Part shown: positions 1-64,000 of the stretch, in pieces | Layout of the letters: each line of letters begins with the position of its first letter | Numbering within the stretch: position 1 is the stretch's first letter | Assembly (NCBI RefSeq): GCF_053078305.1 | Contig: NZ_CP166879.1 | Direction: 5' to 3' (one strand) | DNA: 64,000 bases | Position numbers and translations under genes: made by a program | Notes under the pieces: generated by a model | What the model saw: only the letters and a program-made list of their open reading frames with translations | Database searches by the model: none | What the model was told of the DNA's origin: nothing

Positions 1-13617: not shown

Positions 13618-13646
13618 AGCCCGCCGGTTCAGGCGGGCTTTTTTGT
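13618..13646 (+). terminator. Rho-independent terminator after lom
   Basis: CAGCCCGCC-GGTTCA-GGCGGGC hairpin followed by TTTTTTG. Confidence 0.7.
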
Positions 13647-13655
13647 GGGGTGAAT

Positions 13656-16600
13656 ATGGCAGTAAAGATTTCAGGTGTACTGAAAGACGGCACAGGAAAA
13701 CCGGTACAGAACTGCACAATCCAGCTGAAAGCAAAACGTAACAGCACCACGGTGGTGGTGAACACGCTGGCCTCAGAAAATCCGGATGAAGCCGGGCGTT
13801 ACAGCATGGACGTTGAGTACGGTCAGTACAGCGTTATTCTGTTGGTGGAAGGATTCCCGCCGTCACATGCCGGGACCATCACCGTGTATGAAGATTCTCA
13901 ACCCGGTACGCTGAATGATTTTCTCGGTGCCATGACGGAGGATGATGCCCGTCCGGAGGCACTGCGCCGTTTTGAACTGATGGTGGAAGAGGTGGCGCGT
14001 AACGCGTCCGTAGTGGCACAGAACACGGCAGCCGCGAAGAAGTCAGCCGGCGATGCCAGCACATCTGCCCGTGAGGCGGCAACCCATGCGACTGATGCTG
14101 CAGATTCAGCACGTGCAGCCAGCACGTCAGCCGGACAGGCCGCTTCGTCGGCTCAGTCAGCGTCTTCCAGCGCAGGAACGGCATCAACAAAGGCCACTGA
14201 AGCCTCAAAAAGTGCTGCCGCTGCAGAGTCCTCAAAAAGCGTGGCAGCTACCAGTGCCGGTGCGGCGAAAACGTCAGAAACGAATGCCGCAGCGTCAGAA
14301 CAATCAGCCGCCACTTCTGCATCCACCGCGACCACGAAAGCGTCAGAAGCTGCCACCTCAGCCCGGGATGCGGCGGCCTCAAAAGAGGCAGCGAAATCAT
14401 CAGAAACGAACGCATCCTTGAGCGCCAGTAGCGCAGCTTCCTCGGCAACGGCGGCAGGAAATTCCGCGAAGGCGGCAAAAACGTCCGAGACGAACGCCAG
14501 GTCTTCTGAGACGGCAGCGGGACAGAGCGCCTCAGCTGCGGCAGGCTCAAAAACAGCGGCTGCGTCGTCTGCCAGTGCCGCGTCAACAAGTGCCGGGCAG
14601 GCCTCAGCCAGTGCCACCGCCGCCGGAAAATCGGCAGAAAGCGCCGCATCATCCGCTTCAACAGCCACAACGAAGGCTGGCGAAGCCACTGAGCAGGCCA
14701 CGGCAGCAGCGAGGTCAGCTTCCGCAGCGAAGACATCCGAAACGAACGCGAAAGCGTCGGAAACCCGTGCAGAATCCTCAAAAACGGCAGCGGCATCGTC
14801 CGCCAGTTCGGCGGCGTCATCGGCATCATCGGCGTCTGCTTCAAAAGATGAGGCGACCAGACAGGCGTCAGCAGCGAAGGGCAGCGCCACGACGGCATCC
14901 ACGAAGGCGACAGAGGCTGCTGGTAGTGCGAAGGCAGCAGCTCAGAGCAAAAGTACGGCGGAATCTGCAGCAACGCGCGCTGAGACAGCGGCAAAACGGG
15001 CAGAGGATATTGCATCCGCCGTGGCACTTGAGGATGCGAGCACGACGAAAAAGGGGATAGTACAGCTCAGTAGTGCGACTAACAGCACTTCCGAGTCACT
15101 GGCGGCAACACCAAAAGCCGTTAAGGCCGCGTATGACCTGGCTAACGGGAAATACACCGCACAGGATGCAACGACAGCACAGAAAGGGATAATCCAGCTA
15201 AGCAGCGCGACCAACAGCACGTCTGAAACGCTGGCGGCAACGCCAAAGGCAGTAAAAGCAGCCAATGACAATGCTGAGAAACGTCTGCAGAAAGATCAGA
15301 ACGGTGCGGATATCCCTGGCAAAGACACCTTTACGAAAAATATTGGTGCCTGCCGTGCCTTCGGTGGGTCAGTAAGCACAACAACAGGAAACTGGACGAC
15401 TGCACAGTTTATCGAGTGGCTGGATTCTCAGGGAGCATTTAACCATCCATACTGGATGTGCAAGGGTTCCTGGTCTTATGGCAATAATAAAATCATTACT
15501 GATACTGGCTGCGGTAATATTCATCTCGCCGGAGCTGTCATTGAAGTAATGGGGATAAAGTCAGCGATGACGATCCGCATTACCACTCCGACCACATCCA
15601 GCGGTGGCGGAACAACCAACGCCCAGTTTACCTATATTAATCACGGAACAGATTATTCACCTGGCTGGCGAAGGGACTATAACTCCAGAAATAAGCCAAC
15701 GGCATCAGAGATCGGGGCGCTACCGTCAGGTGGAACAGCAGTATCATCAGTTAATCTGGCTTCAAAAGGTCGGGTAGCCGCGCTGACAGACAATACGCAG
15801 GGGGCAGCAGGTCTTGAGTTATACGAGGTGTATAACAACGGATATCCAACAACGTATGGAAATATCATTCACCTGAAAGGGATGACAGCCGTTGGCGAAG
15901 GTGAGTTACTCATCGGCTGGAGTGGTACAAGCGGTGCTCATGCTCCGGCATTTATTCGTTCACGACGGGATACGACCGACGCAAACTGGTCGCCGTGGGC
16001 GCAGCTTTACACCTCGGCTCATCCTCCTGCAGAGTTTTATCCAGTCGGTGCACCAATCCCGTGGCCATCAGATACCGTTCCGTCTGGTTATGCCCTGATG
16101 CAGGGGCAGACTTTTGACAAATCTGCATACCCGAAACTTGCAGCCGCTTATCCGTCAGGCGTGATCCCTGATATGCGTGGCTGGACGATTAAGGGCAAAC
16201 CTGCCAGTGGTCGGGCCGTATTGTCTCAGGAACAGGACGGCATTAAATCGCACACCCACAGCGCCAGCGCATCCAGTACGGATTTGGGGACGAAAACCAC
16301 ATCGTCGTTTGATTACGGCACTAAATCCACGAATAACATCGGGGCGCATACGCACAGTGTGAGCGGTACAGCCGCAAGTGCCGGAAACCATACTCATAGT
16401 GTCACAGGCGCATCAGCAGTCAGCCAGTGGTCACAAAATGGGTCAGTACATAAGGTAGTGTCTGCGGCCAGTGTGAATACAAGTGCTGCAGGAGCGCACA
16501 CTCATAGTGTCAGCGGCACAGCTGCATCTGCAGGTGCTCACGCACATACTGTCGGTATTGGTGCTCATACGCACTCGGTTGCGATTGGCTCACATGGACA

Positions 16601-16682
16601 CACCATCACCGTTAACGCTGCTGGTAACGCGGAAAACACCGTCAAAAACATCGCATTTAACTATATTGTGAGGCTTGCATAA
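13656..16682 (+). CDS. stf: Side tail fiber protein Stf, apparently intact, with Ala/Ser-rich repetitive shaft and His-rich C-terminal repeats
   Basis: ~1008-aa ORF; N-terminus [49 protein letters not shown]... and C-terminus ...[31 protein letters not shown] match K-12 StfR/lambda Stf family as recalled. Confidence 0.85.
14050..15010 (+). repeat. Low-complexity Ala/Ser/Thr-rich tandem repeats inside stf coding sequence
   Basis: Repeated motifs such as [19 protein letters not shown]; the run also generates long spurious ORFs on both strands (14153..14902 -, 14248..15027 -, 14575..15060 +). Confidence 0.7.
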
Positions 16683-17266
16683 TGGCATTCAGAATGAGTG
16701 AACAACCACGGACCATAAAAATTTATAATCTGCTGTCCGGAACTAATGAATTTATTGGTGAAGGTGATGCATATATTCCGCCTCATACAGGTCTGCCAGC
16801 AAACAGTACCGATATTGCACCGCCAGATATTCCGGCTGGTTTCGTGGCTGTTTTCAACAGTGATGAGTCATCGTGGCATCTCGTTGAAGATCATCGGGGT
16901 AAAACGGTTTATGACGTGGCTTCCGGCGACGCGTTATTTATTTCTGAACTCGGCTCATTACCGGAAAATGTCACCTGGTTATCCCCGGAAGGGGAGTTTC
17001 AGAAGTGGAACGGCACAGCCTGGGTGAAGGATACGGAAGCAGAAAAACTGTTCCGGATCCGGGAGGCGGAAGAAACAAAAAACAGCCTGATGCAGGTAGC
17101 CAGTGAGCATATAGCGCCGCTTCAGGATGCTGTGGATCTGGAGATCGCAACGGAGAAAGAAACCTTGTTGCTGGAAGCCTGGAAAAAGTATCGGGTGTTG
17201 CTGAACCGTGTTGATACATCAACTGCACCTGATATTGAGTGGCCTACGAACCCTGTCAGGGAGTAA
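16682..17266 (+). CDS. tfa: Tail fiber assembly protein Tfa
   Basis: 194-aa product [54 protein letters not shown]... matches the TfaR/Tfa family; start overlaps the stf stop. Confidence 0.88.
17101..17228 (+). repeat. Direct repeat copy 1 (tfa 3' end), roughly 85% identical to 18150..18277
   Basis: Sequences beginning CAGTGAGCATATAGCGCCGCTTCAGGATGCTGTGGATCTGGAGATCGCAACGGAG and CAGTGAGTATATTGCGCCACTGCAGGATGCTGTAGATCTGGAAATCGCAACGGAG align; identity is an eyeball estimate. Confidence 0.75.
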
Positions 17267-17320
17267 TCATTGGGATTATGCCGCAGCACGTCTTAAGCAA
17301 GAACGTGCTGCGGTTGGATG

Positions 17321-17989
17321 CTATTTTTTCCCTGAAGCGGAAAACATTACTACAGTACCTTGAACCTTGGTTTTAACATTCTCGAAATGCTCTGAGAGTA
17401 TATGTGTTAAGCCTTCTTCGGAATCTTTTGTGTTTGAAAAGATGCCTTTCTGATTGTAAATGCGCATCAGTTTTTGACCGAAGCTATTGTGCACAACTCC
17501 ATCGCCAAGAATTGTGGCTCCGTATAGAGTTCCATCGTCAGTTAAGGCCTGCGCCGCATTGCGTATTACACAGCTTTTTGTAGATATATTTCCAGGCAGG
17601 CAGTGAAGAAGGTAAAACATGGAAATGGAATCAAATTGACCATGTAACGCCGCGGGATAAGGTTCAAAAACATCATGGTTAATTTTATGTTTAATTTTTG
17701 ATTCCCCAGCCCTTGTAGATGCCGCGTTCAGGCTAGCTTCGTTCAAATCCATTAAAGATATCAGACTACTCTCAGGTACGTGAGTAAGGTAAAACCCAGT
17801 TCCAACACCAATATCCAGATGGTTGTTACCTAAATGTTCCAGAAAGTGTGGAAGAAGGTGTTCCTTTGTAGGACATCCCCATGCAAGCCGATTTGATACT
17901 CCCAAAACCCACCAGTCATAAAGCTTTAGGGTAAGTGGTGTGTAAATTTTAGCCCCATCATCTGTGTTTTTTTTCATTAATTTCACCAT
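17321..17989 (-). CDS. Class I SAM-dependent methyltransferase-like protein (resembles DLP12 ybcY family), prophage cargo
   Basis: 222-aa ORF with glycine-rich motif I (LDIGVGTGFY) typical of Rossmann-fold methyltransferases; AT-rich codon usage; lies between the two tfa-derived repeats. Confidence 0.65.
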   Translation of the reverse strand: MVKLMKKNTDDGAKIYTPLTLKLYDWWVLGVSNRLAWGCPTKEHLLPHFLEHLGNNHLDIGVGTGFYLTHVPESSLISLMDLNEASLNAASTRAGESKIKHKINHDVFEPYPAALHGQFDSISMFYLLHCLPGNISTKSCVIRNAAQALTDDGTLYGATILGDGVVHNSFGQKLMRIYNQKGIFSNTKDSEEGLTHILSEHFENVKTKVQGTVVMFSASGKK

Positions 17990-18149
17990 GTTATAGTTTT
18001 ATTTGTGAATTAAATCAATTATGGCGATGAATTACAAGGGGTTAAATGCTGCCGCAGCATAGCGATATTGAAATAGCATGGTATGCTTCGATACAGCAGG
18101 AGCCGAATGGCTGGAAGACCGTCACCACACAGTTCTACATCCAGGAATT

Positions 18150-18277
18150 CAGTGAGTATATTGCGCCACTGCAGGATGCTGTAGATCTGGAAATCGCAAC
18201 GGAGGAAGAAAGATCGTTGCTGGAGGCATGGAATAAATATCGGGTATTGTTGAATCGAGTTGATACATCAGTAGCTC
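18150..18277 (+). repeat. Direct repeat copy 2 (tfa 3' end remnant)
   Basis: See copy 1 at 17101..17228. Confidence 0.75.
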
Positions 18278-18351
18278 TGGGTATGAAGCTGTTTGTAACT
18301 CATGTTACAGTAACAGCCATTACTATCTCGAAGGTGCAAAATGTATATTGA
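18150..18351 (+). pseudogene. Tail fiber assembly gene remnant (tfaX-like 3' fragment)
   Basis: Translation ...[40 protein letters not shown] duplicates the Tfa C-terminus; no homologous N-terminal part. Confidence 0.6.
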
Positions 18352-18534
18352 TTTGATATTTTATAAATTTACTTCGAATCTGGCACGTCAACTTTTGATT
18401 AAAGTAATATCAGTTTTCGGCGAAAAAAGGACCGTGTACATGAGACGATTTCATACAAGAATAACAAAAATATGAATATGCTCCCAATGCAATATATGTT
18501 TTGCATTGGGAACAAATAGCGGAATATTTTGAAA

Positions 18535-20019
18535 TTATTGTATTTCTGCTTCAGAATTTCCTGGGCAGTATATATTTTCTGGTTTTTGTGGAGTGATCAG
18601 GTGATGTACAACTGCTTTATCTACACATAAATTAACTCCGGTGAGAGCTAATGTATGCCCATCACCATTTATTGTTAGTAACGGGCTGGAAAATTTCTCT
18701 GCCATCTTACGGGCATTAATCCAGGGCGTTGTTGGGTCGTATTTGTGTGCTACAAACAGTAAACCAGAGGGCAGAACAGTATTTTTCAGGCGAGTTTTGT
18801 TCAGGTCGCTATGTATTGGCCATAATTCACAAAAATCAGGTGAATCGGAACGTCCATTGTCAAAGTTAATAGCCGGGAAGGCATTCGCAAGAGCGTCTTT
18901 TCGGGATTTTCGCTCTTCTGGTGTTAATTGCTCATCCCCCTGATCTACACAGAGGATTACCCCCGAAGCATCGCTTGACTCTTCTGAGGCTATCGGAGCA
19001 CTGAGCGCAGTTTCAATTTCATTACTGACAATCCCCTGAGAGAACTGGCGTATGGCAGTTGCAAGGGTTGGCCATGATGAACGCCATAGCAGAAGGTCTG
19101 TTGTTAATGATATGAGTTCATCTGAAGATATATTTTCTCCCTTACTGTCTAATAAAGGTTTGTGATGTAATTTTGATAATAGCTCATGGAACTGAGTTAT
19201 TGCCTTATCTCTGTCTGAAGAAAGCGGGCAACTTTTTGTACGCGCACACCAGGATGCAAAGCGATCAAACGTTTCCTGATAACTCTGTGCCTGTTTGAGT
19301 TGCCATGTGAAGTTGTCCTCCAGGTCATCGATATCGACGACTCCATCAAGAACGATAGATCTTACGTTGTAGGGAAAACGTTCTGCATATAAGGCTGCAA
19401 TTTGAGTTCCATACGAATACGCCACGGCTGTCAGTTGTTTATCCCCCAAGGCTTGCCTAATACGATCAATATCGTATACAGCCTCGTTAGAGCCGATATG
19501 GCGAATGACTTCGGCTCCGGTATTATGGATACAGGCATTAATTTTATTTAATACTTGTTGCTTTTCGGTTATGTTTTCCTGAGTCTCTGTATCTGATTGC
19601 CGGCAGTTTATTGTCGGAGTGGACTGTCCGACGCCTCGAGGATCAAATCCAATAATATCCCATGACTCACGAAGATTTGTGACTGGCCAGTCAAAGTTAA
19701 TATAAGGATTTATGCCTGGTAACCCGGGACCACCACTTATTATCAGGATACTTCCTTTATGCTTGCTTTTTGCCGGCAATTTTGTCAACGCTAGTTTGAC
19801 TTGTGATTTTTTTTCATAAGAAGCATCTCCGCCTGTGTCTGTATATTTTAATGGAACAGACAAATAACCACATAGTAAGTCAGGAGACGGTTTTTCCTCA
19901 CCAAACCAGTGGTTGAATTGACTGGCCATACAGGATTGCCACTGTATCTGCTGGGCAGATACGGTTACTGGTAGAAGTAACGTTAAAACAACTTTGAAAT
20001 GAGTAATTATTTTTCGCAT
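18535..20019 (-). CDS. Secreted alpha/beta-hydrolase fold protein, likely S33-type (tripeptidyl aminopeptidase-like) peptidase/esterase; function unknown
   Basis: 494-aa ORF with N-terminal signal peptide MRKIITHFKVVLTLLLPVTVSAQQ, GFDPRGVGQS oxyanion-region motif and SYGT nucleophile-elbow-like motif; AT-rich. Confidence 0.65.
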   Translation of the reverse strand: MRKIITHFKVVLTLLLPVTVSAQQIQWQSCMASQFNHWFGEEKPSPDLLCGYLSVPLKYTDTGGDASYEKKSQVKLALTKLPAKSKHKGSILIISGGPGLPGINPYINFDWPVTNLRESWDIIGFDPRGVGQSTPTINCRQSDTETQENITEKQQVLNKINACIHNTGAEVIRHIGSNEAVYDIDRIRQALGDKQLTAVAYSYGTQIAALYAERFPYNVRSIVLDGVVDIDDLEDNFTWQLKQAQSYQETFDRFASWCARTKSCPLSSDRDKAITQFHELLSKLHHKPLLDSKGENISSDELISLTTDLLLWRSSWPTLATAIRQFSQGIVSNEIETALSAPIASEESSDASGVILCVDQGDEQLTPEERKSRKDALANAFPAINFDNGRSDSPDFCELWPIHSDLNKTRLKNTVLPSGLLFVAHKYDPTTPWINARKMAEKFSSPLLTINGDGHTLALTGVNLCVDKAVVHHLITPQKPENIYCPGNSEAEIQ

Positions 20020-20205
20020 TGTGTCTCTGAATATCGGAATAAAGATAAGATTTGAATATATTGAGGTCTTGTGTTGCGGTAAGAGATTACACGTTATGAC
20101 ATAGGTTAAATGCTTACAAAATTAGTGGATATTGCCTACTTGTAACTGTAAACAAATTCCCCGGGGTTATACAATACCACCGGGGAGAAAATCTGGTTAA
20201 CTTCG

Positions 20206-21159
20206 TTAAAAGGTGTACTTAAGACCAGCAGTAGTGATGAAGTTATAGTTTTCTATGCCTGCACCATTTTTGCTGTAGTCTGAAGTGTTATCATTGTGAT
20301 CATAAAGTGAAGTATTACCTTTTTTATTCGTAACCCGATTCCATGCGCCTTCAACATAAACCTTTGCGTTAGGTGTTACGTAATAACCTGCATTGACTGC
20401 AACAGAATAGTAATTTTGGTCTTTGACTTTACTGCGATAAGTGATTCTTTTTCCTGGGTCATAGTGCTCATCGTTATCAGATGCTTCCACCCAGCCGCTG
20501 TATTTAAATGTGCCACCTAGCTCAAAATCTTCATAACGATAACTTCCAGTCAAGCCAATGTAGGGCATTTTAAAACGTTGTTTGTAGCCGATTGCTCTTT
20601 CTCCATTCGGGAAGGAGCCGATATCATCTCTGAATCCCTCCTCAGAACTGTAGATATAGGAACCACCTCTGGCTGTAAAGCTATAACGGCTTTCCTGATA
20701 TCCGGCCATGAGTCCCAGGCGGTAATTGGGTTCGTTGAGGAGCCAGCCTTTGATATTCAGATCAAATTCGTTGGCATAATTGAGTTGTGTATCAGGGTGC
20801 CTACTTTCATCTGTCCAGGTTCCGGGGTTACTGGAATCCATCCAGTCCTGATCGACCATATTGCCACCTCGGCTGCCGAGAGTAGTCCAGCCCGCAGCCC
20901 CAATAGATATCTGGGGCATCAAATCCCAATTAATTGCACCTTTAATAATTGCAGCGTTATTGAATTTCCAGTCGAGTTGACTGACTTTTCGGCCTCCTTC
21001 TTCAGCTAGATAAACGCGCTCTTTTGTTTTTCCGCTCAGAGTTCCAAGACTAATGTCCGCATTTATGTTGTCAGGAGTAAACGATATAGTCTCGGTAGAA
21101 GCAAAAGAGCTGATCGCAATAGGGGTTGTCAGAACTATTCCCAGAAGTTTCGCCCGCAT
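20206..21159 (-). CDS. ompT: Omptin-family outer-membrane aspartyl protease, near-identical to OmpT
   Basis: 317-aa product MRAKLLGIVLTTPIAISSFASTETISFTPDNINADISLGTLSGKTKERVYLAEEGGRKVSQLDWKFNNAAIIKG... ending ...NFITTAGLKYTF, matching E. coli OmpT as recalled. Confidence 0.9.
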   Translation of the reverse strand: MRAKLLGIVLTTPIAISSFASTETISFTPDNINADISLGTLSGKTKERVYLAEEGGRKVSQLDWKFNNAAIIKGAINWDLMPQISIGAAGWTTLGSRGGNMVDQDWMDSSNPGTWTDESRHPDTQLNYANEFDLNIKGWLLNEPNYRLGLMAGYQESRYSFTARGGSYIYSSEEGFRDDIGSFPNGERAIGYKQRFKMPYIGLTGSYRYEDFELGGTFKYSGWVEASDNDEHYDPGKRITYRSKVKDQNYYSVAVNAGYYVTPNAKVYVEGAWNRVTNKKGNTSLYDHNDNTSDYSKNGAGIENYNFITTAGLKYTF

Positions 21160-21531
21160 AAAAGTTCTCCATTCAATCGTTTTAATGATTGAATATGTAT
21201 TTTTTATATCTAACTTAATGAGTCAATCACATATTGCTCCACTGTTTATATTTTGTTTAGTATTGAATGATTATCACAATGCGCTATCTGTTTTTGGTTT
21301 AATTATCTGTTATTGTTTTATGTTGCGGTTTTACTGTGTGGTTTTTTATGCTTTTGTGGTGTTTTTATCTATTTAAGCGCCATGCCTTTAAAGGCATATA
21401 AGCGAAAATAGCATGAGGTTTATCCTCAATTGCTATGTTTTTTAGTACAAAAAAGAGGGACAAAACTGAGACACACATAGCTTTGTACTGGATTGCAAGG
21501 CTTTGTGCTCTTCGATAGTGGTTAAGGCGGA

Positions 21532-22689
21532 TTACTCCACCTTCCCATCAAGCCAGTCCGCCCACCATTGCATCATTTCTCTGCGCTTATCGAGATACTG
21601 AGCATGGTTGTAAATTCCACGTACAGATCCGCCGTTGGCATGTGCCAGTTGCACTTCAATGGCGTCGGCAGGCCATTCGTGCTCGTTCATAATCGTGCTG
21701 AATTCATGCCTGAATCCGTGACCGCTTTCCAGACCTTCATAGCCGATTTGTTTGATCACAAGTAGCACCGCGTTCTCGCAGATTGGCTTCTTCTTATCGT
21801 TGCGCCCGGAAAAAACAAACTCTGATACTGGTTTAGTGATTGAGCTTAGTGTAGTGAGAAGTTCAACCACCTGGTCTGACATCGGGACAACATGAATTTT
21901 GCGTCCCTTCATCACATTGGCGTCGATGGTGATAATCCTGTTTTCAAAATCGACGTTCTTCCATAGCATGGAACGAAGCTCTTTTGTTCTGAGGGCTGTG
22001 TAGCGTAAAACTTTGGTCGCAATGAGCGATACGATGCTTCCTGAAAATGTTGCCAGTGCTTTGTTAAATGCCGGGATCTGGTCTGCAGGAAGAAACGGGA
22101 AGTTTTTCTTGCGGTATCCCTTCATGGCGTCAGCAAGGTCAGGTGCCGGGTTATATTTAGCCCTACCAGTGACAATAGCGTAACGGAAAACCTCGCCGCA
22201 TCTTCTGCGGGCTTTGTTGGCTCGCTCCATTGCACCGCGATCTTCAAATCTGCGGATTACTTCCAGCAGTTGCATCGGCTCAATATCCTGAATTTCAAGG
22301 CCGCCGATGATAGGTAAAATGTCGTCATCAAACATTTTTGCAAGTTCAGTTGCATAGCCTACTGACCAGACTTGCTTCTTGTGCTCGTACCATTCCTTGT
22401 AAATCGCACTAAAGGAATTGTTGTTAGACGAAGCCTTTTTCGCTTTTACCGGATCGATGCCAACCGAGATGTCTTTCCTCGCGGTCCATGCTTTATCTCT
22501 TGCCTCCTGCAAAGTCATAAGCGGATATTTTCCTACGGTCAGGATTTTCTCCTTACCGTCAATCTTGTAGCGAAGCTGCCATACCTTTTTCCCTGACACA
22601 GGGACATAAAGGTACAGGCCATTACCATCGAGTAGGCGGTATGGTTTTTCTTTCGGCTTTGCTGCTTCAATCTGCTTAACGGTGAGCAT
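21532..22689 (-). CDS. intS: Prophage tyrosine integrase (IntS/P4-like family)
   Basis: Product MLTVKQIEAAKPKEKPYRLLDGNGLYLYVPVSGKKVWQLRYKIDGKEK... with C-terminal catalytic region (..HGFRHEF..., ..RGIYNHAQY..); adjacent to tRNA; start chosen at the MLTVKQ Met (ORF track extends to 22725). Confidence 0.88.
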   Translation of the reverse strand: MLTVKQIEAAKPKEKPYRLLDGNGLYLYVPVSGKKVWQLRYKIDGKEKILTVGKYPLMTLQEARDKAWTARKDISVGIDPVKAKKASSNNNSFSAIYKEWYEHKKQVWSVGYATELAKMFDDDILPIIGGLEIQDIEPMQLLEVIRRFEDRGAMERANKARRRCGEVFRYAIVTGRAKYNPAPDLADAMKGYRKKNFPFLPADQIPAFNKALATFSGSIVSLIATKVLRYTALRTKELRSMLWKNVDFENRIITIDANVMKGRKIHVVPMSDQVVELLTTLSSITKPVSEFVFSGRNDKKKPICENAVLLVIKQIGYEGLESGHGFRHEFSTIMNEHEWPADAIEVQLAHANGGSVRGIYNHAQYLDKRREMMQWWADWLDGKVE

Positions 22690-22850
22690 GGGTAAAAATC
22701 CGGTGGGTAAAATTATTTTATCCACTTTTTACCCGTCATGGAGTGCGGCTGTCAACGATCTGAAGCGAACCATGACGAACTGTGAATCTACGGAAGGCTT
22801 GATATTCAGGGGATTTTGCGGACTGGTACGGATGGAGGCGAACTGATAAA

Positions 22851-47862: not shown

Positions 47863-49083
47863 ATGAAACGTGCAGTGATTACTGGCCTGGGCATTGTTTC
47901 CAGCATCGGTAATAACCAGCAGGAAGTCCTGGCATCTCTGCGTGAAGGACGTTCAGGGATCACTTTCTCTCAGGAGCTGAAGGATTCCGGCATGCGTAGC
48001 CACGTCTGGGGCAACGTAAAACTGGATACCACTGGCCTCATTGACCGCAAAGTTGTGCGCTTTATGAGCGACGCATCCATTTATGCATTCCTTTCTATGG
48101 AGCAGGCAATCGCAGATGCGGGCCTCTCTCCGGAAGCTTACCAGAATAATCCGCGTGTTGGCCTGATTGCAGGTTCTGGCGGCGGTTCCCCGCGTTTTCA
48201 GGTGTTCGGCGCTGACGCAATGCGCGGCCCGCGCGGCCTGAAAGCGGTTGGCCCGTATGTGGTCACCAAAGCGATGGCATCCGGCGTTTCTGCCTGCCTC
48301 GCCACGCCGTTTAAAATTCATGGCGTTAACTACTCCATCAGCTCCGCGTGTGCGACTTCCGCACACTGTATCGGTAACGCAGTAGAGCAGATCCAACTGG
48401 GCAAACAGGACATCGTGTTTGCTGGCGGCGGCGAAGAGCTGTGCTGGGAAATGGCTTGCGAATTCGACGCAATGGGTGCGCTGTCTACTAAATACAACGA
48501 CACCCCGGAAAAAGCCTCCCGTACTTACGATGCTCACCGTGACGGTTTCGTTATCGCTGGCGGCGGCGGTATGGTGGTGGTTGAAGAGCTGGAACACGCG
48601 CTGGCGCGTGGTGCTCACATCTATGCTGAAATCGTTGGCTACGGCGCAACGTCTGATGGCGCAGACATGGTTGCTCCGTCTGGCGAAGGCGCAGTACGTT
48701 GTATGCAGATGGCGATGCATGGCGTTGATACCCCAATCGATTACCTGAACTCCCACGGTACTTCGACTCCGGTTGGCGACGTGAAAGAGCTGGCAGCTAT
48801 CCGTGAAGTGTTCGGCGATAAGAGCCCGGCGATTTCTGCAACCAAAGCCATGACCGGTCACTCTCTGGGCGCTGCTGGCGTACAGGAAGCTATCTACTCT
48901 CTGCTGATGCTGGAACACGGCTTTATCGCCCCGAGCATCAACATTGAAGAGCTGGACGAGCAGGCTGCGGGTCTGAACATCGTGACCGAAACGACCGATC
49001 GCGAACTGACCACTGTTATGTCTAACAGCTTCGGCTTCGGCGGCACCAACGCCACGCTGGTAATGCGCAAGCTGAAAGATTAA
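47863..49083 (+). CDS. fabB: 3-oxoacyl-ACP synthase I FabB
   Basis: 406-aa product [38 protein letters not shown]... ending ...[14 protein letters not shown]. Confidence 0.95.
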
Positions 49084-49089
49084 TTCGCA

Positions 49090-49200
49090 GTAGGCCGGAG
49101 TAGTCGGAGTAGGTCGGATAAGACGCGCCAGCGTCGCATCCGACGTTACGCGCCAGCGTCGCATCCGACGTTACGCGCCAATGCGGCATCCGGCACTAAT
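49090..49200. repeat. REP/BIME cluster downstream of fabB
   Basis: Tandem GCGCCAGCGTCGCATCCGACGTTAC units and GTAGGTCGGATAAGACGCG motifs. Confidence 0.8.
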
Positions 49201-49388
49201 GCCAAAGGGAACCCGATGGTTCCCTTTTTCACATCATTGACAATCGCCGCCTGTTCCAGGCAAACTTCCCGCTTTGTCGATTTCCTTCTGAAAAGACGTA
49301 CGCGTTAATTCCTGCCAACGCACCGTAACCCTGAAACCAGAGAGATGAGACGGGGATACTCCTCGCCTTGCGCTGCATTCTGGAGTAA

Positions 49389-51550
<2,162 letters not shown>

Positions 51551-51648
51551 TACGTATCCTTATACCTGAAATCTTCGCAAGTATGCCTGGCCGCGAGATT
51601 ATGGCACACTTGTCCGGTTAACTCTCGTCTCATACAGGTAACACAAAC

Positions 51649-52785
51649 GTGAAAATCCTTGTTGATGAAAATATGCCTTATGCCCGCGACTTATTTAGCC
51701 GTTTGGGTGAGGTGATCGCGGTTCCCGGGCGTCCAATCCCCGTCGCTCAACTGGCAGACGCGGATGCGCTGATGGTGCGTTCGGTCACGAAAGTGAATGA
51801 ATCTTTGCTGGCAGGAAAACCCATTAAATTTGTTGGCACTGCCACTGCGGGGACAGACCATGTCGATGAAGCATGGTTAAAGAAGGCGGGAATTGGTTTT
51901 TCCGCTGCACCTGGCTGTAATGCGATTGCGGTGGTGGAATATGTTCTCTCCTCACTACTGATGCTTGCCGAACGCGATGGATTTTCACTGCACGACCGTA
52001 CGGTGGGGATCGTGGGCGTTGGTAACGTTGGACGTCGATTGCAGGCGCGACTGGAAGCGTTAGGGATTAAAACCTTGCTTTGCGATCCGCCTCGCGCTGA
52101 CCGTGGGGATGAGGGTGATTTCCGCTCGCTGGATGAATTAGTTCAGCATGCGGATATTCTGACTTTCCATACGCCACTCTTCAAAGACGGGCCGTACAAA
52201 ACGCTGCATCTGGCGGATGAAAAACTGATCCGTAGCCTGAAGCCGGGAGCGATTCTGATTAACGCCTGCCGTGGCGCAGTCGTCGATAATACCGCGCTGC
52301 TGACCTGCCTGAATGAAGGCCAGAAGTTAAGCGTGGTGCTGGATGTCTGGGAAGGCGAGCCGGAACTTAATGTGGAATTGCTGACAAAAGTGGATATCGG
52401 TACGCCGCATATTGCAGGCTATACCCTGGAAGGTAAAGCACGCGGTACTACGCAAGTGTTTGAAGCCTATAGCAAGTTTATTGGGCATGAACAGCACGTT
52501 GCGCTGGATACATTACTGCCCGCGCCAGAGTTTGGTCGCATTACTCTGCATGGACCGCTCGATCAACCGACGCTGAAAAGGCTGGTGCATTTGGTGTATG
52601 ATGTGCGCCGCGATGACGCACCGCTGCGTAAAGTCGCCGGGATACCGGGTGAGTTCGATAAACTGCGCAAAAACTATCTTGAGCGCCGTGAATGGTCATC
52701 TCTGTATGTAATTTGTGATGACGCCAGTGCGGCATCATTGCTGTGTAAACTGGGTTTTAACGCCGTTCATCATCCGGCACGTTAA
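51649..52785 (+). CDS. pdxB: Erythronate-4-phosphate dehydrogenase PdxB
   Basis: 378-aa D-2-hydroxyacid dehydrogenase-family product (V)[24 protein letters not shown]...; GTG start. Confidence 0.9.
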
Positions 52786-52850
52786 TCTCTTCTTCATGCT
52801 CTCTGCTGTAACATTGGCAGGGAGCTTTGCTATTTCTGGAGTAAACCACC

Positions 52851-53864
52851 ATGTCTGAAGGCTGGAACATTGCCGTCCTGGGCGCAACTGGCGCTGTGGG
52901 CGAAGCCCTGCTTGAAACGCTGGCTGAACGTCAGTTCCCGGTTGGGGAAATTTATGCACTGGCACGTAACGAAAGCGCAGGCGAACAACTGCGCTTTGGT
53001 GGTAAGACAATCACCGTGCAGGATGCTGCTGAATTCGACTGGACGCAGGCGCAGCTGGCATTTTTTGTCGCAGGCAAAGAAGCTACCGCTGCCTGGGTTG
53101 AAGAAGCGACCAACTCAGGTTGCCTGGTGATCGACAGCAGCGGATTGTTTGCTCTCGAACCCGACGTACCGCTGGTGGTGCCGGAAGTAAACCCGTTTGT
53201 ACTGACCGATTACCGCAACCGGAATGTCATCGCCGTACCAGACAGTCTGACCAGCCAGCTGCTGGCGGCACTGAAACCGTTAATCGATCAGGGCGGTTTG
53301 TCGCGTATCAGTGTTACCAGCCTGATTTCAGCCTCCGCCCAGGGCAAAAAAGCGGTCGATGCGTTAGCGGGGCAGAGTGCGAAATTGCTCAACGGCATTC
53401 CGATTGACGAAGAAGATTTCTTCGGGCGTCAGCTCGCGTTCAATATGCTGCCGTTACTGCCGGATAGCGAAGGCAGCGTGCGCGAAGAACGTCGTATCGT
53501 CGATGAAGTGCGCAAAATTTTGCAGGATGAAGGGCTGATGATTTCGGCAAGCGTCGTCCAGGCACCGGTATTTTACGGCCACGCCCAGATGGTCAACTTT
53601 GAAGCTCTGCGTCCGCTGGCGGCAGAAGAAGCGCGTGATGCGTTTGCTCAAGGCGAAGATATTGTGCTCTCTGAAGAGAACGAATTCCCGACTCAGGTGG
53701 GTGACGCTTCCGGGTCTCCGCATCTTTCCGTTGGTTGTGTACGCAATGACTACGGGATGCCGGAGCAAATCCAGTTCTGGTCGGTGGCCGATAACGTTCG
53801 CTTTGGCGGCGCGCTGATGGCAGTAAAAATCGCCGAGAAACTGGTGCAGGAGTATCTGTACTAA
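52851..53864 (+). CDS. usg: Aspartate-semialdehyde dehydrogenase paralogue Usg
   Basis: 337-aa product [30 protein letters not shown]... Confidence 0.85.
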
Positions 53865-54676
53865 TGTCCGACCAGCAACAATCGCCAGTTTATAAAATTG
53901 CGCTGGGTATTGAGTACGACGGCAGCAGGTATTACGGCTGGCAACGGCAGAACGAAGTACGCAGCGTGCAGGAGAAGCTGGAAAAGGCGCTCTCCCAGGT
54001 GGCGAACGAACCCATCACCGTCTTCTGCGCCGGGCGTACTGACGCAGGGGTACACGGTACCGGGCAGGTTGTGCATTTCGAAACAACCGCGCAGCGCAAA
54101 GACGCTGCGTGGACGTTGGGCGTAAATGCGAATTTACCTGGTGACATCGCCGTGCGTTGGGTTAAAGCTGTACCTGATGATTTTCATGCCCGATTTAGCG
54201 CCACGGCTCGCCGTTATCGCTACATCATCTACAATCATCGGCTGCGCCCGGCGGTACTGAGTAAAGGGGTAACCCATTTTTACGAACCGCTGGACGCTGA
54301 ACGGATGCATCGGGCTGCGCAGTGCTTGCTGGGCGAGAATGATTTCACCTCGTTCCGTGCGGTGCAGTGCCAGTCCCGAACCCCGTGGCGCAACGTTATG
54401 CATATTAATGTCACGCGTCACGGTCCTTATGTGGTGGTTGATATCAAAGCGAATGCCTTTGTACATCATATGGTCAGGAATATTGTCGGCAGCCTGATGG
54501 AAGTCGGTGCCCACAACCAGCCGGAGAGCTGGATAGCAGAGTTGCTGGCGGCAAAGGACAGAACGCTGGCGGCAGCAACGGCAAAAGCGGAAGGGCTGTA
54601 TCTGGTCGCGGTGGATTACCCTGACCGGTTTGATCTTCCAAAACCGCCAATGGGCCCGCTATTTCTGGCGGACTAA
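53864..54676 (+). CDS. truA: tRNA pseudouridine(38-40) synthase TruA
   Basis: 270-aa product [29 protein letters not shown]... Confidence 0.92.
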
Positions 54677-54758
54677 CGAGAATAATGCTCGGAACATTTC
54701 AGGCTGTAGCCAACGTAGTTACAGCCTGAAAGATGACGAGTACAAGGCATAGGCAAAT

Positions 54759-55418
54759 ATGGACCTGATTTATTTCCTCATCGATTTTATCCTGCACATT
54801 GACGTGCATCTGGCAGAGCTGGTCGCGGAGTACGGCGTCTGGGTTTATGCCATTTTGTTCTTAATTTTGTTCTGTGAAACCGGTCTGGTGGTAACGCCGT
54901 TTTTACCGGGTGATTCATTGCTGTTTGTTGCCGGAGCGTTGGCATCACTGGAAACCAACGATCTCAACGTCCATATGATGGTGGTGCTGATGCTGATCGC
55001 CGCGATTGTGGGTGACGCGGTCAATTACACTATCGGGCGGTTGTTCGGTGAAAAGTTATTCAGTAATCCCAATTCGAAAATTTTCCGTCGCAGTTATCTC
55101 GACAAAACCCATCAGTTTTATGAGAAACATGGCGGCAAAACGATTATTCTCGCCCGTTTTGTGCCGATCGTCAGAACGTTCGCCCCGTTTGTTGCGGGAA
55201 TGGGCCACATGTCGTACCGTCATTTCGCCGCTTATAACGTGATCGGCGCACTGTTGTGGGTACTGCTTTTTACCTACGCAGGCTATTTCTTCGGTACAAT
55301 CCCGATGGTTCAGGATAACCTTAAGCTGCTGATCGTCGGGATTATTGTGGTTTCTATTTTGCCGGGCGTCATCGAAATAATCCGTCACAAACGCGCTGCG
55401 GCACGCGCCGCAAAATAA
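54759..55418 (+). CDS. dedA: DedA-family inner-membrane protein
   Basis: 219-aa product [56 protein letters not shown]... Confidence 0.88.
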
Positions 55419-55573
55419 AAAGTAACTCCGCGGTTCGACCACTTTTTTATCCAAAGTTTCGGGCTGTTATGTTTTAATGTGCAACATTCATGGTCTGTTG
55501 GGGGCAAAAATGGCATTATGCGTCCCCAAAGATAAAACTGGCATCGAACCAGGTTCAGACAGAAAGGTCCCTA

Positions 55574-56488
55574 ATGAGCTGGATTGAACGAATTAAAAGC
55601 AACATTACTCCCACCCGCAAGGCGAGCATTCCTGAAGGGGTGTGGACTAAGTGTGATAGCTGCGGTCAGGTTTTATACCGCGCTGAGCTGGAACGTAATC
55701 TTGAGGTCTGTCCGAAGTGTGACCATCACATGCGTATGACAGCGCGTAATCGCCTGCATAGCCTGTTAGATGAAGGAAGCCTTGTGGAGCTGGGTAGCGA
55801 GCTTGAGCCGAAAGATGTGCTGAAGTTTCGTGACTCCAAGAAGTATAAAGACCGTCTGGCATCTGCGCAGAAAGAAACCGGCGAAAAAGATGCGCTGGTG
55901 GTGATGAAAGGCACTCTGTATGGAATGCCGGTTGTCGCTGCGGCATTCGAGTTCGCCTTTATGGGCGGTTCAATGGGGTCTGTTGTGGGTGCACGTTTCG
56001 TGCGTGCCGTTGAGCAGGCGCTGGAAGATAACTGCCCACTGATCTGCTTCTCCGCCTCTGGTGGCGCACGTATGCAGGAAGCACTGATGTCGCTGATGCA
56101 GATGGCGAAAACCTCTGCGGCACTGGCAAAAATGCAGGAGCGCGGCTTGCCGTACATCTCCGTGCTGACCGACCCGACGATGGGCGGTGTTTCTGCAAGT
56201 TTCGCCATGCTGGGCGATCTCAACATCGCTGAACCTAAAGCGTTAATCGGCTTTGCCGGTCCGCGTGTTATCGAACAGACCGTTCGCGAAAAACTGCCGC
56301 CAGGATTCCAGCGCAGTGAATTCCTGATCGAGAAAGGCGCGATCGACATGATCGTCCGTCGTCCGGAAATGCGCCTGAAACTGGCGAGCATTCTGGCGAA
56401 GTTGATGAATCTGCCAGCGCCGAATCCTGAAGCGCCGCGTGAAGGCGTAGTGGTACCCCCGGTACCGGATCAGGAACCTGAGGCCTGA
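55574..56488 (+). CDS. accD: Acetyl-CoA carboxylase carboxyltransferase beta subunit AccD
   Basis: [54 protein letters not shown]... (zinc ribbon plus CT domain); start at the internal Met of the track ORF. Confidence 0.92.
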
Positions 56489-56498
56489 TAACTGATAA

Positions 56499-56528
56499 GG
56501 GCAGGGCCACTGGCTCTGCCCTTTTGCT
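56499..56528 (+). terminator. Rho-independent terminator after accD
   Basis: GGGCAGGGCC-ACTG-GCTCTGCCC followed by TTTTG. Confidence 0.65.
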
Positions 56529-56557
56529 ATTCTCACCGTAACGAATCAGCGGATACC

Positions 56558-57826
56558 ATGATTATCAAACGCACTCCTCAAGCCGCGTCGCCTCTGGCTT
56601 CGTGGCTTTCTTATCTGGAAAACCTGCACAGTAAAACTATCGATCTCGGCCTTGAGCGCGTGAGCCAGGTCGCGGCGCGTCTTGGCGTTCTGAAACCAGC
56701 GCCATTTGTGTTTACCGTTGCGGGTACGAATGGCAAAGGCACCACCTGCCGTACGCTGGAGTCGATTCTGATGGCGGCAGGGTACAAAGTGGGCGTCTAC
56801 AGTTCGCCGCATCTGGTGCGTTATACCGAGCGCGTACGTGTGCAGGGTCAGGAATTGCCGGAATCGGCCCACACTGCCTCTTTTGCGGAGATTGAATCGG
56901 CACGCGGTGATATTTCCCTGACCTATTTCGAGTACGGTACGCTGTCGGCGTTGTGGCTGTTCAAACAGGCACAACTTGACGTGGTGATTCTGGAAGTAGG
57001 GCTGGGCGGTCGTCTGGACGCAACCAATATTGTCGACGCCGATGTCGCGGTAGTAACCAGCATTGCGCTGGATCATACCGACTGGCTGGGGCCAGATCGC
57101 GAAAGTATTGGTCGCGAGAAAGCAGGCATCTTTCGCAGCGAAAAACCGGCAATTGTCGGTGAGCCGGAAATGCCTTCTACCATTGCTGATGTAGCGCAGG
57201 AAAAAGGTGCACTGTTACAACGTCGGGGCGTTGAGTGGAACTATTCCGTCACCGATCATGACTGGGCGTTTAGCGATGCTCACGGCACGCTGGAAAACCT
57301 GCCGTTGCCGCTTGTCCCGCAACCGAATGCCGCAACGGCGCTGGCGGCACTGCGTGCCAGCGGGCTGGAGGTCAGTGAAAATGCCATTCGCGACGGGATT
57401 GCCAGCGCAATTTTGCCGGGACGTTTCCAGATTGTGAGCGAGTCGCCACGCGTTATTTTTGATGTCGCGCATAATCCACATGCGGCGGAATATCTCACCG
57501 GGCGTATGAAAACGCTACCGAAAAACGGGCGCGTGCTGGCGGTTATCGGTATGCTACATGATAAAGATATTGCCGGAACTCTGGCCTGGTTGAAAAGCGT
57601 GGTTGATGACTGGTATTGTGCGCCACTGGAAGGGCCGCGCGGTGCCACGGCAGAACAACTGCTTGAGCATTTGGGTAACGGCAAATCATTTGATAGCGTT
57701 GCGCAGGCATGGGATGCCGCAATGGCGGACGCTAAAGCGGAAGACACCGTGCTGGTGTGTGGTTCGTTCCACACGGTCGCACATGTCATGGAAGTGATTG
57801 ACGCGAGGAGAAGCGGTGGCAAGTAA
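56558..57826 (+). CDS. folC: Dihydrofolate synthase / folylpolyglutamate synthase FolC
   Basis: 422-aa product MIIKRTPQAASPLASWLSYLENLHSKTIDLGLERV... with P-loop GTNGKGTT. Confidence 0.92.
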   Translation: MIIKRTPQAASPLASWLSYLENLHSKTIDLGLERVSQVAARLGVLKPAPFVFTVAGTNGKGTTCRTLESILMAAGYKVGVYSSPHLVRYTERVRVQGQELPESAHTASFAEIESARGDISLTYFEYGTLSALWLFKQAQLDVVILEVGLGGRLDATNIVDADVAVVTSIALDHTDWLGPDRESIGREKAGIFRSEKPAIVGEPEMPSTIADVAQEKGALLQRRGVEWNYSVTDHDWAFSDAHGTLENLPLPLVPQPNAATALAALRASGLEVSENAIRDGIASAILPGRFQIVSESPRVIFDVAHNPHAAEYLTGRMKTLPKNGRVLAVIGMLHDKDIAGTLAWLKSVVDDWYCAPLEGPRGATAEQLLEHLGNGKSFDSVAQAWDAAMADAKAEDTVLVCGSFHTVAHVMEVIDARRSGGK

Positions 57827-58478
57827 GTTTCAGAATCGGTTAGTGGGCACGATCGTGCTGGTGGCGCTGGGGGTGATTGTACTTCCAGGGCTGCTGGACG
57901 GGCAGAAAAAACATTATCAGGATGAGTTTGCGGCTATCCCGCTGGTGCCAAAAGCGGGCGATCGCGATGAGCCTGATATGATGCCAGCCGCCACCCAGGC
58001 GTTGCCGACGCAACCGCCGGAAGGCGCAGCGGAAGAGGTGCGGGCAGGTGATGCCGCAGCACCGTCGCTCGATCCGGCCACTATTGCAGCCAATAACACC
58101 GAGTTTGAACCGGAACCTGCACCGGTCGTCCCACCGAAGCCGAAACCGGTGGAGCCGCCTAAGCCGAAGGTTGAAGCACCACCTGCGCCGAAGCCAGAAC
58201 CGAAGCCGGTCGTGGAAGAAAAAGCAGCGCCAACGGGTAAAGCCTATGTTGTGCAACTGGGCGCGCTGAAAAATGTCGATAAAGTGAATGAGATTGTCGG
58301 TAAGCTGCGCGGTGCCGGTTATCGGGTTTATACGTCGCCATCCACGCCAGTGCAGGGTAAAATTACCCGTATTCTGGTTGGGCCAGATGCCTCGAAAGAT
58401 AAGCTGAAAGGATCGCTGGGTGAGTTGAAGCAACTTTCTGGCTTAAGTGGCGTGGTAATGGGCTACACGCCGAATTAA
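57816..58478 (+). CDS. dedD: Cell division protein DedD (SPOR domain)
   Basis: (V)ASKFQNRLVGTIVLVALGVIVLPGLLDGQ..., Pro/Lys-rich linker and C-terminal SPOR domain; GTG start overlapping the folC end. Confidence 0.8.
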   Translation: MASKFQNRLVGTIVLVALGVIVLPGLLDGQKKHYQDEFAAIPLVPKAGDRDEPDMMPAATQALPTQPPEGAAEEVRAGDAAAPSLDPATIAANNTEFEPEPAPVVPPKPKPVEPPKPKVEAPPAPKPEPKPVVEEKAAPTGKAYVVQLGALKNVDKVNEIVGKLRGAGYRVYTSPSTPVQGKITRILVGPDASKDKLKGSLGELKQLSGLSGVVMGYTPN

Positions 58479-58483
58479 TACGG

Positions 58484-58680
<197 letters not shown>

Positions 58681-58755
58681 CAAAGGCATAAAAAGTCGAT
58701 GGCGTTGAATATTTTTTCAGCGCCATTTTTATTGATGCGCGGGAAGGAAATCCCT

Positions 58756-58770
58756 ACGCAAACGTTTTCT
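58756..58770. promoter_or_regulatory. PurR operator (PUR box) at the cvpA-purF promoter
   Basis: ACGCAAACGTTTTCT matches the PurR box consensus, ~60 bp upstream of cvpA. Confidence 0.65.
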
Positions 58771-58827
58771 TTTTCTGTTAGAATGCGCCCCGAACAGGAT
58801 GACAGGGCGTAAAATCGTGGGACACAT

Positions 58828-59316
58828 ATGGTCTGGATTGATTACGCCATAATCGCGGTGATTGCTTTTTCCTCTCTGGTTAGCCTGATCCGCGGCTTTG
58901 TTCGTGAAGCGTTATCGCTGGTGACATGGGGTTGTGCTTTCTTTGTTGCCAGTCATTACTACACTTACCTGTCAGTCTGGTTTACGGGCTTTGAAGACGA
59001 ACTGGTTCGAAATGGGATTGCCATCGCGGTCCTGTTTATCGCCACCCTGATCGTTGGCGCTATCGTGAACTTCGTGATAGGCCAGCTGGTGGAGAAAACG
59101 GGGTTGTCAGGCACCGATCGGGTGCTGGGCGTCTGTTTCGGTGCATTGCGCGGTGTGTTGATTGTTGCTGCTATTCTCTTCTTTCTCGACTCCTTTACCG
59201 GGGTGTCGAAAAGCGAAGACTGGAGTAAATCACAACTGATTCCGCAGTTCAGTTTTATCATCAGATGGTTTTTTGATTATCTGCAAAGCTCGTCAAGTTT
59301 CTTGCCCAGAGCGTAA
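58828..59316 (+). CDS. cvpA: Colicin V production / membrane protein CvpA
   Basis: 162-aa membrane protein MVWIDYAIIAVIAFSSLVSLIRGFVREALSLVTW... Confidence 0.88.
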   Translation: MVWIDYAIIAVIAFSSLVSLIRGFVREALSLVTWGCAFFVASHYYTYLSVWFTGFEDELVRNGIAIAVLFIATLIVGAIVNFVIGQLVEKTGLSGTDRVLGVCFGALRGVLIVAAILFFLDSFTGVSKSEDWSKSQLIPQFSFIIRWFFDYLQSSSSFLPRA

Positions 59317-59352
59317 GTGCTCTGAGATGTGGCTTAACGAGGAAAAAGACGT

Positions 59353-60870
59353 ATGTGCGGTATTGTCGGTATCGCCGGTGTTATGCCGGTTAACCAGTCG
59401 ATTTATGATGCCTTAACGGTGCTTCAGCATCGCGGTCAGGATGCCGCCGGCATCATCACCATAGATGCCAATAACTGCTTCCGTTTGCGTAAAGCGAACG
59501 GGCTGGTGAGCGATGTATTTGAAGCTCGCCATATGCAGCGTTTGCAGGGCAATATGGGCATTGGTCATGTGCGTTACCCCACGGCTGGCAGCTCCAGCGC
59601 CTCTGAAGCGCAGCCGTTTTACGTTAACTCCCCGTATGGCATTACGCTTGCCCACAACGGCAATCTGACCAACGCTCACGAGTTGCGTAAAAAACTGTTT
59701 GAAGAAAAACGCCGCCACATCAACACCACTTCCGACTCGGAAATTCTGCTTAATATCTTCGCCAGCGAGCTGGACAACTTCCGCCACTACCCGCTGGAAG
59801 CCGACAACATTTTCGCCGCCATCGCTGCTACAAACCGCTTAATCCGCGGCGCGTATGCCTGTGTGGCGATGATTATCGGCCACGGTATGGTTGCTTTCCG
59901 CGATCCGAACGGTATTCGTCCGCTCGTACTGGGAAAACGTGATATTGACGAGAACCGCACAGAATATATGGTCGCTTCCGAAAGCGTTGCGCTCGATACA
60001 CTGGGCTTTGATTTCCTGCGTGACGTCGCGCCTGGCGAAGCGATTTACATTACTGAAGAAGGGCAGTTGTTTACCCGTCAATGTGCTGACAATCCGGTCA
60101 GCAATCCGTGCCTGTTTGAGTATGTATACTTTGCTCGCCCGGACTCGTTTATCGACAAAATTTCCGTTTACAGCGCGCGTGTGAATATGGGCACGAAGCT
60201 GGGCGAGAAAATTGCCCGCGAATGGGAAGATCTGGATATCGACGTGGTGATCCCGATCCCGGAAACCTCGTGTGATATCGCGCTGGAAATTGCGCGTATT
60301 CTGGGCAAACCGTACCGCCAGGGCTTCGTTAAAAACCGCTATGTTGGCCGCACCTTCATCATGCCGGGCCAGCAGCTGCGTCGTAAGTCCGTGCGCCGTA
60401 AACTGAACGCCAACCGCGCCGAGTTCCGCGATAAAAACGTCCTGCTGGTCGACGACTCTATCGTCCGTGGCACCACTTCTGAGCAGATTATCGAGATGGC
60501 ACGCGAAGCCGGAGCGAAGAAAGTGTACCTCGCTTCTGCGGCACCGGAAATTCGCTTCCCGAACGTTTACGGTATCGATATGCCGAGCGCTACGGAACTG
60601 ATCGCTCACGGTCGCGAAGTAGATGAAATTCGCCAGATCATCGGTGCTGACGGGTTGATTTTCCAGGATCTGAACGATCTGATCGACGCCGTTCGCGCTG
60701 AAAACCCGGATATCCAGCAGTTTGAATGCTCGGTGTTCAACGGCGTCTACGTCACCAAAGATGTTGATCAGGGCTACCTCGATTTCCTCGATACTTTACG
60801 TAATGACGACGCCAAAGCAGTGCAACGTCAGAACGAAGTGGAAAATCTCGAAATGCATAACGAAGGATGA
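59353..60870 (+). CDS. purF: Amidophosphoribosyltransferase PurF
   Basis: 505-aa product [34 protein letters not shown]... Confidence 0.95.
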
Positions 60871-60964
60871 TGCCTTCGCTCAGGGTGCCGGTCTGGCACC
60901 CTGACTTGCAACTCCCGCCGAAATCCTGCAAAGTCTGCCTGCAAGTCTGACAGGGCAACTATTT

Positions 60965-61534
60965 ATGAAACGACTTATTGTGGGCATCAGCGGTGCCAGC
61001 GGCGCGATTTATGGCGTGCGCTTATTACAGGTTCTGCGCGATGTCACAGATATCGAAACGCATCTGGTAATGAGCCAGGCGGCGCGCCAGACCTTATCCC
61101 TCGAAACGGATTTTTCCCTGCGCGAAGTGCAGGCGTTAGCCGATGTCACGCACGATGCGCGCGATATTGCCGCCAGCATCTCTTCCGGTTCTTTCCAGAC
61201 GCTGGGGATGGTGATTTTACCCTGTTCAATCAAAACCCTTTCCGGCATTGTCCATAGCTATACTGATGGCTTACTGACCCGTGCGGCAGATGTGGTGCTG
61301 AAAGAGCGTCGCCCGTTGGTGCTCTGCGTGCGTGAAACACCATTGCACTTAGGTCATCTGCGTTTAATGACTCAGGCAGCAGAAATCGGTGCGGTGATTA
61401 TGCCTCCCGTTCCGGCGTTTTATCATCGCCCGCAATCCCTTGATGATGTGATAAATCAGACGGTTAATCGTGTTCTTGACCAGTTTGCAATAACCCTTCC
61501 TGAAGATCTCTTTGCCCGCTGGCAGGGCGCATAA
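60965..61534 (+). CDS. ubiX: Flavin prenyltransferase UbiX
   Basis: 189-aa product MKRLIVGISGASGAIYGVRLLQVLRD... Confidence 0.92.
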   Translation: MKRLIVGISGASGAIYGVRLLQVLRDVTDIETHLVMSQAARQTLSLETDFSLREVQALADVTHDARDIAASISSGSFQTLGMVILPCSIKTLSGIVHSYTDGLLTRAADVVLKERRPLVLCVRETPLHLGHLRLMTQAAEIGAVIMPPVPAFYHRPQSLDDVINQTVNRVLDQFAITLPEDLFARWQGA

Positions 61535-61799
61535 CCCCGCTGTTGCCCTGTTTCAGGGCAATTTTGCAACCGCGATCAAATCCTCGACATTTTGTTTCTG
61601 CCATTCAATCGAAACGCTGCGATTCAACCGCTATACCTGCTATCTTCAACTTCAGGACAATAATGCAACGTCTTATTAACACATTTAACGTTGAATGTTA
61701 CTGTTGTCGTCAAGATGGCATAAGACCTGCATGAAAGAGCCTGCAAACACACAACACAATACACAACATAAAAAAGCCATTTTCACTTGAGGGTTATGT

Positions 61800-62582
61800 A
61801 TGAAGAAGTCGATTCTCGCTCTGTCTTTGTTAGTCGGTCTCTCCGCAGCGGCTTCCAGCTATGCGGCGCTACCGGAGACGGTACGTATCGGAACCGATAC
61901 CACCTATGCGCCGTTCTCGTCGAAAGATGCTAAAGGTGATTTTGTTGGCTTTGATATCGATCTCGGTAACGAGATGTGCAAACGGATGCAGGTGAAATGT
62001 ACCTGGGTTGCCAGTGACTTTGACGCGCTGATCCCCTCACTGAAAGCGAAAAAAATCGACGCCATTATTTCGTCGCTCTCCATTACCGATAAACGTCAGC
62101 AGGAGATTGCTTTCTCCGACAAGTTGTACGCCGCAGATTCTCGTTTGATTGCCGCCAAAGGTTCGCCGATTCAGCCAACGCTGGATTCACTGAAAGGTAA
62201 ACATGTTGGTGTGCTGCAGGGATCAACCCAGGAAGCTTACGCTAACGAGACCTGGCGTAGCAAAGGTGTGGATGTGGTGGCCTATGCCAACCAGGATTTG
62301 GTCTATTCCGATCTGGCTGCAGGACGTCTGGATGCTGCACTGCAGGATGAAGTTGCTGCCAGCGAAGGATTCCTCAAGCAACCTGCTGGTAAAGACTTCG
62401 CCTTTGCTGGCTCATCAGTAAAAGACAAAAAATACTTCGGTGATGGCACCGGTGTAGGGCTACGTAAAGATGATGCTGAACTGACGGCTGCTTTCAATAA
62501 GGCGCTTGGCGAGCTGCGTCAGGACGGCACCTACGACAAGATGGCGAAAAAGTATTTCGACTTTAATGTCTACGGTGACTGA
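61800..62582 (+). CDS. argT: Lysine/arginine/ornithine-binding periplasmic protein ArgT
   Basis: 260-aa product with signal peptide, paralogous to the downstream hisJ. Confidence 0.9.
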
Positions 62583-62802
62583 TACGTCGCTGGGAAGCGG
62601 TACCTGATGGAATGATCATCATGGTGCACGCCAGGTTTGTTGCACTATCGTGGTGCATTGAAATGCATACTTAAGCATTTTTAATGAAAAATAATACGTC
62701 TAACGGGGCGGGATATTTTGCCTTGATGGTCAATTTTATGGCACGATAAGTGTAACAAACCTGTAAATATTCCCTATAAAAAGACTGTCAGTTGAGGACA
62801 TT

Positions 62803-64000: not shown

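Follow-up and report, generated by a model that had tools for sequence, protein, structure and literature searches.

The window analysed here, a 64,000-nucleotide stretch of contig NZ_CP166879.1 (RefSeq assembly GCF_053078305.1), begins inside a prophage in which J, lom, stf and tfa follow one another in the canonical lambda order, as judged from the open reading frames (ORFs), Pfam profiles and a collinear locus in E. coli 2022H047 (Table 1). In the ORF listing stf is one unbroken frame with no internal stops, opening with an ATG at 13656 and closing with a TAA at 16680-16682; a GTG lies in frame at 13650. On its 5' side are a GGGGTGA ribosome-binding site and, after lom, a hairpin resembling an intrinsic terminator (13618-13639), while the start codon of tfa overlaps the stf stop (TAATG). 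A single intact Stf ORF of about 1008 aa followed by tfa, as given in a preliminary description of this DNA, is borne out. Downstream of tfa the window contains a methyltransferase gene, a 3' fragment of tfa on the same strand, a hydrolase gene and an omptin gene. Long ORFs inside the shaft-coding part of stf, at 14153-14902 (-), 14248-15027 (-) and 14575-15060 (+), were not counted as genes. These antisense and out-of-frame ORFs are by-products of the GC-rich run of Ala and Ser codons, the GC content of the shaft being 61.8% against 51.6% for the window.

Table 1. Genes and stf protein segments, with coordinates in the window; residue ranges refer to the stf protein.
Feature	Coordinates	Strand	Residues	Basis
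J, central tail fibre/host-specificity protein	9527..12925	+	1132 aa	ORF; gpJ in the collinear 2022H047 locus
lom, Ail/Lom outer-membrane protein	12992..13591	+		PF06316 (E 2e-121); adjoins stf upstream as in lambda
stf, side tail fibre gene	13656..16682	+	1008 aa	ORF, Pfam and identical copies
StfN anchor domain	13656..13937	+	1-94	Match to PDB 9e7m, lambda tail fibre protein (E 3.9e-52)
Shaft, about 51 unbroken heptads	13956..15035	+	101-460	Consensus (T/S)-S-A-(T/S)-x-A-x
Two Phage_fiber_2 repeats	15039..15293	+	462-502 and about 506-546	PF03406, two stretches
Central module	15270..16034	+	539-793	Homology to variable parts of the invertible Mu, P1 and P7 fibres and to P2 gpH
gp37-type collar domain	16035..16250	+	794-865	PF07484 (aa 798-845); match to PDB 2XGF
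gp37-type needle with seven HxH motifs	16251..16679	+	866-1008	Homology to 2XGF and HxH register
Hypervariable tip cassette, 33 aa, His-poor, between HxH 3 and 4	16398..16496	+	915-947	Allele alignments
tfa, tail fibre assembly chaperone	16682..17266	+	194 aa	PF02413 (E 1.3e-44); 93% identical to lambda Tfa

The stf product is very probably a side tail fibre of the lambda/StfR family, a homotrimeric accessory adhesin of a lambdoid siphophage whose mechanism can be read from its homologues. Nothing found spoke against this identity, which was also that of the preliminary description. The Pfam profiles matched are PF08400, PF03406 (twice), PF07484 and PF03335, and the first of these (phage_tail_N) is matched over its full length, profile positions 1-134, with an E-value of 5.3e-72. 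Ur-lambda Stf (774 aa) is 81% identical over aa 1-352, with StfN at ~95% and the tip at 68%. In that protein StfN comprises residues 1-91, followed by a linker (92-101) and a proximal coiled coil (102-393), and four trimers per virion make adsorption faster (PMC12617516). StfR (b1372, 1120 aa), from the cryptic prophage Rac in E. coli K-12, is closer still in its proximal half: anchor, linker, a 349-aa shaft of equal length and the first fibre repeat are ~98% identical (aa 1-493). Overall its identity is 89% over aa 1-565, interrupted chiefly by a gap of 44 aa, and 80% over aa 766-1008, which takes in the collar and needle. Rac also shares the order lom-stf-tfa, and its fibre carries the same seven HxH motifs.

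After a short linker, the shaft keeps one heptad register unchanged throughout. Autocorrelation gave z values of 7.5-10.7 at each multiple of seven and below 2.3 at every other lag, and the spectral power of Ala peaks at a period of 3.5. Ala occupies position 5 in 92% and position 2 in 67% of heptads, with Ser at position 1 in 71%. This periodicity fits a coiled coil of the type expected for the family, predicted to be trimeric and ~53 nm long. The earlier placing of an Ala/Ser/Thr-rich shaft at 14050-15010 holds, with these three residues making up 68-80% of each 50-aa bin over aa 151-450. The tandem-repeat analysis proposed with it yielded no real DNA repeat. Tandem Repeats Finder, run on 13000-18000 with a minimum score of 30, returned nothing meaningful, only two arrays of ~2 copies in the shaft (scores 37-43). 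The repetition is a heptad periodicity of the protein, written in mixed codons, rather than a tandem repeat in the DNA. A tendency of the shaft to vary in length was equally well founded. Relatives have shafts of 237, 244, 300, 335 and 349 aa, and the differences, compared in 120 homologues out of roughly 4700, point to changes mostly by whole heptads; the lambda shaft, which shares the consensus, is shorter by 105 aa or 15 heptads.

Between shaft and tip, the protein departs from both Ur-lambda Stf and StfR. The two fibre repeats are reflected in the DNA as a direct repeat, at 15031-15137 and 15163-15269, whose copies are 74% identical and set at a spacing of 132 nt. Ur-lambda Stf, StfR and the fibre of phage PhiR29_1 each have a single Phage_fiber_2 repeat, the window protein exceeding StfR and PhiR29_1 by a unit of 44 aa or 132 nt; a 44-aa alignment gap falls at the second repeat against StfR, PhiR29_1 and 2H10. 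The central module matches PDB 8ju3, a Mu S,S' chimera, over aa 539-722 (E 9e-69), and the protein also matches Mu S (PDB 5yvq). The identity of the module is 73% to P1 Sv', 72% to P7 Sv and 82% to P2 gpH, the last over the first 149 aa. Lambda lacks such a module, whereas StfR and 2H10 have an unrelated one in place of the Mu/P1 Sv'-like segment (~350 aa in StfR against ~200 aa here). By its homologies the stf protein is a mosaic of four known parts, namely StfN, the heptad shaft, the repeats with a Mu/P1/P2-like centre, and a gp37-type tip. The preliminary description had named this gene a recombination hotspot; the visible mosaicism fits frequent recombination, and exchange between lambda and Rac across stf-tfa has been shown by experiment (PMC3945230).

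The tip (aa 794-1008) matches the solved tip of T4 gp37 (PDB 2XGF) with an E-value of 4.2e-87. The alignment joins aa 795-1008 to gp37 aa 813-1026 at 68-69% identity and includes the collar, which is 84% identical to that of T4 and 99% to that of StfR; over its last 45 aa the protein hardly differs from T4, and N-terminal to the collar it bears no relation to gp37. HxH motifs lie at aa 866, 898, 912, 948, 962, 971 and 980, in register with H883, H915, H929, H966, H980, H989 and H998 of gp37, so that all seven iron-site motifs of T4 are present. The last 150 aa contain 15 His, 14 of them in these motifs. Shuffled versions of this stretch held 1.4 HxH on average, and seven were reached in none of 20000. 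Lambda has eight, through a 9-aa duplication, and an extra SFDYGTK repeat. The His-rich repeats of the preliminary description are real in this looser sense: G(A/S)HTHSV(S/T)G as written there has just two copies (aa 896 and 946), the form G.H.H[ST][VIAG] six. The T4 gp37 tip, reportedly described as a six-stranded antiparallel needle by Bartual et al. in 2010, is the closest solved homologue. It consists of a collar and an iron-containing needle with seven coordinated iron atoms along its length, and the histidines of the HxH motifs lie buried in the core of that needle as iron ligands (PMC6957217). At 68% identity to 2XGF, the window tip would likewise form an intertwined trimer, with the HxH motifs as conserved structural metal sites.

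Sequence variation among alleles is concentrated elsewhere, in the cassette at aa 915-947. Its identity to T4, lambda, StfR and PhiR68_2 is 21-36% (21% for T4, 24% for lambda, whose cassette is 12 aa longer, and 36% for StfR), whereas the flanks reach 73-99%. In PhiR68_2, 47 of the 55 differences from the window protein fall within aa 901-950. The equivalent residues of T4 gp37, 932-953, were mapped by mutagenesis as LPS/OmpC contacts (PMC6957217), and the cassette is likely the receptor-contact segment. Of the T4 contact residues W936, N937, G938, G940, G942, G943, S947 and Y949, only S947 is kept (S930 here), and those critical for LPS/OmpC (W936, G938, G940, G942, G943 and Y949) are all replaced. 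Therefore the receptor of T4 or lambda is not transferable to this fibre; as judged from the alignments, membership of the gp37 fold family holds and receptor identity does not follow from it.

Taken along its length, the fibre would be docked by StfN where gpV and gpM meet on the tail tube. Next, a flexible linker and the ~51-heptad coiled coil, with its Ala/Ser core, would serve as the ~53 nm spacer, joined to the tip by the two fibre repeats and the Mu/P1 Sv'-like module. Along the trimer axis of the tip, with its collar and needle, each chain may coordinate metal ions (iron in the case of T4) through its seven HxH pairs. The chain would turn back at the distal end, presenting aa 915-947 as the receptor-contact surface. 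Tfa would act as the folding chaperone of the tip; it is of the lambda type, unlike the gp38 of T4. Fast, reversible primary adsorption through the fibre would come ahead of J binding its own receptor. The gene itself probably arose through homologous recombination where the borders between modules are conserved, its shaft changing in length by whole heptads.

In the preliminary description the tip was a receptor-binding beta-helix built of the His-rich repeats, and receptor specificity was ascribed to these repeats and the shaft. The repeats do lie within the C-terminal 143 aa and one of them is matched by PF03335 ('Phage tail fibre repeat'), but this reading is very improbable. The homologous solved structure buries the same histidines as metal ligands, and no beta-helix or pectate-lyase family occurs among the Pfam profile matches of the protein. 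Among alleles that differ in the tip, moreover, conservation is highest at the HxH motifs, and the shaft is ~98% identical between fibres with unrelated distal modules, which argues against either as the specificity determinant. OmpC as the receptor, as for T4 gp37 and as described for Ur-lambda Stf (PMC12617516), is a better-placed suggestion and still a rather unlikely one: the collar and needle scaffold is common to these two OmpC binders, yet the contact cassette has only 21-24% identity to theirs and the T4-critical residues are replaced. The receptors of gp37-type tips include a range of porins as well as LPS. Conceivably, though again somewhat doubtfully, the cassette could set a specificity other than the OmpC/LPS of lambda and T4 and, as a separate matter, shaft length could be a selected 'reach' trait. 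In that case the heptad polymorphism would be matched to the thickness of the surface layer instead of reflecting neutral slippage.

The kinship of the central module with Mu Sv' and P1 Sv' raises the question of whether a DNA invertase switches the fibre between two alternative C-terminal halves, as in the Mu G, P1 C and e14 P segments. A Pin-type recombinase gene does directly follow tfa in E. coli 2022H047, PhiR68_2, 2H10 and Rac (pinR after tfaR), but none is present after tfa in the window. The junction of constant and variable parts at aa 561-566 has no gix/cix-like core, and the sequence ACGAAAAATATTGGTGCCTGC at this junction contains no AAACCNNGGTTT core of a Gin/Cin/Pin crossover site. 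Window-wide there are five near matches to AAACCNNGGTTT, within chance expectation, and the sole one near stf is at 17362. Long inverted repeats around stf are lacking, the search around stf-tfa returning just one 21-nt pair with 81% complementarity, which was treated as chance. Of the features of the invertase-switched fibres Mu S/S', P1 S/S' and e14 StfE, only the homologous central module is found here, and such a switch is so improbable as to be nearly negligible. A different matter is whether the fibre can be mounted. In this prophage the tape-measure gene H is frameshifted: compared with an intact gene 99.88% identical to it, H lacks one nucleotide at about position 5212, and its ORFs at 4564-5253 and 5214-7124 jointly span 2561 nt instead of 2562 nt. 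With that nucleotide in place H would encode an 853-aa tape-measure protein. If the deletion is real, tails cannot form and the fibre has nothing to be mounted on; stf would then persist, like stfR, mainly as a module for infecting lambdoid phages to acquire through recombination. K-12 StfR is likewise intact within a cryptic prophage, and lambda picks up stf-tfa DNA from Rac by recombination (PMC3945230). However, the G is missing from a GG dinucleotide, where its loss may simply be an error of sequencing, and the remaining tail genes seen in the part of the prophage that the window covers are all full length. A defective prophage is possible, if the less probable case, and it bears on deployment, not on what stf encodes.

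As a lambda/StfR-family side tail fibre, stf is an ordinary gene of a known kind, with near-unchanged copies in hundreds of E. coli genomes. Earlier publications already cover the family and its mosaicism with Mu, P1, P2 and T4 fibres, as well as the iron needle with its HxH motifs and the chaperone Tfa. The practical value of stf lies in fibre engineering, for which it is a natural example with annotated parts. Clean module borders follow StfN and fall at the fibre repeats, the collar, HxH 3 and HxH 4; a putative specificity cassette of only 33 aa sits on a conserved scaffold, and the heptad steps in shaft length are useful to such work. It also corrects a tempting misreading, as the conspicuous His repeats appear to be structural and not a specificity determinant.

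Two complete genomes, those of E. coli 2022H047 and 2022H048, contain stf with 100% identity under the annotation 'prophage tail fiber N-terminal domain-containing protein', and among 5426 complete E. coli genomes 638 have a near-full-length copy. The cassette, a discrete allele, recurs with at least 99% identity in about 750 of the same 5426 genomes (~14%). The whole 13000-24000 stretch is unbroken in none of the complete E. coli genomes in the collection, the best reaching 92% coverage in four pieces. Among phages, PhiR29_1, PhiR29_2, Salmonella phage SPF_0923 and PhiR68_2 have stf DNA 97-99% identical over 95-100% of the gene. A literature search for accounts of the fibres or receptors of the PhiR phage panel turned up only one study making passing use of the panel. 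PhiR29_1, PhiR29_2, SPF_0923 and 2H10 share the tip allele of the window at no less than 98.6% identity, whereas PhiR68_2 has a different cassette, 15 aa longer. The plaque-forming PhiR29_1 and PhiR29_2 have a tip 99.5% identical and the same downstream gene order as in the window; the fibre of PhiR29_1, at 964 aa, differs in lacking the second fibre repeat.

The side tail fibre gene stf of the lambda-like prophage encodes 1008 aa from its ATG in one uninterrupted frame and is followed by the tail fibre assembly chaperone gene tfa, as the preliminary description had stated; an internal stop was looked for and none was found. A GTG lies in frame two codons 5' of the ATG, and GGGGTGA forms the ribosome-binding site. 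The gene identity proposed earlier was borne out by alignment. N-terminally, Ur-lambda Stf (774 aa) is 81% identical to the window Stf across aa 1-352, and StfR (1120 aa), the side tail fibre of the cryptic Rac prophage of K-12, is 89% identical over aa 1-565, with one 44-aa gap making up nearly all of the difference. In the tip, identity is 68% for Ur-lambda Stf and 80% for StfR (aa 766-1008), and the StfR segment between aa 565 and 766 is unrelated. The lambda and window Tfa proteins are 93% identical. These pairwise matches, four Pfam families and four kinds of solved-chain match identify stf, by sequence, as a member of the lambda Stf/StfR family, whose product combines four modules, each known already from other phages.

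Features of the stf region (window positions) and of Stf (aa numbers); segment identities are those of the window Stf to T4, lambda, StfR and PhiR68_2
Feature	Position	Strand	Remarks
J (central tail fibre/host specificity)	9527-12925		upstream of lom and stf
lom	12992-13591		directly before stf; product matches Ail/Lom outer-membrane family (Pfam)
stf	13656-16682	+	1008 aa
tfa	16682-17266		194 aa; ATG overlapped by stf TAA stop; Caudo_TAP chaperone (Pfam)
ybcY-like class I SAM methyltransferase	17321-17989	-	between tfa and tfa 3' fragment
tfa 3' fragment	18046-18351	+	101 aa
Secreted alpha/beta hydrolase	18535-20019	-	494 aa; cargo gene
Omptin (OmpT-like protease)	20206-21159	-	317 aa; cargo gene
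Prophage tail fibre N-terminal domain	aa 1-134		PF08400; E 5e-72
Lambda tail-fibre N-terminus	aa 1-94		9e7m; E 4e-52
Phage_fiber_2			PF03406; two repeats in Stf (Pfam)
Phage Mu fibre protein S	aa 489-568		5yvq
Mu S,S' chimera	aa 539-722		8ju3; E 9e-69
T4 gp37 receptor-binding tip	aa 794-1008		2xgf; E 4e-87
Tail Collar domain	aa 798-845		PF07484 (Pfam)
Phage_fiber repeat			PF03335; 14 aa, on one HxH unit (Pfam)
Collar			identity 84-99%
Descending needle			identity 73-90%
Cassette between HxH 3 and HxH 4	aa 915-947		33 aa; identity 21-36%
Ascending needle			identity 77-98%

The last 150 residues of Stf contain 15 His, 14 of which lie in seven HxH motifs; shuffling these residues gave a mean of 1.4, and seven was reached in 0 of 20000 trials. 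The His repeats reported earlier are real, but the literal G(A/S)HTHSV(S/T)G motif occurs only twice, with a looser G.H.H[ST][VIAG] present six times. The last 250-260 aa of the window Stf were aligned with those of lambda Stf, StfR, T4 gp37, the fibres of phages PhiR68_2 and PhiR29_1, and 2H10, a relative with the same tip allele. All seven motifs (window aa 866, 898, 912, 948, 962, 971 and 980) occupy shared columns, which in gp37 hold H883, H915, H929, H966, H980, H989 and H998, and lambda has an eighth through a 9-aa duplication. Between the window Stf and PhiR68_2, 47 of the 55 whole-protein differences fall within aa 901-950. The T4 residues homologous to the cassette form the tip subdomain, where iron is bound by H929 and H931; seven iron atoms line the needle, and LPS/OmpC recognition needs W936, N937, G938, G940, G942, G943, S947 and Y949 (PMC6957217). 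Only S947 of these contact residues is kept in the window Stf, and neither T4 nor lambda allows the receptor of the cassette to be inferred.

The retained HxH register, the divergent cassette and the T4 tip data together argue that the His repeats would bind metal as conserved structural ligands and do not determine specificity, which most likely resides in the cassette. The preliminary description had instead envisaged a beta-helix-type tip with His-rich repeats setting specificity. Neither proposal held, as the tip is homologous to the T4 gp37 needle and is predicted to share that fold rather than a beta-helix, and the HxH motifs keep their columns across the alignment while variation falls in the cassette. 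The cassette forms a discrete allele: a 121-nt probe for it matched 747 records at an identity of at least 99%, about 750 of 5426 genomes, with hardly any matches of intermediate identity.

Ala, Ser and Thr make up 68-80% of each 50-aa bin across aa 151-450, and the composition of both this middle region and the His-rich C-terminus is as first described. Tandem Repeats Finder gave no array of any note for the shaft, which is thus not tandemly repeated as DNA; its repetition lies in the protein sequence. Across aa 101-460, the autocorrelation of residues exceeds that of shuffled controls by 7.5-10.7 SD at all lags divisible by 7, up to 119, and stays below 2.3 SD at the other lags, with an Ala spectral peak at period 3.5. 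The heptad register is constant across aa 101-460 without a shift, with Ala in 92% of heptads at position 5 and 67% at position 2, and Ser in 71% at position 1. Such periodicity is characteristic of an uninterrupted coiled coil that has an Ala core, here with an estimated length of ~53 nm (360 residues at ~0.148 nm per residue). DNA repeat finders miss it because codon use is mixed; in the DNA itself, the only trace is a 26-nt motif for the peptide AAKTSETNA, present five times at intervals of 126, 84, 252 and 231 nt, each divisible by 21. The GC content of the shaft is 61.8% vs. 51.6% for the window. Stop-free frames of 249, 259 and 161 aa overlap the shaft on both strands (14153-15060) and are attributed to the GC-rich Ala/Ser codon run rather than to genes.

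Measured from motif MVEEVxRN to LED(A/S)..KG, the shaft is 349 aa in both the window Stf and StfR, and 244 aa in lambda, 105 aa (15 heptads) shorter. Among the 120 best database homologues, lengths of 349 (n=82), 237 (n=26), 244 (n=2), 300 (n=1) and 335 (n=1) were found, differing from 349 by multiples of 7, alongside off-heptad singletons of 319, 320 and 331; length could not be measured in five. The suggestion of a length-variable shaft is supported by these homologues and can be refined, in that changes are mostly of whole heptads. We infer that in-register unequal recombination lies behind these steps.

Relatives share different parts of the window Stf. StfR and 2H10 have aa 1-565 and 766-1008 in common with it but not the centre, PhiR68_2 all except the tip cassette, and PhiR29_1 all except the second fibre repeat. 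P1 Sv', P7 Sv, Mu Sv' and P2 gpH share the central module only, and T4 the collar and needle only. Module borders lie on conserved sequence (the fibre repeat, a KDQNGADIP segment and the collar), a pattern that homologous recombination would produce. Direct measurements of lambda x Rac recombination across stf-tfa have been published (PMC3945230), and with the mosaic borders they support the recombination claimed earlier. A role for stf in an invertase switch like Mu G/P1 C was rejected: a crossover-site core of that type is absent from the stf junction, no inverted duplicate was found around the gene, and no recombinase follows tfa in the window, unlike in several close relatives, where a pin gene does.

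The window opens within the prophage head genes. The tape-measure gene H (4564-7124) is broken into ORFs at 4564-5253 (229 aa) and 5214-7124 (636 aa). It is 99.88% identical to the intact 2562-nt, 853-codon gene of E. coli 2022H047, a genome with a collinear locus, and lacks one G near 5212 (TCCGGCG to TCC-GCG). This loss may be a genuine frameshift that inactivates H, or it may stem from a sequencing error. If real, the prophage would build no tails and the intact stf would be an unused but exchangeable module, like stfR in Rac; if an error, a functional fibre is probable, as in PhiR29_1/2. Between lom and stf is a strong terminator-like hairpin (13618-13639; eight pairs, seven GC, then a T6 run), only ~16 nt ahead of the start codon, and late transcription must read through it for stf-tfa expression.

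The exact stf allele is common. Two complete E. coli genomes carry it at 100% identity, 65 records match it at 99% or better, and 638 of the 5426 complete genomes contain at least 80% of its length. In the phage collection, fibres of SPF_0923, PhiR29_1/2, PhiR68_2, PhiR26_1 and mEp460 match it at 97-99% identity; the PhiR phages, relatives of lambda, are in use as a panel of plaque-forming phages. With aa 1-470 as query, a word-indexed search retrieved 4666 proteins at E <=1e-20. The Stf findings are all of described kinds (Ur-lambda Stf, StfR, the gp37 tip and tail-fibre mosaicism), and the earlier interpretation stands for gene identity, length variation and recombination, but not for the fold or the residues setting specificity.

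The right arm, running from tfa through the methyltransferase, tfa fragment and hydrolase to the omptin gene, is collinear in PhiR29_1, including the methyltransferase and tfa-fragment arrangement. Within the fragment, nt 18139-18270 match nt 17090-17221 of tfa at 83% identity. The methyltransferase and fragment look like what a past replacement of the stf-tfa module would leave behind, a scar enclosing a cargo gene, and they resemble ybcY-tfaX of K-12 DLP12. Phage homology stops at ~21300-21500, where an intS/yfdC-type neighbourhood follows. A macro-domain gene, absent from the window, separates a 99.6%-identical stf from its tfa in several E. coli genomes; the annotation of E. coli C8 (NZ_CP010125.1, locus 6024-6926) lists this gene as a pseudogene, interrupted by an internal stop.

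Follow-up and report, generated by a model that had tools for sequence, protein, structure and literature searches.

Why does a methyltransferase gene lie between two direct copies of the 3' end of a tail fibre assembly gene (tfa), and what kind of enzyme does it encode? The question concerns a stretch of 64,000 nt from contig NZ_CP166879.1 (called the window here, at its full length). An earlier note, made from the sequence, had seen in it either a recombination scar, with a methyltransferase moron captured at a tfa–tfa junction, or what is left of a tail-fibre module, alternative or invertible, that had lost its invertase. The locus is already known: it is the ybcY–tfaX region, which is common in E. 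coli, lies at the end of lambda-like prophages and is already annotated. We consider it probable that it arose by ordinary phage mosaic recombination, which placed a cargo methyltransferase beside the decaying leftover of an older tfa.

Results

Organization of the locus

A lambda-like prophage has inserted at the tRNA-Arg(CCU) gene, and positions 13650–22925 form its right end. Here stf and tfa, both late genes, are followed by the terminator, a low-GC accessory region, the integrase gene and the adjoining tRNA gene. The accessory region, which has the position of the lambda b region, contains the leftward methyltransferase gene, tfaX, a TAP-like hydrolase gene and ompT. The features are the following.

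16682–17266, plus strand: tfa, of the lambda type and intact, coding for a tail fibre assembly protein of 194 aa and closing the late operon (ORF; phrog_105)
17090–17221, plus strand: left repeat copy, coding for part of the Tfa C-terminal region
17280–17329, plus strand: native tfa/late-operon terminator, hairpin 17280–17314 and U-run 17324–17329 (RNA fold)
17321–17989, minus strand: class I SAM-dependent methyltransferase gene, intact homologue of K-12 ybcY (Pfam, phrog_2132, AlphaFold)
17990–18045, between divergent genes: AT-rich intergenic region with leftward sigma-70-like hexamers (sequence reading and consensus scan)
18046–18351, plus strand: chimeric ORF, 101 aa, equivalent of K-12 tfaX (PHROG profiles), made of the 5' part of a phrog_3893-type 79-aa gene (18046–18138), a tfa 3' fragment (18139–18270) and a tail (18271–18351)
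18139–18270, plus strand: right repeat copy, remnant of a different, older tfa allele
18535–20019, minus strand: TAP-like alpha/beta hydrolase gene (ORF; annotation of the near-identical record L001; PADLOC 'TAP-like protein', E 4.5e-57)
20206–21159, minus strand: ompT (ORF; annotation of L001 and of phages L005 and L006)

The product of the left gene matched phrog_105 ('tail fiber assembly') over residues 1–192 (E 3e-100) and is annotated as a tail fiber assembly protein in L001. It has the build of a Tfa protein, with a variable N-terminal fibre-binding domain and a conserved C-terminal helical domain in about 175–200 aa (domain roles as given in PMC9608196). The terminator that follows it comprises a hairpin of -28.5 kcal/mol (z -4.4 by RNA folding) and a U-run that overlaps, on the opposite strand, the stop codon of the methyltransferase gene (17321–17323) and its two final Lys codons; the hairpin lacks a U-run when read on the minus strand. 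A homologous hairpin follows tfa in lambda, and also the right copy in PA45B, and the hairpin was present at every methyltransferase-bearing locus, even where there was no tfa upstream.

Further to the right, the hydrolase has a hydrophobic N-terminus, by eye a putative signal peptide. The hydrolase–ompT cargo (18535–21159) is not part of the repeat structure; in other genomes appY takes the place of the hydrolase block, or the prophage has its end at this point.

The repeat did not arise by recent duplication

A repeat search reported a single family of direct repeats, 17090–17221 and 18139–18270 (132 nt, 83% identity, spacing 1049). Pairwise alignment of the copies by blastn, a check that had been proposed with the first description, was significant and gap-free over 132 nt (83.3% identity, E 2.2e-37). 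When one flank of the methyltransferase gene was compared with the other by blastn, no further significant match was found beyond the 132-nt repeat. The earlier note had thus rightly described the tfa 3' end as repeated past the methyltransferase gene, and its intervals (17101–17228 and 18150–18277; 106/128 identical, 82.8%) were in the correct register, but its estimate of 85% was slightly too high, and the repeat truly starts 11 nt and ends 7 nt earlier. The methyltransferase ORF does lie wholly inside the interval between the copies.

Both copies are in frame with their own ORFs. The left one encodes a stretch of 44 residues (Tfa residues ~137–180) and the right one also 44 residues, forming, within the 101-aa ORF, the C-terminal tfa remnant that had been suspected there. 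The C-terminal region is described as conserved among Tfa proteins in PMC9608196, citing North et al. Between the copies, 12 codons differ by synonymous changes only and 8 by amino-acid-changing ones. The tfa allele that donated the right copy was not found: among the matches listed, the nearest annotated tfa 3' ends were only 86–89% identical to it, and for this reason the order of the recombination events is something that we infer. These comparisons showed that the two copies do not stem from a recent duplication: on the left stands the end of a working tfa, on the right a 3' piece of a separate and more distant tfa allele.

Since the longest identical run common to both copies is 12 nt, loss of the methyltransferase gene by recombination between them should be rare. 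We searched 5426 complete E. coli genomes for the predicted deletion product (tfa up to 17221 joined to 18271–18600) and found no place covering at least 80% of it. Apparent deletions seen in another search were artefacts, in which a single tfa 3' end had been aligned to both repeat copies.

The right-hand ORF is a fusion of two phage genes

The tfaX ORF as a whole matched phrog_2341 (E 5e-56), but its parts had different relatives. Residues 3–37 matched phrog_3893 (E 4e-7), whereas the Tfa families matched residues 29–77 only, i.e. the C-terminal region, so that the ORF is not a Tfa protein over its length. An intact 79-aa relative of the 5' part occurs in Klebsiella phage Kp4882-3 (L022, 3004–3243; 51% identity), and the 5' part also matched HK225_029, which adjoins dinI but is separate from it. 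tfaX was thereby shown to consist of the first ~31–34 codons of an unrelated 79-aa phage gene fused in frame to a tfa 3' fragment. In some genomes RefSeq annotates, on the minus strand, a 'DinI family' partial pseudogene whose position corresponds to 18064–18144 and whose translation has 27 residues; we consider this label doubtful, as the plus-strand reading is better supported by phrog_3893, the 79-aa Klebsiella phage gene and HK225_029.

Past 18270 the ORF is by eye about 55% alike to a normal tfa end, with a 2-nt gap, and its tail (18271–18351) may derive from a tfa end by strong divergence, or be unrelated and alike by chance. In strain PA45B the right copy is continuous with a tfa 3' end that is complete and has its terminator.

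Block borders point to mosaic recombination

Across ten loci, identity was 91–97% in the tfa body and left repeat and stepped up to 98–100% in the terminator, methyltransferase gene and spacer. The block running from the terminator through the methyltransferase gene and spacer to the right repeat was 98–100% identical in prophages at at least four chromosomal sites, whose tfa genes were nonetheless 5–9% apart, and its surroundings differed between prophages on both sides. On the left, it was preceded by a full tfa, by a tfa stub starting at ~17147 or ~17121, or by nothing before the terminator; in 2G7b and Ayreon, which have a different fibre module, only a matching tfa 3' stub of 75–101 nt stands before the same terminator and methyltransferase gene. 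On the right, the sequence past 18270 was the hydrolase block, a complete tfa end and terminator followed by the prophage end, or appY.

A single non-homologous joint between two phage genomes would produce this structure, one parent contributing tfa–terminator–methyltransferase–79-aa gene and the other tfa–terminator–prophage end. Joints of this type are the usual origin of lambdoid mosaics. Because the conserved C-terminal region is common to otherwise different tfa genes, crossovers and leftover fragments would gather at the tfa 3' segment, which recurs at the borders of modules. In relatives the same process can be seen at the left border, in the tfa stubs of 2G7b and Ayreon. Of the capture at a tfa–tfa junction that had been proposed, the recombination scar and the cargo gene hold, but not the simple tfa–tfa joint, as the right ORF is a fusion of the 79-aa gene with tfa.

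We considered the possibility that the tfa copies are instead the working part of a repeat-flanked cassette, which would pass between prophages by recombining homologously with whichever tfa 3' end is resident, the repeats being maintained for this purpose. This would account for the near-identity of the block at several sites despite the divergence of the tfa genes, for the step in identity near where the left repeat ends, for the tfa stubs found before the block also in phages whose fibres are of other types, and for the PA45B block, which has a full tfa 3' end and hairpin on both sides. Yet PhiR68_2 and the O157-type locus have no left tfa copy at all, the block starting at the hairpin; the right flank breaks off at 18270 in the window, and at other loci it contains stop codons or frameshifts; and any conserved sequence adjoining a module gives the same pattern without selection. 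As the block of some relatives begins at the terminator only, a left tfa copy does not inherently belong to it. We therefore regard a maintained cassette as unlikely, and retain mosaic recombination as the preferred reading.

tfaX behaves as a scar

The tfaX ORF was disrupted in 6 of the 10 loci, in at least four different ways, with lengths of 101, 89, 82, 66, 61 and 11 aa among loci, and we conclude from the broken ORFs that it is a scar. A working small protein appeared highly unlikely; in it, the C-terminal region of Tfa, described in the literature as a trimerisation domain, would have gained a new N-terminal peptide and would tune fibre assembly or hinder superinfecting phages. In favour, its ATG is preceded by a Shine-Dalgarno-like AAGGGG, a PHROG family of ~88 aa is devoted to it, and PA45B carries an 89-aa form with a normal Tfa C-terminus. 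Against this, at least four independent lesions have broken it while the adjacent methyltransferase gene is intact in 8 of the 10 loci, it is without the N-terminal fibre-binding domain (as described in PMC9608196), and RefSeq annotates it as a partial pseudogene.

The methyltransferase is of the small-molecule type

Whether the enzyme acts on DNA or on a small molecule or protein had been left undecided. Profiles, motifs and folds pointed to the small-molecule type and away from DNA. Its Pfam matches were to generic class I SAM-methyltransferase families only (Methyltransf_12, 23, 25 and 11), and it has the seven-strand Rossmann-like fold and the glycine-rich motif I (D/E-x-G-x-G-x-G) of this class. 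The match to phrog_2132 (E 3e-156) runs from residue 5 on and the homologues begin with MKK or MNK; the true start is likely the ATG at 17977 (218 aa). In the AlphaFold model (pLDDT 91), the fold neighbours were mostly small-molecule or lipid enzymes with a few RNA methyltransferases, and no DNA methyltransferase was among the nearest folds in this search. The top Foldseek match was a bacterial phosphatidylethanolamine N-methyltransferase, and weak NCBIfam matches were obtained to PmtA and RquA. By its profiles and predicted structure, the protein is shown to be a cytoplasmic class I enzyme of the small-molecule type.

Phages often carry orphan DNA methyltransferases, and such an enzyme could have an epigenetic or anti-restriction role. 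The one trace of this was a weak PADLOC match to mad2 (E 7e-4, 16.6 bits) in a search that gave nothing convincing for either the methyltransferase or tfaX. The motif scan found no DNA-methyltransferase motifs, and the protein does not show the hallmarks of N6-adenine or N4-cytosine enzymes (motif IV, (D/N/S)PP(Y/F/W), with a target-recognition domain), in line with the initial failure to see DPPY or NPPY; as to C5-cytosine enzymes, there was no PC[QK] motif and no Pfam DNA_methylase match, and a lone ENV at residue 203 stands outside any C5-cytosine motif context. No restriction or defence gene adjoins it, the neighbours being tfa, a pseudogene, the hydrolase and ompT. We infer that it is neither a DNA methyltransferase nor part of a restriction-modification system, and an orphan DNA methyltransferase appears extremely unlikely.

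The top Foldseek match and the weak NCBIfam matches leave room for the speculation that YbcY-family proteins are lysogenic-conversion enzymes which methylate a host membrane lipid, a quinone or an envelope precursor and, alongside the neighbouring envelope cargo (Lom, OmpT and the TAP-like hydrolase), remodel the cell surface. We consider this proposal highly improbable; if true, the surface would be remodelled in roughly 70% of E. coli strains.

The methyltransferase gene is a widespread accessory gene

The gene was found at ≥95% identity in 3798 of 5426 complete E. coli genomes (~70%), and the whole tfa–methyltransferase–tfaX stretch in 1128 genomes in this search. It is also carried by the isolated lambda-like phages PhiR26_1, 2G7b, ev243 and PhiR68_2. 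Across 10 loci its nucleotide identity was 99.1–99.9%, and it was intact at 8 of them. Its dN/dS was 0.12 in comparison with an Enterobacter chromosomal homologue. Selection in E. coli prophages may nevertheless be weak, given that the few differences between prophage copies comprise 6 amino-acid-changing and 2 synonymous ones, that the gene is frameshifted at the K-12-type and O157-type loci, and that it has been deleted from phage Ayreon, which keeps its last 36 nt.

The gene is absent at the same position in related phages (lambda, Ayreon), and some other prophages have tfa without it. Its GC content is 0.41 versus 0.57 for the structural genes. Homologues in Salmonella and Enterobacter (56–70% identity) are stand-alone chromosomal genes in non-phage neighbourhoods. 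These data support the view that it is an accessory (cargo) gene just past the late-operon terminator; it was probably captured from an enterobacterial chromosome.

The intergenic region contains a putative leftward promoter, TTGATT (18018–18013) and TATAAC (17995–17990) with a 17-nt spacer, and a second one, TTAACC-16-CATAAT, though the promoter scan found 5 sites versus 5.3 expected after shuffling and is thus not above expectation. An RpoD genomic-SELEX site of K-12, bound by H-NS as well, is listed with identical hexamers for ybcY (PMC3946193). The gene would be transcribed leftward in the lysogen from its own predicted sigma-70 promoter, and may be silenced in view of the H-NS binding at the K-12 site.

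No sign of an invertible module

That the locus is what is left of a tail-fibre module, alternative or invertible, of the Mu G, P1 C or e14 P type is scarcely credible: a tfa sequence is indeed duplicated beside stf, and in PhiR68_2, a relative, the gene of a Pin-type recombinase stands between tfa and the methyltransferase gene, but both copies are on the plus strand, direct and in register, whereas the invertible segments of Mu and P1 carry an inverted alternative chaperone gene; an unrelated 79-aa gene fragment and not stf lies upstream of the right copy; the repeat search found no inverted repeat bracketing the repeat/methyltransferase region; the ORF list and the L001 annotation contain no invertase ORF in 13000–22000; and the pin gene of PhiR68_2, the one examined relative with pin nearby, sits with ynaE and belongs to the Rac-type fibre module upstream, ynaE separating it from the block. 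A scan of the whole window for gix/hix-core-like sites (pattern AAACCNNGGTTT, up to one mismatch) gave five matches versus 2.3 expected, a count within chance. A candidate crossover site at 17362–17373 (one mismatch) was rejected, being inside the methyltransferase coding sequence and having no partner.

Discussion

The analysis makes clear how a prophage locus widespread in E. coli is to be read, with little import beyond a tidier annotation. ybcY is a small-molecule-type methyltransferase carried as cargo, intact in many strains though broken in K-12; tfaX, a chimera of two parts, is a scar and not a gene; and the conserved tfa 3' end marks a border where tail-fibre and cargo modules swap. 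In the literature searched we found no functional study of ybcY or tfaX, both of which are named in gene lists and SELEX tables only. A question of some value is the substrate of this very common prophage methyltransferase.

Among known systems, the Mu G, P1 C and e14 P segments (Gin, Cin, Pin) resemble the locus in having a second tfa-derived sequence near stf and tfa, but the window has the direct orientation and no crossover sites, invertase or alternative stf 3' end. Another comparison is with the class I small-molecule and lipid methyltransferases (UbiG, UbiE/Coq5, PmtA, phosphoethanolamine N-methyltransferase, JHAMT, natural-product enzymes); the enzyme has only 10–21% identity to any solved structure, and the YbcY family has a conserved N-terminal helix motif of its own, YDWWVLxxSNxxAWxC.

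Lambda shares the lambda-type Tfa, a homologous tfa 3' end and hairpin, and leftward accessory genes right after them, but has ea47 in the place of the methyltransferase gene and no second tfa fragment. Lambdoid morons (lom, bor, HK97-type), which together with the mosaic model were reportedly described by Juhala et al. in 2000 and by Hendrix, are likewise extra genes with a predicted promoter of their own, lower GC, absence from related phages and sharp mosaic joints. The methyltransferase gene differs from them by its place at the end of the late operon in an accessory region, and not between two essential genes.

The same layout is annotated in K-12-type DLP12, in the near-identical record L001 and in phages PhiR26_1, 2G7b and PhiR68_2. 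In K-12 DLP12, tfaD'–ybcY'–tfaX–appY–ompT have the same gene order, orientation and hairpin, with ompT downstream in both; the methyltransferase DNA is 99.1% identical to that of the window, the spacer 98%, and the chimeric ORF has the same start (12 residues). K-12-type DLP12 differs by a 5'-truncated tfa, a frameshifted ybcY, a stop at codon 62 of tfaX and appY in place of the hydrolase gene, while in the window tfa and the methyltransferase gene are intact and the prophage lies at the tRNA-Arg(CCU) gene. In phages PhiR26_1, PhiR30_1, ev243, 2G7b and Turner, the block is 98–99% identical, hydrolase and ompT included. 2G7b and ev243 differ in having another fibre module, with the tfa 3' stub alone upstream, and tfaX is frameshifted in 2G7b, whereas the layout of PhiR26_1 is identical to that of the window from stf to ompT.

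Gene order at the right end of the prophage

The ORF map covered positions 13000-22000 of the window and gave the following order.

12992-13591, lom
13650-16682, plus strand, side tail fibre gene (stf), 1010 aa
16682-17266, lambda-type tfa, 194 aa
17321-17989, minus strand, methyltransferase, 222 aa
18046-18351, plus strand, right-hand ORF, 101 aa
18535-20019, minus strand, hydrolase, 494 aa
20206-21159, minus strand, ompT
21532-22725, integrase, annotated intS in strain JNEC-KY177 (L001, a near-identical record)

The prophage ends at a tRNA-Arg(CCU) gene (22851-22925) adjoining the integrase gene, beyond which lie the core chromosomal genes yfdC, fadL, fadI and fadJ. In JNEC-KY177, but not in the window, the far side of this tRNA gene is occupied by a second prophage, which carries toxin-antitoxin genes, an MT-A70 family methyltransferase and a fragment of a restriction enzyme. 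In stf, the Ala/Ser/Thr-rich middle (14000-15300, plus strand) is made of many degenerate direct repeats (D1, D3, D5, D7; GC up to 0.64), and a 107-nt repeat pair is present at 15031-15137 and 15163-15269. The ompT gene belongs to the phage genome itself, flanked by the accessory region on one side and the integrase gene on the other, as also in phages 2G7b and PhiR26_1; it is a full 317-aa ORF in the window, whereas the L001 copy has an internal stop and is labelled a pseudogene. The same two phages carry the hydrolase between tfaX (the right-hand ORF) and ompT. This alpha/beta hydrolase has a hydrophobic N-terminus that looks by eye like a signal peptide, and matches the PADLOC profile 'TAP-like protein' (C3a206; E 4.5e-57) and phrog_20134 (unknown function); its matches to NCBIfam prolyl aminopeptidases are far below cut-off. 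A 45-aa ORF (17239-17376, plus strand), which crosses the terminator hairpin into the 3' end of the methyltransferase gene on the opposite strand, is a 'hypothetical protein' in RefSeq and a 'nucleocapsid protein' in a K-12-type strain, and is probably a spurious call.

The direct repeat is a conserved segment of tfa

An earlier note had reported that the 3' end of tfa is repeated on the other side of the minus-strand methyltransferase gene. This was confirmed, with slightly shifted ends: a repeat search returned one long direct repeat only (17090-17221 versus 18139-18270, 132 nt, 83%), and pairwise blastn aligned the two copies with 83.3% identity, zero gaps and an E value of 2e-37. Within the limits first proposed (17101-17228 and 18150-18277), 106/128 positions are identical. 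Both copies are in frame with their ORFs, the differing codons comprising 12 with synonymous changes only and 8 that change the amino acid. With at most 12 consecutive identical nucleotides shared by the two copies, homologous recombination between them is expected to be inefficient. The predicted product of such an event was absent from 5426 complete E. coli genomes.

According to PMC9608196 (citing North et al. 2019), Tfa proteins have a conserved C-terminal region and variable N-terminal fibre-binding domains. The repeated segment codes for part of this C-terminal region and is therefore common to different tfa alleles and located at module borders. The repeat had been seen correctly, and it is an ordinary feature that is already annotated.

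Identity steps up near the left edge of the block, and its borders vary

The window was cut into segments, each of which was compared with ten loci. Segment 17222-17320, with the tfa stop and the hairpin, was 99-100% identical in the eight loci carrying all of it, and the methyltransferase (99.1-99.9%) and the spacer 17990-18138 (97-99%) were conserved in ten of ten. The tfa body and left repeat were only 91-97% identical across the compared loci, indicating that the history changes near 17221. The borders of the block vary on both sides, and the methyltransferase is intact in eight of the ten loci. On the right, many genomes match only as far as 18270.

Borders of the methyltransferase block

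Left, full tfa: window, L005 (a phage record), PA45B (L014)
Left, tfa stub from ~17147, fused to unrelated fibre genes: 2G7b, AF3
Left, tfa stub from ~17121, fused to unrelated fibre genes: WCHEC025970, Ec-050, Ayreon
Left, no tfa sequence, homology from the hairpin on: PhiR68_2, an O157-type locus
Right, PA45B: right copy extends through a complete tfa 3' end to another copy of the hairpin; prophage end at ompW'
Right, two other strains: end beside potB
Right, K-12: appY
Right, window: hydrolase–ompT block

The repeats may have been selected as recombination handles, but this assumption is not needed, since the left repeat is missing from some instances of the block. In PA45B (L014 5282-5692), a partial DUF4376-domain pseudogene lies between the additional full tfa 3' end with its hairpin and ompW'.

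A folding energy of -28.5 kcal/mol (z -4.4) marks the hairpin as strong. Its U-run corresponds to the methyltransferase's stop codon and terminal Lys codons, which are read from the opposite strand. In phage Ayreon (L019 3469-3617), this stop codon and the last 11 codons (36 nt) are joined straight to the spacer and 79-aa gene fragment, so that the methyltransferase must once have been present there and was later deleted, i.e. lost at least once. E. coli CH4797 has a match to the same last 36 nt of the gene only.

The right-hand ORF is a decaying chimera

PHROG profiles split the right-hand ORF: Tfa families account for residues 29-77, and phrog_3893, a family of 79-aa proteins of unknown function, for residues 3-37; the whole ORF matches phrog_2341. 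By tblastn, the first 37 residues are 51% identical to part of an intact ORF of 79 aa in Klebsiella phage Kp4882-3 and weakly match the start of HK225_029, a gene beside dinI. The Ayreon spacer segment departs from that of the window after the equivalent of 18132, so the two fragments, of the 79-aa gene and of tfa, meet at ~18132-18139. The right copy is 86-89% identical to the closest annotated tfa 3' ends among the matches listed, and is therefore not a copy of the resident tfa.

The phrog_3893 family (79-99 aa), donor of the start of tfaX, adjoins SOS-type genes (L022 3004-3571; L021 2162-2800): in Kp4882-3 (L022), a partly overlapping downstream ORF is UmuD-like as judged by eye, and in HK225 (L021) the family member is divergent from dinI.

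Lengths of the right-hand ORF across the ten loci

101 aa: three loci, L001 and L005 being counted with the window-type form
89 aa: ending as in normal Tfa
82 aa: locus followed closely by an IS66-family element
66 aa: two loci, frameshift
61 aa: two loci, stop
11 aa: two loci, frameshift

A functional TfaX is unlikely in view of this repeated disruption.

The methyltransferase is of the small-molecule type

The earlier note had left open whether the enzyme acts on DNA or on small molecules or proteins. A DNA methyltransferase is rejected: DPPY-type and PCQ motifs were sought in the protein and are absent, the Pfam matches are only the generic Methyltransf_12/23/25/11/31, and PADLOC gave no convincing match. 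NCBIfam matches to CpaM, RquA and PmtA were sub-threshold, and the best PDB sequence matches were JHAMT and UbiG (E about 1e-3). The 2296 homologues include proteins of ~218 aa, 56-70% identical, in Salmonella, Enterobacter, Citrobacter, Klebsiella, Yersinia, Erwinia and Aeromonas; in Salmonella and Enterobacter they are lone genes amid housekeeping genes. The motifs YDWWVL, DIGVGTG, FDS.S..YLLHCL and GATI.G are invariant in the alignment, and the homologues start at the equivalent of the ATG at 17977. GC content is 0.41, versus 0.57 for the structural genes. From these comparisons we conclude that the gene encodes a captured enterobacterial methyltransferase of small-molecule type.

Compared with the Enterobacter gene, dN/dS is 0.12, dS being saturated. 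Inside E. coli prophages there are signs of weak constraint, since intact copies show six amino-acid-changing versus two synonymous variants, the gene is frameshifted in K-12-type and O157-type loci, and it is deleted in Ayreon. Just upstream lie the leftward hexamers TTGATT-17-TATAAC, which are those given for ybcY at a K-12 RpoD SELEX site where H-NS is also bound (PMC3946193).

Origin of the arrangement

Sharp joints mark the structure as a patchwork. Its right copy is a piece of a different tfa allele, joined to part of an unrelated gene. The recombination scar proposed earlier agrees with this patchwork; a simple tfa-tfa junction does not, the right copy being fused to the 79-aa gene fragment. 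An invertible tail-fibre module with a lost invertase, also suggested earlier, is rejected on the direct orientation of the copies, the absence of an invertase among the ORFs of 13000-22000 and the absence of crossover sites.

A single non-homologous joint between two phage genomes probably set the series tfa–terminator–methyltransferase–79-aa gene from one parent before the tfa 3' end of the other. Later swaps, of fibre modules to the left and cargo to the right, probably used, or halted at, the conserved tfa segment. The tfa stubs in 2G7b-type and Ayreon-type phages are a second occurrence of the same process.

Comparison with known loci

Of 5426 complete E. coli genomes, 1128 contain stretch 16682-18551 at a coverage of at least 80%, and 3798 match the methyltransferase gene taken by itself (at least 95% identity), in up to four places per genome. 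RefSeq labels the parts as a tail fiber assembly protein, a class I SAM-dependent methyltransferase and a partial tail fiber assembly pseudogene. In a K-12-type strain the order is nohD, truncated terminase and tfa fragments, frameshifted methyltransferase, tfa fragment, appY, ompT and envY, which is the tfaD'–ybcY'–tfaX region of DLP12. These gene names also appear in PMC3946193.

The block is also present in deposited lambda-like phage genomes. The layout of PhiR26_1, whose annotator named the gene 'YbcY', is identical to that of the window from stf to ompT; 2G7b has another fibre module upstream, and PhiR68_2 has stf–tfa–pin–ynaE ahead of the block and appY–ompT behind it. In lambda, a homologous tfa end and hairpin are followed by ea47 on the other strand, and the methyltransferase therefore occupies the position at which the accessory region starts in lambda. 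The locus is a new instance of a known one, explained by the standard lambdoid mosaic model.

Follow-up and report, generated by a model that had tools for sequence, protein, structure and literature searches.

The block at positions 17267-21531 of the 64,000-nucleotide window (the whole stretch of DNA analysed here) is an ordinary moron (accessory-gene) region in a lambda-like prophage of E. coli. The cargo is mosaic and combines two unrelated parts, a methyltransferase passenger and an omptin-hydrolase cassette. The fuller reading, whereby the cassette is driven by PhoP, combines OmpT with a Hip1-like hydrolase and serves envelope defence, appears to us slightly better than even (probability about 0.55). 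The secreted hydrolase is related to Hip1, a virulence protease of tuberculosis, and forms with OmpT-type omptins a conserved two-gene unit shared by phages and the F plasmid.

When comparing base composition along the window, GC content drops from 0.56 on the side of the tail genes (0.562 for positions 1-17266) to 0.41 in the cargo block (0.408), with 0.51 in the host flank, in agreement with the original prediction of a block of lower GC. It had also been predicted that the block is moron cargo placed between tfa and the integrase, which both the annotation and sequenced phages bear out. The left limit is tfa (tail fibre assembly; 16682..17266, + strand; an ORF also called by PGAP, PHROG 105, E = 3e-100), the final morphogenesis gene, and the right limit is intS (− strand; 21532..22725 as the longest ORF, 21532-22689 in the PGAP call). 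Between them lie the genes for a YbcY-type SAM methyltransferase (17321..17989, − strand, 222 aa), a C-terminal tfa remnant (18046-18351, + strand; supported by the ORF, PGAP and PHROG 2341 and 105), an exported alpha/beta hydrolase bearing a signal peptide at its N-terminus (18535..20019, − strand, 494 aa) and OmpT (20206..21159, − strand, 317 aa). Every ORF described beforehand is present in the ORF list, and the PGAP annotation of strain 2014C-3307, which is 100% identical, yields identical gene calls.

Of 5426 complete E. coli genomes, 1168 contain at least 80% of the block, among them S88 and O157 Sakai (in prophage Sp8). Sequenced phages (ev243 and 2G7b, which are temperate, PhiR49_1, PhiR26_1, PhiR30_1 and Turner) carry it at 99% identity, placed between the tail fibre genes and the integrase. 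The DLP12 gene order of K-12 is tfaD-ybcY-tfaX-appY-ompT-envY, as stated beforehand. K-12 matches window positions 16828-18245 and 20202-21504 at 97% identity, i.e. across tfa-ybcY-tfaX and across ompT with 345 bp upstream, whereas the intervening segment, 18246-20201, occupies the slot of appY (convergent with ompT in DLP12) and holds the secreted hydrolase, as had been anticipated. Sakai Sp8 (ECs1656-ECs1663) shares all four genes (methyltransferase, tfa remnant, hydrolase, ompT) at 98.8-98.9% identity, but there an ISEc8 separates the hydrolase from the tfa remnant. In all three cases the block is at the end of a lambdoid prophage where the tail-fibre genes are; those of DLP12 and Sp8 adjoin the prophage end at their own sites, whereas the present one adjoins intS/argW. 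The original prediction had allowed that database searches might reveal a routine DLP12-like segment with an already well-characterised 494-aa enzyme: the segment is indeed routine and widely annotated, but the 494-aa protein is not a characterised enzyme, being assigned to phrog_20134, of unknown function, and otherwise carrying generic names. The novelty is the hydrolase; the rest of the block is routine.

The methyltransferase is a class I SAM-dependent enzyme (Pfam Methyltransf_12/23/25/11 matches; PHROG 2132, of unknown function), and its gene is 97% identical in DNA to K-12 ybcY, which is a pseudogene, whereas the gene here is intact. Its similarity to small-molecule O-methyltransferases (UbiG, juvenile-hormone acid methyltransferase) is the only one found and is weak (E about 1e-3); profile and sequence searches gave no similarity to DNA methyltransferases. 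The gene is flanked by two direct repeats of the tfa 3' end, one of 132 nt at 17090..17221 and the other at 18139..18270, inside the tfaX-like remnant ORF (both + strand; family D1 of the repeat search, with K-12 tfaD/tfaX cross-matches), which are 83% identical and spaced 1049 nt apart. PGAP describes the remnant ORF as 'tail fiber assembly protein, incomplete, missing N-terminus'. The repeat pair apparently marks a recombination scar or mosaic joint, and the methyltransferase may have been brought in through recombination between tail-fibre-assembly genes. It is a passenger, separate from the omptin-hydrolase cassette. Of the two options originally entertained, independent morons or a linked module, the latter holds for the omptin and the hydrolase, which adjacency and co-divergence join in a two-gene cassette, and does not extend to the methyltransferase, which lies outside that unit.

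Among the same complete genomes, the hydrolase gene (at least 80% of its length) occurs in 1229 and is contiguous with ompT in 1220. Every hydrolase with 75-96% identity has an omptin immediately upstream of it and on its own strand, in three plasmid-like contigs (L015, L016, L023), the ColV-type plasmid p111 and the classical F plasmid (ompP 32322-33269, hydrolase 33374-34861), and all six diverged versions of the cassette have this same order. Pairwise identities of omptins and hydrolases co-vary (r = 0.88 for 15 non-independent pairs), and the hydrolase has a dN/dS of 0.12-0.18 and the omptin one of 0.07-0.16, with dS reaching about 1-2.3, indicative of co-divergence of the two genes under purifying selection. 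The F-plasmid ompP locus shares the arrangement of PhoP box, omptin, hairpin and hydrolase (omptin 70% and hydrolase 76% identical to those here) and differs in its plasmid vehicle and in the OmpP-type spacer of 92-104 nt, compared to 186 nt here. Conserved adjacency on mobile elements can also reflect co-inheritance of a small unit, not functional coupling.

The ompT product scores 708 bits against NCBIfam NF008222 (cutoff 537), is 3 residues apart from K-12 OmpT and has the catalytic residues Asp83/Asp85/Asp210/His212. A perfect PhoP box, TGTTTATATTTTGTTTA (21243..21259, + strand), lies 84-100 bp upstream of the ompT ATG and is the sole zero-mismatch match within the 64-kb window; 6 of 6 cassettes compared have a perfect box, 95-103 bp upstream of the omptin ATG. 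Upstream of ompT there is also a sigma-70 promoter-like site, identified by consensus scan only (TTGACT-16 nt-AAAAAT; 21199..21226, − strand). A GC-rich hairpin (UCCCCGG...CCGGGGA; 20158..20186, − strand; −20.6 kcal/mol, z = −2.5) is located 20 nt past the ompT stop codon, and its sequence is conserved in all six omptin-hydrolase spacers aligned; the RNAalifold consensus keeps the stem, with no covariation support. We propose that this hairpin is a weak terminator or attenuator. In the prophage version a U-rich run comes next and termination may be efficient; with 186 nt, the spacer there is also long enough for a possible promoter of its own. The short, 92-nt spacers contain the conserved hairpin, a ribosome-binding site and nothing else, so that there is no room for a promoter. 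Just past the hydrolase stop codon, a terminator scan identified a hairpin with a 14-bp stem (18479..18514, − strand; −22 kcal/mol, z = −5.2, a stability reached by 0 of 200 shuffles), where we propose that the cassette transcript ends. The hydrolase and ompT genes of O157 Sakai (ECs1662 and ECs1663) belong to the same expression cluster and drop together upon entry into stationary phase (log2 −2.53 and −2.72; PMC2241611).

OmpT, the hydrolase and the methyltransferase might also be independent morons gathered where the b-region accumulates cargo, with the adjacency reflecting a compact fragment that was co-inherited, which we regard as possible although less probable. The prophage hydrolase is at least 99% identical in 1212 of 1260 matching records, consistent with the recent spread of one unit, and ompT is common without it: roughly 1900 genomes have either appY in the slot or a direct junction of ybcY with the ompT flank (see also PMC6854850). 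Given these genomes and K-12, where the hydrolase is absent and OmpT works alone, the hydrolase partner is dispensable. The slot after omptins is plastic as well, with appY in K-12, hlyF and mig-14 after ArlC, and nothing after IcsP. ArlC, in the OmpTp island PI-6, occupies the same RepFIB/integrase backbone slot as the F ompP cassette, followed by an SDR oxidoreductase (hlyF) and mig-14 with the hydrolase absent; this island has a reported role in antimicrobial-peptide resistance (PMC6854850). No omptin adjoins the distant hydrolase homologues (at most 54% identity; Budvicia, Salmonella, Serratia and a Logan (SRA) assembly contig), which stand alone. However, adjacency, order, strand, PhoP box and hairpin are kept through 20-30% protein divergence (dS about 1 or more) on lambdoid phages as well as IncF plasmids, vehicles that have little in common and are both highly mosaic. 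The short-spacer versions leave no room for a separate hydrolase promoter; in PLSDB, ompP and the hydrolase occur together on 156 plasmids, and OmpP is found without the hydrolase essentially never.

From sequence and model comparison, the hydrolase is an exported Hip1/TAP-like alpha/beta serine hydrolase and a full-length homologue of Hip1. It has the Pfam domains Abhydrolase_1 and Abhydrolase_4 (TAP-like) and a predicted Sec-type signal peptide (cleavage between VSA and QQ), and phmmer matches it full length to M. tuberculosis Hip1 (7sfm, 5ugq; E = 1.6e-51). The putative catalytic triad Ser202/Asp428/His455 and 10 cysteines are invariant or nearly so in 18 homologues, and the best Foldseek matches of the AlphaFold model (pLDDT 86.3) are Hip1 structures (TM 0.76-0.82, identity about 27%). 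Hip1 (Rv2224c, CaeA), a serine protease/esterase of the cell envelope, has the triad S228/D463/H490 and is predicted to form five disulfides (PMC4022732). With Hip1 and the Streptomyces tripeptidyl aminopeptidases Tap, SlpD and SlpE the hydrolase shares both Abhydrolase domains and the aligned Ser-Asp-His triad, and with Hip1 also the 10 conserved cysteines and an extracytoplasmic location (predicted for the hydrolase). Hip1 has a mycobacterial envelope anchor; the hydrolase here, a protein of Gram-negative bacteria, has a simple Sec signal peptide in its place and rides on phages and plasmids, paired with an omptin. A literature search on the 494-aa hydrolase found no study or experiment, so that its substrate and location are inferred.

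It seems unlikely that the hydrolase is instead a carboxylesterase or lipase acting on envelope or host lipids or ester-linked molecules within the PhoP envelope-remodelling regulon, its link to OmpT being regulatory only. Hip1 was first described as carboxylesterase A, the name that its PDB entries bear, and hydrolyses p-nitrophenyl butyrate (PMC4022732); an alpha/beta-hydrolase triad cannot tell esters from amides, some phage annotators label the protein 'putative lactone hydrolase', and its structural neighbours include TnmK1 and TnmK2, which are not peptidases. Nevertheless, the nearest characterised relatives, Hip1 and the Streptomyces tripeptidyl peptidases, are proteases (PMC4022732). 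Ranked after these, in structure as in sequence, come prolyl aminopeptidases and DPP7/PRCP peptidases. In Serratia, the gene after the chromosomal homologue encodes an SBP_bac_5 solute-binding protein, which hints weakly at peptide metabolism given that this family is known mainly for peptide-binding proteins.

An anti-phage or superinfection-exclusion module, with the methyltransferase and/or the hydrolase protecting the lysogen, had been suggested too and is very improbable: exclusion genes are known to reside in the b-region, the hydrolase matches PADLOC PDLC01094 ('C3a206', TAP-like protein) full length (E = 4.5e-57) and the methyltransferase weakly matches the MADS model mad2 (E = 7e-4), but that single PADLOC model is described as a protein family only, with no partner genes of any defined system, 0 defence islands were seen among the homologue contexts examined, the methyltransferase resembles a small-molecule enzyme and not a DNA methyltransferase, and phage DNA in the cytoplasm is out of reach for an enzyme that is exported and rich in disulfides.

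Under the preferred reading of a PhoP-driven envelope-defence cassette, the two genes would form an old, self-contained unit in which a PhoP box and promoter are followed by OmpT, a hairpin, the Hip1/TAP-like hydrolase and a terminator, probably co-transcribed and switched on in the lysogen by host PhoPQ. OmpT, which cleaves cationic host-defence peptides at the cell surface, would go into the outer membrane, and transcription continuing past the hairpin would yield the disulfide-rich hydrolase at a lower level, for Sec export to the periplasm. There the hydrolase, with its triad intact as in Hip1, would most likely act as a second-line peptidase/esterase on peptides or envelope substrates that reach this compartment, and together both enzymes could provide a two-layer envelope defence, a gift of the phage to its host.

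The prophage carrying the block is lambdoid, 49.5 kb long and integrated at argW via a KplE1-type IntS/TorI module, with the lambda-type gene order torI to intS. IntS is a KplE1/CPS-53-type tyrosine integrase, transcribed away from argW (tRNA-Arg(CCU), 22851-22925). The attachment core lies at the 3' end of this tRNA gene (22850..22865, − strand); its reverse complement, CTGCAGGGGACACCAT, is the published 16-nt core of KplE1, described along with the intS organisation (PMC2951348), and a core repeat matching in 15 of 16 nt lies beside torI, 49.5 kb off (strain 2014C-3307, L005 8033-8048). The expected attachment of the block to an IntS-type integrase at argW is thus confirmed by the annotation, the tRNA call and the core repeat at both ends. 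KplE1 (CPS-53) likewise has IntS directed away from argW, the 16-nt core and TorI at the other prophage end; however, in K-12 it is a 10.2-kb remnant (PMC2951348), whereas here the same module serves a complete 49.5-kb lambdoid genome. The junction between the block and intS/argW is rare, occurring in 16 of 5426 complete E. coli genomes. Unlike KplE1 in K-12, where the genes adjoining intS are presumably of the O-antigen-modification type, the cargo beside intS here is a DLP12-type ompT block.

The block between the tail fibre assembly gene tfa (16682–17266, plus strand) and the integrase gene intS (21532–22725, minus strand) contains ORFs for a 222-aa methyltransferase (17321–17989, minus strand), a 101-aa tfa remnant, in the C-terminal half of which the tfa end is repeated (18046–18351, plus strand), a 494-aa hydrolase with a signal peptide at its start (18535–20019, minus strand) and the 317-aa OmpT (20206–21159, minus strand); a tRNA-Arg(CCU) was called at 22851–22925. 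This ORF list matches exactly the gene layout of the original prediction, and the claimed low GC content was found as well (0.408 in 17267–21531 vs. 0.562 in the 17 kb of morphogenesis genes at the left and 0.51 in the host flank). With tail-fibre genes on one side and att/int on the other, an orientation opposite to that of the late operon and atypical GC, the block fits the position of a b-region moron, as had been proposed. At the sequence level, the window contains candidate regulatory signals for it, namely a PhoP box, a promoter-like site and a terminator hairpin. The overall reading of the region as a DLP12/Sp8-type moron region is thus supported. The side tail fibre gene (window 13650–16682) includes a long Ala/Ser/Thr-rich low-complexity region (GC 0.59–0.63), which accounts for the many spurious overlapping ORFs on both strands. 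A second low-GC stretch (0.30–0.38; window 25000–26500) lies in the host flank around yfdF and bears no relation to the prophage.

The 494-aa protein belongs, judging by its sequence, to the Hip1/TAP-like alpha/beta serine hydrolases, with a predicted peptidase or esterase activity. It matches Abhydrolase_1 (PF00561, E = 5e-33, residues 91–460) and, at the C-terminus, the TAP-like Abhydrolase_4 domain (PF08386, E = 3.4e-15, residues 386–485), and is homologous over its full length to Hip1/CaeA of Mycobacterium tuberculosis (E = 1.6e-51), an envelope serine protease and esterase with the catalytic triad S228/D463/H490 (PMC4022732). Ser202 (in AYSYG), Asp428 and His455 of the hydrolase align with the Hip1 triad motifs and do not vary among 18 homologues. 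In the same 18 sequences, ten cysteines, each aligned to a cysteine of Hip1, are invariant or nearly so, as would fit an exported protein with five disulfides; export is also predicted from the N-terminal signal peptide, which can be read directly from the sequence. The AlphaFold model (pLDDT 86.3, pTM 0.87) has an alpha/beta core and a large helical lid, as in Hip1, and the top six Foldseek matches are all Hip1 structures (TM 0.74–0.82), followed by TnmK1 and TnmK2 and then by prolyl aminopeptidases. Membership in the prolyl aminopeptidase family itself (TIGR01249) was rejected, the match being partial (residues 167–263) and scoring 35.8 bits vs. a cutoff of 259.75.

The adjoining OmpT matches the subfamily model NF008222 over residues 1–317 of 317 (708 bits, cutoff 537) and differs from K-12 OmpT by three amino acids. 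The four catalytic residues Asp83, Asp85, Asp210 and His212 (mature numbering) are all found within their expected motifs. As a protease, OmpT has long been studied, with nearly all mechanistic work done in K-12, and its gene serves as a standard virulence marker; OmpT-like omptins cleave cationic antimicrobial peptides (PMC6854850).

The hydrolase gene was detected in 1253 of the 5426 complete E. coli genomes (about 23%) and, among the 1229 genomes having most of the gene, is contiguous with ompT in 1220. Taken alone, this contiguity could be the outcome of a single recent insertion, and the main rival to a functional pairing, namely that omptin and hydrolase are merely co-inherited passengers, has to be weighed against the diverged versions of the pair. 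Three hydrolases with 75–82% identity (P0006, P0002 and P0005) are each encoded directly downstream of a 315-aa omptin, on the same strand, in plasmid-like contigs; in the classical F plasmid, ompP is followed by the hydrolase gene, and the ompP-hydrolase pair was identified on 156 PLSDB plasmids; a fifth version of the hydrolase is found on a ColV-type plasmid. Across six cassettes, omptin and hydrolase identities co-vary, from 69.7/75.2% to 98.7/97.4% (r = 0.88, the pairs being non-independent), and dN/dS is 0.12–0.18 for the hydrolase and 0.07–0.16 for the omptin at dS of 0.3–2.3, indicative of purifying selection on both genes. In O157:H7 Sakai, transcripts of the hydrolase (ECs1662, log2 −2.53) and ompT (ECs1663, log2 −2.72) fell together in a microarray analysis and were placed in the same cluster (PMC2241611).

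The distant homologues of the hydrolase (at most 54% identity) in Budvicia, Salmonella, Serratia and a Logan (SRA) contig have no omptin neighbour, so the pairing appears confined to the clade with at least 75% identity; the omptin IcsP, for its part, has no partner gene. ArlC occupies the same plasmid slot as OmpP but is followed by hlyF and mig-14 rather than by the hydrolase. Thus, in the ColV-type plasmid p.CT30-P2 (L029, 5001–9890), an ArlC-type omptin is located in the ompP slot of the F backbone (L026, 32322–37620), with the same tyrosine recombinase and RepFIB downstream of both omptins; the ArlC-type omptin is followed by genes for an SDR oxidoreductase (hlyF) and Mig-14, and the hydrolase is absent. 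This replacement suggests that the position following an E. coli omptin is one at which envelope-related partners are exchanged. A plasmid of CFIAFB20190157 carries one of the few decayed, unpaired hydrolases, a frameshifted copy with 90% identity and no adjoining omptin (L004, 7000–8483). For the isolate cystitis 6, a putative cold shock gene, 'ymcE', was described 186 bp downstream of ompT (PMC6854850, section 3.5); this is the exact spacing between ompT and the hydrolase gene here, so that the hydrolase context may be present in that isolate under a different label.

Of the 5426 complete E. coli genomes, 1168 carry at least 80% of the 4265-bp block. Prophage Sp8 of O157:H7 Sakai carries it as ECs1656, ECs1657, ECs1662 and ECs1663, with ISEc8 inserted, and a 99% identical block occurs in the temperate phages ev243 (genus Nesevirus), 2G7b, PhiR49_1, PhiR26_1, PhiR30_1 and Turner; its neighbours in ev243 are the tail fibre genes on one side and the integrase on the other, which is the classical b-region. 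The junction of the block with intS is rare (16 of the complete genomes). The block itself is, then, a routine, widely spread and annotated DLP12/Sp8-type prophage end. The original prediction had allowed for this outcome together with a well-characterised 494-aa enzyme, and the latter part does not stand: in the literature searched, which excludes most subscription journals, no published study of the hydrolase or of its pairing with an omptin was found, its appearances being one microarray table entry and one passing remark on sequence similarity.

As predicted, the block resembles the right end of K-12 DLP12, which matches window 16828–18245 and 20202–21504 at 97% and has appY in place of 18246–20201, the hydrolase segment; the appY version is also found on the active phage PhiR68_2. 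A third variant, in which window 18076–20044 is missing and the methyltransferase flank is joined straight to the 3' flank of ompT, is represented by a second copy in S88, in agreement with the CFT073-type context in PMC6854850. At the DLP12 site of S88 (L002, 8001–15300), ompT occurs twice in tandem: a complete methyltransferase-tfa'-hydrolase-ompT block comes first, then a truncated integrase, and then an older tfa'-methyltransferase-ompT remnant, without the hydrolase, before ybcH-nfrA. This tandem arrangement looks as if prophages had inserted one after another at a single site.

Upstream of ompT, at window 21243–21259, lies a perfect PhoP box, TGTTTATATTTTGTTTA; it is on the strand opposite to the gene and is the sole zero-mismatch match in the 64-kb window. 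In six of the six cassettes, a perfect box lies 95–103 bp upstream of the omptin ATG. In every spacer between the two genes, the same GC-rich hairpin comes first and a ribosome-binding site last, and there is hardly anything more in the 92-nt OmpP-type spacers; no covariation was found in the hairpin, its conservation being at the level of sequence only. In the window, the hydrolase gene is followed by a strong terminator hairpin. From this pattern, we conclude that the unit comprising the PhoP box, omptin, hairpin, hydrolase and terminator is likely ancestral, and that the K-12 (appY) and CFT073-type arrangements are likely secondary losses of the hydrolase. The distant homologues lacking an omptin neighbour, the different surroundings of ArlC and IcsP and the missing covariation set limits to this conclusion. 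The CFT073/S88-type variant retains the ompT-proximal 160 nt of the spacer without the hydrolase, which argues for loss. The opposite scenario, in which a DLP12-like ancestor gained the hydrolase by insertion and lost appY, was rejected because the pair exists in six diverged forms. In the F plasmid, the conserved ATG and ribosome-binding site align 12 nt upstream of the PGAP start of the hydrolase (33374; L026, 33362–33374), so that the annotation probably leaves out the first 4 codons.

We tentatively propose, giving it a chance of about one in four, that OmpT/OmpP omptins have an overlooked, ancestrally linked and PhoP-co-regulated periplasmic Hip1-like partner, lost by K-12, and that the resulting two-compartment proteolysis, in which the omptin cuts at the surface and the hydrolase trims in the periplasm, aids resistance to antimicrobial peptides, colonisation or virulence. 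In the main reading of the mechanism, which we consider somewhat more likely than not, one promoter would be switched on by PhoPQ, and the hairpin would allow a fraction of transcripts to run on into the hydrolase gene. The hydrolase, exported to the periplasm, would act as a second-line peptidase, possibly an esterase, and the two enzymes together would provide a two-layer envelope defence for the lysogen. An esterase role of the hydrolase is a lesser rival. A role in anti-phage defence, prompted by a single, family-level, full-length match of the hydrolase to the PADLOC model PDLC01094 'C3a206' (E = 4.5e-57) and a marginal mad2 match of the methyltransferase, is a further lesser rival and looks unlikely: C3a206 is described only as a protein family, no partner genes or system context were seen, and the gene contexts give no support.

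The interest of the block thus lies in one gene, given that the mechanism of OmpT has been studied almost entirely in K-12, which is devoid of the neighbouring hydrolase; loss from K-12, if the hydrolase is indeed an ancestral partner, would account for the absence of studies on it. What is new here, modestly, is an uncharacterised Hip1-like hydrolase as a conserved companion of OmpT and OmpP, linked to the omptin downstream of one shared PhoP box in 1253 of 5426 complete E. coli genomes and in the classical F plasmid; the kind of system is already known. Should the hydrolase play a part in resisting peptides or in interacting with the host, some of what is now ascribed to ompT or ompP, phenotypes as well as host associations, could be owed to it in part, and two-compartment proteolysis, if real, would have a measurable role in roughly 23% of E. 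coli, including O157, ExPEC S88 and cattle-associated ompP plasmids. Inhibitors and assays for Hip1 already exist and, together with OmpT assays, are directly applicable to the hydrolase. The association of ompP with cattle (PMC10088187) is an example of a host association that might then be due in part to the hydrolase.

The 222-aa protein is, by its Pfam matches (Methyltransf_12, E = 2e-9, as well as Methyltransf_23, _25, _11 and _31), assigned as a class I SAM-dependent methyltransferase of the YbcY type. Its closest structural relatives, UbiG and juvenile-hormone acid methyltransferase, are weak matches (E of about 1e-3), and its homologues across Enterobacterales all have generic names. 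No functional name was obtained for this protein or for the hydrolase, the NCBIfam matches being sub-threshold only and the PHROG families lacking a known function. A DNA methyltransferase or restriction-modification role was rejected, given the weak small-molecule O-methyltransferase relatives, the lack of a DNA-methyltransferase family match in Pfam or NCBIfam and the lack of a nuclease or specificity gene nearby in the ORF list. On either side of the gene, the 3' end of tfa recurs as a 132-nt direct repeat, which suggests a passenger gained by recombination between tfa genes; none of the plasmid copies of the omptin-hydrolase pair includes the methyltransferase gene.

E. coli 2014C-3307 matches the window at 100% identity, and in this strain PGAP names a class I SAM methyltransferase, a partial tail fibre assembly protein, an alpha/beta hydrolase, OmpT, IntS and tRNA-Arg, followed by yfdC and mlaA. 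Upstream of the block, 2014C-3307 shows the whole gene order of a lambdoid phage: torI, exo-bet-gam, repressor and cro, O and P, nin-region genes, Q, a porin, lysis genes, iss/bor, terminase, head and tail genes, J, lom, stf and tfa. The 3' end of argW (window 22850–22865) consists of the 16-nt KplE1 core, CTGCAGGGGACACCAT (PMC2951348), and a copy with 15/16 nt lies beside torI, 49.5 kb from argW. Thus, the block lies within one prophage with a KplE1-type recombination module, in which the core is duplicated at the two ends, IntS adjoins argW, as had been predicted, and TorI lies at the end remote from argW. An integrase adjoining tail-fibre genes would be odd in lambda itself; here, it is no anomaly but is accounted for by the KplE1-type module (PMC2951348), with att upstream of intS, attL behind the direction of intS transcription and the excisionase encoded at the opposite prophage end. 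To the left of the window, the same prophage encodes a NACHT-domain protein in the nin region and a DGQHR-domain protein adjoining the recombination genes (18714–20609 and 10221–11285 of the 2014C-3307 prophage locus, L005), both of which look like defence-type morons.

What the first reader, a model, noticed from the sequence alone, without database searches (positions are those of the whole stretch)
18535..20019. Uncharacterised secreted 494-aa alpha/beta-hydrolase (S33-like) encoded directly beside the omptin gene
The ORF has a clear Sec signal peptide and alpha/beta-hydrolase hallmarks (GFDPRGVGQS region, SYGT nucleophile-elbow-like motif) reminiscent of tripeptidyl-aminopeptidase/TAP-type S33 enzymes, which are unusual in E. 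coli. I do not recognise it as a named E. coli protein. Its position co-directional with and 186 bp downstream of the omptin gene, inside prophage cargo, suggests a possible two-step envelope proteolysis module (the outer-membrane endoprotease cutting cationic peptides and a periplasmic exopeptidase processing the fragments) or an esterase acting on host or phage-receptor structures. This is inference from gene context only.
Basis: inference. Interest (0 to 1): 0.55.

Follow-up and report, generated by a model that had tools for sequence, protein, structure and literature searches.

The report
Exported Hip1-like hydrolase partnered with omptin
The gene encodes an exported serine hydrolase related to the tuberculosis protease Hip1, and it travels with outer-membrane omptin protease genes as a conserved two-gene unit on E. 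coli phages and plasmids, including the classic F plasmid, although its function has not been tested.

Summary
Window 18535-20019 (minus strand) encodes a 494-aa protein with a signal peptide, 186 bp downstream of ompT, in the low-GC cargo block of a lambdoid prophage integrated at tRNA-Arg(CCU).

It is a TAP/Hip1-type alpha/beta hydrolase (MEROPS S33):
- Pfam Abhydrolase_1 plus the TAP-like C-terminal domain.
- Best solved relative is M. tuberculosis Hip1 (E about 1e-51; model TM 0.77-0.80).
- Ser202, Asp428, His455, the oxyanion-hole residues and 10 cysteines are invariant or nearly so.
- Hip1's Lys-binding Glu113 is Leu here, so substrate preference probably differs.

The gene is not rare. 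It is in 1253 of 5426 complete E. coli genomes, and about 99% of full-length copies lie next to ompT.

Diverged copies (95, 82, 79 and 76% identity) are also directly downstream of co-diverged omptins, in unrelated plasmid contexts. The F plasmid pair ompP-hydrolase is one of these. dN/dS is 0.12-0.18 at dS up to about 1.

The K-12 and UPEC ompT loci are derivatives that lost the gene. Relatives at about 53% identity stand alone, without an omptin.

Functional coupling with the omptin (periplasmic processing of peptides) is plausible but untested. I rate it a new member of a known kind, of moderate interest.

The parts
18535..20019 (-). CDS of the 494-aa exported TAP/Hip1-type alpha/beta (S33) serine hydrolase. 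The mature protein is about 472 aa, 52.5 kDa, pI 5.4.
   Evidence: ORF listed. Pfam Abhydrolase_1 5e-33 plus Abhydrolase_4 (TAP-like) 3.4e-15. Hip1 E 1.6e-51. AF2 model pLDDT 88.8, with Foldseek TM 0.77-0.80 to Hip1. Mature-protein properties.
19954..20019 (-). Codons 1-22, a predicted Sec signal peptide (MRKIITHFKVVLTLLLPVTVSA, cleavage before QQ).
   Evidence: Read directly from the sequence. Ala22 is nearly invariant in A3. This segment has low pLDDT. No signal-peptide predictor was run.
19414..19416 (-). Codon of Ser202, the nucleophile in A-Y-S-Y-G-T (equivalent to Hip1 Ser228).
   Evidence: Invariant in 40 of 40 sequences. Aligned to the Hip1 nucleophile (Hip1 numbering from PMC4022732).
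18736..18738 (-). Codon of Asp428, the catalytic acid (equivalent to Hip1 Asp463). Thr431 three residues on corresponds to Hip1 Thr466.
   Evidence: Invariant. Alignment.
18655..18657 (-). Codon of His455, the catalytic base (equivalent to Hip1 His490).
   Evidence: Invariant. Alignment.
18479..18514 (-). Terminator-like hairpin (14 pairs) starting 21 bp after the hydrolase stop codon. Probable 3' end of the transcription unit.
20158..20186 (-). Conserved G+C-rich hairpin just after the omptin stop codon, followed by a weak T-run. Probably a partial terminator or mRNA stabiliser between the two genes.
   Evidence: Fold. Conserved in all five diverged omptin-hydrolase pairs. It did not meet the scan's terminator criteria.
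20206..21159 (-). ompT (317 aa), the upstream partner gene of the cassette.
   Evidence: NCBIfam NF008222, 708 bits against a cut-off of 537. Annotated ompT in an identical genome.
18073..20049 (.). Segment missing from the UPEC-type ompT locus. It covers the tail-fibre-assembly remnant, the whole hydrolase gene and its ribosome-binding region. The K-12 type has 18276-20155 replaced by an appY segment.
   Evidence: blastn of L019, L020 and L018 against the window. Annotations.

Best explanation
The gene encodes a Sec-exported, disulfide-rich serine hydrolase of the TAP/Hip1 branch of the alpha/beta-hydrolase (MEROPS S33) family. It most likely sits in the periplasm.

Catalysis would use Ser202 as nucleophile, His455 as base and Asp428 as acid. 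The oxyanion hole would be formed by the backbone of Gly97 (GGPG loop) and Tyr203. A helical lid domain covers the substrate pockets, as in Hip1.

The gene is the downstream half of an old, mobile two-gene cassette, omptin then hydrolase. The cassette occurs as cargo in lambdoid phages (as here), in the F plasmid (ompP-hydrolase), and in ColV-type and fimbrial plasmids. The well-studied K-12 and UPEC ompT loci are derivatives that have lost the hydrolase.

The most likely role is hydrolysis of peptides, or possibly esters, in the cell envelope. It may act on material that the surface omptin has already cut, with the products passing on to peptide uptake.

Shown: the fold, the intact active site, purifying selection, and the conserved adjacency and co-divergence with omptins. 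Inferred: periplasmic location, peptide substrates, read-through co-transcription, and any functional dependence on the omptin.
For: Family and active site:
- Pfam Abhydrolase_1 plus the TAP-like domain.
- Hip1 (Rv2224c) at E 1.6e-51 over residues 21-480.
- AF2 model with pLDDT 88.8 and pTM 0.89.
- Foldseek top PDB hits are all Hip1, TM 0.77-0.80, followed by TnmK1/K2. AFDB neighbours are uncharacterised 'tripeptidyl aminopeptidase/TAP domain' proteins and Hip1.
- S202, D428, H455, G97, Y203 and T431 are invariant in 40 sequences. Ten cysteines are invariant or nearly so. This matches Hip1's S228/D463/H490 triad and its 5 predicted disulfides (PMC4022732; PMC13041806).

Cassette:
- 1229 genomes carry a full-length copy, and 1220 have it contiguous with ompT.
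- Copies at 95, 82, 79 and 76% identity each lie directly downstream of an omptin of 90, 79, 72 and 70% identity, in unrelated contexts.
- The F plasmid NC_002483.1 carries ompP followed by the hydrolase, and 156 plasmids carry that whole pair.
- Sequenced temperate phages carry the pair.
- Hydrolase dN/dS is 0.12-0.18 at dS 0.45-1.06. The hydrolase and omptin divergences give the same groupings.
- The UPEC locus is a clean deletion of the hydrolase and the K-12 locus a replacement by appY.

Peptide link and expression:
- The Serratia homologue lies next to an SBP_bac_5 peptide-binding protein. The Pseudomonas homologue lies next to a peptide-type ABC transporter.
- ECs1662 and ompT mRNAs both fall at least 4-fold on entry to stationary phase in Sakai.
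Against: - No activity, location or phenotype has been measured for this protein or any close relative.
- The Hip1 residue that binds the P2 lysine (Glu113) is Leu100 here. That position is Leu, Met or Gln in the enterobacterial clade. There is therefore no sign of a preference for the basic ends that omptins produce.
- A conserved hairpin sits between the two genes. No sigma-70-like promoter was found for the hydrolase. Co-transcription is unproven.
- About 60% of ompT-positive genomes lack the hydrolase.
- Relatives at about 53% identity in Salmonella, Budvicia, Serratia and unnamed plasmids have no omptin within 5-6 kb. The family therefore works without an omptin.
- Adjacency could persist simply because the 2.6-kb pair moves as one block.
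- Sakai cluster 1 is a very large expression cluster, so shared membership is weak evidence of co-regulation.
Confidence: 0.6

Rival explanations
1. Independent cargo. The hydrolase is a stand-alone exported peptidase or esterase, for example for nutrient scavenging or colonisation. It has no functional tie to the omptin. The pair stays together only because it is a small block that mobile elements move as a unit.
For: - Relatives at about 53% identity are solitary cargo on a Tn7-like element (Salmonella), on IS-flanked plasmids (Serratia) and on plasmids beside fimbrial operons.
- A conserved hairpin lies between omptin and hydrolase.
- ompT functions without the hydrolase in K-12 and UPEC.
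- On pCys-11 the hydrolase is intact while the adjacent omptin is a pseudogene.
Against: - The adjacency, order and orientation survive synonymous divergence of about 1 in five otherwise unrelated contexts. The cassette boundaries lie tightly around the pair.
- Within E. coli the hydrolase is almost never found without an omptin: 1220 of 1229 copies are paired. The omptin, in contrast, is often found alone. This asymmetry is what an accessory factor would show.
Confidence: 0.3
2. Envelope or host lipid esterase. Hip1 was first named carboxylesterase A. On this reading the enzyme mainly hydrolyses esters, such as envelope lipids, LPS-associated acyl groups or host lipids, rather than peptides.
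For: - Hip1 hydrolyses p-nitrophenyl butyrate as well as peptides (PMC4022732).
- PDB entries are named 'Carboxylesterase A'.
- A phage annotation calls this protein a 'putative lactone hydrolase'.
- The Budvicia homologue lies about 2 kb downstream of an EptA-type lipid A phosphoethanolamine transferase, with two genes in between.
- On ColV plasmids the equivalent slot after the omptin holds hlyF (an SDR) and mig-14, which are envelope-related genes.
Against: - The family's characterised members (Streptomyces TAP, SlpD/E, Hip1) are peptidases.
- The Serratia and Pseudomonas homologues sit by peptide-transport genes.
- No lipid-related neighbour recurs.
- The 'lactone hydrolase' name is an automatic annotation, not an experimental result.
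Confidence: 0.12
3. Phage-benefit function. As a prophage cargo gene it protects the lysogen against other phages, by superinfection exclusion or defence. It could do this by degrading incoming phage proteins in the periplasm or by modifying a receptor, possibly together with OmpT.
For: - It lies in the cargo slot between the tail-fibre genes and int of inducible lambdoid phages.
- It matches PADLOC model PDLC01094, 'TAP-like protein', at E 4.5e-57.
- Its PHROG family 20134 has unknown function.
Against: - The same cassette is at least as common on conjugative plasmids, and it persists in decayed prophages.
- The PADLOC hit is to one protein model of a candidate system whose other components were not looked for.
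- No defence-type partner gene is present.
- The omptin partner is an established host-defence-peptide protease.
Confidence: 0.06

Closest known systems
Mycobacterium tuberculosis Hip1 (Rv2224c, CaeA; PDB 5UGQ, 7SFM, 9MD7), a cell-envelope serine protease/esterase of MEROPS family S33
   Same: - Full-length homology: E 1.6e-51, about 27-30% identity over residues 21-480.
- Same alpha/beta core plus lid fold, TM 0.77-0.80.
- Same triad order (Ser202/Asp428/His455 corresponding to S228/D463/H490).
- Same oxyanion hole (GGPG Gly and the Tyr after the Ser), and the same Thr three residues after the Asp.
- Exported, with about 10 conserved cysteines against 5 predicted disulfides in Hip1.
   Different: - The organism is Gram-negative and the gene is on a mobile element.
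- Glu113 and Glu117, which shape Hip1's near-exclusive P2-Lys pocket, are Leu100 and Asn104 here.
- No GroEL2-like substrate is known.
- It is paired with an omptin, which mycobacteria lack.
Streptomyces tripeptidyl aminopeptidase TAP and SlpD/SlpE (Pfam Abhydrolase_4, 'TAP-like protein'; MEROPS S33)
   Same: Same Pfam architecture, Abhydrolase_1 plus the TAP-like C-terminal domain. All are secreted or envelope-associated. AFDB neighbours carry the names 'tripeptidyl aminopeptidase' and 'tripeptidyl-peptidase B, S33'.
   Different: These are more distant than Hip1 (plasmid-borne Streptomyces relatives are at 23-26% identity). No evidence here shows that the E. coli enzyme removes N-terminal tripeptides.
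F-plasmid gene downstream of ompP (WP_072145210.1, 'alpha/beta hydrolase') and its relatives on F-type, ColV-type and fimbrial plasmids
   Same: It is 76-95% identical, has the same length, signal peptide and triad, and occupies the same position directly downstream of an omptin.
   Different: - The partner omptin differs (OmpP-type, 70-79% identical to OmpT).
- The intergenic region is shorter (about 90-130 bp), keeping only the hairpin and the ribosome-binding site.
- The context is plasmid cargo next to a recombinase and RepFIB rather than a phage cargo region.
- It is equally uncharacterised.
The arlC(ompTp)-hlyF-mig-14 island (PI-6) of ColV/AIEC plasmids
   Same: An omptin followed by co-directional accessory genes. 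It sits in the very same plasmid slot (recombinase WP_001066941.1 plus RepFIB) that holds ompP-hydrolase in F (the slot is described in preprint 10.1101/2021.07.20.453171).
   Different: The accessory genes are an SDR oxidoreductase and Mig-14, which are unrelated to alpha/beta hydrolases. The resemblance is in layout only.

Membership tests
TAP/Hip1-type alpha/beta hydrolases (Pfam Abhydrolase_1 + Abhydrolase_4; MEROPS S33) | Alpha/beta-hydrolase core domain plus the TAP-like C-terminal domain | tested here: met
   PF00561 5e-33 (residues 91-460) and PF08386 3.4e-15 (residues 386-485).
TAP/Hip1-type alpha/beta hydrolases (Pfam Abhydrolase_1 + Abhydrolase_4; MEROPS S33) | Ser-Asp-His triad in that order, with Ser in a small-x-S-x-G nucleophile elbow | tested here: met
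   A-Y-S202-Y-G, D428 and H455 are invariant in 40 of 40 sequences. They align to Hip1 S228/D463/H490 (Hip1 numbering).
TAP/Hip1-type alpha/beta hydrolases (Pfam Abhydrolase_1 + Abhydrolase_4; MEROPS S33) | Oxyanion hole from the GGPG-loop Gly and the residue after the nucleophile (Hip1 Gly110 and Tyr229) | tested here: met
   G96-G97-P98-G99 and Y203 are invariant. Hip1 description.
TAP/Hip1-type alpha/beta hydrolases (Pfam Abhydrolase_1 + Abhydrolase_4; MEROPS S33) | Overall fold with a helical lid, as in solved Hip1 | tested here: met
   AF2 model pLDDT 88.8. Foldseek to 8E5W, 7SFM and 5UGQ gives E about 1e-34 to 1e-32 and TM 0.74-0.80.
TAP/Hip1-type alpha/beta hydrolases (Pfam Abhydrolase_1 + Abhydrolase_4; MEROPS S33) | Exported, disulfide-bonded protein | tested here: inconclusive
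   The signal peptide was judged by inspection. Ten conserved cysteines all lie in the mature part. No predictor was run, and the disulfide pairings and the location were not tested.
TAP/Hip1-type alpha/beta hydrolases (Pfam Abhydrolase_1 + Abhydrolase_4; MEROPS S33) | Peptidase (and/or esterase) activity dependent on the active-site Ser | not testable with these tools
   Requires an enzyme assay.
Hip1 orthologue in the narrow sense (same specificity) | S2 pocket with Glu113 making the salt bridge to the P2 Lys | tested here: not met
   Hip1 Glu113 aligns to Leu100, and this position is Leu, Met, Gln or Ile in the enterobacterial clade. Glu117 aligns to Asn104.
Prolyl aminopeptidase (NCBIfam TIGR01249, equivalog) | Score above the curated cut-off of 259.75 bits | tested here: not met
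   35.8 bits over residues 167-263 only. Database names such as 'proline iminopeptidase' for fragments of this protein are therefore not justified.
Omptin-hydrolase two-gene cassette (proposed here; not a described system) | Hydrolase directly downstream of, and co-directional with, an omptin, across diverged copies | tested here: met
   Five lineages with hydrolase/omptin identities of 100/100, 95/90, 82/79, 79/72 and 76/70%. 1220 of 1229 genomes have the pair contiguous.
Omptin-hydrolase two-gene cassette (proposed here; not a described system) | Co-transcription or co-regulation of the two genes | tested here: inconclusive
   There is a conserved hairpin between the genes and no promoter-like site for the hydrolase. 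Both mRNAs fall on entry to stationary phase in Sakai, but they belong to a very large cluster.
Omptin-hydrolase two-gene cassette (proposed here; not a described system) | Linkage extends to more distant homologues or other genera | tested here: not met
   No omptin within 5-6 kb of the homologues at about 45-54% identity, nor of the actinobacterial ones.
Anti-phage defence candidate (PADLOC PDLC01094, 'TAP-like protein') | Match to the model, plus the partner genes of the candidate system | tested here: inconclusive
   Single-protein match at E 4.5e-57. The composition of that candidate system is not given by the tool, and no defence-type neighbour is present.

The most novel reading that the evidence does not exclude
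Omptins of E. coli mobile elements (OmpT on lambdoid phages, OmpP on the F plasmid) were originally one half of a two-enzyme envelope system. The second half is a periplasmic Hip1-like serine protease. Together they would degrade or process host-defence peptides or envelope proteins, or modulate host responses as Hip1 does in tuberculosis. The K-12 and UPEC ompT loci, on which nearly all omptin biology rests, would then be decayed versions lacking the partner.
Probability: 0.3. Interest if true: 0.7.

Novelty: new member of a known kind. Interest (0 to 1): 0.5.

Why it matters
OmpT and OmpP are textbook outer-membrane proteases and recognised antimicrobial-peptide resistance factors. They have been studied almost entirely in K-12 and UPEC backgrounds. 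This analysis shows that those backgrounds have lost a conserved downstream partner gene.

A Hip1-type exported serine hydrolase accompanies omptins in about 40% of ompT-positive E. coli, including O157, O111 and O145 strains. It is also present on the F plasmid and in inducible phages.

If the two enzymes cooperate, differences in omptin-dependent peptide resistance between pathotypes may partly reflect this gene. The Hip1 inhibitor chemistry developed for tuberculosis would then offer ready probes.

If they do not cooperate, the protein is still a widespread, selected and uncharacterised exported hydrolase of pathogenic E. coli that is easy to test.

Tried and rejected
- Prolyl or proline iminopeptidase identity. 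NCBIfam TIGR01249 scored 35.8 bits against a cut-off of 259.75. Rejected.
- Pseudogene or spurious ORF. Rejected by dN/dS of 0.12-0.18, by intact copies in more than 1200 genomes, and by mRNA detection in Sakai.
- Omptin linkage outside the E. coli clade. Neighbourhoods of homologues at 45-54% identity held no omptin. These were Salmonella, Budvicia, Serratia, Pseudomonas, Chromobacterium and two unnamed contigs. tblastn with OmpT over all 104 loci then held also found none.
It shows where the family is richest but gives no species-level picture for Proteobacteria.
- A separate promoter for the hydrolase. The consensus scan found none in the 186-bp spacer, and manual inspection found only poor matches. 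Left open.
- ArlB as a possible hydrolase partner of ArlC. The PI-6 island carries an SDR (hlyF) and mig-14 instead. Rejected.
- Literature searches by locus tag, protein accession and phage name, and for 'omptin' with 'hydrolase'. They found only a microarray table entry and a passing mention. The 'Tap-like' preprint concerns unrelated T7SS proteins.
- Desloges et al. report 'ymcE 186 bp downstream of ompT' in isolate cystitis 6. This is probably the same gene under a wrong name, but I did not verify it on that genome.
Full report
**Observation**

It runs from 18535 to 20019 on the minus strand, starts with ATG and encodes 494 aa. ompT (317 aa) lies at 20206-21159 on the same strand. It scores 708 bits against an NCBIfam cut-off of 537. 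The hydrolase therefore starts 186 bp downstream of ompT and is co-directional with it.

The quoted motifs are present. GFDPRGVGQS is at residues 124-133 and SYGT at 202-205. The N-terminus, MRKIITHFKVVLTLLLPVTVSA|QQ, has the basic, hydrophobic and V-x-A layout of a signal peptidase I substrate, and it has no lipobox. No signal-peptide predictor was available, so export rests on inspection. Three further observations fit export. Ala22 is nearly invariant in relatives. Residues 1-20 have low confidence in the structure model. All ten cysteines lie in the mature part.

**Surroundings**

An identical stretch in E. coli 2014C-3307 is annotated in this order:
- tail genes, gpJ, lom, stf and tfa
- a class I SAM-dependent methyltransferase on the opposite strand
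- a tail-fibre-assembly remnant
- the alpha/beta hydrolase
- ompT
- intS
- tRNA-Arg
- yfdC and mlaA

In the window, tRNA-Arg(CCU) is at 22851-22925. The block from about 17.3 to 21.5 kb has 38-45% GC, against 52% for the window. The gene is therefore cargo of a lambdoid prophage at argW, in the slot between the tail fibres and int. Sequenced temperate phages (2G7b, ev243, Turner and the PhiR series) carry the same int-ompT-hydrolase-tfa'-methyltransferase arrangement at 99% identity or more.

**What the protein is**

Sequence and fold evidence agree:
- Pfam gives Abhydrolase_1 (5e-33) plus Abhydrolase_4, the TAP-like C-terminal domain (3.4e-15).
- Against solved structures, the best matches are all M. 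tuberculosis Hip1/CaeA (Rv2224c), at E 1.6e-51 over residues 21-480. TnmK1/K2 follow, and prolyl aminopeptidases only marginally.
- An AlphaFold2 model built on a 40-sequence alignment is confident, with pLDDT 88.8 and pTM 0.89.
- Foldseek places the model on Hip1 structures with TM 0.77-0.80.
- In AFDB the neighbours are uncharacterised enterobacterial 'tripeptidyl aminopeptidase/TAP domain' proteins, many actinobacterial ones, and Hip1 itself.

The active site is intact. In the 40-sequence alignment Ser202, Asp428 and His455 are invariant. So are Gly97 and Tyr203 (the oxyanion hole) and Thr431. By the alignment these correspond to Hip1 Ser228, Asp463, His490, Gly110, Tyr229 and Thr466. The Hip1 residues are as described in PMC4022732 and PMC13041806. 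Ten cysteines are invariant or nearly so, which parallels Hip1's five predicted disulfides.

One difference matters for function. Hip1's Glu113 makes the salt bridge responsible for its near-exclusive preference for Lys at P2. Here that position is Leu100, and Glu117 is Asn104. The catalytic machinery is conserved, but the substrate preference need not be.

The NCBIfam prolyl aminopeptidase model scores far below its cut-off (35.8 against 259.75 bits). The 'proline iminopeptidase' names attached to database fragments of this protein are not warranted.

**How common it is, and the link with omptins**

The gene is not rare:
- It is in 1253 of 5426 complete E. coli genomes, 1229 of them with a full-length copy. 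It is nearly always annotated just 'alpha/beta hydrolase'.
- A query spanning the hydrolase, the spacer and ompT is covered at 80% or more in 1220 genomes. About 99% of copies therefore sit next to ompT.
- ompT itself is in 3078 genomes, so about 40% of ompT genes have the partner and about 60% do not.

The decisive evidence comes from diverged copies. In each case below, the hydrolase lies directly downstream of an omptin on the same strand:

| Context | Hydrolase identity | Omptin identity |
|---|---|---|
| ColV-type plasmid pCys-11 | 95% | 90% (omptin is a pseudogene here) |
| Plasmid-like contigs with Afa-type fimbrial genes | 82% | 79% |
| Contigs with Pap-like fimbriae and an autotransporter | 79% | 72% |
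| F-type plasmids (ompP, then 92-104 bp, then the hydrolase) | 76% | 70% |

The classic F plasmid NC_002483.1 carries this last pair (ompP at 32322-33269, hydrolase at 33374-34861). 156 plasmids in PLSDB carry the whole pair.

Hydrolase dN/dS is 0.12-0.18 at dS 0.45-1.06, and omptin dN/dS is 0.07-0.14. Both genes give the same groupings of lineages. The pair is therefore old, selected and co-inherited, and it has moved between phage and plasmid contexts as a unit.

**The familiar ompT loci are derivatives**

Relative to the window (with annotations):
- The UPEC-type locus is a clean deletion of 18073-20049. This removes the tfa remnant, the hydrolase and its ribosome-binding site.
- The K-12 DLP12 locus has 18276-20155 replaced by the appY segment.
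- Sakai Sp8 keeps the pair (ECs_1662 and ECs_1663) with an ISEc8 inserted beside it.

Desloges et al. (PMC6854850) describe three ompT contexts. In one isolate they report a gene '186 bp downstream of ompT', which they call ymcE. The spacing matches this hydrolase, so that is probably this gene misnamed. I did not check that genome.

On ColV plasmids the same cargo slot next to the recombinase and RepFIB holds a different set of genes: an omptin (arlC/ompTp), hlyF and mig-14. A preprint on PL fimbriae describes this hot spot and names OmpP, but not the hydrolase.

**Limits of the linkage**

Relatives at 45-54% identity have no omptin within 5-6 kb:
- Salmonella, on a Tn7-like element and on a plasmid with toxin-antitoxin genes
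- Budvicia
- a Serratia plasmid and the Serratia chromosome
- Pseudomonas
- Chromobacterium
- an unnamed contig with fimbrial genes

The genome-wide scan was saturated by Actinomycetota, where the family is most abundant. The family evidently functions without omptins, and the pairing is specific to the E. coli mobile-element clade.

Two of these contexts hint at peptides. The Serratia marcescens gene is followed by an SBP_bac_5 peptide-binding protein. The Pseudomonas gene lies beside a peptide-type ABC transporter.

**Transcription**

A G+C-rich hairpin immediately after the omptin stop codon (window 20158-20186) is conserved in all five lineages, and a conserved ribosome-binding site precedes the hydrolase ATG. 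In the ompP versions little else lies between the genes.

The consensus scan found no promoter-like site in the spacer. It found a strong terminator-like hairpin just after the hydrolase stop codon, at 18514-18479. Read-through co-transcription is therefore plausible but unproven.

In Sakai grown in minimal medium, ECs1662 (log2 -2.53) and ompT (log2 -2.72) both drop at least 4-fold on entry to stationary phase and fall in the same cluster. That cluster is very large. The result does show that the gene is transcribed.

**Interpretation**

I consider the following established:
- The protein is an exported Hip1/TAP-type S33 serine hydrolase with a complete active site.
- It is under purifying selection.
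- It forms a conserved mobile cassette with omptins.

What it does remains inferred. The most likely role is hydrolysis of peptides in the periplasm, possibly those produced or admitted after omptin action at the surface. This fits the family's known activities, the peptide-transport neighbours elsewhere, and the asymmetry of the linkage: the hydrolase is almost never without an omptin in E. coli, while the omptin is often alone.

The rivals are:
- independent cargo with no functional tie to the omptin
- an esterase acting on envelope or host lipids
- a phage-benefit or defence role

The last of these was prompted by a PADLOC match to a 'TAP-like protein' model (E 4.5e-57), whose system context I could not examine.

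**Novelty**

The protein family is known and the gene is already annotated generically, so as a protein it is a new member of a known kind. I found no paper in the searchable library that characterises it or notes the conserved omptin partnership. The partnership, its presence on the F plasmid, and the finding that the K-12 and UPEC ompT loci are decayed versions are useful, directly testable observations of moderate interest.

Noticed in passing
window 17321-17989 (-): A class I SAM-dependent methyltransferase (222 aa) sits in the same low-GC cargo block. It is the intact counterpart of the frameshifted methyltransferase pseudogene in the K-12 DLP12 locus. Its PHROG family 2132 has unknown function. 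It has only a marginal PADLOC hit to mad2 (E 6.8e-4). It is kept even in UPEC loci that lost the hydrolase.
   Followed up: partly
window 18046-18351 (+); repeats 17090-17246 and 18139-18270: A tail-fibre-assembly remnant ORF (101 aa) lies between the methyltransferase and the hydrolase. It duplicates the C-terminal part of the intact tfa gene at 84-88% identity. This looks like a scar of an earlier tail-fibre module exchange that may mark how the cargo block was acquired.
   Followed up: partly
L021 (pCys-11, 46488-51378) compared with L016 and L105 (F-type plasmids): The same plasmid slot, next to recombinase WP_001066941.1 and RepFIB, holds either ompP plus the hydrolase or the omptin arlC/ompTp plus hlyF and mig-14. 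Omptins on plasmids thus come with alternative downstream accessory genes.
   Followed up: partly
L002 (pCys-11, 84354-86973): On this plasmid the hydrolase is intact (95% identical), but the adjacent omptin has an internal stop. The strain also carries a chromosomal ompT and a plasmid arlC.
   Followed up: no
window 18535-20019 (protein level): The protein matches PADLOC model PDLC01094 (named 'C3a206', 'TAP-like protein') at E 4.5e-57. The tool does not say which candidate defence system this model belongs to.
   Followed up: no
L012 (Budvicia diplopodorum, 1341-6455): The 53%-identical homologue lies directly downstream of a Fic-domain protein and close to an EptA-type phosphoethanolamine transferase, which is a lipid A modification and polymyxin-resistance gene. 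This is a single case.
   Followed up: no
window 13650-16682 (+): The side tail fibre gene has a long Ala/Ser/Thr-rich, repetitive middle region. GC rises to 62% there, with strong AT skew, and the region generates many spurious overlapping ORFs on both strands.
   Followed up: no
L018 (Sakai Sp8, locus 2294-4735): In O157:H7 Sakai an ISEc8 element is inserted just downstream of the hydrolase terminator, at the position equivalent to window 18269-18277. The pair itself is left intact.
   Followed up: partly
window 24800-26400: A sharp drop to about 35% GC occurs over the yfdF region, outside the prophage and just beyond mlaA.
   Followed up: no

Follow-up and report, generated by a model that had tools for sequence, protein, structure and literature searches.

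Our analysis of a 64,000-nucleotide stretch of an Escherichia coli chromosome (hereafter the window) finds an intact ompT gene in prophage cargo, next to an IntS-type integrase gene at the tRNA gene argW. We consider it about 90% probable that this element is a mosaic of three known parts, namely a lambda-type phage body, the ompT cargo of DLP12-type prophages, and the IntS/TorI integration module of KplE1 type at argW. In such a mosaic, an argU-type attP-int-xis module would have been replaced by an IntS-attP-TorI module of the KplE1/HK620/Sf6 type, with the join falling inside a short terminator-like hairpin that both module types have downstream of int. Because the IntS module has its attP upstream of int, integration would keep intS beside the cargo and argW and send torI to the far end of the prophage, and ompT would thereby take the slot that is held by oac in Sf6 and by gtrABS in the CPS-53 element of K-12. 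We infer both the direction and the mechanism of this exchange, as we do any benefit to the host.

The gene that gives the locus its interest, and the region upstream of it, are the following.

20206-21159, minus strand: ompT, an intact ORF of 317 aa including a 20-aa signal peptide, encoding an omptin outer-membrane protease
21160-21458, minus strand: upstream region of ompT, 299 bp, which travels with the gene and holds a promoter-like site and the 5' UTR

Residues 28-317 of the encoded protein match profile positions 1-283 of 283 of the Pfam Omptin family (PF01278; E 2.8e-130), and the crystallised E. coli OmpT (1i78) matches it at E 1e-200, the mismatches consisting only of three natural ones and the engineered mutations of the crystal protein. 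Relative to K-12 OmpT (NC_000913), 314 of 317 residues are shared, with the changes I25L, A226S and D290N, and the first 24 residues are those of K-12 pro-OmpT; at the nucleotide level, 21 of 954 positions differ from K-12 ompT, and the gene is DNA-identical to that of CEA224S, a strain with a complete genome to which we return below. The catalytic pairs of the 1i78 structure, Asp83/Asp85 and Asp210/His212 in mature numbering, are kept, and so are all five LPS-binding residues (Tyr134, Glu136, Arg138, Arg175 and Lys226). Public assemblies contain precisely this protein very often, and in each of the ten places sampled it is encoded at the usual nfrA-ybcH-envY locus. OmpP, carried on the F plasmid, and ArlC/OmpTp, carried on plasmids and islands, share the family and the fold and also occur on mobile elements. 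However, OmpP and ArlC are just 70% and 74% identical to OmpT (PMC10088187), and since the window protein is 99% identical to K-12 OmpT, it is OmpT proper and an OmpP/ArlC-like paralogue is ruled out. The earlier note on this DNA, made from the sequence alone, had recognized a near residue-for-residue OmpT and proposed its comparison with OmpT, OmpP and ArlC; the count against K-12 bears out the former, and the comparison sides with OmpT (99% to K-12 OmpT, as against the 70% and 74% of OmpP and ArlC to OmpT).

The upstream region is identical in CEA224S and nearly so in S88 and K-12, and contains a sigma-70-like promoter (TTGACT-16-AAAAAT, 21226-21199; consensus match only). As both the protein and this region match known ompT, the lysogen would be expected to express the gene from the retained ompT promoter, and the gene product probably acts as in K-12, as an LPS-dependent outer-membrane protease that cleaves at paired basic residues and degrades cationic peptides. 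A role for the prophage OmpT in relation to antimicrobial peptides is similarly plausible.

ompT shares its place between the tail-fibre genes and int with other cargo.

17321-17989, minus strand: cargo gene 1, a class I SAM-dependent methyltransferase (Pfam Methyltransf_12), the intact counterpart, in the same position, of the K-12 pseudogene ybcY
18046-18351, plus strand: tail-fibre-assembly fragment (Pfam Caudo_TAP, profile positions 75-121 only), the counterpart of K-12 tfaX
18535-20019, minus strand: cargo gene 2, a TAP-like alpha/beta hydrolase of 494 aa (Abhydrolase_1, E 3e-33; Abhydrolase_4, E 9e-16)

PGAP annotates the methyltransferase gene as such in relatives, and the tail-fibre-assembly fragment is a partial pseudogene in their annotation; this tfaX-like fragment marks an older recombination scar within the cargo. 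The hydrolase begins with a hydrophobic leader that, by eye, resembles a signal peptide. An alpha/beta hydrolase accompanies ompT in most of the genomes and phages examined, and K-12 has appY there. As is typical of lambdoid cargo ("moron") genes, the block lies between tail-fibre genes and int, its GC content deviates from that of the late genes (40.8% vs. 56.4%), and it holds a promoter-like site (consensus match only). The block from the methyltransferase to ompT plus 345 bp upstream (17300-21504) has counterparts of about 99.6% identity in many E. coli genomes, where it occupies the customary ompT locus (S88, for example), and of 99.2-99.5% in the phage records ev243, 2G7b, Turner, PhiR49_1, PhiR26_1, PhiR30_1 and PhiR29_1/2; in ev243, the ompT cargo block is followed by an argU-type int and lambda-like early-left genes. 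The proposal of the earlier note that omptins are mobile on lambdoid phages thus holds, but it was already known from the ompT of DLP12, from deposited phages and from PHROGs, which includes an OmpT family. On the argU side, S88 carries two tandem ompT copies (extract 11907-16233) that differ at 15-16 nt, with a tfa fragment and the remnant of an integrase truncated at its 5' end between them, as if a full prophage had inserted beside an older ompT-bearing remnant.

The ompT gene of K-12 has been described as lying inside DLP12 (PMC5723341), in the order tfaD, ybcY, tfaX, appY, ompT, with the end of the prophage 423 bp upstream of ompT. The order and orientation of the cargo are the same in DLP12 and in phages ev243, 2G7b, Turner and PhiR49_1, and the DNA is 99.2-99.6% identical, although in DLP12 the methyltransferase ybcY is a pseudogene and appY stands in the position of the hydrolase, whereas the window has both an intact methyltransferase and the hydrolase. 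In a relative, DLP12-type genes run through the whole prophage (nohD, ybcV/W, bor, rzpD, rrrD, essD, a porin, quuD and rusA), and the lysis and Q region of the CEA224S prophage is of DLP12 type. The integration functions are different. In DLP12-type elements the integrase is of argU type, attP separates int from ompT, and ompT thus comes to lie at attR of the prophage, beside envY-ybcH-nfrA, whereas the integrase in the window is IntS, the site is argW, and the argU-type att core is missing. The contrast with DLP12 that the earlier note had drawn is therefore correct for the integration module and not for the cargo, which is the DLP12 block itself.

At the chromosomal end, the integration module consists of the following features.

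21532-22689, minus strand: intS, an intact 385-aa tyrosine integrase of KplE1/CPS-53 type (the mechanical ORF reaches a GTG at 22725)
22851-22865: attL core, CTGCAGGGGACACCA, the 3' terminal 15 nt of argW
22851-22925, minus strand: argW, tRNA-Arg(CCT), identified by ARAGORN and the sole tRNA in the window

The intS gene adjoins argW and is transcribed away from the tRNA, with ompT 372 bp downstream. The catalytic, central and arm-binding domains of the integrase are all found (Pfam Phage_integrase, Phage_int_M and Arm-DNA-bind_3), and the protein shares 382 of 385 residues (99.2%) with K-12 IntS, as compared with 17.8% identity to the argU-type IntD and to the Int of ev243. An IntS-type integrase at argW next to ompT, outside the DLP12/argU context, is what had been claimed for this locus, and both parts are borne out by the tRNA-Arg(CCT) and IntS assignments and by the position of ompT away from the argU/envY/nfrA locus and the absence of an argU-type att core. 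Beyond argW, the chromosome continues with yfdC, mlaA, yfdF, fadL, fadI and fadJ in the same order as in K-12; its best match among 5,426 complete E. coli genomes is 98.4%, to the O55:H7/O157:H7 group, and the core genes of the window are 97.2-97.6% identical to those of K-12. Two places in this flank stand apart. The first is yfdF (25375-26406), which is AT-rich (34% GC), has no Pfam match and has diverged unusually far, the comparison with CEA224S giving 57 differences over 500 bp (25250-25750). The other is the yfc fimbrial operon (33540-39304), with identities to K-12 of 82% (33540-37791) and 67% (38845-39304) between neighbours at about 97%; its usher ORF (34368-37019) is intact in the window, and the K-12 yfcU is a pseudogene.

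A conserved argW recombination module composed of attL, attR, IntS and TorI is common to KplE1, HK620, Sf6, CUS-3 and HK633 (PMC3509656). The likeness of the window to KplE1 (CPS-53) extends over the 99.2% identical IntS, the argW site, the core CTGCAGGGGACACCA and a hairpin downstream of int, and the torI gene that KplE1-type elements have at the opposite prophage end is seen in the relative CEA224S, torI being present also in C41. In the annotation of Sf6 and HK620, the attP core is upstream of int, on the side of the torI homologue and before it, and in Sf6 oac comes directly downstream of int; in the window, intS abuts argW with the cargo on the same side, from which it follows that its attP lay between the RDF gene and int. 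What differs is the cargo downstream of int, which is gtrABS (yfdGHI) in K-12 CPS-53, oac in Sf6, and ompT with the hydrolase and the methyltransferase in the window, and also the body of the phage, which is lambda-type with a long tail in the window and not P22-type.

The prophage continues past the left edge of the window, which takes in its right-hand 22.8 kb; torI, attR and the immunity and lysis genes would lie beyond that edge. The phage genes in this part are the following.

133-13591, plus strand: lambda-type late genes (PHROGs matches, E 1e-67 to 0), which include the next eight features
133-1185, plus strand: major head protein
1999-2577, plus strand: tail completion protein
2947-3717, plus strand: major tail protein
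4564-7124, plus strand: tape measure, split by a 1-base deletion near 5211
7450-8148, plus strand: minor tail protein L
8154-8897, plus strand: minor tail protein K
9527-12925, plus strand: J
12992-13591, plus strand: Lom
13650-16682, plus strand: side tail fibre, stf (PHROG tail fibre, E 1.6e-241)
16682-17266, plus strand: tail fibre assembly, tfa (Pfam Caudo_TAP, E 1.3e-44), the last late gene before the cargo

This late region is collinear with the annotated prophage of CEA224S at 96.6% identity. The tape-measure gene lacks one G in comparison with the 853-aa gene of CEA224S and is thereby split into ORFs of 229 aa and 636 aa, which is either a real inactivating mutation or a sequencing error; if the deletion is real, the prophage in the window would be tail-defective and no longer mobile.

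The point at which the two modules meet can be placed closely.

21459-21508, minus strand: module junction, with a shared element of about 45 nt at 21459-21504

Homology to the ompT module stops at 21504, and homology to the K-12 CPS-53 sequence downstream of intS begins at 21459; as the two overlap, the element between these positions is present in both module types. In CPS-53, HK633 and HK620 it is situated downstream of intS; in DLP12 and ev243 it separates ompT from the att site.

Extract L009, 37695-37790: another copy of the element
Extract L004, 22925-23020: another copy of the element

Both K-12 versions of the element fold into a strong hairpin (z -2.1 and -3.4), which is weakened in the window (z -0.35). 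The HK620 record annotates the position-equivalent element directly after int as the terminator of the prophage excision transcript. The hairpin occupies the position of lambda sib/tI, and its stems differ between the intS-type and the argU-type modules. In an alignment of the regions upstream of ompT, a duplicate of the argU 3' end (the att core) lies about 380-420 bp from the gene in K-12, in ev243 and in the two S88 copies; in the window and in CEA224S, this core is absent from the alignment and the intS stop codon is found there instead, with IntS-type sequence beginning about 25 nt past the shared element. The positions of these breakpoints are what lead us to place the exchange in the shared element, so that recombination inside a short hairpin may have joined the modules, and the element may be a recurrent point of module exchange.

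The same arrangement is present in other genomes. Requiring full coverage of a junction probe of 1.3 kb, we found the ompT-intS junction, with its gene order unchanged, in 16 of 5,426 complete E. coli genomes; ompT itself is present in 3,094 of them (57%), so that the junction occurs in 0.3% of complete genomes and in 0.5% of those with ompT. Eleven of the 16 carriers have a single match to the probe, so that the ompT at argW is their sole copy, and the other 5 have a second matching place. The exact 66-nt junction has no match in IMG/VR or among GTDB species representatives, and neither the phage collection nor IMG/VR contains an isolated phage with both ompT and IntS. That no deposited phage pairs the two weighs somewhat against transmission of the recombinant in virions. 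The searchable literature yielded nothing specific on ompT at argW or on ompT as the cargo of a live phage.

The complete genome of CEA224S shows what the whole element looks like. Its prophage extends over about 48.4 kb from argW to the torI-attR end, and the ompT at argW is its only copy. From argW, the order is intS, ompT, hydrolase, methyltransferase, tfa, stf, lom, J, tail genes, head genes and nohD, followed by lysis genes, Q, replication genes, cI/cro, N, exo/bet/gam and torI. The 15-nt core CTGCAGGGGACACCA forms the 3' end of argW, and a second copy stands 74 bp past torI. Beyond attR come the csc genes, dsdA and emrY, and both flanks are the normal argW neighbourhood. The argU locus of the same genome consists of fimZ, argU, a 5'-truncated envY, ybcH and nfrA, and holds no prophage. 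The truncation of envY lies just 46 bp from argU (extract 28121-28794) and suggests the imprecise loss of a former DLP12-type element. Two other ways of bringing ompT and intS together were considered and rejected on this genome. A large inversion or translocation between argU and argW prophages is excluded because the prophage has the usual argW genes on either side and nothing is inserted at argU; a tandem of an intS islet and a separate ompT prophage does not agree with a full prophage that has one integrase, and torI and attR at its far end.

Several other carriers also hold full-length argW prophages with torI and matching att cores; 2014C-3307 is another carrier whose copy is intact. In C41, a remnant consists of intS, ompT, half of the hydrolase, an IS3 and the end from exo to torI (extract 5407-7320), and in O112ab:H8 and GDAR2-2 the head and tail genes are gone beside IS3/IS110 (extracts 1741-4048). 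These IS3/IS110-associated deletions in three carriers have left intS and ompT intact in each.

When the window is compared with nine carriers, the parts of the locus differ in how closely they agree. Over the 4,160 bp of cargo there are 2-10 differences (99.76-99.95% identity). For intS the identity is 95.9-97.7%, and for the 7 kb of chromosome past argW it is 96.3-96.7%, a divergence of about 3.4%. The window's lineage of E. coli, to judge from its sequence, is a different one from all 16 carriers. Near-identical cargo in hosts whose flanks diverge by about 3.4% argues for recent horizontal spread, and as intS differs by 2-4% beside this cargo, the history of the element includes more than one recombination event. 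The intS gene is itself a mosaic (21500-22249). Of the 27 positions at which it departs from the CEA224S allele, 26 fall within the 3' 700 bp, while its 5' 440 bp and the adjoining cargo are nearly identical to CEA224S; such clustering shows further recombination with other IntS alleles.

These data also bear on other explanations of the locus. A misassembly, in which an ompT segment from the argU/DLP12 locus was wrongly joined to intS and argW through repeated prophage sequence, was named by the earlier note as the finding that would overturn its reading. Such an error is conceivable in that prophage repeats can mislead short-read assemblers and the tail-fibre and cargo sequences are indeed repeated in E. 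coli genomes (median 2, up to 7 places each), but the same junction and gene order in 16 independent complete genomes counter it, CEA224S has an empty argU and an argW prophage bounded by proper att cores, and the shared element of about 45 nt is too short for a collapse of this kind, with unique flanking sequence on either side. We regard an artefact as having next to no probability. The view that ompT is just carried along, silent or decaying and functionless in its host, we consider very improbable, though slightly less so. Prophage cargo is often inactive, the ybcY methyltransferase of K-12 is already a pseudogene, and the hairpin at the junction is weakened in the window; against this, the ORF is intact and encodes a very common OmpT allele with a complete set of catalytic and LPS-binding residues, the 299 bp upstream are preserved with the promoter-like site and the 5' UTR, and ompT has been kept in remnants stripped of almost everything else.

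A more substantial alternative, which we still consider unlikely, is that a CPS-53-like remnant resident at argW recombined in situ with DNA of a DLP12-type prophage in the same cell, possibly repeatedly, and was then inherited vertically as a fixed island. The intS of the window, which is 2.3-4.2% from the alleles of other carriers beside cargo that is 99.76-99.95% identical, and the crowding of 26 out of 27 CEA224S differences into the 700 bp at its 3' end, next to the cargo, could be explained in this way. Several carriers are also clearly immobile, IS3-deleted remnants, the tape-measure gene in the window is frameshifted, and no free phage with ompT and IntS has been deposited. However, CEA224S and several others are full-length, with every lambda-type module, a single IntS, torI, att cores and normal flanks, and the near identity of the cargo despite the chromosomal divergence argues for recent horizontal spread. 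The two explanations are partly compatible, as a recombinant may first arise within a cell and afterwards be passed on by phage particles. We favor the mosaic of lambda-type body, DLP12-type cargo and KplE1-type module, as a prophage integrated at argW.

The combination is rare, yet it is what lambdoid mosaicism predicts, and the gene, the type of phage and the integration module are all known. Because these parts are well known and the swapping of modules is the normal course of lambdoid phage evolution, the significance of the finding is modest. Tentatively, and at odds that we would put clearly below even, ompT could be a circulating phage gene that is delivered via interchangeable argU and IntS modules and re-supplies lineages that lack it or are blocked at argU, with the hairpin of the int terminator as a hotspot of exchange. 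This is compatible with the presence of ompT in 57% of genomes, the near identity of the cargo, the 11 of 16 carriers with no other ompT and the empty argU site in the genome examined. Conversion genes that modify the surface, gtr and oac and now ompT, seem to share the slot immediately downstream of IntS as a general site. For genome annotation, synteny or typing calls that expect ompT by envY/nfrA would mislabel about 0.5% of ompT-positive genomes. It has been left open in the literature whether the absence of ompT from EIEC and Shigella reflects its loss or a prophage that was never present (PMC5723341), and an argW route to OmpT bears on this question. ompT is an accessory gene that phages bring, as cargo, to more than one site in the chromosome, and a lineage with no DLP12-type element can still gain OmpT.

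What the first reader, a model, noticed from the sequence alone, without database searches (positions are those of the whole stretch)
21160..21531. AT-rich ~370-bp spacer between the omptin start and the integrase stop
This non-coding stretch is extremely AT-rich with poly-T/poly-A tracts and should contain the omptin promoter; the only ORF predicted here (21053..21376, +) is hydrophobic low-complexity read-through of AT-rich DNA and lacks a ribosome binding site. In K-12 the region downstream of intS encodes gtr serotype-conversion genes (from memory), so this junction is where cargo differs between argW prophages and is a plausible recombination hotspot.
Basis: inference. Interest (0 to 1): 0.2.

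Follow-up and report, generated by a model that had tools for sequence, protein, structure and literature searches.

The report
OmpT promoter joined to phage integrase
This AT-rich gap holds the ordinary PhoP-controlled promoter of the outer-membrane protease gene ompT, joined to a prophage integrase gene through a short conserved hairpin sequence where lambda-like phages swap cargo genes; it is phage mosaicism, not a hidden gene.

Summary
Window 21160-21531 is a 372-bp non-coding gap between the ompT start (21159, minus strand) and the intS stop (21532). Its GC is 32%, against 52% for the window.

- **21160-21458:** the normal ompT regulatory region, about 96% identical to K-12. It has a perfect reverse-strand PhoP box (21243-21259), a sigma-70-like promoter (21199-21226), a 5'-UTR stem-loop and the OmrA/B pairing site.
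- **21459-21519:**

The element occurs at 173 places in phage contigs and in phage lambda itself, next to sib. Its neighbours on the cargo side fall into 63 protein clusters, including gtrA, acyltransferases, tailspikes and tail fibre assembly proteins. On the other side are at least four integrase types.

The window is a recombinant. A DLP12-type ompT cassette is joined to a KplE1/Sf6-type intS module, with the crossover inside the 17 bases GACAAAACTGAGACACA (21459-21475). Only 16 of 5,426 complete E. coli genomes have this join.

The three ORFs in the gap are not conserved, and Rfam finds no RNA family there. The hairpin's function is unproven; an integrase-sense RNA hairpin acting as terminator or insulator is my best guess. 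Overall this is ordinary, with one modestly interesting by-product.

The parts
20206..21159 (-). ompT coding sequence (317 aa omptin)
   Evidence: ORF list. Pfam Omptin E 3e-130. PGAP names the identical protein OmpT in near-identical genomes.
20153..20195 (-). ompT terminator hairpin followed by a U-rich tail
   Evidence: Fold -19.6 kcal/mol, z -2.6. K-12 Term-seq places the primary ompT 3' end at a hairpin in the equivalent position (PMC7815308 supplement).
21140..21174 (-). OmrA/OmrB pairing region of the ompT mRNA (-15 to +20 relative to the ATG)
   Evidence: Pairing defined in PMC2588501. These bases are identical to K-12 in alignment A2.
21167..21170 (-). Shine-Dalgarno GGAG of ompT
   Evidence: Read from the minus strand, 7 nt before the ATG.
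21170..21195 (-). 5'-UTR stem-loop (UAUUCAAUC / GAUUGAAUG), directly before the Shine-Dalgarno sequence
   Evidence: Fold -8.0 kcal/mol, z -2.8. One arm position varies (21193, G in the two B2-type strains) among K-12, B2 strains and O157.
21199..21226 (-). Predicted sigma-70 promoter of ompT (-35 TTGACT, 16-bp spacer, -10 AAAAAT); predicted start near 21192
   Evidence: Consensus scan. Invariant across all seven aligned strains. The start site was not mapped here.
21243..21259 (+). PhoP box TGTTTA-TATTT-TGTTTA, reverse-oriented relative to ompT, 84-100 bp upstream of the ATG
   Evidence: The only perfect match in the 64 kb. Both half-sites are kept in O157. Functional evidence for such a box in ompT comes from preprint 10.1101/2020.02.28.965145.
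21270..21370 (.). T-tract-rich distal upstream region of ompT (A-rich on the ompT sense strand)
   Evidence: AT skew -0.41, GC 0.29; T runs listed. Conserved in K-12-like strains and diverged in O157:H7. Its function is inferred only.
21382..21397 (.). 16-bp perfect palindrome ATGCCTTTAAAGGCAT
   Evidence: Fold z -2.6 and -3.1 on the two strands. Imperfect in K-12 and in B2 strains. Function unknown.
21414..21428 (-). Weak terminator-like hairpin (TGAGG..CCTCA, then TGCTATTTTC)
   Evidence: Pattern scan. The count is not above the shuffled expectation.
21459..21519 (.). Conserved phage boundary element: left arm GACAAAACTGAGACACA, then a hairpin (arms 21474-21487 and 21494-21507, loop 21488-21493), then CTCTTCGATAGT
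   Evidence: Shared by K-12 ompT-upstream DNA and by intS-downstream DNA. Found at 173 places in phage contigs and in lambda at 27,473-27,510. The consensus fold favours the minus strand.
21459..21475 (.). Crossover interval of the DLP12-type / IntS-type recombinant
   Evidence: To the left, 1 mismatch in 317 bp against Ec1115. From 21459 rightwards, 2 mismatches in 73 bp against the NCTC11121 intS flank. The 17 bases are common to both parental types.
21532..22689 (-). intS (KplE1/Sf6-type tyrosine integrase, 385 aa)
   Evidence: Pfam. PGAP names it 'prophage integrase IntS' in near-identical genomes.
22850..22865 (-). attL core CTGCAGGGGACACCAT at the 3' end of tRNA-Arg argW (22854-22925)
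   Evidence: Exact single match. Core sequence from PMC2951348. tRNA found by Rfam.
18535..20019 (-). 494-aa alpha/beta hydrolase (TAP-like) that travels with ompT as cargo
   Evidence: Pfam Abhydrolase_1 and Abhydrolase_4. The same pair is in O157:H7, Ec1115 and phage PhiR26_1.

Best explanation
The gap is made of two pieces.

**Piece 1 (21160-21458): the standard regulatory region of ompT.** Its parts are:
- a sigma-70 promoter about 33 nt upstream of the ATG;
- a reverse-oriented PhoP box centred about 60 bp upstream of the predicted start, through which PhoP activates transcription at low Mg2+;
- a T-tract-rich distal region;
- a short leader with a 5' stem-loop, a Shine-Dalgarno sequence and the OmrA/OmrB pairing site.

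**Piece 2 (21459-21531): the 3' flank of the integrase gene intS.** It begins with a roughly 60-bp hairpin element that lambdoid and P22-like phages carry at the edge of their integration module, at the right end of the 'b region' in lambda.

**How the arrangement arose.** ompT and its hydrolase neighbour are cargo ('morons') sitting between the tail fibre genes and the integrase of a lambda-like prophage at argW. Homologous recombination inside the element's 17-bp conserved left arm joined a DLP12-type phage (ompT - element - attP - intD) to a phage with the KplE1/Sf6-type module (torI - attP - intS - element).

**Shown:**
- the homologies, the breakpoint and the element's distribution;
- independent reassortment of its two flanks;
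- non-conservation of the ORFs.

**Inferred:**
- promoter use, which rests on the match to a functionally tested site in K-12;
- a role for the hairpin, with the T runs after it on the integrase-sense strand, in stopping or processing intS transcripts so that ompT keeps its own control.
For: **ompT regulatory region**
- Window 21000-21504 matches the ompT upstream region of thousands of E. coli genomes (K-12 95.8%). Window 21458-21700 matches intS flanks. Only 16 of 5,426 genomes join the two.
- The PhoP box is unique in the window, and there is a promoter-like site.
- The first ~130 bp upstream of the ATG are nearly invariant from K-12 to O157.
- Published function: PhoP-box mutation, the -220..+30 fusion and OmrA/B pairing.

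**Junction**
- K-12 has the element about 80 bp from the argU-derived attR (pauD) of DLP12.
- Phage PhiR26_1 carries hydrolase-ompT-element next to an IntD-type integrase.
- The crossover maps to 21459-21475.

**The element in other phages**
- It occurs at 173 places. On one side are IntS, IntD-like, a 44-48%-identical integrase in the opposite orientation, or lambda Int. On the other side are 63 neighbour clusters.
- The same left flank is found with three different right modules, and the reverse.
- RNAalifold gives -8.9 kcal/mol with 12 pairs on the minus strand, 3 of them with double-sided changes. The plus strand gives -2.1 kcal/mol.

**Prophage context**
- It is a lambda-like prophage with tail genes, lom, stf and tfa.
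Against: - The ompT start site was not mapped in this strain. The -10 hexamer is poor (AAAAAT).
- The window's own copy of the hairpin is weak (z -0.36 on the minus strand). It carries two changes that weaken the integrase-sense stem.
- The element is not a canonical intrinsic terminator. The U run starts 6-8 nt after the stem, and the scan did not call it. Lambda and some other phages lack the U-run arm altogether.
- Most of the covariation is one difference between two sequence types, so it amounts to few independent events.
- K-12 Term-seq shows no 3' end at either K-12 copy, though envY and intS are barely expressed.
Confidence: 0.8

Rival explanations
1. The gap encodes a conserved small protein or an sRNA of its own.
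For: Three ORFs of 32-107 aa overlap the gap. The frame of 21365..21478 (-) stays open in K-12 and in B2 strains. Several small hairpins are present.
Against: ORFs 21053..21376 and 21313..21411 have stops or frameshifts in other strains. The ATG of 21365..21478 is created by the junction itself (other strains have TTA), and 7-8 of its ~9 substitutions change the amino acid. None has a Pfam hit. No Rfam family reaches E <= 1 in the gap. The only promoter-like site in the gap is the one that serves ompT.
Confidence: 0.03
2. The ompT-intS join was made by a chromosomal rearrangement between the resident DLP12 (argU) and CPS-53/KplE1 (argW) prophage remnants, not by recombination between phages before integration.
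For: Both K-12 prophage remnants carry a copy of the element. Eleven of the 16 genomes with the join have no second copy of this region, so ompT is absent from its usual place there.
Against: The argW prophage here has a contiguous lambda-like late region (tail genes, J, lom, stf, tfa) running into the ompT cassette. In a related genome it has torI at the far end. K-12 DLP12 (head and tail genes lost) and KplE1 (small remnant) could not supply that. A phage record, PhiR26_1, carries the same hydrolase-ompT cassette. Rb-50 has the same backbone with different cargo.
Confidence: 0.1
3. The hairpin element works as double-stranded DNA, as a protein-binding site, rather than as an RNA hairpin. Candidates are lambda CII-type TTGC-N6-TTGC repeats or a host bending protein serving the nearby att site.
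For: The common form reads TTGC-ACTGGA-TTGC-AAGGCT-TTGT, three tetrads at 10-bp spacing. The phage 434 record annotates it as predicted CII sites. The 3' arm TTGCAAGGCTTT is the most conserved block in both sequence types. The element is always within about 20-450 bp of an integrase gene end or an att site.
Against: The DLP12-type form does not keep the TTGC repeats. No suitably spaced -10 follows them (read from the sequence). Four unrelated integrase types in two orientations would not share arm sites. Non-Watson-Crick positions are mostly G-U on one strand, which matters only for RNA.
Confidence: 0.2
4. The element has no function of its own. It is a stretch of shared ancestry that persists because recombinants that cross over in it are viable.
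For: Both flanks reassort freely. The window's copy and the Rb-50 copy are degraded. There is no canonical terminator signature.
Against: It is conserved from lambda to P22-like phages across Escherichia, Shigella and Salmonella, while the sequence on both sides is replaced. The stem is kept between the two sequence types by paired changes (14/43 CG versus UA).
Confidence: 0.2

Closest known systems
ompT regulatory region of E. coli K-12 (PhoP-activated promoter, OmrA/OmrB-targeted leader)
   Same: About 96% identical over 345 bp upstream of the ATG. The PhoP box, promoter-like hexamers, leader stem-loop, Shine-Dalgarno sequence and sRNA pairing site are the same.
   Different: In K-12 the region continues into the DLP12 attR (the argU fragment pauD) and envY. 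Here it is cut off at 21475 and continues into intS at argW. O157:H7 has a different distal half. That fits the published higher ompT expression in EHEC (cited).
Lambda tI / sib (terminator and RNase III retroregulation site downstream of int)
   Same: It is a hairpin just outside the integration module, on the far side from xis, transcribed in the integrase sense. In IntS-type phages it lies 25-70 bp after the integrase stop codon.
   Different: It is not sib. Lambda carries both, with the element lying directly beside the tI/sib hairpin on the b-region side. It has no canonical U tract, and there is no evidence of RNase III processing.
Boundary or linker sequences between modules of lambdoid phages (Clark et al. 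2001, HK620 paper; recalled from memory, not read here)
   Same: It is a short conserved sequence at a module border, with unrelated genes on either side in different phages. Recombinants cross over inside it.
   Different: This one has conserved dyad symmetry with paired changes, which suggests a function beyond providing homology. I found no paper containing its sequence.
KplE1 / HK620 / Sf6 recombination module (IntS, TorI, attL overlapping the intS promoter)
   Same: intS reads away from argW, the 16-nt core is present, and torI is at the far prophage end in a related genome.
   Different: The published work concerns the 5' side of intS. The 3' flank studied here is not part of the described module.

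Membership tests
E. coli ompT promoter/leader | Lies directly upstream of an omptin gene and is homologous to the K-12 ompT upstream region | tested here: met
   95.8% identity over window 21000-21504.
E. coli ompT promoter/leader | PhoP box (T/G)GTTTA-N5-(T/G)GTTTA on the reverse strand upstream of the promoter | tested here: met
   TGTTTATATTTTGTTTA at 21243-21259, the only match in the window.
E. coli ompT promoter/leader | Mapped transcription start and PhoP-dependent, low-Mg2+-induced expression | not testable with these tools
   There is only a consensus promoter match. Experimental data exist for K-12, not for this strain.
E. coli ompT promoter/leader | OmrA/OmrB pairing site at -15 to +20 | tested here: met
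   Window 21140-21174 is identical to K-12. The pairing is defined in PMC2588501.
Moron (autonomous transcription unit inserted in a prophage late region) | Own promoter and own terminator, located between phage genes, and absent from related phages | tested here: met
   Promoter-like site and terminator hairpin. It is flanked by tail fibre assembly genes and intS. It is replaced by other genes in Rb-50, NCTC11121 and VTB97448v.
KplE1/Sf6-type recombination module | IntS-type integrase reading away from tRNA argW, with the 16-nt core at the tRNA 3' end | tested here: met
   layout.
KplE1/Sf6-type recombination module | TorI excisionase and attR at the opposite prophage end | not tested
   That end lies outside the window. 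It was seen in a related genome.
Rho-independent terminator (for the hairpin element) | GC-rich stem immediately followed by a U tract | tested here: not met
   The scan did not report it. The U4 run begins 6-8 nt after the stem. Lambda and some other phage copies lack the run.
Lambda sib / tI | Sequence or positional identity with the lambda sib hairpin | tested here: not met
   Lambda has the element at 27,473-27,510 and the sib/tI hairpin separately beside it.
Any Rfam family | Covariance-model match | tested here: not met
   Only the tRNA model (and, on its opposite strand, a far sub-threshold Plastid-ycf2 match) reached E <= 1 in 20000-23200; nothing fell in the gap.
Small protein gene | Reading frame and start codon conserved, with substitutions biased to synonymous sites | tested here: not met
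   no Pfam hits.

The most novel reading that the evidence does not exclude
The roughly 60-bp hairpin element (window 21459-21519; lambda 27,473-27,510) may be a functional, so far undescribed part of lambdoid and P22-like phage genomes. It could be an integrase-sense RNA hairpin, or a DNA site, that insulates the integration module from the adjacent cargo region. By staying conserved, it would also define the right-hand edge of the hot spot where these phages exchange conversion, defence and virulence genes such as gtr, oac and ompT.
Probability: 0.3. Interest if true: 0.55.

Novelty: new member of a known kind. Interest (0 to 1): 0.3.

Why it matters
**The gap itself.** It explains how ompT, a protease that degrades host antimicrobial peptides, can sit in a mobile, apparently complete lambda-like prophage at argW with its PhoP-controlled promoter intact. 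The gene can therefore move between strains without losing its regulation.

**The wider point.** A single short conserved sequence marks where many temperate phages of enterobacteria exchange cargo next to their integrase. If it proves functional, two things follow:
- It would be a handle for finding cargo islands in prophages.
- It would offer a testable mechanism for module exchange.

None of this changes current understanding of ompT or of integrases.

Tried and rejected
- **Rfam** search at a permissive threshold found nothing in the gap.
- **Small ORFs:** three were tested across six relatives and rejected.
- **Canonical terminator** reading of the hairpin was not supported by the scan or by the lambda copy.
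- **Strand of the hairpin:** my first count of pairs was ambiguous (0.82 versus 0.85 paired). RNAalifold on 45 unbiased variants favoured the integrase-sense strand. Most of that signal is a single difference between two sequence types.
- **Experimental 3' ends** at the two K-12 copies: none are recorded in Term-seq.
- **Literature search** for the element's sequence gave no hits.
- **A corrected assumption:** I first took NZ_CP062910 as the model for the whole prophage. Left of 16818 the window does not match it. The IS110/IS3 insertion and the loss of tail genes belong to that strain only. The window matches strain 2014C-3307, which has the tail genes.
- **HK633 'attP':** the HK633 record places an 'attP' beside the element, on the 3' side of its integrase. 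I could not reconcile this with the KplE1 layout and left it aside.
- **T-tract phasing:** spacings of 25, 13, 13, 10 and 10 bp between T runs are too irregular to claim intrinsic curvature.

Full report
**1. The observation**

The gap runs from 21160 to 21531. On one side is the ATG of a 317-aa omptin gene (20206..21159, minus strand). On the other is the stop codon of a 385-aa tyrosine integrase gene (21532..22689, minus strand). To the right of the integrase come tRNA-Arg argW (22854-22925), yfdC and mlaA.

The gap has GC 0.323, against 0.516 for the window, and is T-rich on the plus strand (154 T, 98 A). Only 1.6% of equal-sized windows are as AT-rich, and three other places in the window are as low or lower.

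**2. Two pieces of different origin**

A megablast against 5,426 complete E. coli genomes splits the gap.

- Window 21000-21504 is the ordinary upstream region of ompT. It is 95.8% identical to K-12, 98% to many strains and about 89% to B2-type strains. In O157:H7 the match stops at 21272.
- Window 21458-21700 is the ordinary 3' end and flank of intS.
- Only 16 genomes join the two as here. Most of these have no second copy of the region, so in them ompT is at argW and not at its usual place.

**3. The ompT part (21160-21458)**

On the ompT sense strand, reading towards the gene, the features are:

- A perfect PhoP box, TGTTTA-TATTT-TGTTTA, at 21243-21259. It is written on the plus strand, so it is reversed relative to ompT. 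It is the only such match in the 64 kb.
- A promoter-like site: -35 TTGACT at 21226-21221, a 16-bp spacer, and -10 AAAAAT at 21204-21199.
- A leader stem-loop at 21195-21170 (-8 kcal/mol, z -2.8).
- GGAG at 21170-21167, then the ATG.

Published work supports these assignments. A bioRxiv preprint reports a conserved reverse-strand PhoP box in ompT, ompP, arlC and croP, and its half-site mutation abolishes low-Mg2+, PhoP-dependent ompT-GFP expression (10.1101/2020.02.28.965145). A -220..+30 fragment drives an ompT-lacZ fusion, and OmrA/OmrB pair with -15 to +20 of the mRNA (PMC2588501). In the window that fragment is 21379-21130 and the pairing site is 21174-21140, both identical to K-12 in the relevant bases.

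The first ~130 bp upstream of the ATG are nearly invariant from K-12 through B2 strains to O157:H7. Further upstream O157:H7 diverges. That fits the reported promoter difference behind higher OmpT in EHEC (cited).

Use of this promoter in this strain is inferred; I could not map a start site.

**4. No hidden gene**

- ORF 21053..21376 (+) overlaps the ompT start in antisense. It has no Shine-Dalgarno sequence. It has stops in B2 strains and O157:H7 and a frameshift in K-12.
- ORF 21313..21411 (+) behaves the same way.
- The frame of ORF 21365..21478 (-) stays open in other strains. However, its ATG exists only because of the junction sequence (other strains have TTA there), and 7-8 of about 9 substitutions against B2 strains change the amino acid.
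- None of the three has a Pfam match.
- Rfam at E <= 1 finds only the tRNA model (and, on its opposite strand, a far sub-threshold Plastid-ycf2 match), nothing in the gap.

**5. The junction**

In K-12 the ompT upstream region runs on through a hairpin-like sequence. About 80 bp later it reaches the 3' fragment of tRNA argU (…CTTCTAAGTCGTGGGCCGCAGGTTCGAATCCTGCAGGGCGCGCCA). This is the right attachment site of prophage DLP12. I know it as pauD from memory, and the sequence is. envY follows.

Phage PhiR26_1 carries tfa, the alpha/beta hydrolase, ompT, the same upstream region and the att fragment at one end of its record, and an IntD-type integrase at the other end. In the circular phage the order is therefore ompT - hairpin - attP - int.

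Other argW prophages have intS followed by a related hairpin and then different genes:
- a tail fibre assembly gene in VTB97448v;
- an unknown 480-aa gene in Rb-50, whose prophage backbone is otherwise the same as the window's.

The window is identical to the DLP12-type sequence up to 21475, with 1 mismatch in 317 bp against Ec1115. From 21459 on it is nearly identical to an intS flank, with 2 mismatches in 73 bp against NCTC11121. The 17 bases GACAAAACTGAGACACA (21459-21475) are common to both. The crossover therefore lies in those 17 bases.

**6. The element**

One was anchored on the hairpin's 3' arm and the other on the left arm. Together they gave 173 occurrences.

There are two sequence types:
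- **Common type:** GACAAAACTGAGACACACAAAGCTTTGCACTGGATTGCAAGGCTTTGTGCTCTTC
- **DLP12 type:** …CACATAAGGCCTCGCAATGGCTTGCAAGGCTTTACATGTTTTG

Neighbours on the right:

| Right neighbour | Count |
|---|---|
| IntS, 98-99% identical, stop codon about 20 bp after the element | 68 |
| Only a C-terminal remnant of IntS | 21 |
| IntD-like integrase | 18 |
| Lambda Int | 1 |
| No integrase within 2.2 kb | 30 |

Among the loci scored as IntS, a subset carries instead a 44-48%-identical integrase in the opposite orientation, starting about 340 bp away.

The IntS-remnant situation is also seen in phage 434 and in Stx phages.

On the left, the nearest genes fall into 63 clusters. They include GtrA (17), acyltransferases (12), tail fibre assembly proteins (11), many P22-like tailspikes and a long tail of unknown genes.

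The same left flank occurs with three different right modules, and the reverse also holds. The two sides therefore reassort independently, and exchange happens in or at the element.

Lambda itself has the hairpin at about 27,473-27,510. It lies directly beside the tI/sib hairpin on the b-region side and about 220 bp from the att core. The element thus marks the right edge of the b region, the cargo region between tail fibre genes and the integration module. In the window that region holds ybcY, a tfa fragment, the hydrolase and ompT, downstream of a lambda-like tail gene set, lom and stf.

**7. What the element does**

This is the least certain part.

Evidence for an RNA hairpin on the integrase-sense strand:
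- On 45 unique variants chosen without constraining the hairpin, RNAalifold gives a 12-pair consensus on the minus strand, which is the sense strand of intS and ompT. The energy is -8.9 kcal/mol.
- Three pairs keep pairing through changes on both sides (for example 14/43: CG in 26 sequences, UA in 16).
- Several other positions are G-U on this strand.
- The plus strand gives only -2.1 kcal/mol.
- In most copies the hairpin is followed on that strand by CUCAGUUUUGUC.

Evidence against a simple terminator:
- The U run is not adjacent to the stem.
- It is missing in lambda and some other phages.
- The scan did not call a terminator.
- The window's own copy folds poorly.
- Most of the covariation is one difference between the two types.
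- K-12 Term-seq has no 3' end at either K-12 copy, although those genes are hardly expressed.

My best estimate is an integrase-sense RNA hairpin that ends, stabilises or processes integrase transcripts and shields the neighbouring cargo. I put this at about 0.4. A DNA-level site follows at about 0.2. The common type reads TTGC-N6-TTGC-N6-TTGT, the lambda CII consensus, and is annotated as such by prediction in phage 434. No function beyond shared homology also stands at about 0.2.

**8. Comparison with known things**

- The ompT part is a member of the known ompT regulatory region; every sequence-level feature tested was met.
- The integrase belongs to the KplE1/HK620/Sf6 module, whose 16-nt core CTGCAGGGGACACCAT is present at 22850-22865.
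- The element resembles lambda tI/sib in place and form but is not sib. It is not a canonical terminator and not in Rfam.
- It behaves like the 'boundary sequences' proposed for lambdoid phages (recalled from memory; that paper was not read here).
- I found no paper containing its sequence. This is weak evidence, because subscription journals and figures are not searched.

**9. Verdict**

The gap itself is ordinary: a known promoter region in a rare genomic setting. The added value is the precise crossover and the recognition of a widespread conserved hairpin at the cargo/integrase border of temperate enterobacterial phages, lambda included.

Noticed in passing
window 18535-20019 (and L010, L012, L006): A 494-aa alpha/beta hydrolase (TAP-like) lies immediately downstream of ompT here, in O157:H7, in Ec1115 and in phage PhiR26_1. 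K-12 has appY in its place. The breakpoints are at window ~18270-18275 and 20156. The left breakpoint is shared with Rb-50, which has a different cargo gene.
   Followed up: partly
phage lambda NC_001416 ~27,473-27,510 (L199 974-1010): Lambda carries the same hairpin directly beside the tI/sib hairpin on the b-region side. I know of no function assigned to it.
   Followed up: partly
window 21483-21506; L007 3021-3044: The element reads TTGY-N6-TTGC-N6-TTGT (TTGC-N6-TTGC in the common form), the lambda CII binding consensus. The phage 434 record annotates these as predicted CII sites. The DLP12-type form does not keep them.
   Followed up: no
window 21382-21397: A perfect 16-bp palindrome, ATGCCTTTAAAGGCAT, lies in the distal ompT upstream region. 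It is imperfect in K-12 and in B2 strains. No function is known.
   Followed up: partly
L005 2924-3004 (phage HK633): The record annotates 'attP' on the 3' side of an IntS-like integrase, right beside the element. The basis given is similarity to the K-12 ykgJ-yagV intergenic region. This conflicts with the KplE1 layout, where attP lies between torI and intS. The similarity may only reflect another copy of flanking phage DNA.
   Followed up: no
window 1752-17266: The argW prophage has an apparently complete lambda-like tail region (U, V, G, T, tape measure, M, L, K, I, J), lom (~12992-13591), stfR and tfa. This is by ~98% identity to strain 2014C-3307. The tail fibre gene differs between the two around 15137-16514. 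In another strain with the same ompT-intS join (NZ_CP062910), the tail genes are replaced by IS110 and IS3 elements.
   Followed up: partly
L014, L015, L028 and many others (viral contigs): The DLP12-type form of the element is often followed, about 280 bp on, by an integrase only 44-48% identical to IntS and reading in the opposite direction. This appears to be a further integration-module type attached to the same boundary.
   Followed up: no
window 24941-25520, 25761-26570, 33031-33820: Three other stretches are as AT-rich as the gap or more so (minimum GC 0.25 for a 372-bp window).
   Followed up: no
K-12 coordinate 585366 (equivalent to about window 20893): Published Term-seq lists an internal 3' end 267 nt into the ompT coding sequence in K-12.
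   Followed up: no
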